Shown here one piece after another: positions 1-64,000 of a DNA stretch of 64,000 nucleotides. The notes under the pieces were generated by a model, which saw only the letters and a list, made by a program, of their open reading frames with translations, was not told the origin of the DNA and did no database searches. Numbering within the stretch: position 1 is the stretch's first letter; each line of letters begins with the position of its first letter. Source of the stretch: Podarcis erhardii (lineage: Eukaryota). The stretch is taken from the NCBI GenBank assembly GCA_964252035.1, contig OZ176209.1. One strand, written 5' to 3'. The position numbers and the translations under genes were made by a program.

Positions 1-1312
1 ATGCAATACCCCTTCTTCCACACTTTTAAACCATTTTCTTTGGGTTCTGTTTGAAATTGTTGTAAGCAGCTCCAAATTGCTTTTTGACTGAAGAGCGGTG
101 GCACAAAATATTATAACAGATAATAATAGATGCAAGAGTTATGGCTTTTGGGTTTATAACCCCATAATTGCTTACGGGGGGGGGGACTCCCCATTTTTTT
201 GCAACAGATTTTTATTTCTTCACCTAGAACAGGTTCTGTCATGAACTGCAAGAGTCAGGAGGATGGAAATGGAAAACTGAATCCCATTGGCCCTTGAAGG
301 TAGTTGCATAATTCCTTGGCTCTGTCATGCCTGATTCTTCAAACTTGTTTAACAGCCTGGATACTATCCTGTAGAACAGTGTAGATTATTTTCTAGCCTA
401 GATTGCCTGCTCTGTGGCTGCTGTTGGATTAGTACTCTTAAAGTTACTCTAACACTTTTAAAGTTTAACAATTAATATATTTACATATTTTGTTTTGTTT
501 TGTTTAAGCGTTTTTACCTTGCCTTCTGTCACACTCAAGGCAGTTTACAATGCAAAATTAGATGCCACAAATTAAAATAACTGAAACACAGACATAGTAG
601 CACCACAATATTGTATGGACAAACAGAATCAAGTGTGTGGGGACTGCTAGAATTACTGAGATCTAGAATCTGTAAGGAGTTAGACAGGGTCATTCTTTTC
701 TAGCACAGCAAATAGTACATCCCTCCAAGCTGGGAGAACTGGCATTGAAATGGTAAATACATAAGACAAATTCATTGAGAATAAAGCTCTCAATGACCAT
801 TAGCAATGCTGGTTCCACTTTATGAAATTAGCAATGGAAGCTTCCTCCTTGGCGGGGAAAAATAGTAGCTTCATTCTGAATTGGTATTCCTGAGAATGAC
901 AGCATAAAGCGAGGTGTGTTTTTTTAAAAAATGCATCCTGTAATCTTGGTCCTGATCTTGCAGCTGCTACTTATCTTTCTGTTAAATATGCGTGTTAATT
1001 GCAGTTGTTCAAGTAAGGTTGCATCTAGTTTAGCCCTGAGAAATGCCAACTTGCTGAAGATCTCCTACTAAACTCTTTGCCAAAGCTGACTTCTTATTCC
1101 CAAATCATATGTACTGCTGAATGCAACTGCACTATCAGTCGCTTTCTGCTCACTAGGAATTTCAGAATAGTTCTAGAGTTGTAATCCACAATAGATCTCT
1201 TCTGTAGAGAGAGATTTTTCAAATGGAGCAAGTTGTGTTCCAAGATGGACCGCTTGATGGTTTCCGAAGTCTCTCCTGCAAGTGGTTCGTGAGTGCTGCC
1301 TTCTTGTAGACT

Positions 1313-2640
1313 TGTATTATTATTTAGTTAATTTTCTGTACCAACCCTCATCTGAGAATCATAGGGTGGTTTACAATACAAAAACACAAAAATATAAAAC
1401 ATACTGACAAACAGAAATAATACCCGCCCAGTTTAAAAAGCCATAGGTTGCTTAATTAGCCAAAGACTGGAGAGAAGTAGAATGCTTTTGCCTGGCACCT
1501 AAAAATATGTAACTAAGGTACCAGGCAAGCCTCCCTGGGGAGAGCATTCCACAAATGGGAAACCGTTGCAAGAAGGGGAGATTGGCAATTGGCTAGTAAT
1601 TAGATTTTCCAAACTGAGGGAGGGTTTTTTGAGGACTGCTTTTACCACTGCCTCCTTCAAGCAGGCATGGGCCCCCTGTCTCACCAGGAAGCATTAATAA
1701 TCTCCTTGGCCTAGTCAGCTGTCTCCTCCCTACTAGTTTTTATCAGCCAAGAGGCTGACTGATCCCAAGCACCTTATCCATCCTTACTGAAACTCATCCA
1801 ACATAACCAAACTAGACAGTGCTCTGGTGGACACCTCTTGAGATTCACCTGTTGTAACATTGGAGTCAAGGTCCAGGCTGACGCAAGTGATTTTATCCTT
1901 AAAATGCTTTGCAAACAAGTGACAGTGAACTACCATCTGTTCTACCACCTCCTTCAGACCAGACTGTAAAAGACCCCATACTATCTGGAAAAGCTCTGGT
2001 GGACGGCATAGTTTGCTACCTTCACTGCAACTAAGTAGGTTTGATGTTGAGTCCACACCAGTGTTAGATTGCATTCGACTGGAGTTTTCCTCCATCTGTG
2101 TTCAAGCTATCTTCCAGCTTGTCTCATTGCATGAAGCTCTGGAGTATACTAAGGAGCCAAAGCAGGAGAAGTTGCTCAGGAGTGATCATGTCAACAGCCC
2201 GAGCCATTCAAATGTACCAGAGATCAGCCAGCACTCTGACAGGAGTGCAAATCATAGCAGCCAGAAAATTCCCAGAGCTGTCTGGAAACCCATTGGTCAG
2301 CCTCTGAAGGGTGGACCATCCCATTAGGCCTATGCAGAAGGGAAAAGGTGCTGGAAGCCTAAATCTCAACAGGAAGTGATGTGACCATGACAAGGGATTG
2401 TGATATCAATAGCACCCTCTTTCTGCCCAGCAGAGAAAACAAGGTCCAGAGTGTTGCCTGCTACATGCAGTGGCCAATGGCATGTTGGGACAGCCCCATG
2501 GTCATCATGGCAGCCACCCTAGAGTCAGTCACCTTGGCATGGATGTTGAAGTCCTCCAAAACTAGCAGTCTGGGAGTCCTCAACATCGCCTCTGAGACCA
2601 GTTCTGTCAGTTCAGGCAGGGAGACTGCTAGGCAGTGAGG
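1313..2640 (-). mobile_element. Degenerate L2-type LINE: endonuclease-to-linker part of ORF2 fused to the 3' end
   Basis: Minus translations give LVLEDFNIH, GNTLDLVF, SWSHHFLLRFRL (APE domain), FAKHFKDKI and LKEAVVKAVLKKPSL, followed by an L2-like 3' tail. Confidence 0.8.
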
Positions 2641-3329
2641 TAGGTGGCATTATTGAATACTGCTTGACAGTTGTATCAAAGCACTGTATTGTTAGGGAAA
2701 GGATTTGAAGAATGGTAGCTTAGAACTCTACGCTGCAGAGCACAATTGGCTCCACATCATGTAAAGGTTTAATGCAGTGTTCTTAAATACGTTATGGGCA
2801 TGCCATTACTAGCTGAGGGCACATCAGAAGTGGAAACAATTACTATAGTAAACCAAATCTGGATGTATATTAAGCACATTCATCTTGAATATAAAGCCCA
2901 AGTACAGATATTGGTGTTAATAATGAATGTTGACCACGTGCCCTCAGCTGCTTATTAGAAGTCAACTCTCCTGACATCTGTTGATAAAATCAGTTCAATG
3001 TCATTATTTCCTCTTCTGTACCAAAATGAGTATTTACATTAGCGCAGACATATTGTATGGCAGTTGTGCAGTTCTGAGAGGCTGCATCAGTGCATCAAAT
3101 GATGTTACACTTGCAACATGTGCTTATATGCATGCAAATATAAATGCAAAAGTTTCCCAGTGCAATCTTGTTCTGATGACTTGCTCTGTTTGTGGAATGA
3201 AAAAGCAGGGCCAGCCTACTCATGGAGAATCGTTTTTATGGGATAGAGAAATAGCCAGACCAGGCAGTTGCCATTTCTTTGCTATTTCTGGGTCCATTAC
3301 TGTTACTATTATTGTACACGTTTGTACAC

Positions 3330-3940
3330 CACTTTATGGCATAAAACCATTGAAGCAACGTATAGGGTAAAATACAGAATAAAATACAGAAGCACAACAA
3401 AACCAATTCAACAAACTCTTAAAAAGAACATTTCATGAAAACAGAGAATTGATCTTTCATAAATAACTGGGTGACACCTCAAGGAAAGCTTTCCTAAACA
3501 AAAAATGTATTCAGTAGGTGCCTAAATATCAGAATGCTATGTGCCTGTCTGATTGTGGCAGAAAAATGAATCCTGAGAGTTGGGGCTAAAAATCCAGTGC
3601 AGACTAATGGAACCTCTGTGTCAGACATATGGTATTCTCAGCAGTATCCTATCTGAGGAGCACAGTTGCTGGGCGGGAGTGTCTTGGGCAAGACGATGCC
3701 TTAGATATTCTCGCCTCAAGTTTAGGGCACTAAATAGTAAAAACAAGACCTTGAATTGTGCCTGGTAGCATTTTGGCAGCTAGTGCAGCTCCTTCAGCAG
3801 AGGATCTGTGATGTTGATGGGGTACCCCAGTCTAGCTGCTGCATTCTTCACCAGCTGCAGCTTCCAGGTTTAGTCCAAGTGAAGCCCCACGTAGAACACA
3901 TAGCAATAATCCAGTCTTGAGGTTACCAGTGCCAAGGTGA
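3330..3940 (-). mobile_element. Degenerate L2 3' fragment
   Basis: Remnants of the TSRLDYCYVFY, KLQLVKNAAARL and LHWLP/FKVLFL motifs on minus. Boundaries are approximate. Confidence 0.7.
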
Positions 3941-5180
3941 ATTCCTTAGAGTATGTGGTCTTTAAAGTGGAAGGAAATGAACTTATACATACACATTAAA
4001 GTTGGTTGCCAACAAAGGAACAATAGAACCCCAGTTAAAATTAAGTTCCTAGTGGGTTTACTCTTTAGGAGATGCTATAAAGTGGGAAGGAATCTTATAC
4101 TGCAAAGTTCTGGAGAAAGGAATGCAGCTTATATCCATCTTAGGGTCCTGTTTGCTATGATTGATATCAGCTGCTACATAGTAGTGCAGCCAAACCTTTG
4201 GATAAATGTAATATAATCCTGACATTTTAGATTCCAGTGGTGCCAAGAATGACAAAATAACAGTATATGTCATAAGTAACAGTTCCAACCTCATCTTGAC
4301 CATTATATACTGTAATGCCAAATCCTGGAAAAGCAGTATTAAACTCTTGAGGACTCTTAAAGGGATGTGCTAAGTAGTTAAAATTAATGTTGCTACCTAA
4401 AATGGAGCTACTAGGGTCATGCAGAAGAAGACTTGTAATTGCTGGGTAGGGAATGCACTAAAATGTCCTGATCTGGATTAATCATTAATCTTCTTTTCCT
4501 ACATTCCAAGAATGGTTTACTCTAGACAATGGTCACTTAACTGTGCAGCTTTGCTTTGTAAGATTTTCTGGGTCACTCTCTCCATAACAACTAAGCTGAA
4601 CTTGGGTTCAAGCTATCTGAAAAAGCTAATAGAACAGCAATGATTTATAGAAAGGTTCTTTTATTTGTACACTTAAAGGAGTTGGCTGCTGTTGTTTTTC
4701 ACTGTTTATCCAAAATCATTAGGAGTTGGGCCAGGTTCACAATGTGACCCAACCCAACATACACACAGAACTGTGTTAGAGCAACCTTGTCTGCAAGGCA
4801 CAGCTCCAGTATTTCCGCTACACAATATGTGTTCTTGAAGCATCAGCATCAACAGAAGTGGTTGCAGTTGCTATTTCATCTGTGAACTTCTGTCTTGCAT
4901 TGTCTGGTTTGTCCAAAGGGCTATTTATTGATGGGTGACTCAGCAAAAAGAGCTGTTAGATAAGGATGTGTGGATAGATATCATTATTTTCTGGTGACTG
5001 GAATGATGTGCCCCTTGAAGCTTTACTAACTGAGAGGTTAATTTGAGAAAAGGCAATTTTAACCAGTTAGTTGTTAAAGTTGTGAAGGACAAAATGGTGT
5101 CATTAACATGATTAAATAAAATAAGATTCGTAATAGAAAATGATATTATAACAGACCTCACAATCAGCTTCAAAATCTAG

Positions 5181-5436
5181 TACAGTCATACCTTGGATCC
5201 CAAACGCCTTGCAACTTGGAACATTTTGGTTTCCGAATGCCGCAAACCCGGAAGTGAGTGCACTGGTTTGAGAACGTTCTTTGGAACCCGAATGTCTGAC
5301 GCAGCTTACGCGGCTTCCAATTGAGTGCAGGAAGCTCCTGCAGCCAGTCAGAAGCTGCGCCTTGGTTGTTGAACGTTTTCAGAAGTTCAATAGACTTCCA
5401 GAACAGATTTGGTTCGACAACCAAGGTACGACTGTA
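5181..5436. mobile_element. Tc1/mariner-type MITE (family A)
   Basis: TA-CAGTCATACCTTGG ... CCAAGGTACGACTG-TA: TIRs with TA duplication. Confidence 0.9.
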
Positions 5437-6926
5437 GTAAGTGAAATTGAAAAACTTTCCATTCCAAAAATAAGGCCTATGGAAGACAGGCAAACAAGAT
5501 TGCCTTATCAGTGGCTCAGAGGGAGTTTAGCTTCATTGAGTATCAATAGTTTGAGGCCAGGATATCTTGGGGGCAATTGCTGCTTCCAATGTGGACTTCA
5601 CTTGACTTAGACTCTTCTAGTTGTCTTTCTCACCTACTAGACAAATGTTCAGTGGGACAGATGTTTTCTCTGCCCCACATCGCCCCCGCTAAGCAAGCAG
5701 AAACTGTGTTTCAACAGGCATATTAAAAGATTTTTAAAAGCACCTTTTATTAGTTTTCCCTTGTTTGTTCTTGGGCTGTGTGTTAAAATGGAAAACAAAG
5801 GTCACCTTTTTGCCACATGGAGATGTTCCATTTACCAATTTTAAAAGTTTGGATACACCTTTCTAAGCAAATACCCACTCCAGGCAGCTTACAGTATTTT
5901 AAAATATTTGTTTTCCTTTTTACACTTTCTTGTTGTGTGCTAACCCTCACTGGAGGATAGAAACTGGCTTTGTGTTTTTGAGGCATTTCTCTCAAAACTA
6001 ATCTGTGTACTTGGTCAGTAGAGTTTAATAACGTTCCTTGCACCTTTCCACCCCAAAATATATTTTCTTTTGAGCCTTCAGGGTCTGCTTATGGTTCCAG
6101 CTTGAATCCTTCTCTCTTCTATGGAAGAGGGGAGTTGTGGAGAGTTTGCTGATGCTGGATTAGGGAGACAGCACCAGAGACATTTAGGAGAATGAGCCAT
6201 TTGCTATTGTCCCTTGCACCCCTCCAGTGGGGTATGGTGCTGCACATGTTCACTTCCTCTGCTGATGGGAAAATAGGTGTGAGAGAGAACATGCACTGGG
6301 GCATGCTGTTTCTGGTTCCAGTTGTGTGAATGAGGGTGAGGTTACTCCCCTGCTTTCTGAGCATGATGGAGTTGCCTGGAACAATTGCTGCACTCCAGTG
6401 GATACTCCCAACTCTGCTTTCATCACATTGCTATAATCATTCTCTTACACGGAGTATCTATGGAATGCTCTTACGATGTTGTAAGAAATCTATGCATGAC
6501 AAATGATTTGTTCCCTTAAACCTAGTATGAAGGCTTTACTGTTTGAGAAATGTATGAAAACTTACCTCAGCCTGCAGTTACTCCAGGCTGTAACTCCCAA
6601 CTCTCTCCCCCTCCTTCCCCCCAGCAGCAAGATATCTATGACAAAAGTGTCTCTCACTAAATGTAAACGAATTGTGAAAAAGACTCTTAGGAATTGAAAA
6701 TGGAGACGATAGACGTACCCTTCCCTGTTCCTTTGTTTTGTAACACACACAAAAATCCTTAATAAAACTTAAAACAAAAATTGATGGGAGTGGAAGTTGG
6801 AGGGAAAAATTAAGATTGTTCTAGAAAAGTTATTGTTATTTTCTACAAATGTTAGCAAAGCTCCTGCTGTGGAAACACAACCTTTACCTTGTTGCTAATT
6901 GCTACCATCTCTTTTGCAGACTCAAA

Positions 6927-7038
6927 ATGCCAAACTGGGGAGGTGGCAACAAGTGTGGGGCCTGTGGCAGAACAGTGTACCATGCAGAAGAAGTACAATG
7001 TGATGGGAGAAGCTTCCACAGATGCTGCTTTCTTTGTA
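6927..7038 (+). CDS. CSRP2: Cysteine and glycine-rich protein 2, coding exon 1 ([37 protein letters not shown])
   Basis: Translation matches the recalled CRP2 N-terminus (LIM1 CxxC). Acceptor ttttgcAG ends at 6919, ATG at 6927, donor a|GTAAGT at 7039; 112 coding nt. Confidence 0.97.
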
Positions 7039-7484
7039 GTAAGTACTCTTTTCAGTTGAAACAGTGAATGGGCAGTGCAAGTAGTGAGCAGCAGGACCAT
7101 AATTTTTGCTATTCAGATCCAAAGACAGACATCTTATGGCCTCAAGGAACAAAGAGTGTAAAATACCAAGCACTATCTATGCTGCCTTGAGCAATCTTGA
7201 GTTCCTTTCTTCCCAGGATGACTCGAGAGGACTGTATCTTCACCAGAGGAATGCAGTAGTCTTTGTCAGGAGAGCATTTTCAGACACAGCATGACCACCA
7301 CAGGAAGTGGACCTACTTGCATGTCTCATATAACTGAGGACATAAACAATGAGAAGCGGCTCTAGCTGTTCTTTGGAAGAGAAGTGGACCAGCTCTGTCT
7401 AGTACTGAGAGTATTAAAAGGACTGGAATTAGCGGGATTCAAGACTGAGCTATATCACCATCTTTACAAATGAAAGGCTTAGGT

Positions 7485-7608
7485 CAGTGGTCGGCAGGTT
7501 ATGGTCCTCCAGATGTGTGGGGGCTGCAACTTCTATTGGCCTCAGCAAGCATGGTCAATGGAGTTGTAGTCTCAGAACATCTGGAGGGCCACAAGTTCCC
7601 CATGCCTG
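7485..7608. mobile_element. Short fold-back hAT-like MITE
   Basis: Internal inverted repeats (ggtcctccagatg ... catctggagggcc); similar to 44008-44145 and 55903-56038. Confidence 0.65.
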
Positions 7609-9664
7609 GTTTAGGTTTTCACTTTGCTACACGTTGGTCTCTTCAAATCAAAGCCACCATTTCAGTTGGCTCTGAGCTGAATTTATATTCTAAGATTAAG
7701 CATGCTAACAAAATACCAAGTTTAATCCATAAAAATGCCTGTTTCACACTGTAAGTTGTTCCAGCAGTTTACATTTTAAAGATCATTTTGTGAGAATTCA
7801 TTAGTTGGCTCTCTTCCTCATCCATACCAAATAAGTTAATTGAATGATCTGGTTGATTTTCTATTTCAGCACAGTGGAGCCAAAATTCTGTTGGGCTTTG
7901 GCACAGGAGGCTGTTGATTGTCTTAAATGAGCAGAGTCTATGCGATTATGTTTCAGGCCAACAGCTTATTGAAGAATTGCATTTTTGTACTAAAAAGCAT
8001 GTTCATTAGATACTAAGCAAAAGATTGCATCAAATAACTGCTTTGTGATGCAGCTGCCACAAAGAAGAGCAATATTGTTGTGACATTAAATGTGGATTGT
8101 AGTTTACCCAAGCTCATGTCATGAAATTAGTAAGAGCAACAAGCAATTTGGGTGGGGGAGGCAGGCCAGGAATTTTCAGTAGCTGCACTTCAGGAAAAGC
8201 AGGGCAGTTGATAACAGCTGTCAAACCTCATGGTAGCAAGAAAGTCAATGAGCTAAGCAGCAAAGCTGGGAAGGTAACAGAATAAGCTCAAACTATTTGC
8301 AGTTTAGGTTCAGGATTGCTTCTTCCTGTTTAGGCTTAGACATGGAAAATATGAAGGAATAAGTTTCTGAGGATGCATAAAGAACTCAGCTGTGAAAGAA
8401 TTGGTTATCTCATTTGGCCTCTACAAATCTGGGATTAAAGGCGAGAGCCCTCCTAGTCAGAAGGCATGACAACATTTTTCATGAAACTAAACAGTGTCTT
8501 GTGAGATAATAATGGAACACATTGTACACTACACAATTCGACTACAGGAGTCAAAACCCAAAGTGTGGCACTGCTCTGCTTCAAAAGGAAGCAAAAATGC
8601 ACCCAATAGAATCTAGTTCTGCAGTGTAGCTTGACTCGCATTTGATGTGGAATAGTGATGAGACATGAGCATAAATGCATTTCTATCTTCGTAACCTTTA
8701 CAATGCTAGTTAAAAGGTGGGTACTGTATTTTCATTGGGTGTGAGGAATGGCTAGTGCTGGTGTCAAGCCTCTGTGTTGTGATCTTGACTGCCACTCCCC
8801 TGTGGCTGCAGCGTGCAAAAAATTATAGAGTGGAGATGCATTTGTGCACCTATTGTTACGTCACATTTTCTCCTGATACAGACCATTAAATGCAAAAGCT
8901 CTTGCAGTCTTATGGATCAATATATATATTTTTCTTACTAGGTGAGTTCTGAACCACCTGTTTCTGGTGATATGCAAAAATAATACTCAATTTTGAAGTC
9001 GTAGTGGTGTTAACTAAAGCATGTTGCCCTGAAGTAAACTTCTTGAATGTGAATGGTGGAGAGCACATGGACTGTTGTGCTGAGTGCTCATATAGAACTG
9101 CCCATATTTTCTCATTAACAGAGAAATTCTGGCCTCATTCCCAGGAAACAGAACAAGCAACTTAAAGCTGTAAAAGCAGAAATAGGTTACTAATGGTATT
9201 TCAGGACATGGGTTTAAGTTGGGTCAGCATTCCCAGTAAGTCTCAAATGGAGTACCCGTAGAAGGTGCACTAATTATTATTTTTAGTGCCTCTAGTTATG
9301 GATACTTTGTAAAGTAAAAATGGGAACTGTTGCATAATTAAACATGTTGTGTGGTTTTAAAAAAGCAAGAGGGAAAATTGCTGGCCTCAGTTCCTGGCTT
9401 CTTTTGCAGCCTTGTTAATTAAACTGCATCAAGCTTCCATTCTGTAAATGTCACAATTAAGAATGGGAAAGGAGGGACAAGTCCCTCAGTAGAGCAAAAT
9501 ATAACCCAGCAATTCAAAAACATTCCCCTCTTTTCATTTTCCAGTAGTCCGCTAAGTTTTAAGAACTACCAGAGGCACTTTCCCCCCCTGGCACTTAATG
9601 TTCCTTTCTGTTAATAAATAGGCATCCGTTTTTTGAAGAAGCAAATTCTTTCTTTCTTTTCCAG

Positions 9665-9833
9665 TGGTCTGCCGGAAAAACTTAGACAGCACAACAGTAG
9701 CCATCCATGACGAAGAGGTCTACTGCAAATCATGCTATGGAAAGAAGTATGGTCCAAAAGGCTATGGCTATGGCCAAGGAGCAGGCACTCTTAATATGGA
9801 CAGAGGGGAGAGGCTGGGCATCAAGCATGACAA
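9665..9833 (+). CDS. CSRP2: CSRP2 coding exon 2 ([56 protein letters not shown])
   Basis: ccAG acceptor at 9663-9664, GTAAGT donor at 9834; 169 nt; rest of LIM1 plus the Gly-rich repeat; phase consistent. Confidence 0.97.
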
Positions 9834-11272
9834 GTAAGTATAACTTGCATTCTACTTGAGCTACTTGTAACTGCAGCTGGCAGTGTGACCCTACATGAAA
9901 CAGCCTGCAGCCATGCTTTTGTCATGTCTGTATTATGTATTGTCCCTAAGCAATGGTGGAATGGTAAAGTTCACTCTGATTATATAACTAAGCCTTCGTT
10001 ATTAGCAGCTGTCCAGGGAACAAACATCTCTGGAAATGAGTCAACCCTGGTTTGCTCTCTGTGTGTAATAGTGATTCAGTTTTCTCAGAAAGCTGATTAT
10101 TATGGAAGTGACGCAGCTAGGCTCTGTTGGCAAGTGTTTTATAATTAAGGGTCCACCTCTTAAATCATGTTATGTTACTTTAGAATCTCATGAATATCCA
10201 GCCTAATATATATATAATGGGGTAAACCAATGCCTAATTCACATGTGACACCAAACCATGGTTTGGGCACAATGAGAATTGTGCTTGCGTGCACTTCCTC
10301 TTCTCTTTATGCACTCGGCTTCAGTTGCTTCCTCTTGAATCAAAACCAGTTCACATTGGCTTGTGCAGCAGCAGCAGCAGTTATGGCTTCCAGTAAGCCA
10401 GGAGCATTGGGGGCGGGTAGTAATTGCGAGCAAGGCTTGGTATTTCATTTGAACAGTCTCAACATGTTGGATGCTGAGCAGTTCCTTCTGTTCAAATGAA
10501 GGCTTCAAAGCCTTGATATTATGCCTCAGATGAATTTATAGTTCTCAAGGCTATAGAGCGCCTTCACTGTAAAATGAAAAGCCATGATGTAGTCCACCAT
10601 AACCTCATTGATTGTAGTAGGATTTTCAGGGCCCTCTAAATGGATAAGAATACTTGGCTGGTGAGGGCACCTCCCCAAATGACAGGGGATTTGTTTTAAA
10701 GACAAACAAGCCACAAGGCAAAAAGAAACTCAGATCTGTAGAACGGCTGCATTTTAAAGAATACAGGAAATACTGTGGCAGTCTTCAGACACAAATGAGG
10801 CTGTATTGATGTGGGCTTTTGATAAAAGTTGTTTTTATAAATTCCAGTAAACTTTAGAGCAAAAATCCTGATGTGAGGCAGTCTTAAATAAGTACATTTT
10901 AAGCAGTGCATATTTGTAAACCTAGCCATTGTTCAAACTAAGGGATAATTTGCGAACATGGCTGCCTTTAAAAACCTTTCATATTACAGGTGCAAATTGA
11001 GGGGAAATCATTACAACAGCATTGTGAGAGTTCAGTGAATCAGCATAGAGAAGTATAATTATGGGCTAGTATGCATCCAAACCAGGTTATTGGTTTGTGG
11101 TGTTTCCCCCCTGTTGTTTTTATTATGTATTTTGTGTTTTTATTTTGTATTTTTATGTTGTGAACCATCCTTTGATCTATGGATTAAGGGCAGGACACAA
11201 ATTTAATAATAATAAATAATGGATTCCACTGAAATTGGATATTCACACTAGGGCACCTTTACTTTATTTTAG

Positions 11273-11402
11273 TGCACCTTCTCACCGACCTACAACAAGT
11301 CCAAATACTTCAAAGTTTGCCCAAAAATTTGGAGGAGCAGAGAAATGTTCCAGGTGTGGTGATTCTGTGTATGCAGCAGAGAAAGTAATAGGAGCTGGAA
11401 AG
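11273..11402 (+). CDS. CSRP2: CSRP2 coding exon 3 ([44 protein letters not shown])
   Basis: ttttAG acceptor at 11271-11272, GTAAGG donor at 11403; 130 nt; linker and start of LIM2. Confidence 0.97.
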
Positions 11403-11746
11403 GTAAGGTGGCATATTGTTGCAGAGACCTTGCCAAGCAACACTGACATTTTTCAGATTCATTAATTGTAGATAAACTTGGCTTGTTAAGGGTGGGGTAG
11501 CTTGCTCTCTTACACGAGGTGAGCAAGTAAATCTCTTTGAGGAGGAAGAGATTTGCAGTCTTGAGACAGTGGCCAGCTGAATCCAGTTTCTCAAACATTT
11601 GTACTTAAGTGCTTTTTACTAATAGATCAAGCTCATATGAATAGCAAGATAACTCTAAGAAGACAACTTTTTTTGAAAATAGATTTGGAATTTTTTTAAT
11701 GGTGCAATACAGAAGCCTAAAATAAATGTGCTCTCTTTCTATCTAG

Positions 11747-11840
11747 CCTTGGCACAAAAACTGCTTTCGCTGTGCCAAGTGTGGGAAAAGTCTTGAATCA
11801 ACAACTCTGACAGAGAAGGACGGTGAAATCTATTGCAAAG
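11747..11840 (+). CDS. CSRP2: CSRP2 coding exon 4 ([31 protein letters not shown])
   Basis: ctAG acceptor at 11745-11746, GTAAGA donor at 11841; 94 nt; LIM2. Confidence 0.97.
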
Positions 11841-12275
11841 GTAAGAGGTTAAGGCAAAGGGCATAAAAATTGCTTGTTCCGGTGAAGAGTCGTATGGTTT
11901 GATTCCAGGAAGGGGTGGTCAACAGGTCAAAGGAATGTATTCTGCAACTGTTCTTTAAGTGGATAAATATTTTCTCAATTTAAGTGATATTTGGAGAATA
12001 ATGAAGGTATCAGGTTTTCAACTAAGGAAGTAATCTTAAATCATTGCTGTGGATGGTGTAGGGACAACTATTTTACACCAGCCAAAAGGATTTGTATAGC
12101 AGTTTCCTTCTTTCAGAAGTGACAGCTCTTTAGGTATAAGGAATAGTTTTGCCCTGGAAAACAATAGAAAATCATTTTTTAAAATGTTCTGTAAATCTGC
12201 TTGAGTACCCGATTTTATTATTTCACCAAAACAACTGCTAGAATTGAACTGATAGTCTACTATTTATCCTTGCAG

Positions 12276-12352
12276 GTTGTTATGCGAAGAACTTTGGCCC
12301 CAAAGGATTTGGCTATGGGCAGGGAGCTGGTGCTCTGGTTCACGCTCAATGA
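12276..12352 (+). CDS. CSRP2: CSRP2 last coding exon ([25 protein letters not shown])
   Basis: gcAG acceptor at 12274-12275, TGA at 12350-12352. The five exons total 582 nt = 193 aa plus stop. Confidence 0.97.
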
Positions 12353-12515
12353 TTCGTTAGTGCCATTGCACTGAAATGGTTCTATAGTTACAACTTAAAT
12401 GCCACTAATTACTGTGAAACTGATAACTAGTGTCCTATGCCGTTGCTTGTCTTAAAGTATTGCATTTTCTCAAGCCTTAAAAGCACACTTTTTACATGCA
12501 CTGTCAATTGGGTTC

Positions 12516-12521
12516 AGTAAA
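12516..12521 (+). terminator. Candidate proximal variant poly(A) signal of CSRP2 (AGTAAA)
   Basis: Known variant hexamer about 165 nt after the stop, followed by a T-rich stretch. Use is not shown. Confidence 0.3.
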
Positions 12522-13952
12522 TCTTTTTTTGCTTATAAGATTAGTGTGTTGAAAGGCCCCCTGGAGAAAATTGTTCTGTTTCTACTGCCTACAGATCTGC
12601 ATCTATATATTGCTTTGGCTGCAACATTTGAAGCATGGTACAAGTTGCTTGCTGCCTAAACAAGCACTTCATCAGGTAATGGGAAGACTGGGAGTAAAAA
12701 GCATGTTAATCCATTATAGCCAAGTCTGTCATTGTAGATTTGCAGTAGCCCTGCTCAGGCATTAACCTTCCCAATTATGCTGCTTGGTCTTGCCTACTCC
12801 ACGTTGGAGAAGTAACTTCTAAAACAGGAACCCGCTCTACTCATGGAGTCCATGATTTAGAATCCTGGTGTTACTCCACTAAGTATAGCAAGTTCCCTTC
12901 TAGAGAATGATTGGATAATGGCTGAGTTAAGGCCAGTAAGCTGACAACCACCCATCCCTTGCTCTGCCCCTTTTGCAGTTTTATAGGGCATGAACACCCG
13001 AACAGGGCTTGTGCAAATGGCCATCATAGCACTATGTTAACTGTCCATCTCAGTAGTTTCACAGGCAACAGATGTGAGGTACCTTGATGTCAGAAAGGCA
13101 GCAACTTCTAAAAATGCAACTGAGGTATCTTCTGCAGTAGATCTCTGCTCTGGCTATTCTAATTCATGGTATCCTAAAGAGAGATTTGGGGAGGAAACCA
13201 TGGCTTGACTCACAAGGAAGTTCCCTTCCCTACTCCTATTTCAGCTGCACATGCCGTTTGGGAAGATGTTGGATGGAGCACAGGGGGAACTCTATGAACT
13301 CAAGTTTACTATAAGATACAAGTCTATGATAAATACTGCAGTTATTAGAACATTAAGAGTCTGGAGTAACTTCTAGAAAGCCTCAAATCTTGTTATTACT
13401 CTTTGAATACTGTTGTTCTGAATTGCTTGTAGAGTTAGCCCTACAACTATTGCTGCTCTATCCATAATTGGCCAGGGTTATGACATTTTGGAATATACAC
13501 AGTAACAAAAATGTCATTTGTGATTCAGACTTCTGCAAAGGGACCAGTACTTCCAACCAATTACTAGGGTATCTTCAAGATTGTGGATGAGGCAGGGGAA
13601 GAAGCAGACAGGACAGTAACTAGAAAGCGTAGGGAAACTAAAGTTTCACTTGTTAAACAGTTTATTCTTGTGTTATATAGACAAACCATTTTTGTCAGAT
13701 TTTATTCATTTGGTAACTTGTTCCCATATCCCTATTCCATAGTAGACTTCACTACAGAGATTTTAGATATCTAAGTATATATGAACTATGGGCTTTGCTA
13801 TTTTTGCAGTATGAACTGGGATAATGGACATTTTATTTCAAGCCAAGATGCTATTTTGCTTTTGTTAATCATGCGAGTTTGCTTGGTATGCTTATGTACA
13901 TGTGGGTCATTTTGAAATTTTTGAAGCAAGGACAAAGTATGCATGTCTTAAC

Positions 13953-13958
13953 AATAAA
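13953..13958 (+). terminator. Candidate distal poly(A) signal of CSRP2 (AATAAA)
   Basis: First canonical AATAAA I found downstream of the CSRP2 stop. Confidence 0.3.
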
Positions 13959-14561
13959 TGGTTAGGCTGCCAAAGAAATGACTTCATATCTCCTTTCAAC
14001 GTCATCTGTGTTCACAGCACAATTCTGAACAAGGATCCCAAATCAGAGTACTAATTATTCTTTAACTCTGTGTTCCTACAACCATATAATTAACAAATCG
14101 AGGCCAAGGGCATATACAATAAGAGCAAGAAATGCTTATGCAATAACAACACTTAAAGCTATTTTCACTACTTAACCAGTCACTTTGGCCAAACTGCATC
14201 TACCTGACAAACTAGAGCTCTGCTGTTCCCAATCTAAGCACCACAGTAAGTGTTACTATTCTTTCATAGCAAAAAGCAGCTCTGTCACCCACCTCAGAAA
14301 TTCTTCTTTTGCCTCCCCAGCTTTCAGTTCAGGCTGGGGGTGCAAAAGAAGAGACACGGCTTTAACTTTGAATCACCTCTTCTCCCCGTGATATCAGGTG
14401 GGTGCAGTGCAGGGCCTGGACCAGTTCTTGATTCAACTAGCCCACCCCTCCTGTAGAGCATAATTGCTATTAAAGCCTTCCTGCATGATCTTGGCTCTCA
14501 AAGGCTGGAGGGCAGGTGGGAGAGGGAAAGTACAAAGTTGGTTTAAGAATAACTTGTGGAT

Positions 14562-14722
14562 CAGAGCTCCCCAAACTGTTTCTCTCAACATGTTAAGTGT
14601 GTAGGTGTGTCGCATGAATGCTCCCTGCACTTCTCCAGAGGCTGGAAAACCGAAGGACTGTGTGGTGAAATGATGCATGTCTACAAAGTGTCACCAACAT
14701 GCAAAGTTTAACTCCAGTGCTG
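14562..14722. mobile_element. hAT-type non-autonomous element, opposite-orientation relative of 18503-18702
   Basis: Shares gtgtgtaggtgtg, tgcatgtcta and aaagtgtcaccaacat with the reverse complement of 18503-18702. Confidence 0.65.
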
Positions 14723-14960
14723 AAAAAAAATGCTCCGCTAGTCTACTTACTGAGGTAGCAATGGGCTCTTTGGAGTAACCTCCTAATTAGCAGAAAAGGA
14801 GCCGATCTCCTAAGAAGAGTAAGTTCCTGAGTGTTCTGAGCAGGAGAACAAGAAACTCTTACTGAAGTAAAGACAAATGCTAGCATCTAGGAGACAAGTA
14901 TTTATTTGATTAATAACTTACAAAAAAATGACAATTTTAATTTATGTAAGGAGTGCTATT

Positions 14961-14966
14961 TTTATT
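14961..14966 (-). terminator. Candidate poly(A) signal of ZDHHC17 (AATAAA on minus), implying a 3' UTR of about 2.9 kb
   Basis: TTTATT on plus, with a T/GT-rich tract downstream on minus. It closes an AT-rich UTR-like region (14950-17834) in which I recognised no repeats. Confidence 0.5.
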
Positions 14967-17834
14967 AAACATTTTACAGATTTTGTTCACCATGTAATAC
15001 ATCAACATTTTGACAGTAGTAAAATAATGCTTGGCACAGTTATAAATAAGGTAAATTAAAAAAATACTCAGTTTTAAACAATGATGCTCTTATGCATATT
15101 ACCTGTTAAAACAACTTAGGAGAGCATTGAGAAACTTAAAACCTGCAAAAAGAAAATAGCTTATCTAGGGCAGAAACAAATTTTTCATTTGCTTGTTCTG
15201 AATAGATCAATGAATATCTATCCAGTATATTTGGATTGCTTTCATGCAGCCCTCTAGAATGGTGTGGTCTGCTGCAATAAATAACAGAGTTCTTGGTAGA
15301 AAAAAATGCTGCATAGATACTCCCCCCCCCCAAAAAAAAACCTGCCAGAATTCAGGAAAAAAACGTTCAGTATTTCAGACTACTAGAATTATTCTAGCTG
15401 CCTCAGATGTAGAACCTTCTTCTGGGCAATTCTAACTCCATTATATTTTCTTTTTGCAGCACAGAGTTAAGCAAAATTTACACCCAAGTATTTTGGCTCA
15501 ACTGAAGTAGGATTTATTTTCACTATCAAGGACACAATTATTTGTACAAGGAATCCATATGGTGCACATTACTGTAACTTGCAAAAGAAATATAGATGTA
15601 TGTTACACAGATTTTTCTGGAGCTATGAAATATATTTAGCAAATAGATTAAGTAGGGCTTTCAACATCAAATGAGATTCTGCAGAGCTACACTTTCTCCA
15701 AAAGGGAGTCAACTCCATGTAATGTAAAATAAGAAATAGATGGCTCTGCTCAAACATGTTCAGCTTGAAACTAAAGTTTACAACTAGTGTTGTAAGAATA
15801 ATATATTCTTATTATAGTTCTAAGTTGTATCTGACAAGATGGCACAGGCCTCTTTTGCCATCCCTGCACCCAACTTCATTCTCTTTCCCTCAAAAATAGT
15901 GTGTCAAAGACAAGGTTGAATTTTTCCAGTATTAAACATTCACGTACACTAATGTTGCACTTCTGTAAATCTTGGTATCTGGTACTTGCAAACTATGCAC
16001 ACCTGGTGATCAAAGAAACGGCTAGAGGGAAAATGCCTACTTGAAAATGCTGAACATCAACTATTTACAGTTTCACTGCTCCTCTTACTAAGGCAAGGGG
16101 CGGGAATACCACTAGATTGCTTTAATACCTGTAATCTGCATATTACAGGAAATGCTAGTTTTGCCAAGCATCAAACATGCAGTGAAGTTGCAGGGTACAG
16201 TGCCTATTAACAGCAATATTGATCATTACTAACAAGCCCATTAGATACCTTCCTACATTTTTGGTTGGATAAAATGAAATGAGCAGCTTTTAAATATACT
16301 AACACACACACGCACGCACACTCACAAAGAGAAAACTATTTGATAAATTATGTATATACAGATAAACATTCTTTACACTGGTCTCGATCATCTGTATTAA
16401 GGTCCCCTCCCCAAATCCCCCTCACAGGATTCTCGAACCACTATGTTGCTACAGCACTTAAAAAGAGAACTTAACCGATTTTTCGAGTCTCTCTGTAAAC
16501 AATAGTTAAGGAAGCAGTGAATAATTCACAAGGAATATATAAAAATGCTGTAACATAAAATCAGTGCATCACATTCAACAACATAAAACTCTTCTGGAAT
16601 GCAACTTCATACCACTCCTTACCTTTCAAATATATCTGGTTCTGGTAACTTTGAGACAAACAAAGTTAAGGGTGTTTTCCCACTTGCCATTACCATATTC
16701 TTCAAGAAGCCATGTAATGTTTTTTCCCCACTTAAATCTGCTACAAAGGAATTATAACTTTCTTTAGCTTGAATTCCATCATTTTATGTAACGCAAAAGA
16801 GTTACTTGTTAATCAGTTTTTACTTCTCCAGCAGCCACATTCAATTTAACTGCAGTCATATCCTTCCCCGCTCCCCTATTACTGAGAGTTGGCCCTTTCA
16901 CTCTTTGGTTCCACCTACAGGACTTCGCACATCCTCCAATGACTGTAGACTACATCATGCAGAACTGTACCTACTACTTAGGTACCAGCATTTCACTGAC
17001 TGCATATATTATACGTTTTTATTTAGTTTTTGCAGATTATTATGCTATATTTTGTTTTGTGGTCTAATTTTCAAAAGTCGTATCATGCACCTAAATAGGG
17101 CTTTATACTGGACGAGATGTAATTTTGTGCAACTTCACCCACCCTCCCCAAATATACATCTTCACACAAGGCTTATTACGAGTAATTCAATATATCGGAA
17201 ACAAGACAGCTTTAACTGCCAACAGCCATTACATTTACGTAACAGTTTTGTGACTAATATCCTTCTGCGTCCTGCTTCCAACAACTTCACACTTTATGGT
17301 GGATTCCCAATAAGACCACATGATTCTTCGGAGTACTGAATGCACATTTTCAATGCAGATAATACTATAGCAAATCTGTACAAAAATTCCATTACAGGAA
17401 ATATAATACATTGATCTCAAAGTCTGGCTGCTTTGTAAAATTTGACTTTAATTCCAATGAAATTGTTCAAATTATGAAATAAATATTTCATGTTCAGCAC
17501 AGCATGACTTTAGTATGTTTGTATTTTAACAATCTCATGCTCCATTGTGAAAGCAGTTAAAAGGAAATAAAATGGCGTGAATATGTCTTTGTGAATCATT
17601 CCCACGGTAAGGACAGTTAAAATCCTTTTCTCATCTTCCTCCTCATTGTCAGGATTGGCAGTTTATTCTGTCCTTTGATTACATCTGTTAATAAAACTGA
17701 TGTAGAGAAGGTACCATTAGATTCACTGTTAGCTCTATTCATAGCATGCTACTGTTCAAGGGATGTGGATTTGAGAGAAACAAATTTTCAGGCACCACTC
17801 AGATACGATATGCTCACAGGTTTGGAGGTGGGTG

Positions 17835-17973
17835 TTACACTAGCTGGTAGCCACTTCCAGTTGTTTGGTCATATTCTATTGTATACTGCCTTGTCCAGTC
17901 CACAATAACAGGACGAAAAAGACCGCAGCATCTGAATTCAAAGAAGTCTATAATGTTTCTTATGCATCCATGG
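17835..17973 (-). CDS. ZDHHC17: ZDHHC17 exon 17, last coding exon (N/HGCIRNIIDFFEFRCCGLFRPVIVDWTRQYTIEYDQTTGSGYQLV*)
   Basis: Reverse-complement translation matches the recalled HIP14 C-terminus; tttttAG acceptor; TAA at 17835-17837; 139 nt. Confidence 0.97.
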
Positions 17974-18502
17974 CTAAAAAATACAAACAAAAATGGTGAC
18001 ATAAATATATGTTAGTCCAGCAAGTGCAACAATGTTAGTCATCATTAAGGAGGACTCCCCCCCCCCCGCCCCAATACATATAACTGTGCTTGTTGATATT
18101 TACAGAAACATTCACTGCTACCGAGGAGTGAAAAGCGTCAGCTATCAACCAAGAAGCCACACAGGGTTGTAAACTCTCAATAGGAAGCTTTAGGAAAGCT
18201 ATGATTTCTTGGCTTCAGTTTATCTGCCCCCTTTATAATGGGGATAATACTTCTGACCTAGTGTATTGGGTTTGGGGAAGGACTGGTTACATAGCACATG
18301 TGAGATATTACAAATACCCATTTAAATTGGCTAGAACTGAGTGAATTCATGGTTCTGATGGAACACAATTCACATATCTAATGTGGTTGCGGAGCCTGGC
18401 CGCTCCCACAAATGAGGGTATGATCACTATTTCATCAGATATTCTATAAGTCTCTGGATGCTGCTTTCAACAGCTCTGGATATGGTCATGTTCCCCCTAA
18501 AA

Positions 18503-18702
18503 CAGCTTTCCAAACTTTTTATGTTGGTGACACACTTTTTAGACATGCATTATTTTGCGACACAGTAATTCAGTTTTATTAGCAAACTGGAGGTTAAACT
18601 AACCCATTTCCCCAGCAGGAGTGTAGGGAGTGTTTGCATGGCACACCTACACACTGCAGCTGACACACTAATGGGTCATGACACATGGTTTGGAAAGCTC
18701 TG
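18503..18702. mobile_element. hAT-type non-autonomous element
   Basis: TIR-like ends cagctttccaaac / gtttggaaagctctg and a perfect 8-bp TSD CCCTAAAA (18495-18502, 18703-18710). Confidence 0.85.
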
Positions 18703-19763
18703 CCCTAAAAGTTCAGGTCTGTGGTTTGCGGGTTCTCATGGATCAATTACTATCGCCAGAGACAAAAGTGGTCTCAATGGCTTGAGTGCCTTTATAGCTT
18801 TGTCTGATGGCCCACTCCTTATGGATAATCCGGCTTCAGTGGCTTCCTCCTTGGTAACCTCATTTAGACAACTACTGGAAAACTCTTATATGTAGAGCTG
18901 CCTTTGAAGACAGTCCAGAAACTGCAGCCTGTGCAACCAGACTGCTGATTAGACTTTTACTTTTTGATGTTATCAAATTGCTGCTGTTTGATCATACTAC
19001 TGGTACCATTAATTCCAAAGGAAGAAAGATACACAAGAGGAAGAATAAGGCAGGGTGAACGGGACAAAGAGGTTTGGGGAAAGAAGAAAATGTAGGAGTC
19101 TTTGTCAATTATTAATGGGGTCATAGAGAAGAGAAAATGGGACCAAATTAGGGAAAGAGAAAGCAGATGTCTGTGTACTCTGAAGTTATTTTTTTTCTAA
19201 GGAATAATCTTTCATTTATGATGATGTTTATTTTGAAAGTTACTAGGTAGCTAGGATTTTTTGTGCATGTCAGTACTAATGGCGTATTTGCTTCCAAGAG
19301 AATCCAAGTATGTGAACAATATGAAATGGTAAATATTTGCATAGGCATGCATATGTATGAGGGAGAGAGAAAATGAACTGTAAGCTTTTTAGTTTTAGAA
19401 TTTTGTTTTGTTTTGAATTTGGGGGTGCTAAAAGAGAAATGTGTTTCTGCTCACATTCCAGTTATTTGTTTGGGGAAGTTGTCCATATTTCAATTTGTAT
19501 AAAATTTCCAGAGCAGGTAACTATACAACAAAAAAAATACTTTGATACCCTTCAAACAGTTTCCCCAATCAAGATCACACCCCTAACTCAGCTGCTTTCC
19601 TGGGAACATGTGGAAAGAGATTCACATCTTCTGTGGCTACCTTTTAGGGAAGGGGGGAAACAACCCAGCACCCATTCACCTGTGCCATTTAAGCTTTCCC
19701 TCACTTGTGAATACCACCTGCACGTTTGTATAAACACATTTCCATGTTTCTTTATGTACTTAC

Positions 19764-19858
19764 TTAAATGGGCTTTCGATAGATGTTGTTGTAACTTTAA
19801 AGTGCTTATATCGTCTTGCATTCATCCTTTCATTTGTAGTAATACCTAAACAAGAGAT
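19764..19858 (-). CDS. ZDHHC17: ZDHHC17 exon 16 (ISCLGITTNERMNARRYKHFKVTTTSIESPF)
   Basis: AG/GTAAGT boundaries, 95 nt, TTxE motif of DHHC enzymes. Confidence 0.97.
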
Positions 19859-21572
19859 CTGGGAGAAATGGAGGAGGGGAAATATTCAGAATCTTTGAAG
19901 ATGTAGTATATAAACCCGCTAAAGGAGGCATGGGGAACTTCCAGCCCATAGGTCTTATTAGGCCTGGCACAGGTCCCAATTTGGTCCACAAGGTGGTTCC
20001 ACCATGTCCATCTGCCCACATCTGATATCATATACGCATCAGGCGTGGAGGAGGGAGCGATGCAGCTGCCAATGTACAATAGGGAGCCTTAAAGCACTTT
20101 CCCAAATTAGCAAGGGAGACTTATTATCACCACCAATCGACTGTCTCCTGGGATCAGCAGGCCTGCTGGTATAGATTGTGCTATGCAGCTTCTCATGGGG
20201 TACTCCGCAGCACAGCAAACTGCCTGTTGAACTCAATAGTGCAGTGAATCCAAATGGCCTTGAAGTGAGAACCTATCAGCTGACAGGTAGTGACCTATCA
20301 GCTGACAGGTATTCCCACTGGAATAAGATGCACTATTAAAACTCCTATAGGTAAATCTATAGCATAGGCAATCCCTGCAGAAAGTGGGGGTTGAAGCCAG
20401 AACTGTTCTGCTGTAACTTCAAGACCACCTTTGGCAGCTTAGTACAAAGATGAAACAAGTTAGAGCTAAATGGAATACTTTTTCTGTATTGCATGCTAAC
20501 AGAGTTTGTGGTTAATGCACAAAAAACCTCTCTGATACATGGGATGTATACTGATGGTTGCTCTGAACCATGATGAACTTAATAATAGCTGTGAGTTAAC
20601 AGGTTCAATGATTTATTTTCAAAAACAGTCAAGCAGTAACTTTGGGCCTGCTAAAGAGAAAGTTTACCATAAGAGACTCTGTCATGTTAACACTTTCCTA
20701 TTCCTACCCGACAAAACATTGTTAGTGTTATATTACTTTGCCTATTATTTTGAGACACTGGCACAAATAGGCTGTGCTTGGATTATCATAGTACATTTTA
20801 ATAATCCAAGATAAGACAGAGTTTAGCTCCTCCATTTCTGCAAGTGAGGGAACATGCCAGGACGTCCCAGTTAACAATAGTTTCTTTTTGTGTCTTAATT
20901 GCTGACCCTCATTATCTAAGCAAACCCTCACCCTCAAACACTAATGGCTACTCGGATCAATTTCTTTAGTGAGACTTTGCATGTTCTGAACTTGCCTGGG
21001 TAAAGTCTTTATTGACTGTGTAAAAACAGTCAATTGCGTTTCAGTGATGCAAATTCCTTGCCAGCAGAACAGCTGCATCCAATATGTACTTGACGCCAAG
21101 TCTTTTCTATTCTCCTGTGTGTTTCTGTCACTCATGATCATTTATGATAAAAGATACATGAAAACAGATTTGAAACTAGCCACTTATTTTTTTCAACATT
21201 TTTGTATACCAAACCCAACCAAGTTCCATAGTGCTGGCAATCAAACCTGGTGGCACCCAAAGACTTGGGAAATAAGTGCATTTCAAGTTTGATGCTTTGC
21301 ATTAAAGAGAGAAACAGGCAAGGGCTTCAATATGCATTCAGATCCTCACATATGCAATGGAATCAACCCCCGGATTCTCAGGAAGGTTTCTGTCAGCAGA
21401 ATGAGGAGGTAAGCACTTTTCAATGATTTCCCATCTCCTCTGCAGCCCTCCCTCAACCTCAAATCTGCTCTGGAGAATCTCCCATCCCTCTGAAGCCTTA
21501 CTGCTTTACTGTCAGTGAGCAACACTGTTGAATGCAACCCTGCTTGTTGGCATATTAAGTGCTTTCTCCTAC

Positions 21573-21730
21573 CTGATACATCTGACACATTAGCAGCACA
21601 GCCACCCACATGAAGTGAAACACGCTATTCAAAAACATCCAGAACATCCAAGGTGAACAGGTGGCTATTTGTGTAATATATGTCCAAAATCCATCTGCTG
21701 TATAAGTAGTGTGACAGTGGATTCCCCAGT
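21573..21730 (-). CDS. ZDHHC17: ZDHHC17 exon 15 (Y/WGIHCHTTYTADGFWTYITQIATCSPWMFWMFLNSVFHFMWVAVLLMCQMYQ)
   Basis: AG/GTAGGA boundaries, 158 nt, transmembrane segment. Confidence 0.96.
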
Positions 21731-21979
21731 CTGGAATTAAAAAATACGTATCATTGGATTAGAAAATGATATCATTGGATTAGAAAAAATTTTTTGAACA
21801 TGAGCCTGCAGAATACAGGGCATGTTGCATGGGGAACATTTCCCAAAGCATTTTTTATGAGAAAAGAAAAACCCTACCAGGCAACAATCAAGGTATAGGT
21901 CAACGTTCACACAGAACATTGCAGGCACAGTAGGACTTAAACTAGGCATTGAGAAAATGGTTCAGGAAACAATACTCAC

Positions 21980-22063
21980 AAGAGATACATCCATAAATCA
22001 TCCAGCAAATCATGAATAGTAAAAAGAATAGATAGCCCATGAAATAACGATGGTTGCCAGCTC
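21980..22063 (-). CDS. ZDHHC17: ZDHHC17 exon 14 (G/AGNHRYFMGYLFFLLFMICWMIYGCIS)
   Basis: AG/GTGAGT boundaries, 84 nt, GxxNHRYF motif. Confidence 0.97.
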
Positions 22064-22971
22064 CTGAGAAGAAAGATTGGAAGTAAATGTATTTGTTTTT
22101 TATGCCATTTTAACAAGAGGCCAGAAAGTGTGCTTCTAGTAATACATAATATATAAAGCATAGCTTTCCCTGCCACAAGACTAGAAGAGTCTAGAAGAGT
22201 CTTATTTCAGCATGGCAATGCAGTTCATCACATGCTTTGCAAATAAAGTACAAGCTCCCCTGGGGAAAGAATTGGGAAGTATTCAAGAAGTAAATGAATA
22301 AGTGAGCATAAATATGCAATATGCAAATATACAATAAAAAGCTGACCTTCAGCCCAGTAACCTTTTCTCCTCCAAAATAAAACTATTTCATTTGCTTATG
22401 AATACTAATATTACCCTGAAATTTATATATTTATTTGAATATTTATAAACCACAAACTCAAAAAAATGAAAGTGGTACACAATAAAACTATTAATGCATC
22501 ATAAATTTTTAAAAGAAAAAAAGACCAACACTATATGAAATCAGTTCTCTAAAAATGCTCAGGCATTCTGTTGAGATGAATCCAGTTGGAAGTGCTTCAA
22601 ATGCAAAGCTTAAAGACTGTGTCTTAGCTTCACAGTGACCAAGATTTGTGACCATACTTGCTTCAAGATCACCTACCAAACATTCACATGAAAAATCTGC
22701 ATTCCCACAAAAAACAACAACCCTGCTCTCTGCTGTATTCATTTGCTATACTGCTTTAGCTCCCAGTGACGAAGACCGTTGGAGGTCAAGAGGCTGGGCT
22801 GAGCTTGCTTATGCTTCTAAACTATAGAATAAAAAATGTCTGGCATCTTCTTGGTCTGATAGCAGTGGTGAATACATGAATACTAAGAAACCGTGCTATG
22901 CTAAATGCACATACTATGTGAGATTGAAAGCTAAACACGATGGAAATTTTCTATTCCTTGTCAGTACTTAC

Positions 22972-23065
22972 CTACGCAGTTACCAACCCAGGGGCAGTGA
23001 TGATCAAACTTGGCTATACATCGATTGCACACACCACAGTGTTTGGACCTCACCGGTTTCCGTAT
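22972..23065 (-). CDS. ZDHHC17: ZDHHC17 exon 13 with catalytic DHHC ([31 protein letters not shown])
   Basis: DHHC codons at 22994-23005; AG/GTAAGT boundaries; 94 nt. Confidence 0.98.
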
Positions 23066-24914
23066 CTGTTCAACAGATTTTTATATGCATACAATGTAAC
23101 ACGCTTTTCATATTATCAATCTTTAATATGAATTTTGAACACTATGTTACTATTGTTGTTGCTTCTAGTACTCATGCATGTCATGATACCAAGAATGTAA
23201 CCATGTGGAGCTTGTAGTTCTAGCTTCACCTAGCAAAAATATACCTCCCTTACTTTAACTTTCCTCTAAACAGAAGCTTTGTATTTGTCACCTACACCCA
23301 CTAGACAAGTCTTATATACTATACACAAGTCTTACAGCATTTGCAATCACCAATCTCAATTAAATTGAAACAAAAAAATTCTCCTTTCCATTGCAAAACA
23401 GAATTTCCCACTGTTCTGTTTACTGCCGACACTGAAACTCTGAATTAGAGATCAAAGAAACTGATGACGATACTGATGGAAAAGCTTGCAGAGTTTACAA
23501 AAGATTAAGTATTTTGGTGATTTTTATCATCTGCAGTTAGATCAGTTACTTATGGGTGGATACATAAATAATTTGTATTCCATATAGAAAAAACTGAGCA
23601 TAACACTGTTGTAATGCTGTCGGTGAAAACATTTCATCAAAACAAATGTCAGCGCACAAAAGTTATTTTATCTTGAGAATGACACCTACAATATTTAACA
23701 CTTGCATTTTAAAAATAGTGTATCTATCAAGTAATAAACAATTTGTCTGAAATACAAAATACTCAGATCTGTAGTCAAGACTATCTTATCAATGTCCCAA
23801 AGTAAGAGAACACTTATGTTTCACCATATCTCAAGTTCTTAAAAGATTTTCATACAGAGCAACAAGTTTTTAAATACCATTATAGTATCAAATAATTTAT
23901 GCAACATGATATATGGTATTTAGTTTTAAAGGTTTTATATTAAAGAGTCCAGAGTTGCATGTATTTAGATTCTGGATAGGAATATAAATGTATCATAACA
24001 ATCTCATAATTCCTGTATATTTTGAGAACATTATTATATAAAGCACATTCTGCTTACTTCATTACAGATGTTTTAGATAAGGTAAAACTTTTAATGAAGT
24101 GACAGCTGATTATAACTAATGTTGGTATTTACTTTATACACACCACAAACTGAACAACAAAATATCCAGTATAAGATGTGTGTGTATCTAAAATGGCACT
24201 GTAAATTTAATCTGAAGTTATTAATGGAAGTATTTTCATGGTTTTGCTCTATACTCGGAGATCTATGCACTTGTTTGATTTAGTCACAATCTGAAGTAGT
24301 CCTCTTCTATCTCCTATTTTTAGGATTCTAATCCAGGGTTGTCATTAAGATACATAGGAACAACAATAACTTTAAGAATTACTAGGAACTCTTGTATTGC
24401 TCCTGCTAAATACTTTGGTAGTGGGAAGTCTTACCACAGGGAGTAGCAACAGATACCATAGCACACCTAGTGTACTAGAACATAATTTTTCTATTTTAAC
24501 GTCTGGAACAGTCTGCTGCCCAGATTTCTATACTGACTTAAGAGAGCCACTGTATTTTGATATAAAAACCTGTGAGTGTTTTAAGTTAAGCTTCTACCCA
24601 AATCCATCTGAACTTCTGTCAAGGACATCCCACTGGAATACAGAGTCCTAACTTGGTGGGACAGGGACTCCAGTAAGGAATTTTGATATCCTGCTTTCTT
24701 CTGGATCCATCACAACCACCCTATGGACTTGCCTTTTCCTATTCCTAGGAAGCGTGGCATTCATATGCCCAAATACTGGCTTAGGATTTTAGTTGGCAGA
24801 GGCTCACTTATACCCTGTATGAATATCGCAAGGTCGAAGAATACACTCATTTTCTAAATAGACATGATGTTAAAATTGGTAATTTAATTACATGTAAGCA
24901 AAAAAGCATACTAC

Positions 24915-24977
24915 CAAACAGGTACTGCAGAATATACTGAGGTCCAGACTTCCTGTCTCTGCAAGTTCCACTATTGT
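24915..24977 (-). CDS. ZDHHC17: ZDHHC17 exon 12 (TIVELAETGSLDLSIFCSTCL)
   Basis: ttctgcAG acceptor, weak GTAGTA donor, 63 nt, matches recalled HIP14. Confidence 0.95.
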
Positions 24978-25988
24978 CTGCAGAAAAGGAAAAATAAGAA
25001 TATTTAATCATTTAAGAACCATATTCATACATGTTTCATAAGTCGACTCTAGTTGACAAACTTATGTCATAAAACAATTTGTTAGCCTTCAAGGTGCCAG
25101 GAGATTCTTGGCTGTTTTTACTGCAAAAGCTACCCCACTGGAAATCCCAACTTCTATTAACACACTCAGATTAGTTTAACACCATCTCAAGCTTGGACAA
25201 AAAGATCTTAATGCCATTTTATTCACATCAAAGAAATTCGTCACCATTAGAGCCTATATAAACACACATGTGTAACTGGTTCTGCCCCAATTGCCTCTAA
25301 GATACAAGGGGACTCTATCCAGCAGCAAGATCATTAGTTTCTGGCTGCTTCTCAAGATTGCACCAGCATTAGGGCTGTTGGGTCACTCCAGTAACAGGCA
25401 TATCCTTTCCAACCTCAAAAATGTATCCCCTCGCATTCAGTTTGAAGCCGTTACAACCACCCTATGTTCTGCTGCGGTGACATGAAGAGGATAGCTGGGA
25501 TACATTAAAATCTCCCAATACACAGAACACTATATCGGGAAGGAGAGTCTACAGCCTAGTCTTTTTTCTGGACGTGCTGGTTTCCTTTCAAGGATGACAT
25601 CTTCACCTTCATTTTCAACTGGACCAAAAACAACTACACCATGTGATGAGTAATCTGTCTGGGCTTAGACACACACACACACACGTACATTTTAAACACC
25701 AGAAATATCTGGATAACCTCAGCAGATTTCCCAGTAGCAAAGCATTTAGTTTGCTTAGACTACAATTACCTCAGATGTTCTTAAATGGAAGAACTTGGCG
25801 AAACAGAGACAGAAACAATTTTCAGCAACTCCCTGTCTCCTCTGCAGCCCCCTGTGCCCCTCTGTGGGAGGCTGGGTGGGGGAAACTTTCCTGTAATTGC
25901 TTTGATTAGAAAACACTTTGAGTGTGTACACAGAAAATCTAAACAGCATCTTCAACCATTAACAAGAATGGACTGTTTTGCTTTTTAC

Positions 25989-26113
25989 CTTTTTCTTTTG
26001 TTCTTCTGTGGCTTTAATTATTCCTGGGTCTGATTTCCAAGATTTTCCAAAATTGTAGAAAAGTGCAACACTATTAGCAAGAAATGGAAGGTGGATGAAC
26101 ACAAAATTTAGAT
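25989..26113 (-). CDS. ZDHHC17: ZDHHC17 exon 11 (D/LNFVFIHLPFLANSVALFYNFGKSWKSDPGIIKATEEQKKK)
   Basis: Preceded by an AC acceptor and U12 branch site; donor GTAAAA; 125 nt; DPG motif. Confidence 0.96.
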
Positions 26114-26540
26114 GTATTAAATGTTAAGGAATTTGAATATGTTTTCTTTCCTGTTAAAAATAATTATTATCTGAAAATAATAGAATTCTGCAATACACTT
26201 TTTTGTTGCACAGGGAATGTACTAGATGCATGTCAAGACATCTAATAATTCTTTTTTGTCATTTTATGCTGTTCAAGTGTATCATCTTGCCTTAATTTGT
26301 TTGATAGCTCCAAAATTAGCAGTGCAACATTATAAATGGTCTCTCAAAAGTCTGAATTCAGTTGAGCTTATTTCCTAGTCAATGTGTTTAGGATTGCAGC
26401 TTTTGTATCTTTAAATCATTTTCTGACAGAAAACATTGAAATGGTCAACCATTTTTTAATATATTTTTTACTGTTTATGCCTATTAATGGCCTGAAATTC
26501 CAGCTATATCACAAAAAAACCTCTATAATAAAAGAGATTA

Positions 26541-27072
26541 CCGTATTTTTCGTCCCATAGGACGCTCCGTCCCATAGGAAGCACCTAATATTTTTTTTGG
26601 GGGGGGGGGAATAAAGGAATTTTCTTTTCAATTATTTCCCCCCAAAAACCAGGTTGGGGAACAGCGGGATGGCGGTGCTGCGCCTCCCCGCTGTCCCCCG
26701 AGCTTTGTGGGGCTGGCTGATGTCTGCCCGAAGCGCGGGGCACTCTGCTTCAGCGCGCCCGTGCTCCGTGCAGCAGGTTGCTATCCACAGCCTAGGGAGC
26801 CCTGCAGGAATTCCCGCAGGGCTCCTCAGGCTGGGGTTCCCCATGCTGCGGATGTCTGCCCGGCGCACGGGGCGCTCTGCTTCAGGGCGCCCCGCGCGCC
26901 GGGCGGCAGGTTGCTATCCACAGCCTAGGGAGCCCTGCGGGAACTCCCAGGGGCTCCCCAGGCTTGCTGATAGCTTCCTGAAGCCTGGAGAACGAGAGGG
27001 GTCGGTGCGCACACAGATTTCCCCTTCATTTTTGGAGGGGAAAAAGTGCGTCCTATAGGACGAAAAATACAG
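26541..27072. mobile_element. Non-autonomous TA-flanked TIR element (Tc1/mariner-pogo type, family B) with GC-rich, internally duplicated core
   Basis: TA-CCGTATTTTTCGTCCCATAGGACGC ... GCGTCCTATAGGACGAAAAATACAG-TA. Confidence 0.88.
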
Positions 27073-27799
27073 TATACAGGGAATGATGAATACAATAATA
27101 ATCTCTTTTGGGGGGGATGGATTACATTCATATTAAAGATTCCTCCTCTTAATAATTTACTGAAAAAAGGAACATGTACTTTATCTGGAAATGAAAGTGT
27201 TTGAATAAATTGCAGACCCAGTATTTGAATTCCAGCTGCTTCACAATTTGAAATTAACTTTGTTAATACCTAGGTATCTGTATTTTCTTCCCATTAATTT
27301 GCACATAGTAAAAGCTAATTATATTTTAACAAATATTTTCTACCATGAAATTACAAATGGCCCCAGTAGCACCTTTTCTGCTTCAGTGCCTCAGCATTTA
27401 TACACTCCATTGCCAAGGGAATGGCAAGCTCTAAACACACACACTTAAAACCTATTTAGCTAACATCACAAATTTCAGTGGTAACCCATCAGTTTCAAGT
27501 ACAAATATGACACATTGGAAAATATTTTTAGCATATGTAAAGGGGTTCCATAGCACTGAAATCAATGTGGGAAAGAGTTCCCTGAAGTTAGAAAGCCTGA
27601 AAACAACTGTGTTGCTGCAGATCATCAACAAAATACTGACATCAAGAAAACAATGAGCCTTAAACTTACACGCCTGGTTTGCACATTAGTGCTAATACAC
27701 AGCATGTTGGTGCAACATGGCTGCAACTGTGGGTGCTTCATTCCCTGCTTGTTCCTGCCATGCTGCTAAGCGTTATGTCCAGATCCAGACTCATGGTCT

Positions 27800-28006
27800 G
27801 TTTCTGAGAGCAATCCTCGCAGAGGCTTGGGAGGGAAGCTGCGCGCCCGCCAACCATATGGTTGGTGGGGCGCAGCTGGCGGGCGTGCAGGGAAAGGGGA
27901 GGCCGCTGGCAAAGCCACACAGCTCTTCCACTCGCTGGGGAGTGCCCTGAGAGGCCAGTGCCCTGGTGCAACGCACCACTAAGCCCTATAGGAAAGACGG
28001 CTCTGA
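27800..28006. mobile_element. GC-rich hAT-like non-autonomous fragment
   Basis: Right end reads cagagccgtctttcctatagggc on minus, resembling recalled cagggccgtct-type hAT termini. The left end is uncertain. Confidence 0.4.
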
Positions 28007-28250
28007 AGAAAACACACTATGTCAAACCATGTGCTTGTTTCTCAGCAGCCTGGTAGGAGGGAGGGGGAGCACACTGCATGTACACATTATAAACCATACT
28101 TGATTTAATGTGATATGCAAAGAAAACCATGGTCACCATTTAGCCAAGACATAAATTTCAATTGGACTTCATCACCTTTGTGTAGAAATATGTCATTATA
28201 TCAGGGCTTTTGAGTCTAAGTCTCAAGTTAAAGTTCCAAAAAGAATATGG

Positions 28251-28502
28251 TACAGTCGTACCTTGGAAGTTGAAAGGAATCCGTTCTGGAAGTCCGTTTG
28301 ACTTCCAAAACGTTTGGAAACCAAAGTGTGGCTTCTGATTGGCTGCAGGAAGCTGCTGCAGCCAACTGGAAACCACAGAAGTCCAGTCAGACATTCGGCT
28401 TCCAAAACAGTTCGCAAACCAGAAGAGTCGCTTCTGGGTTTGCAGCGTTCGGGAGCCAAAACGTTCAAGAACTAAGCTGTTTGAAAACCAAGGTACGACT
28501 AC
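28251..28502. mobile_element. Tc1/mariner MITE (family A)
   Basis: TACAGTCGTACCTTGG ... CCAAGGTACGACT; internal similarity to 5181-5436. Confidence 0.85.
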
Positions 28503-30314
28503 ATGTTTTCATAAGTACCAGCATTCATTTCAATTACTAAACCACATGTCTAGACCACTAAAAAGAAGCTAGCAGAGAAAACTGTATTATGTTCTACTAC
28601 AAAAAAGCTAGATGTCCTTAATTGTCTGTCTGGCATTAAACCTCTGACAGAGAGATGCTTTCAAAACTGGACAGTATGTTCCTGTGACTAAGAAGCAAGA
28701 GATAGGTCCAAGCCAAAGGAAAAGATTAGATGGTTCCCCCCTACCCTTGTATGGTCACATTTGCCTGCTTTTAGTGCTCTACACAATGAGCTAACAGAAC
28801 TACCTCTGTGGTTGGGCCTCTGAACTTATATAAGTGGGGAAAGTTAAGAAGATGTTGCTACATGAAATGCAGACATCTTGAAAAGCACTTGCTTTAACAG
28901 GAATAGAGGACAACATATCCTTTATCCTAATAATGGTGAGGAAAGTATGTAAGAGTACTGAGGGGGATCGCATGGTATCATCCAACACCAATTTCTCTCT
29001 TTTATAGGTTGTCTTTCCTGCTCTTATAGGCTATTATTGAAGCTAACCAGATTCCCTCTTATGTAAGGTTTATAAAACAGTATCAACGCCTGTTTCGATG
29101 CAAGGTTAGAAGGCAACCCTAGACAGCACAGAAATAACTAAACAGACCTCAAGAGTCCCAAGTGGAATGCAGTGAGTAAATACAAAATATTACTTTTCAT
29201 CATAATTCTAGTGACAAGCTAGATATTTAAATTAATCAATCTGGATGCCCTTTTATTTCTGATCAAAACATATTCCAGAAGCAGATTTATAAAAGGCTGC
29301 CACAGAGACATTTAGTCAGATATCACATTATTCTTCCTACTGAGAAGAAAGAAGGCACTGTTCTCTGATGCAATTGATTTCATCAAACTGTAAGACATAT
29401 GAGAATAAATTCTTACCCTGACCACAATTTTTCTACTTCATTCTATAAAACAGAGCACATGTCATATTTTTTTCCCTAACAAGTTGCAGACAAGCTGACT
29501 GACAGCAGAACTTGAATAGCTAGAAGAACTAATAATTGAGGCTGGCAACATTAATCAGTTAAAGTAAACTGACATGTAGGATTTAGAGGGGACTGTTCTG
29601 GCAGCACCCACATCGCAAATGTAGTATCTACTTGTACTCTGCTATAATGTCATTAAATGTTCATAAATATTAACTTCAGAAGGAGCCAGTAATCGGGATA
29701 TGACAATCAGCACAGCTACTGAGAAAGCAAAGTCAACATGAGCAAGAAGGAAACACTTATGTAGAGCCAAAATAAAAATAAAAATGAAGAGATTGAAAGC
29801 AAGGGGGTAGAAGACTAGGACTAAATATTGCTAGGTTTAAGGACTTGTTAAAAAACATCTTATTTTAACATATTTTGCCACAAATCAGTAAAACCTGTGA
29901 GCTTGTGTTTTGAGTAATTTAACTAATGGGTATACACACACACACAATTAACCATGTTGTCTGGGGATAATGGGAATCCAACAACGGATTCCCCATCCCT
30001 GCCTTATGTAATTAAGTCTGTCCCCTTCAATCTGTATGTCCTACTATCTGCTTTTACTTGTTCCATCTGGCCCAGTCGCCTTTTACTTACTGTCATGCTT
30101 CACTCCCTCTTGTGTTCGCTTGTCTCCTCCTTCAGCTTCACTGAAGTCCCTTAACCCTTTTCCATGACCTGTCTGAACCATAAAACTTCCACATCCTCTT
30201 GATTAAACTTCAATTTCTTAAAATTCTAGCCTCTTAATTTTCTTGAATGTGAGCACTGGAATATAACCCACTAAAATGAAAAAATTCAAATGCTGAGCAC
30301 AGTATAAAGGATAT

Positions 30315-30415
30315 CATTCCAAAACCAGAAAAACCATGTCACATACATCCAGAATTTTGTTGCTAGGTAGATTCCAAGGGGCAGTGCACTATGCATTGAA
30401 TGATCAAAGAATGAT
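30315..30415 (-). CDS. ZDHHC17: ZDHHC17 exon 10 (K/SFFDHSMHSALPLGIYLATKFWMYVTWFFWFWN)
   Basis: cgcAG acceptor, ATATCCTT U12 donor, 101 nt. Confidence 0.96.
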
Positions 30416-31989
30416 CTGCGAAACAAAGAACATAATAGGTTATTAAATATTCAAAAATGGGTGTGCTAGCTCATTCACAAACAAGTAAATATAGCCTTAT
30501 TTTTAAAAAACAAAGAAGCAAACACTAGAGCTTTAAATAACCTGTCCATTTGCTACAAAAGGTCTTAATAATCTAAATTACTCAACAACCAGCAAGCACT
30601 TTTTTACACCTCAGAAAGTTGCAAGAGTTCATAATTACTAGGTTCAGAACATGAATCTGTTCAGTTTGTAATGTTCAAATGAAGAAGATTTTATATATGC
30701 ATGACCAGAGTTCAGGATGGCCAGGCTGCTTTGTAAGCATGTTCACCAATGTTGTTAACCACTACATTAAATTATTAATTTAAATTACGTGACCACCTGA
30801 ACAGACAGATTTTAATTTTTTGTTTGTTTGTAATTTTTGCTTTTTAGGTCAATTTTCCCAATTGTTACTTGCATACATATTACACATCCTGTCCCCTAAC
30901 CAGGTCTAAAACAGTTTCATACTCCTGCTTGCATGTGTTTTGTTAAAGTAGATTTGGAAATAAAGTTTTCTTCTAAAGCCACATTTTGACAGCAGTTAAA
31001 AATAAGGCTGAACAGCACACTCAGCAAAACTCAAAATGATAGTTATTTTAACAGACTTTGAAGAAAAAGCCAAACCCAGAACATGAGCTGTAGTAATATA
31101 ATCTCTTAAACTTACACAAGAGATTCCAGTGTTTAAAATATTTATCTGACATATGCTATATTACACTGACAATAAATAAATTTAAGATTCTCAACCATTC
31201 AAACTTTCTTTGTTTAATAATCTTACTACGAATGCATTTCTCTTTGCCATTAAAATTAGAGTCATTAAAATTAAGAGGCATATACAGGCTATCATTGTGT
31301 TGCACAGGGTTTCTGCTCTGTGCTTGTCAGTGGAGCCCGTGTAAGCCCACCCCACCCCTTTTGTGATGTTTTTGGGCTCCTTCCAGGTTCAGAGCCATGC
31401 ACATATGCACAATCAAGTATCATTCGAACATGCCTAAACTGGGCATTGCCTGTAATAATTCTTGTCTTTTTTAATCCACTCACTGAATACTAAGATCCCT
31501 TTTAAAAAATCCAAAAATATCCTCCTTAAAGAAGTCTGCTTATTACAGACCGTTACGTTATGGAAATAAAAGAGTAGGGTATTTTCATTTCTATAGAAAA
31601 TAAGCTAATCATTTTATAGAGGGATTTCAATATTTGGTTTGTGAAAGAGGAAACATTACTGTTGAGCAGGCAGACACATTTTCATACAACACAACTAGTT
31701 GATGATTCATAATGTGACTGATGTGGTATTTAATGTTGTTGTTTTTTGCTCAGAGATAAAATATGAATGCCACTTAAATCTAGCACAGTAGGTCTCCTAT
31801 AAACTAACTGGAAGGCAGGATGGAAGGGCATCAAAACACAATTTTCTTTACTTATCCTGAACAATCATTTAATGGAAAAGTGAATTAGGTAAAACATTTC
31901 CCCCCAAGAATGGGGCTTTTATAAACCTGTCAGTATTTTATGTAAAACCAAACTATCTACTCCAACATATTCACTAATTAAATACTTAC

Positions 31990-32132
31990 TTGGAAAGAAA
32001 TTGAACCATAGCCCAAACACCACCATACATTAGTCCTTTAATGAGCCAAGAATCGATATCAAGGTCGGCTATAAACCCAACCAGCCAAATAACTAGGAAA
32101 GGTGTTCCCAGCATCACCTTCTGACGAAATTC
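31990..32132 (-). CDS. ZDHHC17: ZDHHC17 exon 9 (EFRQKVMLGTPFLVIWLVGFIADLDIDSWLIKGLMYGGVWAMVQFLS)
   Basis: AG/GTAAGT boundaries, 143 nt. Confidence 0.97.
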
Positions 32133-32472
32133 CTACATAAAAAGACAAACAACAATTAATTAACCTGGATATTTATGAACTGTATAAAAAGTTAGTGCTT
32201 CATTTTAACACTCAGAAACTTCATAACAAGTTTAATATGTACAAAGAGGGGTTTATCTGCAAGACTAGGAAGGATCCTAGATTCAGAAAAAAATGCAAGA
32301 TGCCTAGGATTGGTCAATCATTTCTCACTGCAGTGAGAGGAGAATGGCAAATTTGGGGATGGGAAAGACGCGTAAACCCAAGACTCCCAATACCTCCAGG
32401 TACAAACTGTAGTGGGGTGTTATCTAAGCAGGGTCAGAAATTATTTTTAAAAGAACACATTACATGAGTCAC

Positions 32473-32598
32473 CTTATCAGCCCTCAGCTTTCTGAGAAAT
32501 GATGGATTGTCATATCCCTTTGCCTGCCTTGCCTCCTGTAGATGGTTTATCATCCAAACATTTTTTCTTTGCTTTGCTAAATCAAGTGGTGATTCACC
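32473..32598 (-). CDS. ZDHHC17: ZDHHC17 exon 8 (GESPLDLAKQRKNVWMINHLQEARQAKGYDNPSFLRKLRADK)
   Basis: AG/GTGACT boundaries, 126 nt, last ankyrin repeat. Confidence 0.97.
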
Positions 32599-34971
32599 CT
32601 GTCAAGAGTATGAAAGATTAACAATTTTAAAAAGGAAAAAAGCAAACAATTACACTTTTAGAAATAGTAACTTAAGCATTTAAAACTACTTAATAGTTTT
32701 AAAACATGTAATATTACTATGTTGTTCTTATAAAGCATTATTTTGGTTGCTAATTTATTTTATGCTATGGAGTTACTTTCTTCCAATCTTTTCTCAGTTT
32801 AATCAGTTTCATCAAATGAAATAAAATCTTTGCTATTTCTGTGTATTGCAACAATGAGTTCATTCATTATCCTTAGTGTGCATACGTAATAATTAATGGG
32901 AGATTAAAAGTTGCTTAGCTCTCTAGTTTGGAACAATTGGTTCTCTCTCAAATATTAACAAGCAGCAATATCCATTCATGGAATTTCACAAACAGTGAAC
33001 AATGCTTATTGCTTAGTTATCAATGCCATGTACATTCAGTTGATACAGATGTTCAATCTGTACCTCTTGTGGACTGCATGTGTAGGTGTGTATTCGATTG
33101 TTGTTCTGATGCACTTACATGCAGTGAAAAATCAAAATTATACTTGCTTACCCTACTCCTATGAGATTTTCACATTTTGGATTTAACACTTTGATGGGTA
33201 GAGTCCCACACACCTAGGTTCTATCAGCATGTTCTATATATCTTTTTCTGTGTACAGATTATACATCTGTAGGATTCTACGTATGTAAGCCCTAAACCAT
33301 GTGGTTGTTGGAAACCTTTGATGGGGACCCAAAGCTAATCAGGATTACTCAAATGCAAAGAGAGAGTGTTCCTCTTAAATTCAGGCATGCTCTCTGGCTT
33401 GCTTGCACTCAGCACTAAACAGGTGGTCCTGCTGTTTATTTTAGCATTGTTCCAGATTTAATGATGGTGGGAGATGCTTCAGAGAGAAGGTTGGCAAACC
33501 ACTCTCTGAGTGCCCCCTCCCTGTTAAACATCATGGAACACTGTAAAAAGCAGGGTGGGATGTGCTTCAGAAAGTGATTTGCGAAGCATTCTCTAAAGGT
33601 CCTCTTGCCCTCCTTTAATCATTGCTCCAGCAAGGGATTTTGACAGGTAGGTGAGGCAGTCCACCTGTATGCAGACGTAACATCTGCATGCGTGGATGTG
33701 ACATTAAAAGCACCTGAAAACAGGTAGGTTTCTCACAATTCACTAGTATTCTATACAACCACCAGTAAAAGTCTAAAAAATGAAACAAACTATTGTATTG
33801 ATTGCGGATACCTGATTGGCAGCTTGTACTATTCACCGAGCATTCAGAAGTACCTTTACTAGCCAAGCAATCAATGACTAATTTTTATAATCTCTTCCCC
33901 AATTCAGAAGGTTGAACAAAATGTCCTATAATAGGTACCTATCTACAGCTATTTTAGGCAAATGTGATTCTCCACTCCCCCCCCCCCCCAGTGCATGTAC
34001 TGCTAACAATTCGTGGTCGCTTCCCTGAGCAAGCCCCACCCACTTTGCGTAAAATAACAATGTCAAAGGACAAAGATATGTGAAGTTATACTCCAATTGC
34101 ATGAGTTCAGAGCAAGGTAATTCCTTTAGATCACTCTATTGTAGAAATCCTCCCTATCTAAAAAGCAAAAGAAAAACCCAAACTGAAAATTGCCTCACAA
34201 TATATGGGGTTGTACCCTAAATCTATCACAGTGATTTCTTACAGAACCTTACTGCTGATTTACACCTCAAGAAAGAAAGAAAGAAAAGGTTGTGACTGTT
34301 CTTGTAGTATAGAGGAGGCAAAAAACAACCAACTGAAGGTACCTCCAGCTCCAGTTTTGCACTCCTCCACTCTTCTACTGAAGGTAACTCCCCTCCTAAA
34401 CAAAGCATTCATGGAGGCTTGAAAAATGGCTGAATCCTCCATCGTTCGGCCCCCGCCTAAAAAAAAATGAGACAGGTACCAGAAACTGAAAAATCACCCA
34501 AGGAAAGGCAAATAGCCTTTGAGACAAGAGTACAATGCCAAAGGAGTACACGTTTGAATTCCATCATCAGTAGAGACTAGACACCTAATCAGAGTTAGGC
34601 ATTTAATTTCTATTGATAGGATTTGTGCACCAAAACCTTATGGGTGACTTGGAAATTTAGCCCAGTGATCATCACTGGGGAATTCGAAAGCAGCAAAACC
34701 CAGGCAACAATTTATTGGTCTCCAAAGGGAGAGTTTCCTTCCACCTGAACAGTGTATTGAAAAAGCTTAGGCCACAAAGATATCAATTTACCAAACAGGA
34801 CTTTTCCCAGCAGAAGCAAAAGAAATGAGCTCAAAAGCAGCTAATACCCTGCTAGTCATCCACTCATTTCCTACATTTGCACAGCTTTGGAAACCATTAT
34901 CAATGATACAGGGTGAGTCTTTTAAAAGAGGCCCCGTGGAACATGTGTACTCTGTATCCACAGGGCCTCTT

Positions 34972-35119
34972 NNNNNNNNNNNNNNNNNNNNNNNNNNNNN
35001 NNNNNNNNNNNNNNNNNNNNNNNNNNNNNNNNNNNNNNNNNNNNNNNNNNNNNNNNNNNNNNNNNNNNNNNNNNNNNNNNNNNNNNNNNNNNNNNNNNNN
35101 NNNNNNNNNNNNNNNNNNN
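34972..35119. other. Assembly gap (148 N)
   Basis: Run of N in ZDHHC17 intron 7. Confidence 1.
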
Positions 35120-36677
35120 TACAAATCAACTAACCAAATTTGAGGCTTCTCTCAATAATATGAAGCCATGAATGGGGAACCCTCCAGAGCAGATGGGGGG
35201 AGAGGGGCAGGGAATGGAGGACTGCCGAAAATTCCCTCCCTCCCAGTTCTGCTGACAGAAGCCTTATTGTCAGCTGTGGGAATAGATACAATAGGTGACT
35301 CTTAAAAGTAGAATTACAGGTTACTTTTAGAGGAATAACTAGAGTTGCAAAACCAAAGTTAAACGTAGATATGTATGCTTTTCTTTCAAATATATGGCAG
35401 GAAAAGACCACTATATATTAATTATGAATATGTACCATGTTCTATATCATAGCAAATGAGATCTGAATCACCAAAAAGCTTCCTAACATATGCTTCTAGT
35501 GTATATTTGTATTTTTACCTAGCAAGTTCTTTAAAGCCACTCCTGTAGCACATTCACTATTAGTATGCATACTTTCCTATTATTTTTCCTGGTCCCCCCT
35601 CCCCCCTCCCCCATAATCACAATATCCAAGATAAAAAGAAATAAAATTATATCCATACTCAGGCCCTAAATTAGATCACACCAAGATACCTCTCATATTA
35701 TTATTTTTTTTAAAAAGAGGTAGCATGCTTTTGCTCACTTCGGTGCCCTGATGTCTAACAAAGGCATAATACTGCCTGTTCAAAAAGAAATTTATGTTAC
35801 TGAAGTCATGATGAACTTGTTATCCAATCAAAAAGGCAGGCTTTTATTTTTAAGTGTTAGGTTTAAAAGTGTCTCAGAGGAGATGTTCCAGTAAAAACAA
35901 AGAATTCTGCAAGTTAAGGGCATAATTTATTATAAGACTTATCACGCCTTTCAGGGATCAAGGGGGGGGGGAATCCTTAAAAGGCTAAAGAATGACAGTA
36001 ACTTTATCCCTACAATTTCAGCTGAGTGTCAGAAGGCACAGCCAGAAATAAAACAACAGTTTAAAAAAAACGTTATTACTCCCCTCAAAGGATATACCAC
36101 AATTCAAGGGGAATGATCTGCCACCCTGTTGCAGGGCTTAAGATTCTACAGGCTTCCTCTTGTTACAAACAACCAGCAACATGTTTGTATATCTTACAAT
36201 TTAGAGAGGGGAAAAGAGAGAGAAAATACATAAACCCACCCCGAGGCCCTGGGACAGGCAGAAAGCTAAGATGATACTCATGAAAAAACTGAGATAACCT
36301 ACAGGGAAGAAGCTTGCCAAAGTACCCTACTACTCACTTGACTATTTCATTACATACTTCTATTATACACTGGCCAAGGTACCCAGCCATATGCCTAGAA
36401 ACTCCATGCTAAAACTAAAAACAGCTATTTGATTTCAACCCAATCAAATAGAAATGACGTTCCTGACAGCTTAAAAGGCAAATTCAGGCAGAGAGAACAT
36501 CCAACTTTTCACTCATTTCTCACCACAGCCTGGGGAAGTTTGCTTTTCTGTCAAATCCCTCTGATAACCACATGTAGTGTGAAACACAAACAAGAAACCT
36601 CACAGTCAATTTTAGGAAGTTTATTAAGGATGGTCGTAGGAGAACAAAGGGGAAAGGGAGAATGGTGATTTAGGAAA

Positions 36678-37037
36678 TACAGTGGTGCCCCGCAAGATGA
36701 AATTAATCCGTTCCATGAGTCTCTTCGTATAGCGGTTTTTTCGTCTTGCGAAGCAAGCCCATTGACAGCTTAGCGGATTAGCGCTATTAGCGGTTTAGCG
36801 GCTTTTAGCGGCTTATAGTGGCTTATCAGCTTAGCGGATCAGCTGATAAGCGGCTTAGCTGCTTAGAAAAAGGAGGGGAAAGGGGGAAAAAACCTGCAGG
36901 AACTCGCAAGACATTTTCGTCTTGCGAAGCAAGCCCATAGGGAAATTCGTTTTGCGAAGCGCCTCTAAAACGGAAAACCCTTTCGTCTAGCGGGTTTTCC
37001 GTCTTGCGAGGCGTTCGTCTTGCGGGGCACCACTGTA
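36678..37037. mobile_element. Tc1/mariner MITE with internal degenerate TAGCGG repeats
   Basis: TA-CAGTGGTGCCCCGCAAGA ... TCTTGCGGGGCACCACTG-TA. Confidence 0.9.
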
Positions 37038-37955
37038 AAGAAAACCTTTTTAGAAAAACAGGCTAAGTCTATGATCTGTATACTCACAAAGCTAGGGCCT
37101 TCATCATAAATAATGCAGCATCTTGGGTGGTCAGAGGGGAGGGTAATGGATGACAGAATGTTGGTAACATTCCAGTTTTTAGGGTTCTCAACCCAAGTAA
37201 GATTTGATTGACAGACGGCTTTAAACAGCCGATCAGATAAGTGGCACACAGCCAAGAAAGGTGTTACTACCTTTGGGAAGTTGGGAGATGGGGCTGATAC
37301 AACCTTAATGACTGCCAGATTTGGCCAACTTCCCTGCTAAATAACAGGCTCTCCTCAGTTTTTGTATTTGGACCTGGTGTGGAGCTACATGGTATGTCTG
37401 CCTCTATGTCAGCAGTGGCAGAGGGGTATGGCGGCAGCACTGGCCATACTGAGTTCTCCCACCACCAAACTCAAACACATCTTCACTGCAGCAGCAGTGA
37501 TGAGTTGCCTCACACCAGAAGCTGGCAGCACAACTACCACTAGGAGCAAGGCCAGTCCTACTACCAGAACCACCAAGAGTTCTCTTATTGTTAAGCAGGA
37601 GGTAAGGCTGTGCCACTGGCTAATACTGGCAAGGTCAGCTTGTAAGGTGTGGAACTTGAGCAGGGTATCCCAGAGGAGATGTCAGATGCAGTGTATATCT
37701 CACCTGTCACCTGGGAGCAGCCAGACTGCCTCAGTGGGGTAGATAGGAAGCACGGATCACTCCCAACAACCAGCTTGATCAATCACCTCCAACCCCTGAA
37801 CTGTGCTGCTTGGTCGTTTTAAGAACAACTGCTTAAGAATTAATGACTGACTTTGATTTCCCTCCCTCTTCGTTCCCCTTTTCCTTGTGCACCATATTTT
37901 TGTAGATTGCAAGCCTTTAGCCTTCTTTTAATTGATTTCATGTATGCCACTCTAA

Positions 37956-38309
37956 GGGACACGGGTGGCGCTGTGGGTTAAACCACAGAGCCTAGGACTT
38001 GCCAATCAGAAGGTCAGTGGTTCGAATCCCCGCGACGGGGTGAGCTCCCGTTGCTCCGTCCCTGCCCCTGCCAACCTAGCAGTTCGAAAGCATGTCAAAG
38101 TGCAAGTAGATAAATAGGTACCGCTCTGGCGGGAAGGTAAATGGCGTTTCTGTGCACTGCTGTGGTTCGCCAGAAGCGGCTTTGTCATGCTGACCACATG
38201 ACCCGGAAGCTGTACACCGGCTCCCTCGGCCAATAAAGCGAGATGAGCGCCGCAACCCCAGAGTCAGTCACGACTGGACCTAATGGTCAGGGGTCCCTTT
38301 ACCTTTTAC
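37956..38309 (+). mobile_element. Sauria SINE, near full length
   Basis: tRNA-derived head GGGACACGGGTGGCGCTGTGGGTTAAACC, B-box GGTTCGAATCC, tail GGGGTCCCTTTACCTTT; TSD TATG(C/T)CACTCTA at 37943-37954 and 38310-38321. Confidence 0.92.
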
Positions 38310-38520
38310 TATGTCACTCTAGAAGCCTTTTTAGCTGAAAAGCGAGCTACAAATCCTCTTAATAATAATGATGATCTTCAGTATCCTTTCCTCAAGAGAG
38401 GCAGTAGCATGGCAGTGGTGGGCACTGGGGAGGAAAAGGAACAGCAACAAGCAATTCTCTCTCCTATACTACCACCACTCACCCTGTGAAAAGCTACCAG
38501 CCCATCACACCTAGCACAAG

Positions 38521-38667
38521 AGATGGGATTACTTTGAGCTGGCAGTGGACCCAAACTATGCCATCTGCCTGCACTGCAGGAAGCAGCTGAGTAGGAGGAA
38601 GGTTCCAACGCATTGCATCTCCAGCAACTTTATAATGTACTTGCACAGGCAGCACCAGTCCTCTTGA
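38521..38667 (+). pseudogene. Decayed BED zinc-finger coding remnant (hAT transposase / ZBED-like)
   Basis: RWDYFELAVDPNYAICLHCRKQLSRRKVPTHCISSNFIMYLHRQH fits the W-x-x-F...CxxC...S-N...(H)LxxxH BED pattern. First His replaced by Tyr; bounded by stops. Confidence 0.65.
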
Positions 38668-40168
38668 TTAGGGAAAAGGCAGAGCCCAACCAGTCAATCA
38701 GGAAGGGCAAGAGGTACACACGGCAGAATGACTCTCGAGCTGCCACCCGCCCCCACAAACACCCCAAAAAGCAGCAGCTCAGGCAGTAACAATGCAGGAT
38801 ATGCGGTAGGGAAGTATGGATCCACCAGATGAATGCTTCCAATTCCTATGCCAACCTACTACTCAAATCACTTTTCTTGCCGCTTTGTGTGCACTGCTAC
38901 CTGGATGCCCATAAACAAAACCACTAGGAGAAAACTGAATCCCTTCAGCCGCCCCACCCTCAAAAATTCAACTTTAAAGGCAGCTAGTACAAAAACCTTC
39001 TTGTCTACAATCTGGCAGGTTCTAAATCTAGGGGGCCTCTTACCTCCCCTTTTCATAACAATTGCTGACAAAACATTAGGGCAAACAGAGGGAATCTTTT
39101 TCTTTTAGCCATCTCCCAAAAGGCTACCCTTAGCAGGAAGAGTCATCCCCTCAGAAATGAACAAATTTTATCCAATTCTGTTAAAAAAATAATACTGAAG
39201 ATTATCTATAAATATAATTTAAAGGAGCGCAGCACTAAATCTCCTAGACCTATTTGCCTGTATTTGCAGGCTTTATCCACTCTGAATAGGCTACAACACC
39301 TGCAAATTTTACATCCAGTTTTGTCAAAAGGGGGGGGGGGGAGAAAGGTACCATCATTTTTTAAATTTTCCTTTAACAGTAAAGTGGGTTCAGCCTCAGA
39401 CCCTGCTCTGAATCAGGCAGACTCTGGAAGCACCCACTCAAGGTGGTGTAACATCCTGACAACACTTTCCCAGTCTGGACAAAATGGGGAGCTATGGTTA
39501 GTTAGAGGTTTCCTGATTTGTTTGCTCACACCATAAAGGGAAATTTGAAGTAAAAAGTTCATTCAGACCTGAGATACAATCAAAGATGGTCACTGTGTCA
39601 CTTCAACTGAATTACTCTTTTTGAAGACACAATGCCCTGAGAAGTCAAAAGCAGTTCACAACACATAGTTTGCAACAGCTAACAGTTCAAGGTGTCACCT
39701 TTTTTCATATTGCATAAATCCAACTCTGCATTAATATACATCAGTGTTTTATTGAGAGTAGGATCGGTATACTTTTTAGACATCCTAAAAAAGTAAATCA
39801 GCAACTAGCTCTGCAGGCAACTCAGCCAGGGAAAGGCAATGATGAATCCTTCTCCATTGTCTTTTTTGCTTCTCTTCCCAGCCTTCTTTATACGGCCCAG
39901 AGGGAGAGAGAGGAATAAGGCCACTTTCAAACTTTTGCAACTTCCTTTCTCCTTCCCTCAACCTGGGCCATTTGACGTAACATGGGATGAGTCTTTGTGC
40001 AAAAGTTCTAAAGATTAGGATAGGGAAGAAAAAACGAGTAAAGGTGTATATTCTTTACTCTTGCAACACTTGCTTTGCAATTTCAAGGAGCACAAAGCAA
40101 ACTACAGCAGGAGGTCACCTCAGGAGTCTGAATTTTGCTGGCTGCAACTAGTATTCACCTGTACCTTA

Positions 40169-40898
40169 CAGGTAGGCCTGCTATATGTCTGGAAAATTCA
40201 TTACATACCAGGAAATTGGACGCCTAAAATGGCATCCCGGGGAATTTTTTTGAATTTTAAGAGATGTCTGAAATTTCCCATATGTATAGAAAACCGGTTT
40301 TTTATTTCTGTTTTCTGTTGTCCCCCCCGCCGAGTAGTAGAAGGAATGTCCCCTCTTATGTGGGAGACCAAAAGCATGCTCGTGCCCCCAGCCTCCCCAC
40401 ACACAGCAGCCCCAACTGAGGAGGAGGAGGGGAGCCTGGAGGACAGTGGAAAGAGGGCAAGAGCCCCCAGCACCCACCAACCGTTGGGAGAGGAAAATAA
40501 AGATGACTCAATTATCCTGCCCCCACCTTCCTCCCTCAAGAGTTCCTGCGTTACCATCTCGAAGCTGCCATGGCTGCTGCCTCAAGGAAGACAATCACTC
40601 CCCTTTTCAGGATGCAGAGCAGGAGGCGAGGAGTCTGTCTAAAAGGGAACAGGGCACCTGTGGCTACTTGCTCTGGAGCAGGTCCAAAGAAACTTAATCT
40701 CCTCAGTCCCACTCTCCCAAAGCGGGGAGACGGGGGGGGGGGACCTCTCAACAAAGAATCTCCCTTTCTTTCCCTGCTAGAAGAAGAATCAGCTTTTGGA
40801 GCTGCTTGGGGGGGGTGTTGGGTTTTGGGGGGGGGTTGGGGGGGGAGGCCATGCCAGTGTCAGGAATTTTACTTTTTGAAATATGGCAAGCCTACCTG
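40169..40898. mobile_element. hAT-like non-autonomous element
   Basis: Inverted ends CAGGTAGGCCTGCTATAT / ATATGGCAAGCCTACCTG. No clean 8-bp TSD seen. Confidence 0.6.
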
Positions 40899-42203
40899 CT
40901 GTCCTAGATGCATTTAGATTACAATAGCTGTATATTCTTAATAGGTGGCAATATTTTGCATCAACCCATCAATATTTTTACCAACAGGCAGTGTAGCAGA
41001 ACCAATGTGTATTGTCCATCATGCACAGATTAGGGTGTAGAGACAACACAGACATATGTTTACTCTACTCTGGGTCTATTAAGGATAAGGAAAAGAGAAA
41101 AACAACAGGTAAAAGGAACAAAACAGCATGGACTGGCAAAATATGGCAGAATACCTACGATTTTGCACAATACTTGAAAACAAAGAGAGAGAGAGCTTTT
41201 AATCCCCAATACAGAGTCAACAAAAGGCACAAAGATACATAATTTCTTCTATTGTACTGAGTGGAAGGGAGGGATTATTTAGCTTCCTGGTGCAATCAAG
41301 TGTAAGTGGCCTGCTGGTGGCTTCCAAGAGATACCTGCTTCAAATTTTGAGAAGTATTAGCCTGCAGCATTTTACTAATATTATGAATAGGACCTTTCAG
41401 TTCAAGTATCTGACCACTTTTGTTTATTCTCTCTTCCAAACATTTCAAAAACTAAATATTGTCCCTTCAACTCTTATCTGCCAAGATGGAGAAAGCTTCC
41501 TGAGTTTTCTCTATAACGTATTAATATGGTACTTTATTTATGTATGTGGTTACATGTTTTTATATGTTGTTTCTTTTTATTGGTATCCCATTGCTTCATA
41601 TGAAAAAGTATGTCTGCAGAAAGGTACCATGGCATACTGCTGCTTGCCATTAACTGAAGAGAAAACACAAATGTTCCAGACTAGAGGAGCTGTATTTAGG
41701 GAGATTTAGAAGTAAACAAAAATCATATTGACAGTAGAAAATTTTAAATGAAAATTGCTTTGTAGGAAAGCAATGTAATAAACACTGGGTTGTATCCAAC
41801 TGGATTTAGGTTAGTCATTAATTTAACTTGGTTTATTCTGAGAATAACCATTGTTGGATACAACTGGGGTGGCAGGAAGCTAAGTGGGAAACGGCTCAAG
41901 GAGATAAGGGAGTTAAACTAGCCCAATACAAGTCATGGCAGCTCAAAGAACAAAGGTGGATTACTAAAACCATGAGTGTGGGTGGGAGGGATGGGAGGGT
42001 GTGCATGAAATGTTAGGGACTGAGGGTAGAAAAGCATAGCAGTGAGCATGGGTTTAGAATAATAGGAAAGAGGGTTCATGGATGTACAGGATGCAAGTGG
42101 GAGAACCTCCCATAGTTGTATGAACAGGAGTACCTGATTTTCACATGGCTCAGAACCAACCAACCGAACGTGCAGGTTTCTGTTAGAACAAACATAGATT
42201 TAC

Positions 42204-42366
42204 CTTGATATTTTGGGCATCAACATTTGCTCCAGCTTCTAGTAGAAGACTAATCACTGTGGTATTTCCTGCTAGCACTGCCCAATGTAGCGCTGTGTTC
42301 TTATGATATTTGTCTCCCAGATTCACTGAAACGTTAAAAGTAAGTAGCAACCGAGTGGGGTCCACA
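42204..42366 (-). CDS. ZDHHC17: ZDHHC17 exon 7 (S/VDPTRLLLTFNVSVNLGDKYHKNTALHWAVLAGNTTVISLLLEAGANVDAQNIK)
   Basis: Inside ORF 42183-42395; AG/GTAAAT boundaries; 163 nt; ankyrin repeats. Confidence 0.97.
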
Positions 42367-43827
42367 CTGCAAAATAAAAGCAAAATTAAATCCATAAAAA
42401 CATGGACTTATCATTATCTTCATATTAATCCCGGGATCAGATTCCCTTGGAGATAATTTATTTGATCAATACTAATCAGATTTCTTTCTCCAGTATTAAA
42501 AGCACTAATGAGCAGGGGGAGGGGATTTTCTTCCATGGAACTCTATAAAATACTCTATAAAATAAGAGCTAATGATTAGGGTTGGTTTTTTTACTCTCTG
42601 AGGCAGCATTTTATACAGAGGGCCCCAATTCCCAGAAGCGGTAAAAAAAAAAGATCATTAGCAATTTTAAGACAAGACTAGATATTTGATCTGCATTGCA
42701 TGAATTAATATTCTTCCCCCTCCTTATCTCAGATGCCCAGGGGTCAATTTCAACATGAAATCACAAAAATGACATTTCAGCTTATATCTAGGATATTAAC
42801 AGAGGGAGGGAGTGAGAACACGTAGTTCAGTGGTCCCCAAACCGCTATGTGCTAGATGCCATATGATTCTTAAATGTATTGTATTACTTCTTTTATTTCT
42901 TATATTGTATTTTATTTCATTGTATTACAATTTGAATTCCATATAATTAAAATTGTGTGCTCTTCACAGCCACAGACCATAGTCTGAAAACCCCCAACCT
43001 GGTTTAGACATACAATTGGACCTGCCTTCAAAATGTGATGTGCCTTCTTTCGAAAACAGTATTACTATTAGGCCCTTTTCAAAAGTTTTATTTTTCTTAA
43101 CACAGACAATACTGGTGACAGTTCAATCTGAAGAATATTTGACTACTCAGAAAACACAAAAAAAAATAGCCAGCTTCTGCTCAGAGTAGACTACTGAAAT
43201 TAGCAGGGTTAGGTTAGTCATGTTCAAGACTTTTTTTCAGCCAGAGCTCACCAGAACACAGTTACAGCACCTTTCAGGTGGGTGCCATTGCCATTGTAAG
43301 AGAACAAGGGAGGTGTTCATGGTGAATTACGGTACCTCTTTTTCTAGAAAAATAGAACTGATTATGTCCATTCATTTCAAAAGGGCTTATTGCGAGTACG
43401 TTTAATGTTGGATGTAGTCCAAAGATTTTGACTCTTCTTCTCCATAATAACCTAAAGTTGGGACAGAATTTTGAAAATGGGGGAGGTGCGCTGAACCTAG
43501 AAAATACCTTGTGTCTGTCTCTGAAGATGATAACTGGAAGGAAAGTGTGTAAAAAATCCACTTTGTGTAAATGCCACAAAGACAAATATTTTCAACATAT
43601 GTCAACAAAACATGCTAGGAATGTTGGTCCCAATGTGACATTCCTGTAATGCTGAATCAGTTTTCCTGCTCATGAATTCTTAGAAATAAATATCCCTTTA
43701 CTAAAATAACAAAAAAAGATTAATCAGCTCTAAGGTAAAAATATATTACACATTTTGTATAGTTCATTATTCTATTTGATTAGTACAAAAAGCTTCAGAT
43801 TGGTCTAGTTTTGAATGAGCAAATTAC

Positions 43828-43892
43828 CTGTGTGTTCTATAAGCTGCCCACATCAAAGGAGTCATTCCATTTTGATCCATCATATCTACATC
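43828..43892 (-). CDS. ZDHHC17: ZDHHC17 exon 6 (DVDMMDQNGMTPLMWAAYRTH)
   Basis: AG/GTAATT boundaries, 65 nt, ankyrin GxTPL motif. Confidence 0.97.
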
Positions 43893-44007
43893 CTGATGAA
43901 AAGAGCAACAGTAATCAGACATGCACATTTATTGAAGTTGAAGAAAAAATATCAAGGACAAACTTCCAGATGTCTAGTCTGGAAGGGGTCAATAAATCAT
44001 TATAAAC

Positions 44008-44145
44008 CAGGGGTAGGAACCTGTGGTCCTTTGGATGTTATTGGACTCCCAAATTACATAAGCCCCAGTCACAATAGCCAATGGCCCCAGATGAAGTGAA
44101 CTGTAGTCCAGGAACATCTGGAGGACCACATGTTTCCCATCTCTG
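44008..44145. mobile_element. Short fold-back hAT-like MITE
   Basis: CAGGGGTAGGAAC ... GTTTCCCATCTCTG with internal inverted repeats. Confidence 0.65.
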
Positions 44146-44859
44146 TTAAATGGTGTTAAATGGTACAGAGATGTAAATAAGCAAATATTTTAAATAGTGA
44201 GGTTTTCACACACTGCAAAATGCATAATAAACCACATTGTATGCATGTAATATAAGAGATCAAACATCATAATATATGCTACAGCACCACCTGCTGTTAC
44301 AACTCTGCCATTTTTGCAAATGAACTACCCAAATAATAATATGTACATCTTCCAATCAGAATTAACAATGAAGTAGGAAGAATGAAATAATCACACTGGG
44401 CAGGATCCAAAGAAATGTACGACTGGTTCTGTGGACCCACTTCTGTTTCTTGAACAGATGGCTTCCATGCCATGTTTCAAACAGCTTTCAAAGAGGAGGG
44501 AACCTTGTTGTACATCATACATTTTGTGCAATGTAAGAAAGTTAAGAATCAAGAATATTCCACTCTATAGGTACAAGACTTTGGCAGTTTGACTAAAGGA
44601 ATCTTTGGATGTGAACAATAATCTGAAATTCCTCGTGTTTAACAATATCATATTGGTTAAAGTTAATCTACAGTTCAATCCCTTTAAGTGTCACAGATGC
44701 TCAGAAATAATCTGCATATGCAGGGACAAACTCGAAAACCATGAAGATTTGATACAGGTCCATTAGATGTAACTTTGAGCCCTGCTTGTCCCATGATAAT
44801 GAATGCTTTTCAACTTGTGCAGCTCAAGGGCATGGGAAGAATCTTTGGAAATCTGAGAC

Positions 44860-45285
44860 TTACCACATCTGTGCCAGATCCCTGCCCTTCCTGGCTCATT
44901 AAAGGGCCAGTGGGTCATGGGTTGAGTGGATAAAGGGAGTGATCAATGCCTTGCTTAAAACAAGGCAGGGTCTCAGCATTTATAAGACCTATACGAATTG
45001 AAAAAGCCCTCCCTGAATCCCACCATATTGGATAATTATTGGCAAGTTTCCAATATCCCATTTACTGTATGGGCATGGTACTGGAATGTGTGGTGGTATC
45101 TCAGCTCCATGGGTTTCTTGATGAGATGGATTATATAGATCCATTTCAATATGGTTTCAGGCCTGGTTATGGGAAACAGACAGCTTTGGTCACCTTGATG
45201 GATGACTTACAACAGGGAATTGAACTGGGGGAGTATCCTTGTTGATTCTGCTAGACCTCAACTCTGACTGCTAGACCATGGTGCT
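44860..45285 (+). mobile_element. L2 ORF2 reverse-transcriptase fragment
   Basis: DPCPSWLIK and VVVSQLHGFLDEMDYIDPFQYGFRPGYGKQTALVTLMDDL (ORF 45039-45245). Confidence 0.85.
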
Positions 45286-45884
45286 GCATCTGCACAGACC
45301 TTATATTTCATACATACACTTTATTAAGCAGATGCACTATCTAGAATACAAATGTAAGAAAAATGTACAGCAATCAGCAGCAGGAAAAAAAATGTACTGC
45401 ATCACGGTCTGTATCTGACCATGTTGTACTCAAAACTGACAATCAGAATAGATCCACTAAAGCTCATTAATGTCAATGGGTTTATTCAGAGTATAACTTG
45501 GTCAGGCGCAACCCAATGGATTGCATCCAACCAAGTTGCACTTGGAATAAGCCATGTTAACTAACATCGGATACAATATCATTAACACTTCTGAGGAGAA
45601 AATACATTTGAATTATAGCTACCTACCCACACATACCTACCCTTTAGTTCTAGGTAAACCAGAGACTTACATGAACAATGTACCTTAAGAATGGAACATC
45701 CTTAATATTAATTATTTTTTTTCGATTACACGTTGAAATTTTACCTAGACATACTCTACTTTCCTTCCCATTCCTTTTTATTTTTAAGACTGTGCACTTT
45801 CAGGCAGGGACTGATTTATCTTTTAATACAAGTGCAACGCTTAAAAAACTTACTGACCTTATAACTGCTTGTTATCTTATTCTT

Positions 45885-45905
45885 CATCATCATCATCATC
45901 ATCAT
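45885..45905. repeat. (CAT)7 microsatellite
   Basis: Direct reading. Confidence 0.9.
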
Positions 45906-46347
45906 CAATGAAAAGGAGAACAAATTAGTGTTTAACAGTAGAATGTCTTGGCCAAAAAATGTAAAAAAAATTATCTCCACCTAATTAAATTCTGTAATAA
46001 TGTGGACAGGATCCATTCCGGAGCTCCAGTCAGATCCTGAGGTTTCCTCAACTGGAGGGACTGCCTCTGCCCATGTGCGCGGCGCTGTAGAGCACTTCTA
46101 AGCATGCACGCGCGGCGAAACACTTTCACAACCCAAAGTTTACATTACCCAAGGGTAATGTAACCCAAGGGTAACAGGATTTGCTGTGAGGTAAGTGTGC
46201 AAAGAATTACAGCTCTAATAGTAGCTTATTAATCTGGAGAACAACCTCATTTTGTGATATATAAGGATGTGTTTTAAAAACCCAGGAAGACTGGGTCTTT
46301 AGATTCTACCACCACTAAAAACTACAGAAAGTTAAGCACATACATAC

Positions 46348-46492
46348 CTGCCCCTTGGCTATTAAATAAGCAACTATCGAGGTATGTCCAAACTGAGCTG
46401 CCAAGTGAATACAACTACAACCTTCCCCATCAATTAATGATGGATCTGCACCGTATTTCATTAGCTGTACAACCATTGATAAATGACCCTGT
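46348..46492 (-). CDS. ZDHHC17: ZDHHC17 exon 5 ([49 protein letters not shown])
   Basis: AG/GTATGT boundaries, 145 nt. Confidence 0.97.
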
Positions 46493-46826
46493 CTGAAATA
46501 ATAAGAATATAAGATTGAAAAAGCTTTAGACTGTAGTAAACCACATTAAGAACTTTACAATGACAAACATTAAGGTTCAACAAATCAAGAACTCAAAAAC
46601 AGGGTTTGCAATGTATTTTGAATCCTAGTTAAGCAACACAGGTTTATTTTTATTTTGGTACAAATAAATGCACATATAGAAGGAAGCAAACATGTATCTG
46701 ATCCCCTGATATCTGGGAGGGTCATCTATCCACTAGACACTTTGTCCTAAGTTAAGGAAGACAACAGGGTTCCACAAGTAGAAAGAAGATGCAATGGAAA
46801 AAAATAGTGCAAACTCATAAGAACAA

Positions 46827-47067
46827 GGTCATTTCGACACCATAAATTAAAAGCAATTTTATACCACTTTAACAGTCATGACTTCATTCTAAGAATCCTG
46901 AGAACTGCAGTTTGTTGCGGATGCTGGGAATTGTAGCTCTGGGAGGTGCCTCCAAACAACTCTCAGCACTCATAACAAACTACAGCTCCCAGGAGTTTTG
47001 TGGCAGAGCAAGCCATGACTGCCAAAGTGGTATAAGAGTGCTTTAAATGTATGGTGAGGATGTGACC
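46827..47067. mobile_element. Long-TIR palindromic MITE (possibly PIF/Harbinger-like)
   Basis: About 55-bp imperfect TIRs: ggtcatttcgacaccataaattaaaagc...ataccactttaacagtcatg versus catgactgccaaagtggtata...gctttaaatgtatggtgaggatgtgacc. Confidence 0.75.
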
Positions 47068-48101
47068 TGAATAAGCCACCCAATGCAATAGCTGTGTTTG
47101 GAGCACATCTGTGCCAGCTGTTTATTCAGTCACACAATCCTGCGTGGATAGCACTCTACTTTGGGGTTTTGTTCCAAGAACTCAAAAACATCCTCCTACC
47201 CCAATTTTTTTAACTGCTCAAGAATAAGCTACTTTAAATATACTTAGTCAACTTGTCCTGTTGTCAAAACCACACAGAAGATAAGAATTTTATTTGGGAT
47301 ATTTCTAGTCATTAACAATTTGGACAGCCAAGCACCTGGAAGTTCTATCTTTCTGTAACCAAACCAATCTGTTTTTAAAACTTCTACGTGGTTTATATTG
47401 TCTGTGCTCATGATATATTTTTAAATATTTTGTTTTGAATAGCAGTATACAAATATATTCATACTATCTATAAACAGACTATCTATAACTAAAATCAAGA
47501 GAAGGACATGAGTGAAAGTGTCTTTCTGTCACTGTTGTTCCCCAGCAACTCATAATCTGCCGCATGCTGCCTCCAATCCTGAAGGCAATATATAATCATC
47601 ATTAATATTAGGAATTGACAGCCTTATCCTCCATTCATTCACTTAATCCCCTTTTAAAGCTACCCAAGTTGGTGGCCATTACTGCATCTTTTGGTAATAA
47701 AAGCCTTAGTTTAACTATGCACTGTCAAGATGTACTTCTTTTTGTCTGCCCTGCCTCACCTACCATACAACATCACTGGATGACCCAGATTCTAGCATGA
47801 TGACAGAACAGAAAAAACATCTTCATATTCATTTTCTCCACACCCTGCATAATTTTATTTGCACATATCATGCCTGCCCCTACCCCTTATCTTCCCCCCC
47901 CCCCACTCACACACACACTAAGAAACCTCAAACTTGTAACCTTTCTACATGAGGACATTTCTCCAGCCCCTTGATCATTTTGGCTGCATTGGCTGCATCT
48001 TTTCCAGCTCTTCAATGTCCTCTCTGAGATGCAGTGATTAATAATTATCAACAAATTTCCTCTGACAAAACTGAAGAGAAAAACGCTGAAATCTTCCCCA
48101 C

Positions 48102-48179
48102 CTTGTTGCCCAGTGAAGTGGTGTGGAGTTCAGGTCCCCTCCTAGCTGGTCAACAATAGCACCTTTTGATATGTAGTAC
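48102..48179 (-). CDS. ZDHHC17: ZDHHC17 exon 4 ([26 protein letters not shown])
   Basis: Inside ORF 48038-48268; AG/GTGGGG boundaries; 78 nt. Confidence 0.97.
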
Positions 48180-48996
48180 CTGCAGTCATAAAACAGGTGC
48201 AAATGTAGTAATGTAAGATAGTAATTAAAGACATGGTTATAAAGAGGTGTAACACATCTTAAGAGCAACTATGGAAATGAATATAATTTCACAGCTTGCC
48301 CAGTAATTATGTTCTCCTTTATAACAGTGGCTTAAGATTAAGGAGAAACCAGGTACTTTTAGTGACTAGAGGTTAAATAACATATTTATAATTATCATTT
48401 ATTTTAACATACAGCAATTAACTAATGAAAAAAGTTTTGACATGGGAGAGTATCCATGCTATCAGCATTACTTTTTGACTGAGGAAAGAAAATCACACCA
48501 CACACAAGTCCATATCCACTGTAGAGAGGAAACACTGCAATTTAAAACATCACAATTCAAGGCGCATCCTCAGAAGTCTTACGGGCAGTGTAAAGCCAGT
48601 GTCCAACATCAACCTCCTTGTACACTGAGGTCATCTGCAATGCTTTCTTTTGAGTGCCCCTCACTGATGAGGTGGATGATGACTGGAGAAAGGATATTTT
48701 CAGTTGTGACACACCATTTATAGCATTTCTCCCCCAAGAATGCTTGCCTGATGCCTGTGCATTATCTCTTCAGTGACAAAACAATACCTTTCTATTCTTT
48801 GGGACCTTAAAAGCAATGTTTTTCATTTGTTGGTTTTTCTACATTTATCTTATTTTTTTAAAAAATGGTCTCCCTATTCTGCTTTCTTGAGGATTTTTGT
48901 TATTTTTCATAGAATATATATAATCTTATGAATAAAATCTCAGAAGTTGCATTTCTATAGAGCTCATCAATATGAGCAGACTGATATCTACAGTTC

Positions 48997-49480
48997 TAAT
49001 AATAATAATAATAATAATAAATTTTATTTATATCCCGCCCTCCCCAGCCGAAGCCGGGCTCAGGGCGGCTAACAACAATCAACAATCAAACAATCAGATA
49101 TTCACACATTCTAAAAATATTTCATTATAAAAATCAATTAAAATCAAATTAATGGCAACTAATTAAGCAAGATTCTAAGCAGGTTGCCAGAGGAGGGAGT
49201 CAGGCTGCGCCCTGACCAAAGGCCTGGTGGAACAACTCTGTCTTGCAGGCCCTGCGGAAGGATGTCAGGTCCCGCAGGGCCCTAGTCTCTTGTGACAGAG
49301 CGTTCCACCAGATTGGAGCCGCAGCCGAGAAGGCCCTGGCTCTAGTTGAGGCCAGCCTAACCTCTCTGAGGCCTGGGACCTTGAGGATGTTATTATTTGC
49401 AGACCGTAGGTTTCTCTGTGGGGCATACCAGGAGAGGCGGCCCCGTAGGTACGAGGGTCCTAGGCCGTATAGGGCTTTAA
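48997..49480 (-). mobile_element. Young 5'-truncated L2 3' end with (TAA)8 tail
   Basis: CpG-retaining L2 3' sequence (gcgttccaccag, ggccctggctctagttgaggccagc) and a simple-repeat tail at 48997-49020. Confidence 0.85.
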
Positions 49481-49989
49481 TCCATAGCTACTAGGAGGCT
49501 GCATAAGAAGTCTGTTGATGGTCCACCTCCCCTCCGCACTAAGCAGTGTTCCTGTCATTCTCTGATGACCTGCCTAACAACAGATCCTTTTCAGATCAGT
49601 TAACACATGTAATGGAACATCACTGCACAGGAAAATTGAAATATACTGCTAAAAAAAATGACAACCAAAAGCCATAAGTAATGTTGACTTCATTTTTGGT
49701 ATCATCTATATTTATTTATTTAGAAATATTTATAAGCTATTAATCAGAGCAGTATGCATCATAAAATTGTAGTTAAAACACACCTAACACCTTCAAAACT
49801 ATTTAAAAACAATATACATGAAATAATTATCATTACCACACAGATAAAATCAATAGGTAAGGAGTTGCAAAGGACATGTACTGCTACACTAAAACAGCGA
49901 CTCCTTGCAAATGCAGAACAAATACTATGTGGCACTTGTAAAAGTGCAAGTTCTTCAGATATAAGCAGTCAACTAGGCATGTGTAGGCA

Positions 49990-50260
49990 ATGTGATTCTT
50001 GAAGTAAACTGGCCCTAAGTTGTTATGGCCTTTACATACAATTAGTAAAACCTTGAATTTGGACCAGAAAAAAACTGGCAGCCAGTGCAAATCTTTGAGC
50101 ACATGTATAATATGTTGACAGAATCTCACTCCCATCAGTAATAACGATGCAGAGTTCTGCACTAACTGCAGTTTCCAGATCAGCCACAAGGCAAGCTCCA
50201 CATAAAAGTGCATTGTAGTAATGCAACCTTGAAGGAACCAATGTGGCCAAGAAGGGTCAC
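49990..50260 (-). mobile_element. Degenerate L2 RT C-terminal fragment
   Basis: LVPSRLHYYNALL and KLQLVQNSAS...LKDLHWLPV...FKVLLIVCK in ORFs 50032-50250 and 49884-50213. Confidence 0.8.
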
Positions 50261-50444
50261 AGTCTTATACCTGCAGAAGTTGGTAGAATGAAGCTTTGGG
50301 GAGTGACACAAAACCATGCAGTATAAAAAGTCATAGCTATTTAAATTACTTTGCTTTAATGCACTCATTTATTCTAATACAGCAGGATTTTATTGATGTA
50401 TGCTTCTAATGATGAATTCATTTTGGTAGCAGAGTACTACTTAC

Positions 50445-50567
50445 TTCACTAAATCTAATCTATTGTTGATTGCAGCCCAGTGAAGAAGTGTAACATTTTC
50501 TTTATCTGGTTGCCGTACATCGTAGCCCGCTTCCACCAACTCTCGACAACGTTCATAAATTCCATAC
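50445..50567 (-). CDS. ZDHHC17: ZDHHC17 exon 3 ([41 protein letters not shown])
   Basis: AG/GTAAGT boundaries, 123 nt. Confidence 0.97.
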
Positions 50568-51207
50568 CTAGACAAAAGATTCCGTTATGATAATCAGATA
50601 TTTTGGACTAATAAAGACAAAGCAGATTTGAATCCTAATATCTTATTTTATATATACTGCGTCTGTGATTTTAAAAACATAGGACACAATCTATAAAAAA
50701 TACCAGTGTGACCCCATGGAGCTCAGTTACTTTATTTTCCTTCCTCAGATGTTCCTTCATGCGAGCTGTAGTTTATTCACAGTCTACCCTTCACATACTT
50801 CCAAGGTCCCAGATGTCAAGTTGTGCTTGCCCTTCACAATCAATTATTTCAATAAAAACTGAATACATTTTCAGTACTGAAACCAAGGTGAGGCCAAGTT
50901 TGTTGGTCATATTAGATTAATCACAGTAAGAATGTATATTTTATGATACTGTTGCAAGACTTGCATTTTACTGTTTCTACATACTTAAGCAAATGGAGCA
51001 AGATCTAATTAAGTCATACCTGGAGTAAACCTACTGAAATAAGTGAAAATTTACCTGCCCATTGATTTCAATAGTTCTACTCCAAGTAGGACAAACATTG
51101 GATATCACCCATGATTAATTACTAAAGCCAAAATTGCGTATTGTCAAAATCCATTTGATTCAATGGCAGGTGGGATTGCCAAAGTTATTTTCCCCCAAAC
51201 CCCACCC

Positions 51208-51221
51208 TCTTTCTTTTCTTT

Positions 51222-51257
<36 letters not shown>

Positions 51258-51260
51258 TTT
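51208..51260. repeat. (TTTC)n microsatellite
   Basis: Direct reading. Confidence 0.92.
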
Positions 51261-51376
51261 TTGCTGCTCAGATAATGTTGAATGTGCACAAGTTAAATGC
51301 ATGCAAGTTGCAGGCTTACTGTACCACACTTTAAGTATCCTAACTTATTATTACAGTGTCTTGTAAGATTCCATAC

Positions 51377-51611
51377 TACAGTGGTACCTCGGGTTAAGAA
51401 CTTAATTCGTTCTGGAGGTCTATTCTTAACCTGAAACTGTTCTTAACATGAAGCACCACTTTAGCTAATGGAGCCTCCCGCTGCTGCCGCATGATTTCTG
51501 ATCTCATCCTGAAGCAAAGTTCTTAACCCGAGGTACTATTTCTGGGTTAGCAAAGTCTGTAACAGGAAGCATCTGTAACCTGAAGCGTCTGTAACCCGAG
51601 GTACCACTGTA
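51377..51611. mobile_element. Tc1/mariner MITE
   Basis: TA-CAGTGGTACCTCGGGTT ... AACCCGAGGTACCACTG-TA, perfect TIRs. Confidence 0.92.
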
Positions 51612-53015
51612 CTTCCACAGTTTAGACAAAATGGTTTTCAGGTTTACTTTTACACATACAAATGCAAAATTGAGGTTTACTTTGCATAACTAAAGGAAAA
51701 GTAACATAAACCTTCAATCTAGTATAAACCATTAATTTTGGGCTTTACTATTAACTAAATGCACAATCTTAGCTTGTTCAGGGACAGCAGAGAAGAAAAT
51801 TAGTGTTCAGATATTAAAACACTATTGCTATTTTTAGGCAAAACATTAGATGGTGCTCACTTCCACATTTCTCTTAAGTATAAAACAGCTTTTACTAATA
51901 TCTTACTGTAAAACACTATCATCACCATTTATATTTGCATGAAATCTTTTTCCAGCTGTTATCCAGTTTAACTTACAACCTGAAACTGGATCTTGGGAAC
52001 AGAAGGAAGATAATTCATCTTCAATTTTATCTCATTTTGCTCTCTAAGTTATCACATTTGTAAGACAAACACCTTTATTCTAGTATTACAGCTATGGGAA
52101 GAACAATGCACACTCTGCATGACCGTGATTCTATTAAGTAAATCTTAACACTAGACTGTGAAGAGGGGGGAAATATAGAAGAGATTAAATACAAATTCCT
52201 CTTCTCTTGGCACTTCCATTATTAAAACTGCTGTTGGTGGCTCTCTGCATAGGTACCTGCTTGAATGAAGAGCTATGATTTAAGTTAAGTATAATCATAT
52301 CTGAGAAATGAGAGAAGGCAGAAAAATAGCTACATCAATCAAGGTGTACTGTTTCCATGGTGTAGTGCAGGGGTCACCAATGCATCACCTACAAGCACCA
52401 GCGTGTCTGCCAATACTTCCTATGTCTGCAAAAGGTCTCAGTAAATGTCCTCTCAAAACTCCACAATGCACAAGTGACTGTTTGCTCTTCCTTTGTTTCC
52501 ACTTGTGCTGGGTTAGTCTCTCCTACACTGAACACAGCCCCTTAAACATGTCCATATTTCAGTGGATACCAGGATTGGACACCCACCCTCCCATCTTCCT
52601 ACTTTCACACTTTAACAGTTGGTAGCAACAGCTGCAGCATTAGGAGAGTAACAGGGCAAAAGCATATATTGTAGTAATGGCTGCTGTCTTTGCAGTGTTA
52701 AGTAGCTGGCAGGAAGAGGGTAGTAGGGCTGGCGAACAGAGGACTGGTGAAATGTAACTGGGTAAAAATATACTCTGTGACACTTTTATTCTAATTATTT
52801 TAACACTCACATTATTGGATTCTTAAACTGAAGCTACAGACAAACAAGACTGAAGTGCATTTGCATAGGCTTTATTTCCTCCACAGACTTTTCAAGAAGT
52901 ACCAGTCCAAAACTGCTGATCCGTTCCGTTCCTCAAAATCTTTATGCAGACATTTTCAGAGGATTGTTTTCCACATGGTGCAAAAATAGACAAGCTGTCA
53001 AATAAACCCACTTAC

Positions 53016-53119
53016 TGTGTAGCTTTGACGATATCCCATGTGCTATAATCATCAATGTGACTTTTGCGCCCAAGAGATTCACTGTATCCATGGGTATAAT
53101 GTGCTTGGGGCTTGATTTC
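53016..53119 (-). CDS. ZDHHC17: ZDHHC17 exon 2 (EIKPQAHYTHGYSESLGRKSHIDDYSTWDIVKAT)
   Basis: AG/GTAAGT boundaries, 104 nt. Exons 2-17 sum to 1806 nt in one frame; exon 1 was not found in the window. Confidence 0.96.
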
Positions 53120-55309
53120 CTACAAAAAGAAGTTCATTACACTATTAGATTCATTTTAAGATTTCTAAAACAGAAGAAAAACTCTGCTGCATCAGGCAAT
53201 TGGTCCATCCATTCCAGCATGCTATTTCCCCAGAGTGGTTGCAGCAAACCCGCTCTTAACTACAGGCTAATTTATGGTTATTTAAAGTCTGGCACTTAGA
53301 GACTTGGGGAAGTTAAACAAGAAAAAGATTTTGTTTTAGAACAAAATTGGTAAAACATAAAGTGTGCTAGGAGATAAAATTTTATCAAGAAACAGTTAAA
53401 CTTATACAGTACTGTATATCTTAAATTCAGTGGATGTTACAGACTTCTAAACAAGGTGGTATACACACAGTTTCTTCAGCTAATTATATAGGTGTTACAA
53501 CTTAGCTTCTAATACTTGGGTTCCTAAACAAGGTGGTTCTTTATGTCAGTATCCCAGTCTTCTTTAAATCACACTCCTGAGGCTTCTCTAGTAGTATAAC
53601 AGACCAAGGGATCACCATACCCCTCCAACTGGTTTGGGATTCTTCTCTTTCTCTATCCCCTTCTTACTGGAGAAAAGCTGATGGATTAGATATTAGTACA
53701 AAATGATTAAGCCACATTCTGCTTCCATCTGCCATTACGTTGAGACTAGCTGTGTCACTGCACTACCATTTTGTGACTGGTGGGCATCAGCAATTTTCAG
53801 CCACCTCTAGTGGGCCCCAGACAACCCCTGACTTAAAAGAATTATTTCAACAATTCTGTGTTGATTTCAGTGCAGTTTATACTATTTAAGGCATTTGTTT
53901 CTAAATAGCAACCTGCGCTAACTACGAGAAAGTGTAAATAAGGTATATATGAACAATCTGCAAGTGTTGACATTTGACAGAAAATGGATTTAGATTTAAC
54001 AGATGCACTAGCTTCAGGGGGGGGGGGGGTGTCAAAAGATCCACAGTTGGGAAATGTCACAAAAGTATGGAAAGTTTTCAAGTTCTCTGTGAACTCTTCC
54101 ATCAGGCTAGATGTCACACAAAGCAGGGAGTATGGCAAGTTAAAAGCTTGTCACACGTGTGTGACTTTTCGGTTTGTCCTAATAAATATACTGTCTAACT
54201 CTAGATTTTGGAATCTATTCTCATGGACCAACACAACTAGCTTTAATTTTTCAATGTAGATTTTAGGAAACCATTTTGGTTTGCTTGAAATAATTGGTAT
54301 CTAGTTTAAAACACCTACTATTAGGAGGAAGGAGATACGCAGATACACAGCAGACACAGAATATCATCATCTTTTGCATTGTGCCAAAGCTCTCCAAATT
54401 TCCAAGCTTTCTATGTAACGGAACCCTTCAACGAAATTGGAAACCACAGCCAGTGCCAGTGATGAATTCACAAAATGTACTGATGGAAGCGATTCTACAG
54501 CATTCTATTAGCCACCCCTAATTTAGGCAAAGTTGTGAACAGTAAAATGGGCCAATCCCTACATATAATGGAGATTTAGTACGAGCCACTGCTTCCCTTA
54601 TATGCATGCTTCAGTAAGATAACCCAGCTTCTGCTGCTGGATAATTTAGAAGGGTGCCTGGCAGTTGAATTATTTGGCAAGAATCTCTTCATTTCAAACC
54701 CAATTATAGATGATAACCAATCCTTCAGGATAAGAAATCCATCTAATGTCTAGTAACAAATATTCAAATTCAGTTGGGAGAAGCTGCAAAATGTACAGCA
54801 AACAGTATACTGCAAGTACTAAAGGAACATCTTGATTCCACCTCCTAAGGAAATGGAAAAACACTGCATCATTGCTTTTATTTTTCTATCCAGAGCACCA
54901 AGAATAACTCAATCTACTATAATTCCAAGATCTTCTTTCCCTTGCTGGTGACCACAAAAAGTGACACTAATCAATACATTATTGCATTCAGTCTATTAAA
55001 GATGAGGTGCCACTAGCCAGAGTTGTGGCTACTACCTTTCTAACAGTATAGCAGCTGCGTATGTAAACTCATCCTCCTCTTCCAGTGCATTGGATGCCCA
55101 GAGAACAGCTACCACAACTAGCACATCCCAAACACCTCCAACAAAGCAGGGTGTGTGGGAAAGTGTACAGAGCACACTGAGCTAAGGAGCTCTCACAGTC
55201 ACCATCAATGCGTGTTGAAGTAGAAGTGGAAAGAAGAGGAAGGAAAGGCTTGCCCTGGCCAGCTACTGCTAGGAAGGTGCTAAGCATGCAAGCACCCTCT
55301 GCCTTCTTG

Positions 55310-55519
55310 TAGTCATACCTTGGAAGCCGAACGGAATCTGTTCCGGAAGTCCATTCGACTTCCAAAACGTTCGATTTCCAAGGCACAGCTTCCAATTGGA
55401 AGCCCCACCGGACTTCCAAAAGAATGTTCGCAAACCGGAACACTCACTTCCGGGTTTGTGGAGTTCAGGAGCCAAAACGTTTGACTGCTAAGGTGTTTGT
55501 CAACCAAGGTATGACTGTA
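55310..55519. mobile_element. Tc1/mariner MITE (family A)
   Basis: tagtcataccttgg ... ccaaggtatgactgta; similar to 5181 and 28251. Confidence 0.85.
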
Positions 55520-55902
55520 TCTTCCCACAGTCCAAAAACAGTGAGGTGGAATCAAAACTGAAGGTAGTTGCAAGCAAATATGTGGAAAAGTCAGCCAGAC
55601 TGCAAGCAGGAAACAGTGGCTCAGTTTGCATGTCATTATGAAATAAAGTTAATCATTTATTAGGAACGCGCTGATTTCACCTGCTTTGCTCCTCCTCACT
55701 AGCATGACAAACAAACCACAATTTTTGGCTTAGCTTTACATCTGATTCAAAGATTGTGGCTTGTTTTGCTCAAATAATAATTTCTTGTGTATTTAGTAAA
55801 ATCCATAAACTTCTTTTTTTAACACAATCACAGTTTAATGTGACATTTGAACAAAGCCAGTAGTTAAGAGTTTTGTTTTAGCTTACAAAGTTAACGTTAA
55901 GA

Positions 55903-56038
55903 TAGGCTTGCACAACCTCGGCCCTCCAGATGTTTTTGGCCTACGACTCCCATGATCCCTAGCTAGCAGGACCAGTTGTCAGGGATGATGGGAATTGTAG
56001 TCTCAAAACATTTGGAGGGCCGAGATTGAGGAAGCCTG
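55903..56038. mobile_element. hAT MITE
   Basis: Fold-back structure with a perfect 8-bp TSD CGTTAAGA (55895-55902, 56039-56046). Confidence 0.9.
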
Positions 56039-56461
56039 CGTTAAGACTTTCAAAGACACCCCTTTTAATTATAATTATTTATTTGGGGGTTTTTTATTGT
56101 TAGTCAATGTTCTGTTGGAAATGTTCTGAGGCCTATTTGGTTATTGGGTGAGATACAAATATAATAGTGCATTGTATCTGCTAGAGAAAGGTCACCACTG
56201 GAAAGCACTTCAGCTTGGGTAAGTCAGGGCACCTGTTTTCCCCTCAATTCCCCTTATTAACTGCAGACTACGCTGTACCAGAAAAAAGCTTTTCATAAAA
56301 ACTGAGACACACTCTTCAACAATATGGAATACAATAGAGAAAGGTGCAGTAGATGTGGCCAGTAGTGGCGGTGGAGGCAGAGAGATCAGTGAAAATTGGA
56401 TGGCCTGCACTGCATAAGCAGTTTCCACTAGTGCAAAGCCACAATGGATGTAACCCAATTG

Positions 56462-56605
56462 GCTACAGTTCAGTGGCCAATCACATGCTTTGCAAGCAAA
56501 AGATCTCAGATTTAATCCCTGGCCTAGAATCTCCATGTAAAGTTGGGAAAATATTTCTTTCTGATGGATCAGTGGTCTGAGTTGGTATAAGGCAGCTTCT
56601 TATAT
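56462..56605 (+). mobile_element. Degenerate tRNA-derived squamate SINE (Squam3-like)
   Basis: gctacagttcagtggc...catgctttgcaagcaaaag...tccctggc and tail tggtctgagttggtataaggcagcttc resemble the recalled consensus. Confidence 0.6.
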
Positions 56606-58719
56606 CCCAAACCCAGTATACTCACTCGAACAATGTACTCCAATGCTTTGCTGTGGTTATACACAAATTACTCCTGCTACCAATTATCTTCGTTTAACTA
56701 ACAATTGTTTTCAGTTTGATTTCAGTTATTTATTAGTTTACAAACTTGGCCAATTATTTTGAAAGATGGAATATGCTATTAAAAAATAACTGACTACATG
56801 CGTGTAACATGGGCAAAAGGACTTCAGACTGATATTCTGTGAGTGCTAGCTTTGCATAGAAAAGAGAATATGCTAGAGATAGATCCTTAGGCTGTTTTTT
56901 CTGCAGGAGAAAGTTTGTGCCATTATAAATATAAAAACTAAATCGCTAACTGCAGAAACAAGAAGCACAATGTTTGAAACAATTTGTGAAAGCAAACAGC
57001 ACTAACAAATTGCATTTTTTCAGATATTCAAAAATAGTTCTCATAAACTAATAGAAAACAACAGGGGAATTTTATTCAGCAAGAATCAGTCATTTAACTA
57101 ACTGATTAATCCTGCACATTCTCCAATATGCTTATGCTGTTTTTACATAACAAAGGGATGGACAGATGCATGACCAGAGCTTTTAATCCAAACACTGCAT
57201 TTGGAGGTCAGAAAGATCATGTGATTTCATGCACAGCTGGCATGGAATAAGCTGTCTTTTTTTTTTTTTTAATGGACCATTCCGATTAGTTAAATTTTAC
57301 TCATTCAAGCTGAAATACACATGCATTAAAATCAATGGGAGATTTTCCTCTATTGACTTCACCAGTCCATAGAATCTGCTGTGTCAATCTATGTTTTTTT
57401 AAGAAGTATTAAAAGGGTCAAGTATTCTTGTCAAACTGTTCTTCTATACTTACATACCATCTTTAAACATTTGTTTACTGAGAACACCTCTTTAACAGCA
57501 TATGGATTTAGTTAAATTTCTAAGAATAGCATTTGTTCATGTAGCATAAATTTCAATGGGGGAAATATAACAAAGACTTTACAAAAAAAACCTGGATATA
57601 ATAGAATCTACAGTTAAGCATGCTTAAATCCTGTTGATTTCAGTAAGATTTACACGTGCTCAACTATGTAGTGTATTATTACCATCCTCAAACTTGAGTC
57701 TTTAGCTACTGTTGAACTACAACTCCCATCATCCCTATCTAGCAAGACCACTGGTCAGGGAGAGTGGAGTGGAGACCCAACTACAAGTGGAGTGGAGATC
57801 CAAGTTTGAGAAACGTTGTCCTATTCCACTGCCCCACCAGAACCATCCCAGTCTCTACTGTAGGTCTTCAGAAATGGGAGGCAGTGGGGTTGGAAAGCGG
57901 GAAAAGTTATGAAGCAGCTACACAACTAGAAAAGGAAGTTGGGGAACATGGAAGAGACATGTGGATAAAACAGCAGGGTTCTTCCATCTCTACATACACC
58001 ACACAAAATTACAAGCAGTATCAGACAGTCTTTAATATGCCACATGAAACCCTGTGTTTCACACAAAGAGCTATGTGAAGAATTAGAACAGCTGCTAGTG
58101 CTGTTTCACAGCCATTTGCAAACAAAGAGTTCCTGGTACATTCATGCAGGTAAATTATCCAGCAATTCTTTTGATTTCACTTGAGCAGCAGCCTGCACAC
58201 ATGGAAAAACCTACAGTATTTGGGTTTTAGTTTCACTTTTCTAGTTCAACACACAGGAACAGCTTTGGATCCAACCCTCTGTTGTTTTCGTTGCAATAGC
58301 ATTCATAACATTTTCTTTAAATCAGTGCAGCCTATTTTGACATAAAAGCAACTGTCCAGCAGGGAACAATGGAAAGGAGACCACTGAAAAACTTTATGGC
58401 ATGCACCAATGTTTTGTGCACATAGGCTAATGAATGTCTTACAAGCCAACTCTTAATAATTTCTGCTTCAGAAAATATACACTAGAGATGAGGCACAGTA
58501 ACTCTTAACAGAATTAAACAGTACCTTGCAGAGATAGTTCTTACACTGCAGACATGGGCTGGAGCTACCAAGTTTAGACAGAGGATCTTAGTCACATTTG
58601 TTAAATAAATACAGGTGTTTATCAAGACTACTTACTATCTCATGAACCATGTTTGAAGTTGTTTGTATAACAAAACAGTATGAATATCATATGTGCTAAT
58701 GATACTCAGTTCTGTCGTA

Positions 58720-59297
58720 TCTCAGGTGAGGCCTAAACCAGGGTCCAGATGCAGAAATGGACTGGATCCTGGCAAGACTATTGGGGGGGGGGTGGATTCC
58801 AATCCAGGAGCTGGGTGATGAAACCAACCTATTTTAGATGGAGTTGCACTCCCTGCAAAGGACTGTATATGCCATTTGAGAGTACACCGTGACTCTTCTT
58901 TGTTCATAGGAGTCCAGGTGGCTATGGTGACTAGGAGTGCCTTCTACTGGATTTGGCTGATATATCAAATGCTCCAAGTCTTGGACCAGGACAGCCTGGC
59001 TTCTGTGACCTATGCACTGGTAAATTCTAGACTGGATTACTATAATGTCCTCAATGCAAAATTCCCTTTGAGGTTGGTTTGGAAGCTGCAGTTGGTGCAG
59101 GATGCTGCAGTGAGGTTACTTGGTGGAGCATCCTACTGTGCACATACTGTACCACTCATTAAGGAGTTGCAGTGACTGTCAATGAACTACTGGGTCAACT
59201 TCAAGGTTTTGGTTTTAACCTACAAAGCTCTGAAAAATACCTGCAGGAGCCCTACTACCCTGCTTAAGCACTGTGCTCAACTGCAGAGGCCTTCTTT
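58720..59297 (+). mobile_element. Degenerate L2 3' region, left part (interrupted by the PPDPF retrocopy; resumes at about 60150-60250)
   Basis: ORFs 58876-59175 (ALVNSRLDYYN...KLQLVQDAAVRLL) and 59182+ (FKVLVLTYKAL). Confidence 0.8.
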
Positions 59298-60149
59298 ATT
59301 TTTTTTAGAAGGCTGCTCAGGATTTATTAGTTTCCATCAGTCAAGTACAAAACAAGAATTAAGTGTTAATAAGGCTTTGTTGGGTGGGGAGAGAGGGGAG
59401 AAGATGCAGCTGCATTGACAAAAAACAAAGTTGTAGAAAAGGATGGTACAGAAGATTTCTCCCCCCACCCCTTTTGTTGCCATTTTTGCTTCTATAAAAA
59501 CCTATGTCTAAGAAGTACTCAAAGCAGTTTGCTCTACTCTACAGGAAGGGGGAGTGGAAAATGGGTTCTGCCTCCTAGTGCTCAAGTCAGAAGCTTCCGG
59601 CCAGGGAGTGTCAGTCTCCTCATGCAGTGGAAACTGTATTCGGTTTGCTGGGCTCACTGGTGTAGCACTTCCACATCACATCCTGAGCCAGGCCACATGT
59701 AATCATGCAGTTTGCCATCTTTAAAGTTCCTGGGTTCTCTAGGGATTCCAACACAGTTGTCATGACTGGGTGGGTCATCTTTCCAAAGAAGCAGCTGGCC
59801 CACCAGTGCCCAGGGTCAGACTTGGGGAGACCTGGATGGTGAGGGATGTCTTCCCCATAATCAGCACTTCCACAGGAGCTGTGGCTAGAAGTGGAACCCA
59901 CACGCCTTTGGCAGCAGTCGTGGCTTGCCACAAGGGAGCCGCTTAGCGGTACTGCTGCCATGTTTCTTTGTTCGTGTGCAAGTTGTAACCCCTTTAAGAC
60001 TTAACGCTGCGCTCAGCAAAATCCTAGCCGTTTCAGACCACAGGTGACCTGGCTCGGGGGTGGGGGCTAGGTGATGGAGCCCATTTGCAAAGGAGATACT
60101 AGGAGTACACTCCACGCACACCCAAAAACATCGAGGCGTGTATGGATTT
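59298..60149 (-). mobile_element. Processed PPDPF mRNA insertion (852 nt: about 188 nt leader, ORF, about 313 nt 3' UTR, A-tail)
   Basis: AATAAA at 59328-59323, A8 tail at 59306-59299, flanking direct repeats CAGAGGCC(T/C)TCTTT at 59284-59297 and 60150-60163. Confidence 0.9.
59620..59961 (-). CDS. PPDPF: Intronless PPDPF-like ORF, 113 aa (retrocopy of pancreatic progenitor cell differentiation and proliferation factor); retrogene or young processed pseudogene
   Basis: MAAVPLSGSLVASHDCCQRRVGSTSSHSSC...IPHHPGLPKSDPGHWWASCFFGK aligns end to end with recalled human PPDPF (MAAIPSSGSLVATHDYYRRRLGSTSSNSSC...IPHPPGLPKADPGHWWASFFFGK). Strong Kozak context aacATGG; no stops or frameshifts. Functional status is unknown. 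Confidence 0.85.
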   Translation of the reverse strand: MAAVPLSGSLVASHDCCQRRVGSTSSHSSCGSADYGEDIPHHPGLPKSDPGHWWASCFFGKMTHPVMTTVLESLENPGTLKMANCMITCGLAQDVMWKCYTSEPSKPNTVSTA

Positions 60150-60284
60150 CAGAGGCCCTCTTTGTTGTGCCACAATCTTGTTTAGTGACAACTAGTATCC
60201 GCCATAGCTGCCCACTTCCTATTGAATTACTTCTTTATGGAGCACCAATAAGCACAAAATGCTAAGGAAATTTCTGTATTTGCA

Positions 60285-60590
60285 GGCCAACTATGGGAAG
60301 CCTGCAAGCAAGAACCAAGTGGAGCAGTACTCTCCCCACTTGTGATGCCCAGCAAATGGCATCAGGTACAGTGCCTCTGACTGTGGAGGTAGAACACAGC
60401 CATCATGACTAACAGTTATTAATAGATCAATCCACCACGAATTTGTCTAATCCTTTATTAAATCCATTAAAGTTTATGGCCATCACTTAATCTTTGGGGA
60501 GCAAGATCTAGAAGTAAACTATGTACAGAGTGAAAAAGTATTTTCTTTTGTTTGTGCTGAATCTTTCAACATTCAACTTTTCTTGGGTGG
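60285..60590 (+). mobile_element. CR1-like LINE fragment
   Basis: tgggaagcctgcaagcaag...gcctctgactgtggaggtagaacacagccatcatgac resembles recalled squamate CR1 3' sequence; related to 62895-63120. Confidence 0.55.
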
Positions 60591-60934
60591 CCACCAGTAG
60601 CATCTCTCCTACATAAAGAAAATACCTTAAGAAACCATGTTTTGGAAAAAGCTGAGGATATACACTTTAACTTACAGCAGCAATCTAGAGAATGTTAAAC
60701 ATCTCATGAACTCAATCACACTCTTGATCAGTCTCAACTTAGAACCACACACACGTAGAACCACACACTATAAGAAGACTACTTAAATCAACCATCAGTC
60801 TTCCAGTTCTGACATCTCTGTTAAGTTTTAGTTTGATCTAAAAAAGACCAGGAATTGAGAATGTTTAGATCCAGCCCCTCCTCTCTCCACCTGCTTCCCC
60901 ATTATCTTAGTTTCCCTTTAACATTTCATTATTA

Positions 60935-62602
60935 CCATATTTTTCGCCCTATAGGACGCACTTTTTCTCCTCCAAAAATGAAGGGGAAATGTGTGTGCGT
61001 CCTATGGGGTGGATGTAGGCTTTCGCTGAAGCCTGGAGAGGGGTTCCCACGGAAGGCGCCCACTCCGTCTCCGGCAGGGACGCGTCGCGTGGGGAGCCTC
61101 CGCCTGGGCGGGAGACGAGGCGATGCCGGGGCGTCCGGCCGAGCTCCGCAGTGCCTGCAGCCGCACTTGTTGCTGCTTCTGGAAAGACGAGCTGCTCCTG
61201 ACGCGGGGAGAACCAGGGACATGCAGCCGATACCCCTCTGGCCCTGGCCAGGTGAGCTGGCGGGCAGGTTGGGTGGCCAAGCGGGGTTGGTTGGGGGAGC
61301 AGGCGGGCGCGCAGCGTGGGGCCACCGAGCCACCCAACGGGAGAGCCGAGCGCAGCCCCTGCAGGAGGACAGCGGGGCGCCGCCCATGGAGAGCCCCGCC
61401 GCGCTGGAGGACGCACTCCTCGGCTGCCCACCCACCTCGGGGCTGCCTGGCGTTGTGCGTCCGGCTGGCCCTCTTTCCTTGGAAGCGGTGCAGGCTGCGA
61501 GGGAAGGGGGGATCCCAGATCTCTGCCCGGTACAGCAGGTCTGAGTCCCGGACGCAGCTGAGCTGGGGTGGGTGGCGGGAGGCACCGGGGAAAGAAGCCA
61601 GAGAGGTTCGGGAGGGATCTCCCAACTTATATTCGGAGCGCTGCGGAGGGAGGGGGACTTGCGCGCTTAAGGCGGCAAAGAGCCGCTTGCAAAACAACCG
61701 CTGATCTTTCGGCACTTCGCATTAGCAGAGGGGGTGGCGAGGGGAAGCATCTGCCCAAGGAGCGGCGGGAGGGGAGGCATTGCTTGTTCTTGTTTCGTTA
61801 GCCTTCCGGATTTGCCTGCTTCTGGTGGCGCTTTGGGGCTGATCACCGTGCGCCTGCTTATCACTTGTGGACTTGTTGCTTGGAGACGCCCAGCTCCAGC
61901 TGTGCTAACTTTCTCCGCTGAAGTGCAGTGCGCCTGAGTCAGCTTCGAAGCAGACGAAGAGTTCTGCTTGCCGCCTGTGACTCGCCCGGATGGCTCATTC
62001 ACGGGCAAGTCACTGCAAAAAAACCGGGGATATGCCTTCTTAGCCCCGCCGGAGTACTTTTTAAAAGGCATTGAGCCTTAAAGCTAGAGAGGTAAAGGAA
62101 GCAACACTCCAAGTGAACGACTGCAGACTTCTTTGCCTTTGCAAATGCATCATTTGTCAGACTTCTGAAATGTCAGTTTATGCATCATTGCTTTGGCTAT
62201 GGTGCGGACCCCTCCCAAAGTTTTTATAAATAACACAGAACAATTTAAAGTGCTTGGTTGTCAGGGTGCTGCATCATTTTCAGGGACTGTCTCTTAATTC
62301 TGGACATCACTGCCCCATAAGGAGCACGCTCCCATATTCACAACTGCTAGGCACTGTAGAGACTTCTTAGGATGGAAACCTTATCAGTGCTGGTTGTGTA
62401 TAAACTTTCTGAGCAGTCAATTATTTGTAGCGAAGCTGTGTTTTGTGGTTGCTTTTTTAAAAAGTGGGTTAAACTTAAGACTCTGTAAAAGGAAGGTATT
62501 ACCTGTGGGTTCTGAGATCTTTTTTCTGATTTTTTTTCTCTTTATTTCCCCCCCAAAAAACTAGGTGCGCCCTATGGGCATCCTATAGGGCGAAAAATAC
62601 GG
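60935..62602. mobile_element. 1668-bp TA-flanked TIR element (family B, inverted relative to 26541-27072) carrying CpG-rich cargo
   Basis: TA-CCATATTTTTCGCCCTATAGGACGCAC ... CCTATAGGGCGAAAAATACGG-TA. Both subterminal regions match the 26541 element; the interior does not. No transposase ORF recognised. Confidence 0.85.
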
Positions 62603-62894
62603 TATATATCCATTATTAAAATGATTTAGCTATCATTAAAAGGTTAATCAACATTCAATGGCCGGATAGCCTTTAAATGTATCATATGTGGCTTTCTCAA
62701 CAAAATACTACTTGTAGTGGAGCATGAAAATAACTACACAGAAAAAGTATTATGGCTTTCATTAATTGTAGATACATAACTACACCATGCATGGACATCG
62801 CTGAGAACACAGGCCCAGATACAACAATCAAAAATTGTCTTCTTTTTCCCCTTTTCTTTTTTGACATTCAGTGAATGTGTTCAGGGATCATGCT

Positions 62895-63120
62895 AAACCA
62901 CAGTTTAGCATCATGGGAATGAGCTGCAGTGAGCCTTAGACTCAAGGCAGCAATGCTTCTGAATATCAGCTGCTGGAAACCACAAAAGGGGAGAGTGCTC
63001 TTGTACTTGAATCCTGATTGCAAGTTTCCCACAGGCAGTCACTATGAGAACAGGATACTGAACTAGATGGGCCACTGGCCTGATCCAGCAGAGTCTTCTT
63101 ACGTGCTTACATGTTCCATC
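62895..63120 (-). mobile_element. CR1-like LINE fragment
   Basis: Minus strand reads gtaagaagactctgctggatcaggccagtggcccatctagttcagtatcctg. Confidence 0.6.
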
Positions 63121-64000
63121 ATTCCCATTCTTCCTCTGGTATAGCTGCATCAAGTTTGGAAGCTTTTGCTTCTTTTTTTATTTAACCACAGTTTGTTGTA
63201 GTGTACAAACTAACGAACAGTGATTAATGTTAACTCTTTGTCTGAAACAAGCTAACATCCAACACAGTTCATTGGCTCATTTTCATGTTGGCACTCTCAC
63301 TGGCAAAGTTCCCAACTAGTGGGTTGTGCTGATGTTTCTAGAGGTGCTGGGCACATATCTGCTATTTATATGCCATTTTTAAATTTTCTGATTGTGTTTC
63401 ACCCACCTGCTTCCAGGGCTGACTATACACAGACTATGGTGGTAATTACACTAGCACAGTGGTGATCTCCCCAGCTCCCCTCCCCAAATGGAGTATAGGA
63501 TTGCTATGTAAAATACTCCCAAGTACATGGCATTTTCTTAGCCATGTCTTGCTACTATTTTACTTGTTTTTACCATAAATATTTTATTGTATACCTTCAA
63601 TTACATTATTTTCACTGATGAAATCAAATGGAAGGAAAAGGATTATCAAATTTAAGATACGGTCTTAGACAAATCCTAAATAAGTTGACTAAGAAAAATA
63701 CCATCTGCTCAGTAAAAAAACAAGCCCAAACACCCCCCGATATTTGGCACACCTTTTAATGACATAATATTTCATAATTAACCAAAGCATGTCCTTTATT
63801 ATACTATGCAGGAAACAGCTATAAAACTACAAAAATGGCCTTCAATACCATTTCTTGTAGGGCTGCAGCCCTATAAAATTAGATTTTGAGTACTAGAATA
63901 TTGACAAGTTAACGTTTCAAAATAAGATGACTACCAAAGGATTTTCTTGGCACAGGTTATCTCTGCTACTGCTACCACCAGCATCTAAACAGCAAAATAT

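What the first reader, a model, noticed from the sequence alone, without database searches (positions are those of the whole stretch)
59284..60163. Full-length, open-frame PPDPF retrocopy nested in ZDHHC17 intron 1
Seen in sequence: an uninterrupted 113-aa ORF (59961-59620, -) with strong Kozak context, about 188 nt leader, about 313 nt 3' UTR, AATAAA 16 nt before an A8 tail, and a 14-bp direct repeat with one mismatch on each side. Established knowledge: these are hallmarks of LINE-mediated target-primed retroposition, and, from memory, the vertebrate PPDPF CDS is split by introns. Inference: a lineage-specific retrocopy lying in the same orientation as the host, so it could be expressed from ZDHHC17 transcription. 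It could be an unannotated retrogene or a young pseudogene.
Basis: partly seen in the sequence, partly recalled or inferred. Interest (0 to 1): 0.7.

Follow-up and report, generated by a model that had tools for sequence, protein, structure and literature searches.

The report
Old PPDPF processed pseudogene in ZDHHC17
A full-length, intron-free copy of the small gene PPDPF, made from its mRNA, sits in the first intron of ZDHHC17 in a lacertid lizard; its reading frame is still open, but it is shared with other lacertids, changes like non-coding DNA and is broken in Podarcis, so it is an ordinary processed pseudogene.

Summary
Window 59299-60149 (-) is a complete processed copy of a PPDPF mRNA. 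It has a 188-nt leader, an intact 113-codon ORF (Pfam PF15060, E 1e-46), a 313-nt 3' UTR, AATAAA, an A8 tail and a flanking 14-nt duplication with one mismatch.

Compared with the multi-exon PPDPF genes of Elgaria, two Anolis and Sphaerodactylus, it is five exons fused exactly at four GT-AG junctions. Its first base lies 27 nt downstream of the end of the Elgaria TATA box. The host is ZDHHC17, on the same strand. Exons 2-4 are in the window; exon 1 lies just beyond its end.

The interpretation needs correcting:
- **Not species-specific or young.** The same insertion sits at the same site in Zootoca vivipara and Podarcis raffonei, where it is already annotated as PPDPF-like.
- **No constraint on the protein.** dN/dS between the window and Zootoca copies is 0.99 (ML 1.45; 0.5 or lower rejected), against about 0.1 for the true gene. 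Nine residues invariant from frog to lizard are replaced.
- **Decay in relatives.** P. raffonei lost the 3' half, and Zootoca lost AATAAA.

An open frame by chance is plausible (about 0.2 for this lineage). Verdict: an old, neutrally evolving processed pseudogene of low interest. The lacertid parent locus could not be retrieved.

The parts
60150..60163 (-). 5' target-site duplication (AAAGAGGGCCTCTG on the minus strand)
   Evidence: Direct repeat with 59284-59297, 13/14 identical. It ends exactly where homology to parent exon 1 begins.
59992..60149 (-). Retrocopy segment from parent exon 1 (non-coding 5' UTR, 158 nt)
   Evidence: 81% identical to Elgaria L006 3145-3305, which lies 6.7 kb upstream of the ATG exon. 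In Elgaria it is followed by a GT donor (TTAAAG|gtaatg) and preceded by TATATAAA, whose end is 27 nt upstream.
59907..59991 (-). Segment from parent exon 2 (30 nt of UTR plus CDS nt 1-55, ATG at 59961-59959)
   Evidence: Aligns to L003 3965-4055. The parent has an AG acceptor (tctcccag|GG) and a GT donor (ACAGAA|gtaaga).
59832..59906 (-). Segment from parent exon 3 (CDS nt 56-130)
   Evidence: 86-89% identical to L003 7606-7683, L004 7702-7779 and L005 8671-8748, all flanked by AG/GT in the parents.
59735..59831 (-). Segment from parent exon 4 (CDS nt 131-227)
   Evidence: 84-86% identical to L003 9127-9223 and the Anolis equivalents, flanked by AG/GT.
59307..59734 (-). Segment from the parent's last exon (CDS nt 228-342 plus the 313-nt 3' UTR)
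   Evidence: 75% identical over 436 nt to L003 10821-11232. The alignment ends 3 nt before the A-tail.
59620..59961 (-). Open 113-codon PPDPF-family ORF, stop included
   Evidence: It is 73-75% identical to the best PPDPF proteins. dN/dS against the Zootoca orthologue is 0.99.
59323..59328 (-). Polyadenylation signal AATAAA
   Evidence: The T is deleted in the Zootoca orthologue.
59299..59306 (-). Remnant poly(A) tail (A8)
   Evidence: In Zootoca it has degenerated to A6 followed by G-rich sequence.
59284..59297 (-). 3' target-site duplication (AAAGAAGGCCTCTG on the minus strand)
53015..53119 (-). Host ZDHHC17 exon 2 (recognisable coding part; splice sites not mapped)
   Evidence: Translation EIKPQAHYTHGYSESLGRKSHIDDYSTWDIVKATQ. 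Its last 17 residues are 16/17 identical to human ZDHHC17 chains 5W7I/5W7J.
50444..50566 (-). Host ZDHHC17 exon 3 (recognisable coding part)
   Evidence: 40/41 identical to human ZDHHC17/HIP14 ankyrin domain 3EU9 and 5W7I, E 1.5e-28.
48101..48178 (-). Host ZDHHC17 exon 4 (recognisable coding part)
   Evidence: Translation [26 protein letters not shown], found by motif scan. Not searched separately.

Best explanation
This is a processed pseudogene. A mature, full-length PPDPF mRNA, from the transcription start to the poly(A) tail with all four introns removed, was reverse-transcribed and inserted. The mechanism was LINE-type target-primed reverse transcription at a TCTTT|G nick in intron 1 of ZDHHC17, in the sense orientation, leaving a 14-nt target-site duplication. 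The insertion happened in an ancestor of lacertid lizards, before Zootoca, Podarcis and the window's species split. No promoter was copied. Since then the copy has drifted like non-coding DNA. Substitutions fall equally on all codon positions, residues invariant across tetrapods are replaced independently in each lineage, and relatives have lost the poly(A) signal or the 3' half. The 113-codon frame is still open in this species and in Zootoca by chance. Shown here: the anatomy, the intron loss, the shared insertion site and the neutral substitution pattern. Inferred: an L1-like enzyme as the agent, and the absence of function.
For: Structure: ORF, signal, tail and TSD. Intron loss: the copy aligns as five blocks to PPDPF loci of Elgaria (L003/L006), Anolis x2 (L004, L005) and Sphaerodactylus (L007), where the blocks are separated by introns of 1.0 to 6.7 kb with GT-AG ends. 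The fusions are exact to the base. Full length: homology starts at the first base after the TSD, 27 nt downstream of the end of the Elgaria TATATAAA. Shared ancestry: the window is colinear with Zootoca L001 (about 94% identical at aligned bases) and P. raffonei L002 (about 96%). Both carry the insert at the same site with the same 5' TSD, inside a 622/623-aa Ank+DHHC gene on the same strand. Neutrality: 40 differences to the Zootoca copy are spread 13/16/11 over codon positions. NG86 dN/dS is 0.99, and Zootoca vs P. raffonei gives 0.98. Pairwise ML omega is 1.45, with omega = 0.5 rejected (2dlnL 7.7) and 0.3 rejected (17.6). For the true genes, Elgaria vs Anolis gives 0.09-0.135 with omega = 1 rejected. 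Of 63 columns invariant in 14 canonical PPDPFs, 9 are changed in the window copy and 10 in Zootoca's, mostly at different positions. Decay in relatives: P. raffonei has a 660-bp deletion of window 59806-59144, Zootoca has lost AATAAA, and the P. muralis model P0043 runs in a shifted frame. Chance survival of the frame: about 0.5 (no stop from 21 substitutions) x about 0.34 (no indel at the intron rate), or roughly 0.17 for this lineage.
Against: There are no indels in the 342-bp CDS between the window and Zootoca, against 7 in the 490 bp of the copy's own UTRs. P(0) is 0.008 at the UTR rate and 0.116 at the intron-wide rate. Both frames staying open since the split has a joint neutral probability of only about 0.03. 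That could reflect weak selection to keep an ORF. NCBI pipelines annotate the orthologues as protein-coding. No expression data could be examined. The lacertid parent gene itself was not retrieved, so the source sequence is inferred from other squamates.
Confidence: 0.86

Rival explanations
1. It is a functional, fast-evolving lacertid retrogene. The ORF is kept open by selection and expressed from ZDHHC17 transcription or a new promoter. Its sequence is under relaxed or positive selection, and it was secondarily lost in Podarcis.
For: The frame is intact in two lineages that differ at 11.7% of CDS sites. There are no indels in the CDS against 7 in its UTRs. The joint neutral probability of both frames surviving is about 0.03. 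The strong Kozak context is retained. It lies in sense orientation a few kb from host exon 1. The orthologues are annotated as coding. ML omega of 1.45 is compatible with some positive selection.
Against: Omega is indistinguishable from 1, and dS is as high as dN. Replacements hit residues invariant from frog to lizard, and different ones in each lineage. 22 of 36 polarised changes are GC to AT and 11 of 40 differences are at CpG, as expected for mutational decay. The 3' half is deleted in P. raffonei, the frame is broken in the P. muralis model, and the poly(A) signal is lost in Zootoca.
Confidence: 0.09
2. It has a non-coding role. The retrocopy is exonised or used as a regulatory or decoy RNA within ZDHHC17 transcripts, so the ORF is irrelevant.
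For: It is in the same orientation as the host and is transcribed as part of the intron 1 pre-mRNA by default. Its UTRs are somewhat less diverged (7-8%) than its CDS (11.7%).
Against: Its UTR divergence is no lower than that of the surrounding intron (5.7%), so no constraint is visible. The 660-bp deletion in P. raffonei removes most of it. No splice-site or expression evidence is available.
Confidence: 0.04
3. It is a DNA-level duplicate or an assembly artefact (cDNA contamination) rather than a genomic retroposition.
For: None found.
Against: The same insert at the same site appears in three independent assemblies of three species, each with lineage-specific mutations. It also has a TSD, a poly(A) tail and exact intron loss.
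Confidence: 0.01

Closest known systems
L1-mediated processed pseudogenes (retrocopies) of small, highly expressed genes
   Same: Intronless full-length mRNA copy, poly(A) tail after AATAAA, a 14-nt target-site duplication, a T-rich/purine nick site, no parental promoter, and a neutral substitution pattern.
   Different: The frame is still open after about 12% divergence between orthologues. The host is a squamate, where such copies are less catalogued than in mammals. Which LINE family supplied the enzyme was not determined.
Canonical PPDPF (pancreatic progenitor cell differentiation and proliferation factor; Pfam PF15060)
   Same: Same family and length, with a full-length match to the profile. 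UTRs and CDS are alignable to the PPDPF loci of Elgaria, Anolis and Sphaerodactylus.
   Different: No introns and a different genomic location. Omega is about 1 against about 0.1. Nine otherwise invariant residues are replaced (I4V, T13S, Y16C, Y17C, R18Q, N27H, V38D, F57C, P74L).
Annotated 'PPDPF A-like' of Zootoca vivipara (P0003) and 'PPDPF-like' of Podarcis raffonei (P0049)
   Same: Orthologous insertions at the same site in ZDHHC17 intron 1, on the same strand, with the same 5' TSD.
   Different: The Zootoca copy is also open (113 aa) but has lost AATAAA. The P. raffonei copy is truncated to 80 aa by a 660-bp deletion and has a SINE inserted just upstream. The window's copy was not found as an annotated protein in the collection searched.
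Intronic 'nested' retrogenes expressed from the host gene's transcription
   Same: Sense orientation inside a first intron, a few kb from the host's exon 1.
   Different: There is no evidence here of expression, exonisation or coding constraint.

Membership tests
Processed (retroposed) gene copy | All introns of the source gene are absent, with exons fused exactly at the splice junctions | tested here: met
   Four GT-AG introns (one in the 5' UTR, three in the CDS) in Elgaria, Anolis x2 and Sphaerodactylus. The fusions fall at window 59992|59991, 59907|59906, 59832|59831 and 59735|59734. The parent of the window's own family (Lacertidae) could not be retrieved.
Processed (retroposed) gene copy | Poly(A) tail at the position where the source mRNA is polyadenylated | tested here: met
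   AATAAA, then 16 nt, then A8. The alignment to the parents' last exon ends 3 nt before the tail.
Processed (retroposed) gene copy | Target-site duplication directly flanking the insert | tested here: met
   14 nt, 13/14 identical, abutting both ends. The 5' copy is conserved in Zootoca and P. raffonei.
Processed (retroposed) gene copy | An empty site in a species that lacks the insertion | tested here: inconclusive
   The two relatives that could be fetched (Zootoca, P. raffonei) both have the filled site. ZDHHC17 intron 1 of non-lacertids was not obtainable with these tools.
Processed (retroposed) gene copy | A separate intron-containing source locus in the same genome | not testable with these tools
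   The rest of this genome cannot be searched. Earlier notes hold nothing on PPDPF. Lacertid canonical PPDPF was not among the listed cluster members.
PPDPF family (Pfam PF15060) | Full-length match above the curated cut-off | tested here: met
   158 bits against a cut-off of 27, covering profile positions 1-109 of 110.
Functional retrogene | Purifying selection on the protein (dN/dS significantly below 1) | tested here: not met
   Omega is 0.99 (NG86) and 1.45 (ML). Values of 0.5 or lower are rejected. Canonical genes give 0.09-0.135.
Functional retrogene | Intact ORF conserved across the species that carry it | tested here: not met
   Open in the window and in Zootoca. Truncated by deletion in P. 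raffonei. Out of frame in the P. muralis model.
Functional retrogene | Transcription and translation of the copy | not testable with these tools
   No expression data are available.
ZDHHC17 (host gene) | Exon sequences match ZDHHC17 and not other ankyrin-DHHC proteins | tested here: met
   Exon 3 is 40/41 and the end of exon 2 is 16/17 identical to human ZDHHC17 chains. The orthologous gene models carry Ank plus DHHC domains. No ZDHHC13 sequence was available for direct comparison; the assignment of the exon 1 peptide rests partly on memory.

The most novel reading that the evidence does not exclude
This is a lacertid-specific PPDPF retrogene whose open frame has been kept by selection since before the Zootoca/Podarcis split. 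It evolves with omega at or above 1, is expressed through ZDHHC17 intron 1 transcription, and was secondarily lost in Podarcis. On this reading, the lack of any indel in the CDS against seven in its UTRs is the trace of that selection.
Probability: 0.08. Interest if true: 0.4.

Novelty: new member of a known kind. Interest (0 to 1): 0.15.

Why it matters
It matters little beyond annotation. It is a cleanly documented squamate processed pseudogene: full length from the transcription start to the poly(A) tail, four introns lost, TSD intact, and shared across lacertid genera. It is useful as a phylogenetic presence/absence marker for Lacertidae and as a neutral-rate yardstick. It also warns that the 'PPDPF A-like' and 'PPDPF-like' protein-coding models in Zootoca and Podarcis annotations probably describe a pseudogene. 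If the minority reading were true, it would be a modest example of a nested retrogene with an unusually unconstrained sequence.

Tried and rejected
- **Lacertid parent locus.** The canonical squamate PPDPFs sit in one 52-member cluster. Two listings showed the same 15 members and no lacertid.
- **P. muralis copy.** The P. muralis model P0043 has no contig on record, so this copy could only be judged from its protein model.
- **Earlier notes of the scan.** Nothing near the site, and nothing under 'PPDPF' or 'pancreatic progenitor'.
- **Literature.** No paper among those listed connects PPDPF with retrocopies.
- **ZDHHC13 as host.** I considered this because the orthologous gene models are 622/623 aa. 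I rejected it on near-identity of exons 2 and 3 to human ZDHHC17 chains.
- **Positive selection as the cause of the fast CDS.** CDS divergence is 11.7% against 5.7% for the intron. I rejected selection because dS is equally high and the changes are mostly GC to AT or at CpG.
- **Rfam on the SINE-like element.** No match.
- Exons were searched or aligned one at a time by reference. For dN/dS, the parents' exons were laid exon by exon onto the retrocopy's coordinates inside scripts.
- **Restrictions observed.** The N run at 34972-35119 was left untouched.

Full report
**1. The observation**

- An ATG-to-stop ORF of 113 codons runs from 59961 to 59620.
- The start context is aaacATGG.
- AATAAA lies at 59328-59323. 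Sixteen bases further on is an A8 run at 59306-59299.
- A 14-nt direct repeat (AAAGAGGGCCTCTG / AAAGAAGGCCTCTG, one mismatch) lies at 60163-60150 and 59297-59284. It can be extended to 17 nt with two mismatches.
- The ORF matches Pfam PF15060 (PPDFL, 'differentiation and proliferation regulator') end to end, at 158 bits, E 1e-46.
- The word search found 49 proteins, all PF15060 and nearly all named PPDPF by their sources. The best are only 73-75% identical.

**2. It is a spliced mRNA copy, complete from cap site to tail**

I fetched the loci encoding canonical PPDPF of Elgaria (L003/L006), two Anolis species (L004, L005) and the gecko Sphaerodactylus (L007). In all of them the 113/114-aa protein is spread over 6.6-7.6 kb.

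The retrocopy aligns to these loci as separate blocks:

| Window (-) | Elgaria locus | Identity |
|---|---|---|
| 60149-59991 | L006 3145-3306 | 81% |
| about 59993-59906 | ATG exon | 75-79% |
| 59906-59829 | coding exon | 86-89% |
| 59833-59735 | coding exon | 84-86% |
| 59732-59304 | last exon with its 3' UTR | 72-76% |

Reading the parents' sequences at the block ends shows canonical acceptors and donors:
- TTAAAG|gtaatg
- tctcccag|GG
- ACAGAA|gtaaga
- ttgcag|GG
- ATCCAG|gtcagt
- tgtgtag|GT
- GAGAA|gtaagt
- ttgcag|CT

In the window the exon ends are joined base to base at 59992|59991, 59907|59906, 59832|59831 and 59735|59734. Four introns are therefore missing, one in the 5' UTR and three in the CDS.

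Homology to Elgaria exon 1 begins at the very first base after the 5' repeat. In Elgaria that base lies 27 nt downstream of the end of a TATATAAA box. The copy therefore starts at or within a few bases of the source gene's transcription start, without its promoter. At the other end, the alignment to the parents' 3' UTR stops 3 nt before the A-run. 'Full-length' is justified.

On the plus strand the pre-insertion site reads ...CAGAGGCCCTCTTT|GTTG. That is a T-rich/purine nick, followed by T8 and the antisense cDNA. By established knowledge of L1 endonuclease (consensus TTTT|A), this is the geometry of target-primed reverse transcription. Which LINE supplied the enzyme is inferred, not shown.

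**3. Host gene**

The orthologous loci (section 4) place the copy inside a 622/623-aa gene model with ankyrin and DHHC domains, on the same strand.
- Its first coding exon (MAAPLEEYEKEAGCVPILHPE, then a donor) lies at L001 6073 and L002 5230. By colinearity that is about 1.4-1.5 kb beyond the window's end at 64000.
- Inside the window, on the minus strand, a motif scan found three coding pieces: 53119-53015, 50566-50444 and 48178-48101.
- Searched one at a time by reference against PDB sequences, the second is 40/41 identical to the human ZDHHC17/HIP14 ankyrin domain (3EU9, 5W7I; E 1.5e-28). The end of the first is 16/17 identical.

The host is therefore ZDHHC17, the retrocopy lies between exon 1 and exon 2, and the orientation is the host's.

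**4. The insertion is old and shared**

Zootoca vivipara protein P0003 ('PPDPF A-like', 113 aa, single exon) and Podarcis raffonei P0049 ('PPDPF-like', 80 aa) share derived residues with the window's ORF: C16, Q18, NPGTLK and NCMITC.

Their loci, L001 and L002, are colinear with the window from 64000 down to about 48700. Mismatch rates are 5.7% for Zootoca and 3.8% for P. raffonei. The window is therefore from a lacertid lizard closer to Podarcis than to Zootoca; the species was not identified.

The alignment across the insert shows the same insertion point and the same 5' repeat in all three:
- Window: AAAGAGGGCCTCTG.
- Zootoca: AAAAAGGGCCTCTG.
- P. raffonei: AAAGGGGGGCTCTG.

Lineage-specific changes:
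- In Zootoca the 3' repeat and tail have degenerated, and the T of AATAAA is deleted.
- In P. raffonei, window 59806-59144 is deleted. That removes the 3' half of the CDS, the UTR, the tail and the 3' repeat.
- Also in P. raffonei, a 350-bp SINE has inserted about 30-40 bp upstream of the 5' repeat.
- The P. muralis model P0043 runs for a stretch in the +1 frame of this sequence ('MGKTSLTIQ'), so it is disrupted too.

The related lizards that could be examined therefore have no empty site. The retroposition predates the divergence of these genera.

**5. Does the open frame mean function?**

The window and Zootoca CDSs align without gaps and differ at 40 of 342 sites. The differences fall 13/16/11 over codon positions and give 30 amino-acid differences.

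| Comparison | Method | dN/dS | Notes |
|---|---|---|---|
| Window vs Zootoca | Nei-Gojobori | 0.99 | dN 0.128, dS 0.129 |
| Zootoca vs P. raffonei | Nei-Gojobori | 0.98 | |
| Window vs P. raffonei | Nei-Gojobori | not defined | 9 non-synonymous, 0 synonymous changes |
| Elgaria vs Anolis (true genes) | Nei-Gojobori | 0.09-0.11 | two Anolis species: 0 non-synonymous in 7 changes |
| Window vs Zootoca | Pairwise ML codon model | 1.45 | not different from 1 (2dlnL 0.86); 0.5 rejected (7.7), 0.3 rejected (17.6) |
| Elgaria vs Anolis | Pairwise ML codon model | 0.135 | omega = 1 rejected (23.7) |

Of 63 alignment columns invariant in 14 canonical PPDPFs from frogs to lizards, turtles, platypus and ostrich, the window's ORF has changed 9: I4V, T13S, Y16C, Y17C, R18Q, N27H, V38D, F57C and P74L. 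The Zootoca ORF has changed 10, mostly at other positions.

The CDS differs more between the two lizards (11.7%) than its own UTRs (7-8%) or the surrounding intron (5.7%). However, dS is as high as dN, 22 of 36 polarised changes are GC to AT, and 11 of 40 differences lie at CpG. This is the decay of a GC-rich sequence dropped into an AT-rich intron, not adaptive change.

**6. Could the frame have stayed open by chance?**

Simulations from the inferred common ancestor gave the following:
- The probability of no stop and a retained ATG is 0.47-0.51 for the 21 substitutions on the window's branch.
- It is 0.25-0.29 for all 40 substitutions.
- Indel density in the flanking intron is 6.3 per kb between the window and Zootoca, giving P(no indel in 342 bp) = 0.116 for both branches together.

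For the window's lineage alone the chance is roughly 0.17. For both lineages together it is roughly 0.03.

If the copy's own UTRs are used as the yardstick (7 indels in 490 bp, three of them in homopolymer runs), P(0) falls to 0.008. This is the one observation that pulls towards ORF retention, and I record it as a weak, unexplained hint. Against it stand omega near 1, the independent hits on invariant residues, the disruptions in two Podarcis species, and the fact that the copy was selected for attention because its frame is open.

**7. Verdict**

The identification as a full-length PPDPF retrocopy in ZDHHC17 intron 1, in sense orientation, is confirmed by direct comparison with intron-containing PPDPF genes.

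Two corrections are needed:
- The copy is not a recent, species-specific insertion. It is an old lacertid one, already annotated as a PPDPF-like gene in two relatives.
- Its evolution shows no protein-level constraint.

It is best described as an old processed pseudogene that happens still to be open. I put about 0.86 on that, about 0.09 on a fast-evolving functional retrogene, and the rest on a non-coding role or artefact.

**8. Limits**

- The rest of this genome could not be searched, so the existence of its own multi-exon PPDPF is inferred. The basis is phylogenetic bracketing: Gekkota, Anguimorpha and Iguania all have the same four introns.
- No lacertid parent sequence could be retrieved.
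- No non-lacertid ZDHHC17 intron 1 was available for an empty-site test.
- There are no expression data.

Noticed in passing
window 60935-62602: A 1.67-kb GC-rich (about 54%) insertion is bounded by terminal inverted repeats (CCGTATTTTTCGCCCTATAGGATGC...) and a TA duplication. P. raffonei (L002, about 8104) and Zootoca (L001, about 8887) have the empty site GGATATATA|ATAAGG. It is probably a non-autonomous TIR DNA transposon (Tc1/mariner-like, judging by the TA duplication) that entered only in the window's lineage, about 0.8 kb upstream of the retrocopy. Only long ORFs without a tested family were seen; its origin and GC-rich core were not explored.
   Followed up: partly
window 37954-38306; L001 10927-11296, 13820-14035, 15153-15504; L002 9401-9753: This is a tRNA-derived SINE of about 350 bp (B box GGTTCGAATCC) with several copies in the ZDHHC17 intron of all three lizards. 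One copy is specific to P. raffonei and inserted 30-40 bp upstream of the retrocopy's 5' duplication, with a 13-bp duplication of its own. It has no Rfam match.
   Followed up: partly
L002 10150-10156 (= window 59806 joined to 59144): P. raffonei has a 660-bp deletion that removes the 3' half of the retrocopy and 140 bp of flank. Its annotated 80-aa 'PPDPF-like' protein is therefore a truncated pseudogene product.
   Followed up: yes
window 59857-59858 (CDS between codons 35 and 36); L007: The lacertid retrocopies lack the Ser codon present in most canonical PPDPFs (AEY-S-GEV). The multi-exon PPDPF of the gecko Sphaerodactylus lacks the same codon. Whether the lacertid parent also lacks it, or the deletion is recurrent, could not be tested.
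   Followed up: no
window 59620-59961 compared with 59307-59619 and 59962-60149: There are no indels in the CDS between the window and Zootoca, against seven in the copy's UTRs. The CDS has the higher substitution rate. This is weak and unexplained, and could come from homopolymer-prone UTRs.
   Followed up: partly
window 34972-35119: A run of 148 N (assembly gap or masked stretch).
   Followed up: no
one search hit list (P0007, P0009-P0011, P0022-P0025, P0029): Many 'PPDPF-like' proteins of 62-68% identity are annotated in marsupials (Vombatus, Macrotis, Trichosurus, Dromiciops, Phascolarctos). This suggests PPDPF is a frequent source of retrocopies in other lineages as well.
   Followed up: no
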